Part shown: positions 1-25,085 of the stretch, in pieces
Layout: each line of letters begins with the position of its first letter
How positions within the stretch are numbered: the first letter of the stretch is position 1
Virus record (IMG/VR): IMGVR_UViG_3300035675_000030
Span: 1 to 25,085 of that record
Source of the DNA: a virus
Lineage: Duplodnaviria; Caudoviricetes
DNA: 25,085 nucleotides
Strand: one strand, 5' to 3'
Translations under genes and position numbers: made by a program
Notes under the pieces: model-generated
Databases searched by the model: none
The model's input: the letters and a program-made list of their open reading frames with translations, nothing else
Told to the model about the DNA's origin: nothing

Positions 1-396
1 AAAAGAAAAAGACGAACTAAAGCTGAAATATTAGCAGCTGAAAGTCAAGGATTAGGAGATACAGTAGAAAAAGTATTAGAAGTTACAGGAATAGCAAAGG
101 TTGCTAAGTGGTTGCTTGGTGAGGATTGCGGGTGTGATGCACGTAAAGCAAAGTTAAACGAGTTATTTCCTTACAGACAGCCTAAATGCTTAGAGCAACC
201 TGAGTACGATTGGTTAAAGGAATGGTTTGACAAAAACACGAATGTAGTAAAGCCAAGTGAACAAAAAACAATAATGAATATTCACAGCAGAGTATTTGGA
301 GTAAGAAACGAACCAACAAGTTGTGCTTCTTGCCTTTTACACAGAATAGAACAATTAAAAACTGTATTTAATACTTACGAAAATGAAGTTAGTTAA
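1..396 (+). CDS. Conserved Cys-motif phage protein, 5' truncated by the window edge
   Basis: Frame 1 is open from base 1 (KRKRRTKAEILAAESQGLGDTVEKVLEVTG...DCGCDARKAKLNELFPY), so the track's TTG start at 112 is internal. It has CGC and C-terminal CxxC (TSCASC) motifs. I recall the GLGDT..DCGC pattern from Bacteroidota phage proteins upstream of packaging genes. Confidence 0.75.
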   Translation, partial: KRKRRTKAEILAAESQGLGDTVEKVLEVTGIAKVAKWLLGEDCGCDARKAKLNELFPYRQPKCLEQPEYDWLKEWFDKNTNVVKPSEQKTIMNIHSRVFGVRNEPTSCASCLLHRIEQLKTVFNTYENEVS

Positions 397-943
397 GATA
401 AGCGAGGTTAAACCCAACCCGAAGAATCCAAGAATAATAAAAGACGGAAAATTCCAAAAGTTAGTTAAGTCTATTCAAGAATTTCCTGATATGCTAAATA
501 AACGCCCTCTAATCGTTTTTACTGACGTAGATAACAAATACGTTGTCTTGGGTGGTAATATGCGTTTAAAAGCTTGTAAAGAGATAGGATTGAAAGAAAT
601 ACCTATTATAGTTGCAGACGAATGGACAGAGGAGCAAAAAAACGAATTTTTAATAAAAGATAATGTAGGTTTTGGAGAATGGGATTGGGATACATTGGCA
701 AATGAATGGGATGTAGAAATAATGAATGATTGGGGATTGGAAATACCAAATTTTGATTCATTTAATGACTCGGACGAATTATTGGATATTAATGATATTG
801 ATTTTGTAGAGGAGTTTTCTGAATCAGTTAATTTTATTATTAAGTGTGAAAATTTAGAACAAATGGAAGAATTAAAAACTAAATTAAATACTGATGCGCA
901 AAAGATAGGTTATAATGATTTTTTAATAAAAGTTGGATTGTGA
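383..943 (+). CDS. ParB/Srx-like N-terminal domain protein
   Basis: KPNPKNPR, LVKSI, RPLIV, VLGGNMRLKAC and DNVGFGEWD are typical of phage ParB-N proteins next to terminase genes. It has an acidic C-terminal tail. Confidence 0.85.
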   Translation: MKLVKISEVKPNPKNPRIIKDGKFQKLVKSIQEFPDMLNKRPLIVFTDVDNKYVVLGGNMRLKACKEIGLKEIPIIVADEWTEEQKNEFLIKDNVGFGEWDWDTLANEWDVEIMNDWGLEIPNFDSFNDSDELLDINDIDFVEEFSESVNFIIKCENLEQMEELKTKLNTDAQKIGYNDFLIKVGL

Positions 944-1869
944 AAATTGCAGTAATTGAAATATATCCTAACAAAAAGTTAGATAAAAAAAAGGCTATTG
1001 ATGCGCATTTAAGAAATTCTATTATTATTTCAGAGTATTTAGGAGCGGATTTGCTTTGTGTTGAAAATGATTTTATAAAAGCACTAAATAAAAGTTATGA
1101 TATTTTAATTTTAGGATATGCTTCGGGATATGCTCCTTTTCAATTAATAAAAAGATTAGTAAATAATAATCCTAACGCGCGAAAAATAGTATTATCAAAT
1201 GAATATAACATAGTGCCAAGCATTGGAGGTTTTCAACCTTACGATTTAATTGCTAATTATGATAAAATAAAAAGCAAAGGAAACACAATAAAGAAATTCT
1301 TTACATTAAATCTTAATCTTTTATTTGCAAGAGAGCCAAACGCATTAATTACAAAAAAATATGATTGTATTTATTATGGCACATTTAGAATTAATAGGTC
1401 AAAATATTTCAAAGAATATTTACAGGAAAATATATATCTAAGCACCTCAGATAAAAATTTTAAAAAATACAAGCATGTAGGAGCAAATCCTAAGTATATT
1501 AAAAAACTATCTTGGGAGCAAAAAAGAGAAACTTTAAATCAATTTAGGTATTCGTTATATATTGAGGATAATTATACGCACTCAGTATTTAATAATTTGG
1601 CAAATAGATGGTATGAGGCAGGTTTCTGCAATAATGTAGTTTTTTTTGATGTCAATTGTATTAATACAATAAGAAAATCGGAAATAGGATATTTTGAGGA
1701 GCAGATTAAATTTTATATGGTTTCAAGTCATGAGGAACTGCAAAATAAAATAAATGAATGTAACAAAGATTTTGAAAAGCATTTAGCAATTCAGAAAATG
1801 TGGAGAATGTCTGAACTTCAATTGAGGGCTGAAATGATGCACAAATTAAAAAGTATTATTTTCGCATAA
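940..1869 (+). CDS. GT-B glycosyltransferase resembling T4 DNA beta-glucosyltransferase
   Basis: GTG start overlaps the ParB stop (GTGA). Motifs MKIAVI, YDILIL, KKYDCIYYGTFRINR, NRWYE and FYMVSSHEELQNKINE are colinear with T4 BGT as I recall it (MKIAII, YDRLIV, KKTLDVIYGGSFRSGQR, LRVWE, FYVNNRAELIDRVNE). Confidence 0.65.
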   Translation: MKIAVIEIYPNKKLDKKKAIDAHLRNSIIISEYLGADLLCVENDFIKALNKSYDILILGYASGYAPFQLIKRLVNNNPNARKIVLSNEYNIVPSIGGFQPYDLIANYDKIKSKGNTIKKFFTLNLNLLFAREPNALITKKYDCIYYGTFRINRSKYFKEYLQENIYLSTSDKNFKKYKHVGANPKYIKKLSWEQKRETLNQFRYSLYIEDNYTHSVFNNLANRWYEAGFCNNVVFFDVNCINTIRKSEIGYFEEQIKFYMVSSHEELQNKINECNKDFEKHLAIQKMWRMSELQLRAEMMHKLKSIIFA

Positions 1870-1870
1870 T

Positions 1871-1891
1871 AAAACACCGAAAAAACACCGA
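1871..1891 (+). repeat. Direct repeat AAAACACCGA x2 with 11-bp period, immediately upstream of terS
   Basis: Exact copies at 1871-1880 and 1882-1891. Confidence 0.7.
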
Positions 1892-1894
1892 TTT

Positions 1895-2230
1895 ATGGAT
1901 AAAATTGATAATTTGAAGCCTGCATGGCAAAAGGGCGAAAGCGGCAATCCTAATGGCAGACCTAAGGGAAGCAAGAACAGGAGTACGATTGCGCGTTATT
2001 GGTTAGAAGTTAATCAAAACTTAAAAAATCCATTAACAGGAGATAGTGAAATAATGAGCCAAGAGGATTTAATGACTTTGGCTTTAATTAAAAAAGCACG
2101 TGAGGGGGATGTAGCAGCTTACAAAGCACTCATGGATAGTGGGTACGGTGCTCCATTACAACAGATAGAACAAACGATTTTAGAACAACCTTTATTTCCA
2201 GATGTTCAAGAGGACAACAGCGACAAATAA
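1895..2230 (+). CDS. terS: Terminase small subunit (DUF5681-type N-terminus)
   Basis: WQKGESGNPNGRPKG motif and KAREGDVAAYKALMD helix. It overlaps the start of the large terminase. Confidence 0.8.
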   Translation: MDKIDNLKPAWQKGESGNPNGRPKGSKNRSTIARYWLEVNQNLKNPLTGDSEIMSQEDLMTLALIKKAREGDVAAYKALMDSGYGAPLQQIEQTILEQPLFPDVQEDNSDK

Positions 2231-3362
2231 GGTACTTGCTTTAAAAAGACGGATTAAAATAATTCAAGGAGGAACTTCGGCTTCCAAGACTTATTCTATA
2301 TTAGCAGTCTTAATAAATAAAGCAATACAACAACCTAACTTAGAAATAAGCGTAGTTGCTGAATCAATACCACATTTACGTAGAGGTGCTTTAAAAGACT
2401 TTGTTAAAATACTTAAATGGACTAACCGTTTTAATGATGAGCAATTTAATAAATCATTACTAACTTATAAATTTAAAAATGGCAGCATTTTTGAATTTTT
2501 TAGTGCGGACGATAGCAGTAAGTTACGTGGTGCTCGTCGTGATGTTCTATATATTAACGAATGTAACAACGTAACCTTTGAATCTTATAATGAGTTAGCA
2601 ATACGTACAAAGAAAGCTATTTATTTAGACTTCAATCCAGCTAATGAATTTTGGGTACATACGGAACTAAAAGACGATGAGAATAGCGACTTTTTAATTT
2701 TAACGTACAAAGATAATGAAGCTTTAGATATTGACATAGTTCAACAAATAGAAAATAAGCGATTAAAAGCAGAAACAAGTAGCTATTGGGCTAATTGGTG
2801 GCGTGTGTATGGTTTAGGTGAGATAGGAATGTTAGAAGGTGTTATATTTAGCAACTGGAAGCAAATAGATAAATTACCTATTGAAGCTAAATTAATAGGA
2901 ATTGGTCTTGATTTTGGGTATAGCGTAGACCCAACTGCAATAATAGAAGTTTATAATTGGAACGGTAAAAGAATAATCAACGAACTTGCTTATCAAACAG
3001 GAATGCTTAATTCAGATATTGCAAAGATACTACCAAAACACGTAGTGGTATATGCTGATAGTTCAGAGCCTAAATCAATAGACGATATAAAGAGATACGG
3101 CATAACAATTAAAGGCGTAACAAAAGGAAAGGACTCGATAAACTTTGGTATTGACACAATGCAACAGCAAGAGTATTTAGTTACTTCTAACAGCGTTAAT
3201 TTAATAAAAGAACTTCGGGCCTATACTTGGGATTCAGATAAAACAGGAAAGCGTTTAAATAAACCTATTGACAATTTTAACCATGCTATTGATGCTTTGA
3301 GGTATCATGAAATGGAAACTTTAGGAATAAACGCAACTTACGGACAGTATTTTATTAAATAA
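2202..3362 (+). CDS. terL: Terminase large subunit (PBSX/SPP1-like, Terminase_3)
   Basis: Walker A QGGTSASKT, LRGARRDVLYINE Walker B, DFNP coupling motif, nuclease motifs GLDFGYSVDP and NHAIDALRY. Confidence 0.95.
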   Translation: MFKRTTATNKVLALKRRIKIIQGGTSASKTYSILAVLINKAIQQPNLEISVVAESIPHLRRGALKDFVKILKWTNRFNDEQFNKSLLTYKFKNGSIFEFFSADDSSKLRGARRDVLYINECNNVTFESYNELAIRTKKAIYLDFNPANEFWVHTELKDDENSDFLILTYKDNEALDIDIVQQIENKRLKAETSSYWANWWRVYGLGEIGMLEGVIFSNWKQIDKLPIEAKLIGIGLDFGYSVDPTAIIEVYNWNGKRIINELAYQTGMLNSDIAKILPKHVVVYADSSEPKSIDDIKRYGITIKGVTKGKDSINFGIDTMQQQEYLVTSNSVNLIKELRAYTWDSDKTGKRLNKPIDNFNHAIDALRYHEMETLGINATYGQYFIK

Positions 3363-3371
3363 TTTACACCA

Positions 3372-3548
3372 ATGACAGATGACCTCCCGATAATGGTACA
3401 CACAGTTGAGCAATTCATTCAGGATAAGACTGGAAAAAAGGTGAAAATAATATTTAATGACCCTATGAAAATACGAATGCACACAAAAATGCTAACACAA
3501 GCATACGATATTGCATTTGCTTACTACAATTCTAAAAATAAAAGTTAA
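3372..3548 (+). CDS. Small hypothetical protein, 58 aa (not in ORF track)
   Basis: ATG 3372 to TAA 3548, MTDDLPIMVHTVEQFIQDKTGKKVKIIF...; it fills the gap between terL and the chaperone gene. Confidence 0.6.
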   Translation: MTDDLPIMVHTVEQFIQDKTGKKVKIIFNDPMKIRMHTKMLTQAYDIAFAYYNSKNKS

Positions 3549-3557
3549 ACAAATATG
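3526..3557 (+). promoter_or_regulatory. Putative phage late promoter, copy 1
   Basis: ACAA(3526)-N14-GTTA(3544)-N7-ATG(3555). Confidence 0.6.
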
Positions 3558-4310
3558 AAAGCAGAACTAAAAGTTCCTACTAAACTAAGTGAGATTCCAT
3601 TAACAGCCTATCAAGAGTTTATAAAGCTTATTGATAAGTCCAACGATAATGAGTTAATTGCACAAAGAACTATCCAAATATTTTGTGGCTTAGAAATGAA
3701 AGATGTTTTGCAGATACGTTGGGATTCTATTTTAGAACTCACCAATCACTTTGCGGAATTATTTAAACAAAAACCTGCTTTTCAAAATAGGTTTAAATTA
3801 GGTGAACACGAATTTGGATTTATTCCAAACTTAGAAGAAATGAGTTTTGGAGAATACATTGATTTGGAGTCTAATATCGGAAGCGTAGAAAACTTCCACA
3901 AGGCTATGGCTGTAATGTACAGACCGATTACTCAAAAACGAAAAGACACTTACCAAATATTACCATATACCGGTACTGACGAATTCGCAGAGGCTATGAG
4001 ATACGCACCGCTTGACGTGGTTATGGGTGCTACGCTTTTTTTTTGGAGTTTAGGAAACGACTTAGTACAAGCTTCTCTTTCATATTTAGAGGAGGAGATG
4101 GAGAAGAATCAGAAGTTGAACACGACTATTCAGAACGGACTCAATTCTCTAAACAATGGGGATGGTACAATTCAATCTATGCAATCGCTAAAGGCGACCT
4201 TACAAAGTTTGATGAGGTTACCCGAATGGGAGTTAGGAAGTGCCTCACGTGGCTCACATACGAACGACAAAAAAACGAAATTGAACACAGAGAATTTAAC
4301 CGTAAATTAA
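3555..4310 (+). CDS. Putative tail assembly chaperone (gpG-like, 0 frame)
   Basis: Helical acidic protein containing a T9 slippery run (4036-4044) that leads into an overlapping -1 frame ORF. It precedes tail completion genes. Confidence 0.65.
   Translation: MKAELKVPTKLSEIPLTAYQEFIKLIDKSNDNELIAQRTIQIFCGLEMKDVLQIRWDSILELTNHFAELFKQKPAFQNRFKLGEHEFGFIPNLEEMSFGEYIDLESNIGSVENFHKAMAVMYRPITQKRKDTYQILPYTGTDEFAEAMRYAPLDVVMGATLFFWSLGNDLVQASLSYLEEEMEKNQKLNTTIQNGLNSLNNGDGTIQSMQSLKATLQSLMRLPEWELGSASRGSHTNDKKTKLNTENLTVN
4035..4046 (+). other. Programmed -1 ribosomal frameshift site (T TTT TTT)
   Basis: CTT TTT TTT TGG in frame 0 fits the X XXY YYZ heptamer, and the -1 frame is open to 4324. Confidence 0.75.
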
Positions 4311-4324
4311 ATAAACATGGCTAA
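4043..4324 (+). CDS. -1 frame extension of the tail assembly chaperone (gpGT-like C-terminus)
   Basis: No strong start of its own (the TTG lies inside the T-run). The sequence is protein-like (WGWYNSIYAIAKGDLTKFDEVT) and its stop overlaps the next gene's start region. Confidence 0.7.
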   Translation: MEFRKRLSTSFSFIFRGGDGEESEVEHDYSERTQFSKQWGWYNSIYAIAKGDLTKFDEVTRMGVRKCLTWLTYERQKNEIEHREFNRKLNKHG

Positions 4325-4772
4325 CTATTTTACATTACTAAATACTTTAAGAACCCACTTTGAAAATGATGCGTTCATAAACACGGTTACGGAGGGAGAT
4401 ATATTCAAAGTTGATTTAGCTAAACAAACAATATTCCCTTTAACTCACATTATAGTTAACTCAAGTTCTATTGAAAATAATATCATTCGTTTTAACGTAA
4501 GTATTTTGTGTATGGATATTGTAGACATTTCTAAAAACACAGCTACGGACCAATTTATAGGAAATGACAATGAACAAGACGTACTGAATACAATGTTTTC
4601 TGTTCAGAATCGATTATACGATGTTTTAAGACGTGGTGATTTATACTCTGATAATTTTGTAACGGAGGGTAACGCAACATTAGAACCATTTGCAGAAAGG
4701 TTTGAAAACTACTTAGCTGGTTGGACAATGACCTTAGATATTTTGATGTCTAACTCAATGACTATTTGCTAA
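4317..4772 (+). CDS. Putative tail terminator / tail completion protein
   Basis: 151 aa acidic alpha/beta protein (FPLTHI, AGWTMTLDI), located in the morphogenesis cluster. Confidence 0.55.
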   Translation: MANYFTLLNTLRTHFENDAFINTVTEGDIFKVDLAKQTIFPLTHIIVNSSSIENNIIRFNVSILCMDIVDISKNTATDQFIGNDNEQDVLNTMFSVQNRLYDVLRRGDLYSDNFVTEGNATLEPFAERFENYLAGWTMTLDILMSNSMTIC

Positions 4773-5311
4773 TGACTGAAGTATTACAAGCCTTAGAAAA
4801 GTTTAGAGATGAGGTCGTAAAAGAGGCAAGAAGTCAACTTGCGGCTAAAGGAAAAAACTCGTCAGGTGCTTTGTCTAAATCAATTCAAGGTGAAGTAAAA
4901 CAGATGCCTAATTCAATAGGTATTTATTTCAGTATGTTGCCCTATGGTAACTTTCAGGATAAAGGGGTTAACGGAACGCAGATAAATCATGGTGCACCTT
5001 ATTCATTTAAAAGCAAAGGTGGTGTAAAAGGTTTAAAAGGAATGCCTCCACCAAGCAAGTTAGACAGTTGGATGGTTCGAAAAGGAATAGCACCAAGAAA
5101 CGCTGGTGGACAATTTACCTCAAGAAAGGGGTTGCAGTTTTTAATTGCACGTGGAATATTTAAAAAAGGAATTAAGCCAAGTTTGTTTTTTACTAAGCCA
5201 TTTGAGGATGCTTTTAGAAGTTTGCCTGATGACTTAGTAGAAAAATACGGATTAGATATGGAACAAGATTTATTAACGATATTACAAGAGAATTTAAGAC
5301 GAATGATATGA
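4772..5311 (+). CDS. Putative neck / tail completion protein (HK97 gp10-like)
   Basis: ATG at 4772 overlaps the upstream stop (TAATG). Basic protein with SGALSKSI, YGNFQDKGV and GIKPSLFFTKPF motifs. Confidence 0.6.
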   Translation: MTEVLQALEKFRDEVVKEARSQLAAKGKNSSGALSKSIQGEVKQMPNSIGIYFSMLPYGNFQDKGVNGTQINHGAPYSFKSKGGVKGLKGMPPPSKLDSWMVRKGIAPRNAGGQFTSRKGLQFLIARGIFKKGIKPSLFFTKPFEDAFRSLPDDLVEKYGLDMEQDLLTILQENLRRMI

Positions 5312-6381
5312 GTATATTTGCACGAAGCCCCTATATTGTAGAAATTAGTGAAACAGGACAAGAGGGTTCTAAGGTTCAATTATTTATTTGGAATGGAACG
5401 GGCTCTGCTCCAGCTAATCCGCAGTACACTTTAGATAAATTAATTCCAGCCTCAAACAACGTAAAGACGTATTACAATATTTCTCCGTACATTCGAGAGT
5501 ACATTACTTGGAATACAAGACAAACACCTTATAACACTTTTTCAGCAAGTCAAACAACACAATGGTGTAACGTTAAAATAAAGAAGTTTAAATTAGATGC
5601 TGGTACATATACTCAAGTTGGCAGCGATATAAACCTAAAAGCATTTGATGGATTTGGATATTATGAACAAGGTTACAACCCAAGTTTGACTTACGATATT
5701 TTACACGATGAGGGTACTTTTACTTACGCCTACGATGCTGCTATAAATTACGGAACTAACTCAAATTACTACGGTGGTTTTATCATGGTTCAAACAGGCA
5801 CAACTTACAAAGCTCGTTATAGAAATTTAATTACAGGTGCTTCATTTACTCAGACTTTAAACAACGATCAACTTGTAGATGTACTTAGAGTTTACCCAAG
5901 TTATATTGCTGCTGGAAATAGCTTAGAAATTTTGAATACTTCAAACGCTGTTATTTGGAGTGGTATTTTTAAACCAAACTTAAATTGCCGTTATACGCCT
6001 GTTGTGTGCGACTTTGTAAATAAATATGGGTGTTGGCAAAGGACATGGTTTTATGCTGCTTCTAATGACACGTTAAGCGTTGAAAACACGAATTATAATT
6101 TAATGCAATCAACCTTTGCAAACTACAATACTTTGGAAGGTCAAACAAAGAGCTTTAACACAAACGGTAAAAAATCACTTAAGGTAAACACGGATTGGGT
6201 AGATGAGAGTTACAACGATTTACTTAAACAACTCATGCTAAGCGAAAGAATAGTTCTAAATAATTATCCAGCAAGTCTTAAAACACAAAGCACAGAATTA
6301 TTCAAGAATATAAACCAAAAGACAATCAACTACACATTAGAATTCGAATTTAATTACAACGCAATCAACAACGTAATATGA
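5308..6381 (+). CDS. Putative tail tip / distal tail structural protein
   Basis: 357 aa, beta-rich, FVNKYGCWQ and LMLSERI motifs, translationally coupled (ATGA) on both sides. Confidence 0.5.
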   Translation: MSIFARSPYIVEISETGQEGSKVQLFIWNGTGSAPANPQYTLDKLIPASNNVKTYYNISPYIREYITWNTRQTPYNTFSASQTTQWCNVKIKKFKLDAGTYTQVGSDINLKAFDGFGYYEQGYNPSLTYDILHDEGTFTYAYDAAINYGTNSNYYGGFIMVQTGTTYKARYRNLITGASFTQTLNNDQLVDVLRVYPSYIAAGNSLEILNTSNAVIWSGIFKPNLNCRYTPVVCDFVNKYGCWQRTWFYAASNDTLSVENTNYNLMQSTFANYNTLEGQTKSFNTNGKKSLKVNTDWVDESYNDLLKQLMLSERIVLNNYPASLKTQSTELFKNINQKTINYTLEFEFNYNAINNVI

Positions 6382-8696
6382 AGCGTACAGTCCAAGTTTA
6401 TATTGAGGGTGAGCAAGTTGAATTATTCAATGATGAGCAAATTAGTGTCAACTCAAGTGTTCAAAATATTTCAGATATTTCAAAAGTATTCACTGACTTT
6501 TCGCAGAGTTTTACCGTTCCAGCTTCAACGCATAATAATGCGATATTTAACCACTTCTATCAGTCAGACGTAGAACAGACCATTGACTCTAACAAAAGAC
6601 GAACAGCATGGATAGAAATCGATTTAACGCCATTCAGACGAGGTAAAATTCAGTTAGAAAAAGCCAACGTAAAAAACGGACAAGTAGAAAGTTATACAAT
6701 TACATTTTACGGTGATATTCTTGCGTTGAAAGATAAGTTTGGAGAGGATAAATTGTTTAACTTAAATTTAAGTAGTTTAGAGTTTGAGTTTAATTCTACG
6801 GAGGTGTACGATAGAATCACGGACTTAGCTACGGATTATGATGTACGTTACCCACTAATTGCCAACACGAGATATTGGACTTACAACGATTCAGGAACAC
6901 AAGATATTACTCAAAATGCTCATGCCATTCAATACGATGAGTTGTTTCCTGCTGTAAAGATTAGTAAAATATTTGAAGCTATTGAAACAGATTACGGTGT
7001 TACATTTCAAGGTACATTTCTAAGTGATCCAAGATTTACACAATGTTTCTTGTGGGGTAAAAATACAACTGAATATACTTGGGTAAGTGAACAGTCAAAT
7101 ATTGATATTGACCAAATTGTAGCAACGGTTGTTGATCCAAGTTTACCGAATCCAGCTAACTATGTAAATATTTACACAAGCGAAATAAACGTACAATATT
7201 TAATAGGTGTTCAAAGCCACATAGTTACGTTTGACATACTTAATTTAAGTGCTGTTGGTACTTGGTATATAGACGTATATCAAGACGGTAATTTATTTCA
7301 AACTGTTCAAGGGGATTCAACAGGAACATACGGAAATATTAGCATTCAAAATACAGCTGGTTTAAACACCGTTTTAACATTTAGACTTCGAGCAACTGCT
7401 GCTATGGATGTGGATATGTATATTATATATCAAATGTTGGGTACGAATGGAATTACTAATTATGCTCAAATGAGTACGGTAACAACTTCATTAACAGGAA
7501 ACGTAAATTTAAACAACGTATTGCCTGACATGAAGATTGCTGATTTCTTCGCTGGGGTTTTAAAGGAGTTTAACATGACTTGCGTAGGTATTGAAGAAGA
7601 TGTTTATGAGGTTTTACCTTTAGACGATTGGTACGGTCAAGGTGCAATTGTAGATATTACTCCATACACAATTACAGATGAGATTGATTACGAGAGAATT
7701 AAGTTGTATAAGAAAATTAGTTTTAAATATCAGGATAGCGAATCGTTTGTAAACAAAGACTATTTTAAGACGAACAACCAACAGTACGGAAACTTAGAAT
7801 ATCAATTTACTTACGATGGTGAAGAATACACAGTAGAAAGTCCATTTGAGAATTTACTCTTTACAAGAGCAATTAATGGAGGTGGTCAATACGCAATTTT
7901 AGGATATGCTTTAAATGAGAATTTTCAATCTTACGTTCCTAAGCCTTGTTTAATGTATTTGTACGGTTCAAGTCAATCGTTAGCACATGACATTAAATTC
8001 TTTGACGGTACGACTCATTTCAATATTGACACTTACGCTTTGTTTGGTCAGGACTTAACTTACCAAAACACGAAATACAGTTTAAACTTTGGAGCAGATA
8101 ATTCAATTATTCATAATGAAACAATTCAACAAGGTTTATACGCTACTTACTATTTTCCGTATTTAACTAATTTATTCAATCTTAAAAACAGATTGGTCCA
8201 CGTAAAGACGATATTGCCAATTAGCCTATTAACTAATTTAAGGCTAAATGACAGACTTATAATAAGAGATAAGAGATATATCATAAACGAAATGAAATCT
8301 AATCTTACAAACGGTGAAGTAGAGTTTAGTTTATATTTAGATTTTCGTCCGTTGATTGCTCAAGATATAATCCAACCAAATAAAGATGCTCAATGTTTAG
8401 ACGTTCGTGTTAATTTACCAAACGGTGCGGTAAGTGCAGATATTACAACAAGTTTTGGAGGCGTTACCATTACACCAAGTACAATTACAAGTAGTTCAAC
8501 GATTGAAGTTTGTATTCCTGAAAACACGAATAGTCCAAGTAATTTATTAGCAGAAAACAACGATGAGATAATAACAGAGATATTCCAAAACATTGTAACG
8601 GAAAACAGCAGTCAACAAGTAATCACTTTGACAGTTACATATACGTTTACTGACGGAAGCCAAGCAAGTAACCAAATAACAATAATACAGCAATGA
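6378..8696 (+). CDS. Putative tail tip / baseplate hub protein
   Basis: 772 aa, N-terminal VELFNDEQI..DISKVFTDFSQSFTVPA, C-terminal LRLNDRLIIRDKRYIINEM, then a Thr/Ser-rich Ig-like tail; lies upstream of the tape measure gene. Confidence 0.6.
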   Translation: MKRTVQVYIEGEQVELFNDEQISVNSSVQNISDISKVFTDFSQSFTVPASTHNNAIFNHFYQSDVEQTIDSNKRRTAWIEIDLTPFRRGKIQLEKANVKNGQVESYTITFYGDILALKDKFGEDKLFNLNLSSLEFEFNSTEVYDRITDLATDYDVRYPLIANTRYWTYNDSGTQDITQNAHAIQYDELFPAVKISKIFEAIETDYGVTFQGTFLSDPRFTQCFLWGKNTTEYTWVSEQSNIDIDQIVATVVDPSLPNPANYVNIYTSEINVQYLIGVQSHIVTFDILNLSAVGTWYIDVYQDGNLFQTVQGDSTGTYGNISIQNTAGLNTVLTFRLRATAAMDVDMYIIYQMLGTNGITNYAQMSTVTTSLTGNVNLNNVLPDMKIADFFAGVLKEFNMTCVGIEEDVYEVLPLDDWYGQGAIVDITPYTITDEIDYERIKLYKKISFKYQDSESFVNKDYFKTNNQQYGNLEYQFTYDGEEYTVESPFENLLFTRAINGGGQYAILGYALNENFQSYVPKPCLMYLYGSSQSLAHDIKFFDGTTHFNIDTYALFGQDLTYQNTKYSLNFGADNSIIHNETIQQGLYATYYFPYLTNLFNLKNRLVHVKTILPISLLTNLRLNDRLIIRDKRYIINEMKSNLTNGEVEFSLYLDFRPLIAQDIIQPNKDAQCLDVRVNLPNGAVSADITTSFGGVTITPSTITSSSTIEVCIPENTNSPSNLLAENNDEIITEIFQNIVTENSSQQVITLTVTYTFTDGSQASNQITIIQQ

Positions 8697-8857
8697 TAGG
8701 TTTAATTTTAGAACTGTTAAAAACGAGTGATTTTTATAACGTGAGTGAGGTGGTTGATATTGCCAAAGGAAAACACGAATACACTCCAAAATTTAAAAAG
8801 ATTTATAAACAACAACTTAGAAAAAACTATAAATGGAAACAAGGACAGTCCAATTAA
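8693..8857 (+). CDS. Small hypothetical protein, 54 aa (not in ORF track)
   Basis: ATGA overlap with the upstream stop. MIGLILELLKTSDFYNVSEVVDIAKGKHEY...; overlaps the TMP start. Confidence 0.6.
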   Translation: MIGLILELLKTSDFYNVSEVVDIAKGKHEYTPKFKKIYKQQLRKNYKWKQGQSN

Positions 8858-11010
8858 ACGTACAGACCAACGCAGCAACTACTCAAGATGAGTTTAAAAG
8901 GTTGCACCAAGAAATCGCTAAAGCTGAACAAGAGTTTGAGGACTTAAATAATACGCTTGGTGAAACTGATGCCGCTACCGTAGCCGCTAAACAAAAAGTT
9001 ACAGACCTTAGAGGTGCTTATACTCAATTAAATCAAACGGCAACAGACTTAGACGGTACTTTCGAACAAGTTTACGGACAGTTACAACCGTTGACGACAC
9101 GAATGGGTGAAGCGGAAGACCGTTTATATGAATTAGCTTTAGCTGGTAAACAAGCAACCCAAGAATATAAAGATTTAATGGTTGCTACTCAAAACTATTT
9201 GCGTACTCAACAAGAAGTTGATAGGCAAGTAGATGCTGGTTCAATGCCTATGGCACAAAAGTTAACTATGGCTGTTGGTGGTGTTGCTGGTGCATTTGCT
9301 ACGGCAGAAGGTGCTATCGCTTTATATGGTGTTGAATCTCAAGAAATGGAGAGAACAATGATTAAGTTAAATGCTGCTGTGGCTTTAACTTCAGGTATCG
9401 CTGCTGTAAATGAGGCTATTCCAGCATTTAAAGCTATGGGTGCTGCCGCAAAAGCAAGTGCTGCGGGTGTTGCTATATTAAACGCTGTAACAACTGTACA
9501 AACTTTTGTTACGGGAGCCGCTACAACTGGATTAAAAGCATTTAGAATAGCATTAGTTTCAACAGGTATCGGGGCTTTGGTAGTGGGTATAGGTTTATTA
9601 GTTGCAAATTTTGATAAAGTTTTACAACTTTTTTCTCCATTGATAAACGGATTTAAAGCGTTGGGAGATTTAATTGGATTGACAAATTTTGCTGCTAAAA
9701 AAAGGTCAGAAGATGAGAAAAAACGTATAGATAAAGAAATAAAAGACCAACAAAGACTTCAAGTAGTAAAGGAAAGAAATTTTAATAGTGAACAAGCCGC
9801 TTATGAACGTAGAATTAAACTTGCCGAAGCGGAGGGTAAAAGCACTTTAGAATTGGAAAAAGCTAAAATAAATGCCTCGATAAAATATCAACAAACAAGA
9901 AAAAAAGAATTAGAACAAAGATTAGTTTTTCTTAAATTATTAGCAAAAGAGCATGAATTTATTGGTGAAGGATTAGGTTTAACGGATTCATTACAAGAAT
10001 TATCAGGCGAGATTGAAAAAATTAACAATGATATTTTAGATCAACAAAATGAACTTAAAATATTAGATATAGAAAGCAAGAAAAAACCAACTACATCAAC
10101 ATCAACATCATCAACCACTTCTAAAACTGAAAAAGAAAAACTTGATTTAACGCGTCAAAATAGAGATAAAGAGATTGCATTAATGCAAGAGGGTATAGAA
10201 AAAGAACGTACAATAATTAAAGAAAAATACAAACGAGAGAAAGAAGATTTAGAGGCAAATTCTAAGGATAAAATTGTAGATAAAGAACAGTACGCTGCTG
10301 CTGAAAAATTAATAGATCAAAATTTAGAAAAAGAATTAAAAGAATTACGTGAAAAATATAAAGAAGACAGATTAAAAACACGAGGCTTTACTATTCAAGG
10401 TTTAATTGACGATAAACAAAAAGAGGTTGAAATAGAAATGGAAGCCTCTATGAAAAAAATTGAAATTGCCAAAGAAGAAGCTGAAAAAAAGAAAGAAATT
10501 GAAGAAGAATTAATGAGTGCTAAATTTCAAATAGCAAAAGACTCATTACAACTTATTTCTGAAATAACTACTTTATTTGGAAGTCAAAATGAAAAAGCAG
10601 CAAGGAGAGCATTTCAAGTTGATAAAGCGGCTAAATTAGCAAGTGCAACTATTGCTGGTATTGAGGGAACTATCGAAGCATATAAAACTGCTCAAAAATC
10701 ACCTATTACTGCTGTGTTCCCTGCTTATCCTGTTATTCAAGCTGGTTTAGCAGGTGCTTTTGCTGCCGTTAATATTGCTAAAATATCACAGTCCAAGTTC
10801 GGAGGCTCTACTTCTACTTCTCCTTCAGGTGGGGGTGGAGCTGCGGCTGGTGGTGGTGGAATGACTGCACAATTCAATACGATAGGCACAAGTGGAATAA
10901 ACCAATTAGCAACTTTACAACAACAGCCTGTACAAGCGTATGTGGTAAGTGGTGAAGTTACTTCTGCTCAATCCTTAGATAGAAATAGAGTACAAAACGC
11001 AACATTATAA
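8833..11010 (+). CDS. Tape measure protein
   Basis: 725 aa of coiled coils, Ala/Gly-rich hydrophobic segments (ALVSTGIGALVVGIGLLVANF), a long E/K-rich stretch, and a Gly-rich linker before the QAYVVSGEVT C-terminus. Confidence 0.8.
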   Translation: METRTVQLNVQTNAATTQDEFKRLHQEIAKAEQEFEDLNNTLGETDAATVAAKQKVTDLRGAYTQLNQTATDLDGTFEQVYGQLQPLTTRMGEAEDRLYELALAGKQATQEYKDLMVATQNYLRTQQEVDRQVDAGSMPMAQKLTMAVGGVAGAFATAEGAIALYGVESQEMERTMIKLNAAVALTSGIAAVNEAIPAFKAMGAAAKASAAGVAILNAVTTVQTFVTGAATTGLKAFRIALVSTGIGALVVGIGLLVANFDKVLQLFSPLINGFKALGDLIGLTNFAAKKRSEDEKKRIDKEIKDQQRLQVVKERNFNSEQAAYERRIKLAEAEGKSTLELEKAKINASIKYQQTRKKELEQRLVFLKLLAKEHEFIGEGLGLTDSLQELSGEIEKINNDILDQQNELKILDIESKKKPTTSTSTSSTTSKTEKEKLDLTRQNRDKEIALMQEGIEKERTIIKEKYKREKEDLEANSKDKIVDKEQYAAAEKLIDQNLEKELKELREKYKEDRLKTRGFTIQGLIDDKQKEVEIEMEASMKKIEIAKEEAEKKKEIEEELMSAKFQIAKDSLQLISEITTLFGSQNEKAARRAFQVDKAAKLASATIAGIEGTIEAYKTAQKSPITAVFPAYPVIQAGLAGAFAAVNIAKISQSKFGGSTSTSPSGGGGAAAGGGGMTAQFNTIGTSGINQLATLQQQPVQAYVVSGEVTSAQSLDRNRVQNATL

Positions 11011-11024
11011 GTTAAAGAGTTATG
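10992..11024 (+). promoter_or_regulatory. Putative phage late promoter, copy 2
   Basis: ACAA(10992)-N15-GTTA(11011)-N7-ATG(11022). Confidence 0.6.
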
Positions 11025-11624
11025 GAAAAGTTCGAGATTATAGAATTACTGATTGACGATAATAAAATTACAAGTGGTATCAATGCGGTTTCAGTTGTTG
11101 AAAGTCCAGCAATCGAAGAAAACTTTGTAGCCTTAAAAAAACACGAAGTAGAACTGAAAGAAGTAGACACAGAGAAACGTATTCTAATGGGTGCTGCTTT
11201 AATTCCTAACAAACAAATCTATCGTAAGAATAAAGACAAAGAGTTCTACATTTATTTTAGTGAGGACACAGTACGTAAAGCATCTGAACTTTTCTTAATG
11301 AGAGCCAACCAAAACAACGCAACCTTAGAGCACGAAAAGAAAATGTTAGAGGGAATGTCAGTTGTAGAAAGTTGGATTATTGAAGATGAGAAATTAGATA
11401 AGTCAGTTAAATACGGATTTAGCTTACCTAAGGGAACTTGGATGATTTCAATGAAAGTAAACAACGATGAGATTTGGAATAAGGTAAAAGCGGGTGAAGT
11501 TAAAGGATTTTCTATCGAGGGTTATTTTGTAGACAAATACGAAATGAGCCTACAAGAAAACGAAGAACAAGAAATGATTGAAAAATTAAAAGACTTAATA
11601 AATAAATATGAAAACAGAAAGTAA
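11022..11624 (+). CDS. Prohead protease (XkdF-like / peptidase S78_2)
   Basis: AVSVVESPAIE, GAALIPNK, TLEH, VVESW, GTWM and KGFSIEG motifs; upstream of scaffold and capsid genes. Confidence 0.8.
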   Translation: MEKFEIIELLIDDNKITSGINAVSVVESPAIEENFVALKKHEVELKEVDTEKRILMGAALIPNKQIYRKNKDKEFYIYFSEDTVRKASELFLMRANQNNATLEHEKKMLEGMSVVESWIIEDEKLDKSVKYGFSLPKGTWMISMKVNNDEIWNKVKAGEVKGFSIEGYFVDKYEMSLQENEEQEMIEKLKDLINKYENRK

Positions 11625-11802
11625 AGTTAGCCCACGAGGCGGAAAAAGAGGATGTCTATGTAAAGACGGAACATACAAAAAGAAATGTTGTGACGGTAGC
11701 TTAGAAGCTCAAGGAATAGGAAAAACAGCTGGTACAGGAACAGATGTAGTAAATGTAACAGAAGACAACGGAGTAAGAACTATCGTTCGTCAAAACAGCT
11801 AA
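11608..11802 (+). CDS. Small Cys-rich protein
   Basis: 64 aa with GCLCKDGTYKKKCCDGSLEAQGIG; overlaps the protease stop. Confidence 0.65.
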   Translation: MKTESKVSPRGGKRGCLCKDGTYKKKCCDGSLEAQGIGKTAGTGTDVVNVTEDNGVRTIVRQNS

Positions 11803-11809
11803 AAAAGGA

Positions 11810-11841
11810 ACAAGTATAAATTCAAAAGTTAATAAGTTATG
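11810..11841 (+). promoter_or_regulatory. Putative phage late promoter, copy 3
   Basis: ACAA(11810)-N14-GTTA(11828)-N7-ATG(11839). Confidence 0.6.
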
Positions 11842-12198
11842 AATACACTAAAAACAGTTTACGGTAAACTATTCAAAGAAGAAACTAAGTTGGCTTCGCA
11901 TGAAGTTGAATTAGGAATGATTCAAGATTTTGAAAATAGAATTGAATTGTTTAGAAAAGAAAACCAACAAGTTATTGAGTTAATAAATAAAGTTAGTGCA
12001 TTTAAAAGTCAATTTAAAGCATTGGATAAAAAATTAATGGCTGATTTTGATAAATTAAAAAATGAAGGTGATAACATTTGGAAAAAATCAAAAGAATTAG
12101 GTTTAGAAACTGACCCGGCATTTAAATTGAAAGCAAGTGTTTCAAGCATTTATGGTAATGGTTGGGATATGGACGCAGTAAACTTTTTAAGAAAATAA
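11839..12198 (+). CDS. Hypothetical coiled-coil head-module protein, possibly an internal head protein
   Basis: 119 aa; leader ending KLASHEVELG followed by an amphipathic helical body. Confidence 0.6.
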   Translation: MNTLKTVYGKLFKEETKLASHEVELGMIQDFENRIELFRKENQQVIELINKVSAFKSQFKALDKKLMADFDKLKNEGDNIWKKSKELGLETDPAFKLKASVSSIYGNGWDMDAVNFLRK

Positions 12199-12212
12199 AT
12201 AAATAAATAAAA

Positions 12213-12791
12213 ATGAAAAATAGCTTAATAAACCAAATCAAAACTTTGCTCGGAATGGAAGTAAACCTTGAGCAAATGAAATTAGCTGACGGTGTAACAG
12301 TTTTAGAAGCTGATGTATTCGAAGGTGGAAACGAAATCTTTATCGTAACAGAAGACGAACAAAAAATACCTGTTCCTGTTGGAGAATACGAATTAGAAGA
12401 TGGACGTATTTTGGTAGTAGTAGAAGAAGGAATAATCGCTGAAGTGAAAGAGAAAGAAGTAGAAGAAGAAGTAGAAGAAGCTCCTGAAGCAGAAGTAGAA
12501 GTAGAAACTGAAAAGAAAGAAGAAATGGAAACTGAAAAAACAGCTCCTAAGAAAACTATCGAATCAGTAGTTAAAGAAACTTTCTTTTCTGAAATCGAAA
12601 AACTACAAGCTGAAAACGAAACTTTAAAAGCTGAATTAAGCAAATTGAAAGAAGAAAAAGAAGTAGAACTTTCCGAAGTTAAACCAATTTCTTTCAACCC
12701 AGAAAACGAAAACAAAGTAGAATCTATTAAAATTGCATCTAAAAGACCTCGCACTATTATGGATTCAGTATTAGAAAGACTAAATAAGTAA
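12213..12791 (+). CDS. Capsid scaffolding protein
   Basis: Very Glu-rich, PVGEYELEDG motif, coiled coil, basic C-terminal helix; directly before the major capsid gene. Confidence 0.75.
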   Translation: MKNSLINQIKTLLGMEVNLEQMKLADGVTVLEADVFEGGNEIFIVTEDEQKIPVPVGEYELEDGRILVVVEEGIIAEVKEKEVEEEVEEAPEAEVEVETEKKEEMETEKTAPKKTIESVVKETFFSEIEKLQAENETLKAELSKLKEEKEVELSEVKPISFNPENENKVESIKIASKRPRTIMDSVLERLNK

Positions 12792-12815
12792 CAATTAATT
12801 TTTAAATAAAAAAAA

Positions 12816-13766
12816 ATGCCAACAACAACTTCAATCACAACTACTTACGCTGGAGAGTTTTCAGGTAAGTACATTGCAGCAGCTTTATTGTCTGCTCCAA
12901 CATTAGAAAAAGGCGGTATGACTATCATGCCAAACGTGAAGTACAAACAAGTAATCAAAAGAGTAGCTACTGATGACATTATCAAAAATGCAACTTGTGA
13001 TTATGACCCTACTTCAACTATCACATTGACAGAGAGAGTTCTTCAACCAGAATCTTTCCAAGTTAACTTGACTTTGTGTAAATCAGATTTCCGTTCAGAT
13101 TGGGATGCTATCCAAATGGGTTATTCTGCATTCGACGTATTACCTAAGTCTTTCGCAGATTTCTTAATCGCACACGCTGCTGAAAAAGTAGCTGCTGGAA
13201 TGGAAACTTCTATTTGGCAAGGTGTTAACGCAACTGCTGGTCAGTTCGCTGGTATCATGACACAATTAACAACTGATGCTGCTTTACCTGCTGCTCAAGA
13301 AGTTGCTGGAACTACTGTAACAGCTGCTAACGTAATCACAGAGCTTGGTAAAATTGTTGATGCTTGTCCTGCTGCTCTTTACGGAAAAGAAGATTTGAAA
13401 ATCTATGTTTCTTCTAACATTTACAGAGCTTACGTTCGTGCATTGGGTGGATTTGCTGCTGCTGGAGTAGGTGCTAACGGTTACGATAACAAAGGAACTA
13501 ACCAATCATTAAGTGATTTATTCTTTGACGGTGTTCCTGTATTCTTGGCTAACGGACTTGCTGCTAATACTGCTTTACTTTCTCAAACTTCTAACTTGTA
13601 CTTTGCAACAGGTTTGATGAATGATATGAACGAAGTAAGAGTAATTGATATGGCTGACAATGACGGTTCACAAAATGTACGAGTAGTTATGCGATTTACT
13701 GCTGATGCTAAGTATGGTTTTGCATCTGACGTTGTAACTTACGGTATTACAAACTCTGCTAACTAA
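12816..13766 (+). CDS. Major capsid protein
   Basis: 316 aa, TTYAGEFSGKYIAAALLS N-terminus, strongly biased codons (GCT, TTC, AAC, ATC); follows protease and scaffold and is followed by a terminator. Confidence 0.85.
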   Translation: MPTTTSITTTYAGEFSGKYIAAALLSAPTLEKGGMTIMPNVKYKQVIKRVATDDIIKNATCDYDPTSTITLTERVLQPESFQVNLTLCKSDFRSDWDAIQMGYSAFDVLPKSFADFLIAHAAEKVAAGMETSIWQGVNATAGQFAGIMTQLTTDAALPAAQEVAGTTVTAANVITELGKIVDACPAALYGKEDLKIYVSSNIYRAYVRALGGFAAAGVGANGYDNKGTNQSLSDLFFDGVPVFLANGLAANTALLSQTSNLYFATGLMNDMNEVRVIDMADNDGSQNVRVVMRFTADAKYGFASDVVTYGITNSAN

Positions 13767-13785
13767 TATAAACTAACTTAAAACG

Positions 13786-13813
13786 AGGGGAGGTAAAATG
13801 CCTTCCCTTTTTT
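13786..13813 (+). terminator. Intrinsic terminator after the capsid gene
   Basis: AGGGGAGGTA-AAA-TGCCTTCCCT stem followed by a T-run. Confidence 0.75.
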
Positions 13814-13837
13814 GTTTAACATTAAAAATATAATAAA

Positions 13838-14407
13838 ATGAGCTGTGATATAGCAAACGGAAGATTAGAAGCCTGTAAAGATGCAATTTCAGGACTTTTA
13901 AACATTTACTTCATTAACTATGGAGATTTAGCAACAGAAGACATTACTTACGGTACTTCGGGTAATTCTGATGTAATCGAAGCGTGGACTCCAGCCTCTC
14001 AATTGTCTTTGTACAAATATGAGTTGAAAGGTGCTAATGGATTTGAACAAACTATCCAAACTTCAAGAGAAAACGGTACTACATTTTTTGAGCAAGTATT
14101 GACTGCACAATTGAAAAAGCAAGACATCGCTACACACAAGAATGTAAAAATGTTAGCTTACGGACGTCCAAGAATCGTAGTTGAAACTCGCGACCACCAA
14201 TATTTCTTGGCTGGACTTGAGCAAGGATGCGACGTAACTGCTGGTACTGTTTCTTCAGGAACTGCAATGGGAGATTTCAACGGATATAACTTGACATTTA
14301 CTGCAATGGAAAGAATCCCAGCAAACTTTTTAGATTGTACTACTGAAAGCGAATTAGCTGCTATCTTTAACGATGGTACTGATGACGCTTTAATCGTTAC
14401 CAATTAA
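13838..14407 (+). CDS. Major tail tube protein
   Basis: 189 aa, MSCDIANGRLEACKD, SRENGTTFFEQVL and GDFNGYNLTF motifs, highly biased codons, followed by a terminator. Confidence 0.7.
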   Translation: MSCDIANGRLEACKDAISGLLNIYFINYGDLATEDITYGTSGNSDVIEAWTPASQLSLYKYELKGANGFEQTIQTSRENGTTFFEQVLTAQLKKQDIATHKNVKMLAYGRPRIVVETRDHQYFLAGLEQGCDVTAGTVSSGTAMGDFNGYNLTFTAMERIPANFLDCTTESELAAIFNDGTDDALIVTN

Positions 14408-14425
14408 TCCATATATATCTTGCAG

Positions 14426-14461
14426 AAAGACCCTACCATAACGGTGGGGTTTTTTGTTTTT
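14426..14461 (+). terminator. Intrinsic terminator after the tail tube gene
   Basis: AAAGACCCTACC-ATAAC-GGTGGGGTTTTT stem plus T-run. Confidence 0.8.
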
Positions 14462-14463
14462 GG

Positions 14464-14496
14464 ACAATTTCTAAGTTTTGGCGTTATAGATATATG
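14464..14496 (+). promoter_or_regulatory. Putative phage late promoter, copy 4
   Basis: ACAA(14464)-N15-GTTA(14483)-N7-ATG(14494), directly after a terminator. Confidence 0.65.
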
Positions 14497-14826
14497 ATTG
14501 TACTAACAACAGATGTAACTCCTCAAACTTTTGTGTTTATTCCACGTAGTTCGACTTTTGATACGGTTGAAATAACGGACGATCAAACCAATGAAACGGT
14601 ATCTTTAGAAGAATGGGAATTTACAGAGGGAGATTATTATTCAACTTTAGAAGCTGAATTTGCTTTAGTTGAAAATCATTTTTACAATTTAGAAATAAAA
14701 AACGGAACTGAAATAATTTACAGAGATAGAATATTTTGTACAGACCAAAGTATAGTAAGTTTTTCAGTTAACAACGGACAGTATGTTTCAAACACTACTG
14801 GCAATACATTTATAGTTTATGAGTAA
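14494..14826 (+). CDS. Hypothetical virion protein (acidic, beta-rich)
   Basis: 110 aa with IYRDRIFCTDQ; overlaps the portal start. Confidence 0.6.
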   Translation: MIVLTTDVTPQTFVFIPRSSTFDTVEITDDQTNETVSLEEWEFTEGDYYSTLEAEFALVENHFYNLEIKNGTEIIYRDRIFCTDQSIVSFSVNNGQYVSNTTGNTFIVYE

Positions 14827-16570
14827 TATACACGTTTTAAATTTAAGTGCTTATACAACGCCTACGATTCAAGAATCTAAAAGAGATGCTTGGGTTGAAT
14901 TTGGCGAAGACAATAATTACTACCAATATCTAATCGACAGATACACGAATTCTACGACAAATAACGCGATTATAAACAATATTAGTAGATTAGTATATGG
15001 ACGCGGTTTGAGTGCGTTAGATGCTTCTAAAAAGCCAAATGAGTACGCCCAAATGATGACTTTGTTCAATAAAGATTGTATTCGTAAAATGGTTATGGAT
15101 AGAAAAATGTTAGGGCAGTTCGCTATCCAAGTACATTATTCAAAAGACCACAAGACTATTTTAAAGGCTTATCATATACCTGTTAACTTATTAAGAGCTG
15201 AAAAGTGCAATAAAGAGGGTGAAGTTGAGGCATATTATTATTCTGATAATTGGTTAGACGTTAAGAAATACGCACCTAAAAGAATACCTGCATTTGGATA
15301 TTCAAATGAGCAAATAGAAATTTTATTTGTAAAGCCTTATGCTGTTGGAATGAAGTATTATGCTTATCCTGATTATCAAGGTGCTATTCCATACGCTTTA
15401 CTTGAAGAAGAAGTAGCTGACTATTTAATTAACGAGGTTCAAAACGGATTTTCGGGTACTAAGGTTGTGAACTTTAACAACGGTGTTCCAAGTGAGGAAC
15501 AACAAGAAATTATTTCAAATAAAGTTTTAAGTAAATTAACAGGTTCGAGAGGTCAAAAAGTAATCGTAGCTTTTAACTTAAACCAAGAATCTAAAACTAC
15601 TGTTGACGATATACCTTTAAATGATGCTCCAGACCATTACACGTACTTATCTGAAGAATGTTTACGTAAGATAATGTTAGGACATAACGTTACTTCACCT
15701 TTGTTATTTGGTATTGCTTCAAGCAATGGGTTTTCAAGTAACGCAGACGAGCTACAAAACTCAAGTATTCTATTTGATAACATGGTTATTAAGCCATTAC
15801 AAGAGGAATTATTAGATGCGTTTGATACGATTTTAGCTTATAATGGAATTGCTTTAAAGTTATTCTTTAAAACGCTTCAACCTTTAGAATTTACAGACTT
15901 AGAAAACGCACAAACAGAGGAACAAGTAGCAGAAGAAACAGGAACGGAATTAAGTTCACAAACTGATGCGTTAGCACAAGCATTAATTGACTTAGGCGAA
16001 GACGTTGATCCTGAATGGATATTAATAGACGAACACGAAGTAGATTACGATACAGACGATTTAGATAACGAAATACTAAGTAAAGAGCCTAAACAAAGTT
16101 TATTGTCTAAGGTTGTAAATTTAGTTAGCACAGGCGACCCAAGACCAAATTTAAGAAGCGGTCAAGATGCGGTAATTGACGGTGTTAAATTTTTAACTCG
16201 TTATGTTTACGCTGGTGATACAGGAGGTAAGTCAGGAAAAGGCAGACCATTTTGTAAAGCAATGATGGGAGCTAATAAAGTTTATCGCAAAGAAGATATT
16301 CTTAAAATGGATGGACAAGCTGTTAACCCGGGTTTTGGTATAAACGGAGCTGCTAAATATTCTGTATGGTTGTATAAAGGCGGTCCTAATTGTTACCACC
16401 GTTGGAACAAACAAGTTTATGCAACATTTGAGGGTAAAGCTATTGATGTGAATGAAGCTAAACAGATTGCTGGACGTAAAGCTGAAAAATTAGGTTACAT
16501 AATTAAAAATCCAACTTTGGTAAGTCAAAGACCTTTTGATATGCCAAACAGAGGATATTACAAAAAATAA
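14819..16570 (+). CDS. Portal protein with C-terminal Cys/His extension
   Basis: Portal-like core (FGEDNNY, STTNNAII, YYAYPDY, NGFSGT, IMLGHNVTSPLLFGI) to about aa 360, an acidic linker, then an RPFC...GGPNCYHRW domain. Confidence 0.8.
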   Translation: MSNIHVLNLSAYTTPTIQESKRDAWVEFGEDNNYYQYLIDRYTNSTTNNAIINNISRLVYGRGLSALDASKKPNEYAQMMTLFNKDCIRKMVMDRKMLGQFAIQVHYSKDHKTILKAYHIPVNLLRAEKCNKEGEVEAYYYSDNWLDVKKYAPKRIPAFGYSNEQIEILFVKPYAVGMKYYAYPDYQGAIPYALLEEEVADYLINEVQNGFSGTKVVNFNNGVPSEEQQEIISNKVLSKLTGSRGQKVIVAFNLNQESKTTVDDIPLNDAPDHYTYLSEECLRKIMLGHNVTSPLLFGIASSNGFSSNADELQNSSILFDNMVIKPLQEELLDAFDTILAYNGIALKLFFKTLQPLEFTDLENAQTEEQVAEETGTELSSQTDALAQALIDLGEDVDPEWILIDEHEVDYDTDDLDNEILSKEPKQSLLSKVVNLVSTGDPRPNLRSGQDAVIDGVKFLTRYVYAGDTGGKSGKGRPFCKAMMGANKVYRKEDILKMDGQAVNPGFGINGAAKYSVWLYKGGPNCYHRWNKQVYATFEGKAIDVNEAKQIAGRKAEKLGYIIKNPTLVSQRPFDMPNRGYYKK

Positions 16571-16571
16571 G

Positions 16572-17072
16572 ATGGCAGAAGTATTATTAATTACGAGAGA
16601 TGATGTTGTAAAGTTTACTGCTATGAATGGCAACGTGGATACAGACAACTTTATACAATGGATTAAAGTAGCTCAAGATATTCACATTCAAAACTTCTTA
16701 GGAACTCGTCTTTTAGACAAGATTAAGACGGATATTGAAAACGATGATTTGACAGGTGATTATTTATCCCTTACAACAACGTATATAAAGCCTATGTTGA
16801 TACATTGGGCTATGGTTGAATACTTACCCTTTGCAGCTTATACAATCGCAAATAAAGGGGTTTATAAGCATAATTCAGAGAATGCCACAAACGTAGAAAA
16901 AAACGAAATCGATTTCTTAATTGAAAAAGAAAGAAGCATAGCTCAACACTATACAGAAAGATTTATAGATTACATGAGTTTTAATATGAATTTATTTCCA
17001 GAGTACAATCTTAATTCAAACGGAGATATGTACCCAGATACTAATAATAATTATTTTGGTTGGTTTATATGA
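16572..17072 (+). CDS. Putative head-tail adaptor / connector
   Basis: More plausible start at ATG 16572, just after the portal stop (MAEVLLITRDDV). Helical protein with AQDIHIQNFLGTRL. Confidence 0.6.
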   Translation: MAEVLLITRDDVVKFTAMNGNVDTDNFIQWIKVAQDIHIQNFLGTRLLDKIKTDIENDDLTGDYLSLTTTYIKPMLIHWAMVEYLPFAAYTIANKGVYKHNSENATNVEKNEIDFLIEKERSIAQHYTERFIDYMSFNMNLFPEYNLNSNGDMYPDTNNNYFGWFI

Positions 17073-17185
17073 AAAAACGGTACAATCCAAAGCAAGAAAA
17101 CATAAAGAAGTTACAAATATATTTAAGTAAAATAAATGGCGAACGTAAAGATAAGTCAACTAACAGCAAAGAACGCAACGCTTGA
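17069..17185 (+). CDS. Basic micro-ORF, 38 aa (not in ORF track)
   Basis: ATGA overlap with the adaptor stop; MKKRYNPKQENIKKLQIYLSKING... Confidence 0.4.
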   Translation: MKKRYNPKQENIKKLQIYLSKINGERKDKSTNSKERNA

Positions 17186-17573
17186 GTATAACGATAGATT
17201 GCCTATCGCTGATTACAATGGTAGTACATACGACTCAAAGTACGTTACAGGGGCTGAAATACAGCAATTAGCTCATTCTAATGTAACAGACGATACTACA
17301 CTTGCTTTAAATCAGTCTTACAAGATTGTTGAAATGAATGCAGCGACTGCTAAAACGATTACAATACCTTTGAATTCTAATATTGCTTTTCCTATTGGAA
17401 CGGTAATTTATGTTTATCAAATGGGAGCTGGACAAGTAACTATTTCACCCGCTGTTGGTGTAACTTTAAGAAGCTACAACAGTGAATATAAGACAAAAGG
17501 ACAATATTCAGTTATAACATTAAGAAAACACGATACCGACAGTTGGTATATGTGGGGAGATAAAACAGCGTAA
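17136..17573 (+). CDS. Putative tail fibre / decoration-associated protein
   Basis: MANVKISQLT N-terminus, then TITIP..AFPIGT..QMGAGQVTI..WYMWGD beta-sandwich pattern seen in phage fibre domains. Confidence 0.6.
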   Translation: MANVKISQLTAKNATLEYNDRLPIADYNGSTYDSKYVTGAEIQQLAHSNVTDDTTLALNQSYKIVEMNAATAKTITIPLNSNIAFPIGTVIYVYQMGAGQVTISPAVGVTLRSYNSEYKTKGQYSVITLRKHDTDSWYMWGDKTA

Positions 17574-17575
17574 TT

Positions 17576-18448
17576 ATGGCAAATAGTAACGGATGGGGTG
17601 ATGGTGCAGCTAACAACGCAATAGGTTGGGGACAAGGAGCAAACAATGCTATTGGTTGGGGTGATATTCATGCAGATAGTTGGGCGGGTTTAACGGATAT
17701 TTCAGGATTGCCAACAACTGATCCCGATGCACAAGCATTTATAACAGCTGCTTCAATTACAGACCCTACTCAACAAGCGGCTATTAATCAGTTAGTAATA
17801 GGATTAAAAGCTGATAATTTGTGGACTAAGACAAAAGCGATTTATCCTTTTGTTGGTGGAAGTGCTACAAGTAATTCTTACAACCTTAAAAACACAGCAC
17901 AATATCAATTATCATTTAGTGGAGGCGCAACACATAACTCTAATGGATATACGGGCGGAGTCAATGGATATGCAAATACAGGATTAAATCCAAATACAGC
18001 ATTTAGCACAAATGATTCTTTTCATATGTCTATTTATTCGAGAACAAATAGTTCATTAGATGGAGCTGATTTAGGTGGTGCGAATGGTTCAACAAGAACT
18101 GATTTATGGTTAAAAGCTGCTGATGGAAATTGTTATAATAGAGTTCATTTAAACGGAATAACAGCTGCTAATGCTAATAGTACAGGTATATATATTTCAA
18201 CAAGAAATTCAAGTACAAGTTTAAAATTATTCAAAAACAATTCTCAATTGGGAAGCACATATACAGGAGCAAATGGATCAAGGCTTGATGTTAATGTGTT
18301 TTTAGGAGCATATAATTTAGGAGGCACACCGTCTTTTTACACGCAAAGAAACTATGCTTTTGCTTCAATAGGAGATGGTTTAACTGATACAGATGTAAGT
18401 AATCTAAACAATCGAATAAATACTTTTAATACAGCACTTAGTAGATAA
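17576..18448 (+). CDS. Putative receptor-binding / fibre protein with ConA/LamG-like domain
   Basis: N-terminal GWG repeats, DPDAQAFITAA..AIYPFVGG helical segment, Asn/Gly/Thr-rich beta domain. Confidence 0.55.
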   Translation: MANSNGWGDGAANNAIGWGQGANNAIGWGDIHADSWAGLTDISGLPTTDPDAQAFITAASITDPTQQAAINQLVIGLKADNLWTKTKAIYPFVGGSATSNSYNLKNTAQYQLSFSGGATHNSNGYTGGVNGYANTGLNPNTAFSTNDSFHMSIYSRTNSSLDGADLGGANGSTRTDLWLKAADGNCYNRVHLNGITAANANSTGIYISTRNSSTSLKLFKNNSQLGSTYTGANGSRLDVNVFLGAYNLGGTPSFYTQRNYAFASIGDGLTDTDVSNLNNRINTFNTALSR

Positions 18449-18449
18449 T

Positions 18450-18704
18450 ATGAAACTAACAGATTTAACAACAGAACAAAAATTAACCTATGTCGGACTA
18501 TTGACAGAGGTACAAAAAGACGAATTAGTAGGTCAATGGTATGCACCTGACTCTTATTTTAATCCTATTCAAGACTTGAATGATAATTGGGTTATATCAG
18601 TAGAAGAAATGGAGCAGTGTGTTAATCGTGATTATCTTTGGGTTAAAGACCTTGACTTGATTCCTTACGAGCCAAAACCAACCCCGCCACCTTTTGAAAA
18701 CTAA
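18450..18704 (+). CDS. Small acidic protein, possible fibre chaperone
   Basis: 84 aa, YFNPIQDLNDNWVIS and a Pro-rich end; immediately follows the fibre-like gene. Confidence 0.5.
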   Translation: MKLTDLTTEQKLTYVGLLTEVQKDELVGQWYAPDSYFNPIQDLNDNWVISVEEMEQCVNRDYLWVKDLDLIPYEPKPTPPPFEN

Positions 18705-18711
18705 TTAAACT

Positions 18712-18960
18712 ATGATACCTTTAACAAATCAAATTTTAGAAGTAGTAAAAAAACACGGAGCAATCGGTGTACTTGCATTATGGTTAGGATATACACACTT
18801 TGAGGTGCAAGATTTAAAAGTCCGTCTTTATAACTGTTTAGAAAAAGAATCAGTTACAAAAGATCAACAACAACCAATTGCACCAATAAAAGACACAGCG
18901 ATTATAAGCTACGAGTCTAAAAAGAGAAAGCAAGAAGTATTACACTACGATGCACCTTAA
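18712..18960 (+). CDS. Putative holin-like membrane protein
   Basis: One hydrophobic segment (GAIGVLALWLGY) and a charged C-terminus; directly upstream of the lysin. Confidence 0.45.
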   Translation: MIPLTNQILEVVKKHGAIGVLALWLGYTHFEVQDLKVRLYNCLEKESVTKDQQQPIAPIKDTAIISYESKKRKQEVLHYDAP

Positions 18961-18969
18961 AACTAAGTT

Positions 18970-19518
18970 ATGAGCAACGTTAAAAGTTACACAGATAATC
19001 AATTATTAGCACGAGTAAAAGCAATGCCTAACTACAAAAGTATTCCAAGTGGTTTATGGTTATTATTTGTTCGTTCTAATGAAGACGGTAACGATCAGTT
19101 TGACGATAAATGTTACGTTTGGATAGGTGAGAAATTTCAGTTCGTAACTTCATGCACTACAAACAAAGGCAATAAAGGAACCGCGGTAATGGAAGCTGAC
19201 CTTTGGAATTACGATGCTTATTCTTACGGGCTTCATAGAGGCAAAATGGAGGCACTTAGACAACGTAAAGGTGTTCCATATAGACGCGACTTCACAAACG
19301 ATGGTAAAACGAATCCTACAACAGAAATAAAAACGGATATTATTTACATGAATATTCACGGAGCAACTTATAATAAAGGCAGCCAACAAGTAGCCACTAA
19401 AATAGGCGGTTGGTCAGAGGGTTGTTTAGTATTGAATAATAATCCAGACTACGAAAGAATGGTAAAAATGGCAAAGGACTATCCAAGTGTTTCAATATGT
19501 TTAATTAACGAGTTTTAA
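18970..19518 (+). CDS. Putative endolysin with a YkuD/L,D-transpeptidase-like catalytic motif
   Basis: NIH-x(n)-GGWSEGCLV His...SxGC motif; located at the end of the late operon. Confidence 0.7.
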   Translation: MSNVKSYTDNQLLARVKAMPNYKSIPSGLWLLFVRSNEDGNDQFDDKCYVWIGEKFQFVTSCTTNKGNKGTAVMEADLWNYDAYSYGLHRGKMEALRQRKGVPYRRDFTNDGKTNPTTEIKTDIIYMNIHGATYNKGSQQVATKIGGWSEGCLVLNNNPDYERMVKMAKDYPSVSICLINEF

Positions 19519-19519
19519 A

Positions 19520-19798
19520 ATGGCAAAGAAAAAAATTAAAATAGATACAGATAACTTCGACATGGATTTAGAAAAAGACGGAGTAAACTTGAAAGTAGAT
19601 ATTGACACAAAAAACGTGGACGTAAACATAGTTAAAAACGAATTGACGAAAGAATTTAACCTTGACGGTAAGAATATTGACATTCACGTGAAAAAATCCC
19701 CTGAAGGTTTGGAGGTGAAAGTCGATGCTAAAGGGGGTTTCTTTAAATTATTAGCAAAAAGAATCGTTAAATTTGTTTTGAAAAGATTTTCTAAGTAG
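19520..19798 (+). CDS. Lysis-cassette protein with beta-strand repeats and a cationic amphipathic C-terminal helix
   Basis: Repeats of (I/L)D(T/G)xNxD at ~20 aa spacing; ends GGFFKLLAKRIVKFVLKRFSK. Confidence 0.65.
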   Translation: MAKKKIKIDTDNFDMDLEKDGVNLKVDIDTKNVDVNIVKNELTKEFNLDGKNIDIHVKKSPEGLEVKVDAKGGFFKLLAKRIVKFVLKRFSK

Positions 19799-19833
19799 AT
19801 TTGTAGGCATTCTTCATAATGCTTTGTTTAATT

Positions 19834-19866
19834 AACCTCTGTTTCGGCAGGGGTTTTTTATTTTTA
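19834..19866 (+). terminator. Intrinsic terminator ending the late operon
   Basis: AACCTCTGT-TTCG-GCAGGGGTT stem with UUCG loop and a long T-run. Confidence 0.85.
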
Positions 19867-19902
19867 TGAAACTTTTTTTAAAATATTTCGTATAGATTGG
19901 TA

Positions 19903-19935
19903 TTATATTAATAATTTATATTAATTTAGCAGAAA
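19903..19935 (+). promoter_or_regulatory. Putative early promoter/operator, copy A
   Basis: 27/33 identical to 24859-24891; contains TAATTTAG (19922-19929), a variant of the Bacteroidota TAnnTTTG -7 box. Confidence 0.55.
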
Positions 19936-19952
19936 ATAATTAAACAAGTTTT

Positions 19953-20096
19953 ATGAAAAAACGAACAGGAATCTTAATTACATCGGTTGTATCTTTGATA
20001 GGATATAATTTTGAAAGCTATTTTTTAATGGGGTTGGGTATATTTTGCCTAACTTTAGTATTAATCTCTAAAACTAAAAAACATGAAATCAACTAA
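19953..20096 (+). CDS. Small membrane protein, 47 aa (not in ORF track)
   Basis: MKKRTGILITSVVSLIGYNFESYFLMGLGIFCLTLVLISKTKKHEIN; two hydrophobic stretches with basic ends; first ORF after the promoter. Confidence 0.55.
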   Translation: MKKRTGILITSVVSLIGYNFESYFLMGLGIFCLTLVLISKTKKHEIN

Positions 20097-20247
20097 ACAA
20101 GAGAATGTGTATTATCCACACAGACCGAATATCACTTATTTGAAGCGTAAATGGAAAACTAAAATTTGTGCTGAAGACAAAGGAGGAAGTTTTAACGAAA
20201 AGTTATACCTTGATTATTTAGAAGCAATCTCAAATCCTACAAAATGA
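20083..20247 (+). CDS. Small hypothetical protein, 54 aa (not in ORF track)
   Basis: MKSTKQENVYYPHRP...GGSFNEKLYLDYLEAI; ATGA-coupled to the next ORF. Confidence 0.6.
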   Translation: MKSTKQENVYYPHRPNITYLKRKWKTKICAEDKGGSFNEKLYLDYLEAISNPTK

Positions 20248-20525
20248 ACTGGCAAATTAAGCAAAAACGAACAAAGGAAGTTCACATCAAGTTAGAGTGG
20301 ACAGAAAAAAGCGATTTAACGCTAATATTAAGCGATTTAAAGGACTTAATTAGCTCGGGAATAGAATCACACCACGGAGATAAGAAAAGCTCGGAGAATG
20401 AAGATAAATGGCATAAATTTGAATTTACACAATTTTACCATGAGTTACGTCCTATTGAAGATTATAGTTCAGTTGAAAGAGATATAAACGGAGAATTGAA
20501 ACTTGTAATAAAAAGTAAGGTATGA
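20244..20525 (+). CDS. Hypothetical protein
   Basis: 93 aa ORF coupled by ATGA overlaps on both sides. Confidence 0.65.
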   Translation: MNWQIKQKRTKEVHIKLEWTEKSDLTLILSDLKDLISSGIESHHGDKKSSENEDKWHKFEFTQFYHELRPIEDYSSVERDINGELKLVIKSKV

Positions 20526-20623
20526 TTGAAGAAGCTAAAATGGCGTTATTGCTTTTTGGAGTTGGGTTTTTAAGTATTTGTATTGGATTGATATATAACT
20601 ACTTTAATGGAAAATCTAATTAA
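20522..20623 (+). CDS. Single-TM micro-protein, 33 aa (not in ORF track)
   Basis: MIEEAKMALLLFGVGFLSICIGLIYNYFNGKSN; ATGA overlap with the upstream stop. Confidence 0.5.
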   Translation: MIEEAKMALLLFGVGFLSICIGLIYNYFNGKSN

Positions 20624-20894
20624 AGAATTGTATTTATTAAAAGTTCCTTTTGCTGTTGTAATATCAGAGGAGATTCATGGTACGTGTTTTAGTATCGTTT
20701 ATCGCAGAATTGGAATACAATCAAGGCAGCTATCAAATGACGAACGCAAATATTTTAATTCTATAAAAGAACACGGACGTAAAATCAACTACGGATACGA
20801 GGGCAGTATATACGAGTATTTTAACTTTAAAGCAAGGCTTGATCTTAAAGTAAGGCACCAATTTATTGAAGGATTAAATTACGGGAGAAAATGA
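20607..20894 (+). CDS. Hypothetical protein
   Basis: 95 aa ORF in the tightly packed early cluster. Confidence 0.65.
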   Translation: MENLIKELYLLKVPFAVVISEEIHGTCFSIVYRRIGIQSRQLSNDERKYFNSIKEHGRKINYGYEGSIYEYFNFKARLDLKVRHQFIEGLNYGRK

Positions 20895-21025
20895 AAAAAA
20901 GAATGAAGAAACGCAGAAATCTAACAAGGTTTAGACACCAACCATTGACGGTAAGGAATATGAGAGTAGAAAAATACTGGAAAAGAAAATTAATAAAAAT
21001 TTGGATAAACAACGAGTTTGATTAA
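20891..21025 (+). CDS. Highly basic micro-protein, 44 aa (not in ORF track)
   Basis: MKKRMKKRRNLTRFRHQPLTVRNMRVEKYWKRKLIKIWINNEFD; ATGA overlap with the upstream stop. Confidence 0.5.
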   Translation: MKKRMKKRRNLTRFRHQPLTVRNMRVEKYWKRKLIKIWINNEFD

Positions 21026-21044
21026 ATAATTATTTGTATATTTG
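21017..21044 (+). promoter_or_regulatory. Bacteroidota primary-sigma-type promoter
   Basis: TATATTTG (21037-21044) matches TAnnTTTG. An upstream TTTG lies at 21017-21020, but the 16-nt spacer is short. Confidence 0.55.
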
Positions 21045-21047
21045 TAT

Positions 21048-21140
21048 TCGAGTTCATCCTACATTATAAACTCGATAAGGTATTATTGACCCTTTGAATG
21101 AATGTGAGGTAGGATGCACAGGATTTCAAGGGGTTTTTTT
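21048..21140 (+). ncRNA. Candidate structured leader or small RNA: two hairpins with complementary loops, the second ending as a terminator
   Basis: Stem 1 TCGAGTT/AACTCGA with loop CATCCTAC. Stem 2 GACCCTTTGAA/TTCAAGGGGTT plus TGTG/CACA with loop GTAGGATG, then a T-run. Confidence 0.65.
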
Positions 21141-21160
21141 ATTTATTTAAATTTTAAGTT

Positions 21161-21400
21161 ATGGCAACTATTTATTTTAACAATGGAAAAGAAATTTGGA
21201 CTTCATTAACAATTGAAGAATTAAAAAAAATTAAAGTGGATTCAAAAGATTTTATAGAAATTAAAAGCGAACAAATTATTTGCGATGAATATAACCATAT
21301 TCAGGTTAAACATCAAAGAAATTATTTTATTAACTTAAATAATATCTCACACATTGAAGAAAATGTATCTAATTATTTAGGAGATGAGAAAAACATTTAA
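21161..21400 (+). CDS. Hypothetical protein (very AT-rich)
   Basis: 79 aa ending YFINLNNISHIEE; overlaps the initiator start. Confidence 0.6.
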   Translation: MATIYFNNGKEIWTSLTIEELKKIKVDSKDFIEIKSEQIICDEYNHIQVKHQRNYFINLNNISHIEENVSNYLGDEKNI

Positions 21401-22007
21401 TTTTTATCGTAGCTATTGGAACGTAGCAAATGAATTAAACGACAAAGACCGTTTAGCATTTTACGATGCTTTAATGAAGCGACAATTTACTGGTGTTGAA
21501 ACTGACTTAGAAGGTATGGTTAAATTCGCTTATCTTTCTCAAAAGCATTCTATTGATAGGCAAATTGAAGGTTACGAAAATAAAACTAAAGAACCTTTAC
21601 AAGACCCTACCGAAGGGGGTACGCAAGGGGGTGTTGAAGCCCCTACGGTACAATTAAAAGAGAAAGAGAAAGAGAAAGAAGAATCTATTATAGTTCCTTT
21701 TCAGGAACGTGTAAATAAATTTTTGAATTGGTTTAATGCTGAATTTACAAAACACGGGAAACCTCAAACCAAATTTAGAACCTTAAACAACCAAACGGAA
21801 AATAATTTAAAAAAGTTATTGGATAAATACACTACTGATGAATGGAGTTTAGCTTTTGAAAATATGATTAATAACGTTTGGGTAATAGAAAATAAAAATG
21901 CAACACCCGATCATTTTTTAAGACTTGCTAATTTTGAAAAATACTTAAATCAAGTTAAATTACAAGAAACAAAAACAGCTAAAAACACATTTGCATGGAA
22001 CAGATAG
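21384..22007 (+). CDS. Replication initiator-like protein (DUF6291-like N-terminus)
   Basis: FNFYRSYW..LAFYDAL N-domain, low-complexity linker plus KEKEKEKEE, C-domain ATPDHFLR..NFEKYLN typical of phage replisome organisers; upstream of the helicase. Confidence 0.75.
   Translation: MRKTFNFYRSYWNVANELNDKDRLAFYDALMKRQFTGVETDLEGMVKFAYLSQKHSIDRQIEGYENKTKEPLQDPTEGGTQGGVEAPTVQLKEKEKEKEESIIVPFQERVNKFLNWFNAEFTKHGKPQTKFRTLNNQTENNLKKLLDKYTTDEWSLAFENMINNVWVIENKNATPDHFLRLANFEKYLNQVKLQETKTAKNTFAWNR
21589..21648 (+). repeat. Five 12-bp iteron-like units, putative replication origin
   Basis: AAGAACCTTTAC, AAGACCCTACCG, AAGGGGGTACGC, AAGGGGGTGTTG, AAGCCCCTACGG. Confidence 0.6.
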
Positions 22008-23023
22008 ACGGATTTAAAATAACAGAAACTTCTGATGTTATAGGTAAGATATTTAAACACAGAGATAATTACCATAAAAAAGGAAAGTATCTTGGATTTG
22101 ATAATATGGATAAGCATTATTCAATGAGTTTAGGAAACTGTACTGATTGGACTGGATTTCCTATGAGTGGTAAAACACAAGTATTAATGGAATGCTTAAT
22201 GAATACTTCAAAGTTTTATGGTTGGAAGCATTTAGTATATTTTCCTGATGTTGGAAATAACATTGAAATATTAGCAGATTTATTACACAAAAAAACTGGA
22301 AAAAGTTTTGATCCTAATGCACAAAATACAATTACTGATGCTGAAATAACACGTGAAATGGATTGGGTATTGAATCATTTTAAAATATTAACACGAAAGA
22401 ACACAAAAGGAAAAATTACACCTAAGCAATTTTGGGAATTTGCCGTTAAATTAAAAAGTGAAGACGAATTACATACAGCCTCAATAGATAGCTGGAAAGA
22501 TATGAATCACGAATATGAAAAACACGGAGGTTATGCCCAATATTTAGAATATATTTTACCTTTGAGAAATTATTTAGCGGAAGAAAACAACTTGCATTTT
22601 CATACAATTATACACCCTAAGTTGACTGAAAAGGAAAACGGAAAAAGAAACGCACCAACACCACATGATTTAAAAGGTGGTAGTGAATGGTTTAATTCAG
22701 GTAAATGTATGATTACAGTACACCGCGAAAATCCAAGTACAAATGAAGTGCAAATTTATTTTAATAAGATTAAGCCACGATCGATAGGTGAAGTAGGGGA
22801 AATATTACTACGTTTTGATAAAAGTAAATTTGTGTATTACGTTGACGAATGGCAAGGCAATCAAAGTTTTAATAAGTACGCAGAAGAAAGAATTGAATCA
22901 AATCAATTTCCTAAACAACCCGAACAAATAATAGATAAAGACGGACAATCAGCCTTAAATTGGGGTGGTGGTTTAATGTCAGCAAGTGAAAAGATTAGAT
23001 TAGCAAACGAAAATCCATTTTAA
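21995..23023 (+). CDS. SF4 (DnaB/T7 gp4/Twinkle-like) replicative helicase, without a primase domain
   Basis: Walker A TGFPMSGKT, Walker B SIDSW, IIHP, DLKGGSEW and KIKP motifs. Confidence 0.8.
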   Translation: MEQIDGFKITETSDVIGKIFKHRDNYHKKGKYLGFDNMDKHYSMSLGNCTDWTGFPMSGKTQVLMECLMNTSKFYGWKHLVYFPDVGNNIEILADLLHKKTGKSFDPNAQNTITDAEITREMDWVLNHFKILTRKNTKGKITPKQFWEFAVKLKSEDELHTASIDSWKDMNHEYEKHGGYAQYLEYILPLRNYLAEENNLHFHTIIHPKLTEKENGKRNAPTPHDLKGGSEWFNSGKCMITVHRENPSTNEVQIYFNKIKPRSIGEVGEILLRFDKSKFVYYVDEWQGNQSFNKYAEERIESNQFPKQPEQIIDKDGQSALNWGGGLMSASEKIRLANENPF

Positions 23024-23024
23024 T

Positions 23025-23318
23025 ATGAGCCTCGAATTAATAAAACGCAAGTCAGGAATGAACACGCTTTACTGGAGATTAAAGTACAGTCTTGACGAAA
23101 TACAAGAAAAACACCCTGAAAGAAAAGACATAATTGGTCCAATGGAAGAAAGCATGAAAGAAGTAGCTGCGGTTGTTGAATATTTAACGCATTGTGAAAA
23201 GGTTTATCAAGCTACGGAAAGACGAAGCCACAGATTAGAATTAGAAAACTTACAGCTTAAACAAGAAAATAGAAGTTTAAGCGAACATTTAAAAACCTTA
23301 ATTAGTGGAGAGATATGA
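23025..23318 (+). CDS. Hypothetical coiled-coil protein
   Basis: 97 aa with C-terminal leucine heptads (LELENLQLKQENRSL). Confidence 0.65.
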   Translation: MSLELIKRKSGMNTLYWRLKYSLDEIQEKHPERKDIIGPMEESMKEVAAVVEYLTHCEKVYQATERRSHRLELENLQLKQENRSLSEHLKTLISGEI

Positions 23319-23779
23319 CACGAGAAGAAAAATGCAAATTAGCAATAGAAAGAGGATATACATATAATCCTGAAACTGGATTAGTTTATAATAAGTTTAA
23401 TAAAAAAATAGGACATTTATTAAACGGAATAAGAAATAATGGTTATGTTTCATTTTCTATGCTTGTAAATAAAAAACCTTATAATTTATATGCTCATCAA
23501 TTTGCTTGGTATTGGGTTTATAAAGAATGTGTTGAACAAATAGACCATATTAATGGAATAAGGGATGATAATAGAATATCTAATTTAAGAAGTGTTACAG
23601 GCAACCAAAATCAATGGAATAGAACCAAAGCAAAAGGTTATCATTGGTTAAAAAACAATAAAAAATGGATGGCTGAAATTAGATTAAACAAAAAACATAT
23701 TTATTTAGGTTTATATAATACCGAAGAAGAAGCAAGAAACGCATATTTACAAGCTAAAGAAAAATACCATATTATATGA
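23315..23779 (+). CDS. HNH homing endonuclease with AP2 domain
   Basis: YAHQFAW, IDHINGIRDDNRISNLR, and C-terminal WMAEI..YLGLYNTEEEARNAY. Confidence 0.9.
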   Translation: MTREEKCKLAIERGYTYNPETGLVYNKFNKKIGHLLNGIRNNGYVSFSMLVNKKPYNLYAHQFAWYWVYKECVEQIDHINGIRDDNRISNLRSVTGNQNQWNRTKAKGYHWLKNNKKWMAEIRLNKKHIYLGLYNTEEEARNAYLQAKEKYHII

Positions 23780-24309
23780 CAAAAACACGAAAATGTAAGT
23801 ACTGTAAAGCACAATTTCAACCATACACAACACTACAAAAGAACTGCTTCGAACCTGATTGTGTAACAGCATGGATTCAAGAAACAAAAGAAAAGAATTG
23901 GAAAAAGAAAAAAGCTAAGTTAAAAATGGACTTAATGACAATTCAAGACTACATAAAATTAGCTCAGCAAGTATTCAACAAGTGGATAAACCTACGAGAT
24001 AAAGGATTACCTTGTATAAGCTGTGGAAAGCCAATTAACGGACGCGTAAACGCTTCGCATTACTTTAATGCTAACAACCATTGGAATGTTCGTTTTAATG
24101 AATTTAACGTCCATTCATCTTGCATTACGTGCAACCAATATTTGAGTGGTAATTTAATCGAGTACAGAAGTAGATTAATTAACAAAATAGGAATTGAACA
24201 ATTAACACTTTTGGAGCTGGAGGCTAATAAAACACGAAAGTTCACAATAGAAGAATTAAAGCAAATAATTAACACCTATAAATTAAAGATTAAACAACAT
24301 GAATTATAA
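23776..24309 (+). CDS. ninG: NinG/Rap-like recombination endonuclease
   Basis: CKYC..C..C zinc finger, AQQVFNKWINLRD, PCISCG, ASHY, RFNEFNVHSSCITCNQYLSGNL. Confidence 0.88.
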   Translation: MTKTRKCKYCKAQFQPYTTLQKNCFEPDCVTAWIQETKEKNWKKKKAKLKMDLMTIQDYIKLAQQVFNKWINLRDKGLPCISCGKPINGRVNASHYFNANNHWNVRFNEFNVHSSCITCNQYLSGNLIEYRSRLINKIGIEQLTLLELEANKTRKFTIEELKQIINTYKLKIKQHEL

Positions 24310-24484
24310 ATACATTTCAAAGATTTATGTAAAGCACCCTAAAATGGAGTACACATATTTTATCATAAAAGCACCTAAGACTAAAAAATATCTTAAGTGT
24401 TTTCGTAAAGAAAAAGATGCTATTGAATATTTACACCAATATGCAAATGAAAATAATATTAACGAATTTAATTTATTAAAATGA
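24299..24484 (+). CDS. Small basic protein, possible stand-alone AP2-like DNA-binding domain
   Basis: KKYLKCFRKEKDAIEY resembles the AP2 YLGxFxTxEEA motif. Confidence 0.45.
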   Translation: MNYKYISKIYVKHPKMEYTYFIIKAPKTKKYLKCFRKEKDAIEYLHQYANENNINEFNLLK

Positions 24485-24840
24485 TTACAGGATTTGAAAC
24501 ATATACCCATGAGTTAACTAATGAAGAAATGGAAATTTTACCTTTGGTAATGCACGGATTTAGACACTACAAAAAGACGAACCCAATAAAGGCAGAGTTG
24601 ATTGTATCTCGAATGAATATATTTCTACATGAACACGGATATAAAATTAAAATGAGCCAACCTCGTTTACGCAAAATGGTTAACTACATTCGCACAAATG
24701 GACTCATGCCGTTGGTTGCAAATTCTAATGGATACTTTACAACTGATTGCAAGGTAACTATCCAAGAACAAATAACAAGCCTTCAGGAACGAGCTAATAG
24801 TATTGAACGATGTGCAATTGGTTTGCAAAAATTTCTGTAA
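24481..24840 (+). CDS. Putative winged-helix DNA-binding protein
   Basis: PIKAELI..SQPRLRKMVNYIR..ANSNGYF helix-turn-helix plus wing pattern. Confidence 0.6.
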   Translation: MITGFETYTHELTNEEMEILPLVMHGFRHYKKTNPIKAELIVSRMNIFLHEHGYKIKMSQPRLRKMVNYIRTNGLMPLVANSNGYFTTDCKVTIQEQITSLQERANSIERCAIGLQKFL

Positions 24841-24858
24841 TTTTTTTTTGAAGTATTG

Positions 24859-24891
24859 TTATATTAAAAATTATTATTAAATTTGTAGAAA
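24859..24891 (+). promoter_or_regulatory. Putative early promoter/operator, copy B
   Basis: TAAATTTG (24878-24885) is a perfect TAnnTTTG box; 27/33 identical to 19903-19935. Confidence 0.65.
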
Positions 24892-24906
24892 TTAAACAAA
24901 GTAATT

Positions 24907-25085
24907 ATGAAACATTTATTTAAAAGTCTGGCAGCGTTCCAGCAAGAAGTGAAGGTAATTCACAAAGCAACTCAAGGTTATGGATATTCTTATTCGGATT
25001 TACCAAAGATATTTAGCGAGATTAATCCATTGTTACAAAAACACGGATTAGGCTTTACGCAACTAATTAATTCAAAAGACGGATT
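24907..25085 (+). CDS. ERF-family single-strand annealing protein, 3' truncated
   Basis: MKHLFKSLAAFQQEVKVIHKATQGYGYSYSDLPKIFSEINPLLQKHGLGFTQLI matches the ERF N-terminus. Confidence 0.8.
   Translation, partial: MKHLFKSLAAFQQEVKVIHKATQGYGYSYSDLPKIFSEINPLLQKHGLGFTQLINSKDG

Follow-up and report, generated by a model that had tools for sequence, protein, structure and literature searches.

Ahead of the likely replication genes of a virus of the Caudoviricetes (IMG/VR record IMGVR_UViG_3300035675_000030), we found a leader made of two hairpins whose loops are complementary over eight nucleotides, and the comparison of its relatives indicates that this two-hairpin leader is a real RNA family, a phage leader RNA which is widespread and uncatalogued. 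It is likely a transcription attenuator placed at the head of a likely replication operon: in the model that we propose, the pairing of the two loops (the kiss) would block the completion of an intrinsic terminator. That the kiss promotes read-through, whatever the version of the mechanism, is probable, the direction being taken from analogy and from a ring argument given below. Our main reading is more specific, namely that by analogy the kiss would promote read-through with no outside trigger, as a race against the zipping of the terminator, and we give it a probability of roughly 0.4. It would mean that the replication genes stand behind an RNA brake in a large group of Bacteroidota-type phages in which neither a repressor nor an integrase is recognised, and that the design of a kiss into a terminator, of which the guanidine-IV riboswitch is so far the known case, extends to a probably ligand-free setting.

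The leader and its surroundings

The window, by which we mean the whole stretch of 25,085 nucleotides analysed, has every long ORF on its + strand. The terminase, tape measure, portal and lysis genes extend up to about 19.8 kb and small ORFs come after them; 3' of the leader stand a 79-aa ORF, a DUF6291 protein, a helicase-like gene, HNH, NinG and ERF (Table 1). The 79-aa ORF has no match in Pfam or PHROG, and in relatives its slot holds many unrelated ORFs of 54-88 aa. The DUF6291 protein is likely a replication initiator or a helicase loader, a label taken from its position and from the occupants of the same slot in relatives, which are DnaD-like, 'replication initiation' and primosomal PHROGs. 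Inside this initiator-like gene, at 21605-21681, one can notice G/C-rich repeats followed by GAGAAA repeats, which we presume may be the replication origin. Concerning the host, 79 of the 81 phage records with a relative of the helicase are Flavobacterium phages (the best one at about 45% identity), and the box preceding the leader is of the TAnnTTTG type, a Bacteroidota promoter box according to the available parts of PMC9723704 and PMC7366714; from these two facts we infer a Bacteroidota host. Five RNA runs were listed, with a best share of 0.05, and in the three that were compared the sole match was a 151-nt contig at 20686-20836 (two runs), which lies outside the leader.

Table 1. Features of the leader and of the genes following it, in coordinates of the window.
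Feature	Position	Strand	Remarks
Bacteroidota sigma-A -7 promoter box TATATTTG	21037-21044	+	TAnnTTTG
Hairpin 1	21048-21075	+	P1 = 21048-21054 with 21069-21075; 14-nt loop; starts where transcription is predicted to begin
Loop-1 kissing strand X, CATCCTAC	21055-21062	+	opens the 14-nt loop
Unpaired 3' part of loop 1, ATTATA	21063-21068	+	6 nt in 101/118; ATA end in 83/83
A/U-rich linker between the hairpins	21076-21087	+	11-14 nt across the family
Hairpin 2, terminator type	21088-21135	+	stem P2, internal loop, upper stem P3, 10-nt loop
P2	21088-21098 with 21125-21135	+	11-bp lower stem of the terminator
UGAA/GGAU internal loop of hairpin 2	21099-21102, 21121-21124	+	
P3	21103-21106 with 21117-21120	+	upper stem of hairpin 2
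Loop-2 kissing strand X', GTAGGATG	21109-21116	+	ends the 10-nt apical loop; unpaired AG ahead, its A invariant
U-tract (7 U, A, 3 U) of the predicted intrinsic terminator	21134-21144	+	seven T at 21134-21140
79-aa ORF	21161-21400	+	between the leader and the initiator-like gene; unrelated small ORFs or none in relatives
DUF6291 protein	21384-22007	+	Pfam PF19808
Replicative helicase-like gene	21995-23023	+	PHROG 239 and 18375 primase/helicase, E about 1e-10 to 1e-11

All the coordinates given by an earlier, sequence-only reading of this leader hold when sequence and fold are checked again, and so does its observation that the loop of hairpin 2 carries the exact reverse complement of the 8-mer in the loop of hairpin 1, making eight Watson-Crick (WC) pairs. 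In the 25-kb window the exact 8-mer is found at these two loop sites only; three copies with one mismatch lie elsewhere, a number within chance. As the TAnnTTTG box spans -12 to -5 relative to +1 (available part of PMC9723704), the transcript is predicted to start near 21049, at the foot of hairpin 1. The terminated RNA would, by prediction, be about 91 nt long. The loop-1 8-mer begins 10 nt past the promoter box in 79 of 118 relatives, and the promoters of the family are A/T-rich upstream, without a conserved -33 TTTG. The stretch 21021-21047, which includes the promoter, has a 27-nt match (E 0.5) to an unannotated site in the Cellulophaga phages phi38:1 and phi40:1. The earlier claim that the initiator and helicase genes need read-through appears to be right, no TAnnTTTG being found on the + strand between 21045 and 21928.

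The leader is present once in the window, the next match to its model being a plain terminator at 16.7 bits. Its fold on the + strand is moderately unusual (z -2.2), and hairpin 2 alone has a z of -3.6. A simple terminator scan did not call hairpin 2, which probably reflects the 3-8 nt loop range of that scan. At 19834-19859, after the lysis genes, there is a plain intrinsic terminator with a UUCG loop and a stem base resembling that of hairpin 2; it has no kissing partner and makes a natural control. Between loops of the sizes observed, eight or more WC pairs arose in 170 of 100,000 shuffles, and in 32 of 50,000 random pairs of window segments. The 8-bp match at this single locus is unlikely by chance without being decisive for a genome-wide hunt, and it is the comparative evidence which is decisive.

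A family with covarying loops

In a first search of IMG/VR we looked for the exact pair of 8-mers with a free spacer of 30-60 nt. This gave 103 loci with 105 matches, 59 of which span 61-63 nt; these are mostly the leader described above (type I in what follows), ahead of various ORFs. Relatives of the initiator carry the same design with different loop letters. An unbiased test is given by a loop-blind pattern, in which promoter, internal loop and terminator foot are fixed while the loop letters are free: it listed at least 119 viral loci (we estimate about 400 in IMG/VR), and all 119 matches listed, representing 97 distinct sequences, have 6-10 WC pairs between their loops. For the 38 distinct loops among the matches listed, the mean number of WC pairs is 7.9 with the cognate loop, 4.1 with non-cognate loops and 3.9 after shuffling. 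The same pattern was run as a control on bacterial genomes, where it gave 87 loci, mostly chance matches. A filter on hairpin 2 is failed by 78 of them, which have 3-6 pairs (mostly 3-5), save one with 7 and one with 9, the last of these (L326) being probably a true member of the family; among the nine that pass, eight have 7-8 pairs. The true matches in bacterial genomes are on MAG contigs, under 10 kb where lengths are shown.

Covariation was measured in an alignment (A1) built by plain MAFFT from the window together with 45 of 48 representatives; those omitted are a sequence nearly identical to the window and two variants that are short. In A1 the kiss is 94% paired and has 97 two-sided changes, and its covariation score is 0.70, to be compared with 0.22 for the shuffled and at most 0.11 for the slid control. 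Kinship can inflate the shuffle control; the many independent codes make kinship an unlikely explanation. Two-sided changes affect six of six P1 pairs in A1 and five of five in A2, an alignment fitted to the model. Among homologous intergenic regions, a comparison which the sequence-only reading had proposed, the loop match is hence both conserved and covarying.

When the loci were parsed, 223 of them contained type I elements, 132 distinct ones, each having six or more loop-loop pairs. For 118 of them, those with a 10-nt loop, the kiss amounts to 944 cells, comprising 932 WC pairs, 4 G-U pairs and 8 mismatches, and at least 27 codes are present; this set is enriched for the window's own code, since the exact 8-mer search feeds into it. 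P2 of the same elements holds 177 G-U pairs in 1062 cells, which marks the leader as an RNA of the + strand. Six kiss pairs rank within the top 16 pairs by mutual information (MI), and no P1-P3 pair is within the top 34. Beyond the four helices the MI ranking reveals no tertiary covariation, the signals in the linker looking like alignment offsets. Six of the eight kiss pairs vary freely, and invariant in all 83 loop-blind elements are the AC of loop 1 (the last two kiss bases), the ATA at the end of loop 1, and the A and GT of loop 2; the 3' part of loop 1 likely makes tertiary contacts. The spacing from X to X' is 44-49 nt, and the U-tract has at least six T in 8 nt in 131 of the 132 elements. 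Seven type I loci (L403, L405, L407, L408, L410, L411 and L412) have an interrupted U-tract, perhaps a weaker terminator. In distant relatives of the initiator (L112, L113, L118 and L126) the leaders are longer or otherwise shaped, with complementary boxes, judged by eye, in the 5' hairpin and the terminator loop.

One could suppose that the 8-mers are inverted half-sites of a DNA operator, or a chance match beside an ordinary terminator. A DNA inverted repeat would indeed be expected to have almost no G-U in the match, as is the case here, and the tight spacing would suit an operator as well. However, both half-sites always lie in the loops of covarying hairpins, the G-U pairs of P2 are strand-specific, and a given code can accompany as many as four initiator families; as to chance, the chance matches of our pattern have neither hairpin 2 nor the loop match. 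We regard this explanation as very improbable and as already largely refuted.

Other scaffolds in the same slot

The helicase has 80 relatives, of which 61 have at least 1100 nt upstream, many being near-duplicates. A leader precedes 60 of these 61: type I in 47, type II in 10 and type III in 3; in the other one (L399) no leader of any of these types was found upstream of the helicase relative. Type II has 6-nt loops, a 6-bp kiss and an AGUA/GAA internal loop, which we take to be a loop-E motif. About 280 stretches of IMG/VR match a loop-blind pattern of type II, roughly half of them being real: among the 120 loci listed, the 62 with terminator and upper stem all have 5-6 WC pairs, while the remaining 58 have mostly 2-4. 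Type III has no hairpin 1, a free 5' strand being complementary to loop 2. The presence of three scaffolds in one slot suggests that what counts is less a given pocket than the pairing as such.

For 77 loop-blind type I loci, an initiator-family ORF is among the first two downstream ORFs in 64 and the helicase lies within 1.2 kb downstream in 51. Most of the exceptions that were opened have an inserted cassette, the replication genes being further on. At one locus (L550, 1818-1913, genome G040) the genes behind a complete type I leader are a Met/Pro-rich ORF and others that are not replication genes. Tandem leaders with differing codes are found in L541 (G046:C1:19972-20063 and 22344-22437) and in L542 (G049); in G046 the pair brackets a three-gene cassette ahead of the initiator, and the second gene of this cassette is PAPS-reductase-like in a relative.

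Leaders are also exchanged between close relatives. On both flanks L334 shares 96-97% identity with the window, yet it has a type III leader starting from the exact end of the promoter box; over its positions 384-850 the leader, the small ORF and the N-terminal half of the initiator have been exchanged. L104 has kept type I, with another code and another small ORF.

A possible race between kiss and terminator

The mechanism that we propose would run as follows. RNA polymerase would start near 21049 and hairpin 1 would fold at once, exposing CAUCCUAC; later GUAGGAUG would leave the polymerase before the 3' strand of the terminator is free, so that the loops could pair first. Their pairing would close a ring through the short linker and the 5' strand of P2, and the 3' strand, held by the polymerase, could not easily wind round the 11-bp lower stem. 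Once the kiss is formed, the polymerase would pass the U-tract and transcribe the small ORF, the initiator and the helicase; should hairpin 2 zip first, the RNA of about 91 nt would be released. The fraction of read-through would then be the outcome of the race, set by the rates of elongation and pausing, with no separate RNA or ligand. The tight spacing of X and X' and the short linker fit this geometric constraint.

We folded prefixes of the leader with ViennaRNA, which has no pseudoknots, so that X:X' was treated as a nested helix displacing P1. X is about 85% unpaired in prefixes up to 21090 (it is only 51% unpaired in one prefix of the window, and less than 60% in 28 of 118 relatives). 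For prefixes ending between 21116 and 21128 the nested fold of lowest energy is the one with the X:X' helix, at -15 to -18 kcal/mol; the terminator takes over at full length only, at -23.0. P3 alone is worth -0.7 kcal/mol.

A precedent is given by the guanidine-IV riboswitch. According to the available parts of PMC7736828 and PMC11611296, the loop of its 5' hairpin kisses the loop of the terminator, which is proposed to hinder the complete terminator stem and to lead to read-through, and the kiss is favoured before the 3' strand of the terminator is made; how the kiss defeats the terminator is called unresolved in the same texts. The phage leaders would allow tests of this very point, for across the three scaffolds nature supplies dozens of loop pairs which are largely orthogonal. 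Short attenuators that are orthogonal to each other would moreover serve as genetic parts in Bacteroidota. With this precedent, the RNA switch imagined in the sequence-only reading is plausible as far as the control of read-through in cis is concerned, whereas its trans part is without support (see the next section).

Several points speak against the attenuator as we propose it. The invariant bases cluster at one end of the kiss, beyond the needs of a plain helix. For a brake without trigger, no signal is evident; in a starved host slower elongation would give more read-through, the opposite of what a phage would seem to need; and the analogy itself may be turned against it, for the guanidine-IV kiss loses to the growing terminator unless the ligand is bound (same parts of PMC7736828 and PMC11611296).

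It could be imagined that the same switch is tipped by a small molecule, an ion or a protein at the invariant junction or internal loop; the leader would then be an orphan riboswitch or a protein-dependent antiterminator reporting the fitness of the host for replication. The invariant AC and ATA of loop 1 and A and GT of loop 2 (83 of 83 each) are not imposed by the search patterns, the architecture is that of a validated riboswitch, and several unrelated protein families stand downstream. Invariant A's can, however, be ordinary minor-groove contacts, most of the kiss pairs (six of the eight) vary freely, the site of type I can be occupied by types II and III, whose junctions differ, and an 8-bp helix made of WC pairs only (mean -11.7 kcal/mol as a duplex) may need no ligand. 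We hold a ligand or protein as rather doubtful.

A further explanation is that the kiss does not oppose termination at all: it would compact the released RNA of about 91 nt, or the 5' end of the mRNA, into a nuclease-resistant form having a job of its own (decoy, small RNA or platform for binding the polymerase), with a terminator that is leaky or overridden by a phage protein. We find it doubtful. The terminator fold is indeed the most stable nested fold at full length (-23.0), the six spare bases of loop 1 and the linker may let the kiss and the full hairpin 2 coexist once the 3' end is free, and the internal loops are strongly conserved. Yet the strict link to the replication operon, which was found without using the downstream genes, points to a role in cis, and at 19834-19859 in the same phage a plain UUCG-capped terminator with a similar stem base suffices.

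The loop code and a proposed action in trans

One of the two options of the sequence-only reading was a pairing in trans by the accumulated terminated RNA. Spelled out, this RNA would pair with a loop of the nascent leader, prevent the cis kiss without making the ring, and force termination, and this negative feedback would provide copy control or the exclusion of phages having the same 8-mer. We consider such a model improbable, although it agrees with several facts: the 118 elements have their 27 or more codes nearly without G-U; these codes are largely orthogonal, non-cognate pairs coming within 2 kcal/mol of cognate ones in only 10 of 702 cases; one leader copy is present in 45 of 47 contigs, and in both contigs with two leaders the codes differ; the leader has been exchanged between near-identical phages; and replication genes would be controlled, as with P4 CI and Inc RNA. 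Against it, differing codes in tandem leaders are expected, since two random elements share a code with a chance of 0.084. On leave-one-helix-out trees, drawn without a recombination model for the 84 of 132 elements fitting a fixed-length frame, the kiss has a mean of 5.9 WC swaps per pair, compared with 10.4 for P1, 12.0 for P3 and 6.9 for P2. The same code is kept in 96% of 83 near-identical scaffold pairs, with no sign of diversifying selection. Moreover, the released RNA would have both loops locked in cis, and the relatives give no sign of temperate life, the true matches in bacterial genomes being on short MAG contigs. Ordinary compensatory drift would explain the diversity of the codes.

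The idea that the 8-mer is a selected specificity code finds no support: the kiss pairs swap less than those of P1 and P3, an antisense promoter was not found, and the 8-mer has no copy besides the two in the loops. Antisense promoters were sought as minus-strand TAnnTTTG only: within 132 nt downstream they occur in 6 of 109 cases, versus 19 of 109 for a control stretch, and the window has none between 21146 and 21769. Repressor-free immunity or copy control in trans is unsupported as well, the complete relatives yielding no integrase, CI-type repressor or ParA. More precisely, no tyrosine integrase was found in five of five near-complete relatives, and three complete genomes, scanned for 126 of their 167 listed ORFs (in a listing that excludes ORFs over 450 aa), gave neither an integrase nor an S24 repressor nor ParA. 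One 69-aa HTH of Cro/C1 type is present in genome G001.

A related form of the idea, which we find hardly probable, is a counting device of one gene and without antisense, where the same sense RNA would be both switch and inhibitor: the nascent leader would kiss itself and read through, and released leaders of the same or of a co-infecting genome would steal the loop in trans and force termination. If true, an 8-letter loop code would let a phage without repressor sense its copy number and exclude its kin.

Catalogues and known systems

The sequence-only reading could assign no Rfam family to the leader; the scan it called for indeed gives no match in the window at the gathering threshold. With Rfam 15 nothing lies over the leader at E up to 10, and 20 related loci, which include all three types, gave no match either. 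When the region was compared with phage and plasmid records by BLASTN, only short matches came out, with E of 0.1 or worse. No description of the motif was found in the literature searched, whose coverage is thin for subscription journals. In a catalogue of structured RNAs of viruses (PMC10690425), short motifs of the leader have no match in supplement files 3-6, the tables of which possibly hold no sequences, and the leader may be among its 10,006 unnamed candidates. The available parts of PMC5737381, PMC7157519 and PMC8704770 hold no match to the leader.

The closest mechanism is that of the guanidine-IV riboswitch (GGAM-1 or mepA motif), with which the phage leader shares, going by the available part of its descriptions, a 5' leader of about 90-95 nt, a 5' hairpin loop pairing with the loop of the terminator hairpin, and an intrinsic terminator (stem and U-tract, predicted here) as a part of the motif. 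It is located before sugE or other transporter genes, whereas the phage leader is before replication genes, with no transporter among 18 cluster representatives. Compared by description, the guanidine-IV pocket has highly conserved loop nucleotides, while in the phage leader six of eight kiss pairs vary and A.GU (loop 2) and AC..ATA (loop 1) are invariant. The phage leader differs also by its three scaffolds, its Bacteroidota-type promoter and having no ligand assigned.

The systems to which the sequence-only reading had likened the leader (IncI, P4 CI and C4) each fail on defining features. C4 of P1/P7 can be grouped with P4 CI as a likeness, the phage leader having short complementary boxes too. 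The CI RNA of satellite phage P4, with its seqA and seqC, shares with our leader premature termination ahead of replication genes and such boxes (available part of PMC4825925). However, P4 CI and P1 C4 are separate small RNAs with two target sites, up- and downstream, whereas the phage leader has neither a separate processed RNA nor a second target, its 8-mer occurring only twice; and theirs is an immunity, while no lysogeny genes were found in the relatives of our phage. In IncI1/IncB repZ a leader pseudoknot likewise switches on a replication initiator; its target is translation, and an antisense RNA as well as a leader peptide are required (available part of PMC8053102). In the phage leader, by contrast, the pairing is directed at a terminator loop lying 44 nt upstream of the first start codon, and a conserved antisense promoter is absent. 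The cATT zipper attenuator of plasmid pLS20 is also a leader attenuator carried by a mobile element, and there too the terminator region is paired by a hairpin region lying upstream of it; its leader has 456 nt, versus about 90 nt in the phage (available part of PMC13401043). We rejected a zipper-like extension of the kiss: the first position beyond it pairs in only 8 of 100 elements (the fractions at positions 1-5 beyond the kiss are 0.08, 0.31, 0.59, 0.62 and 0.07), so the pairing is confined to the loops.

Finally we must note that a variant exists in a cultured phage and is therefore testable. The Flavobacterium phage FCV-1.01 (MT431535.1; L414, 1649-1740) has an unannotated type III-like leader, with a model score of only 18.5 bits. 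Hairpin 1 is absent from it, and a 5' GTAGAGAG is complementary to CTCTCTAC in the loop of a terminator-like hairpin; a small ORF and then an HTH_36 protein are found downstream.
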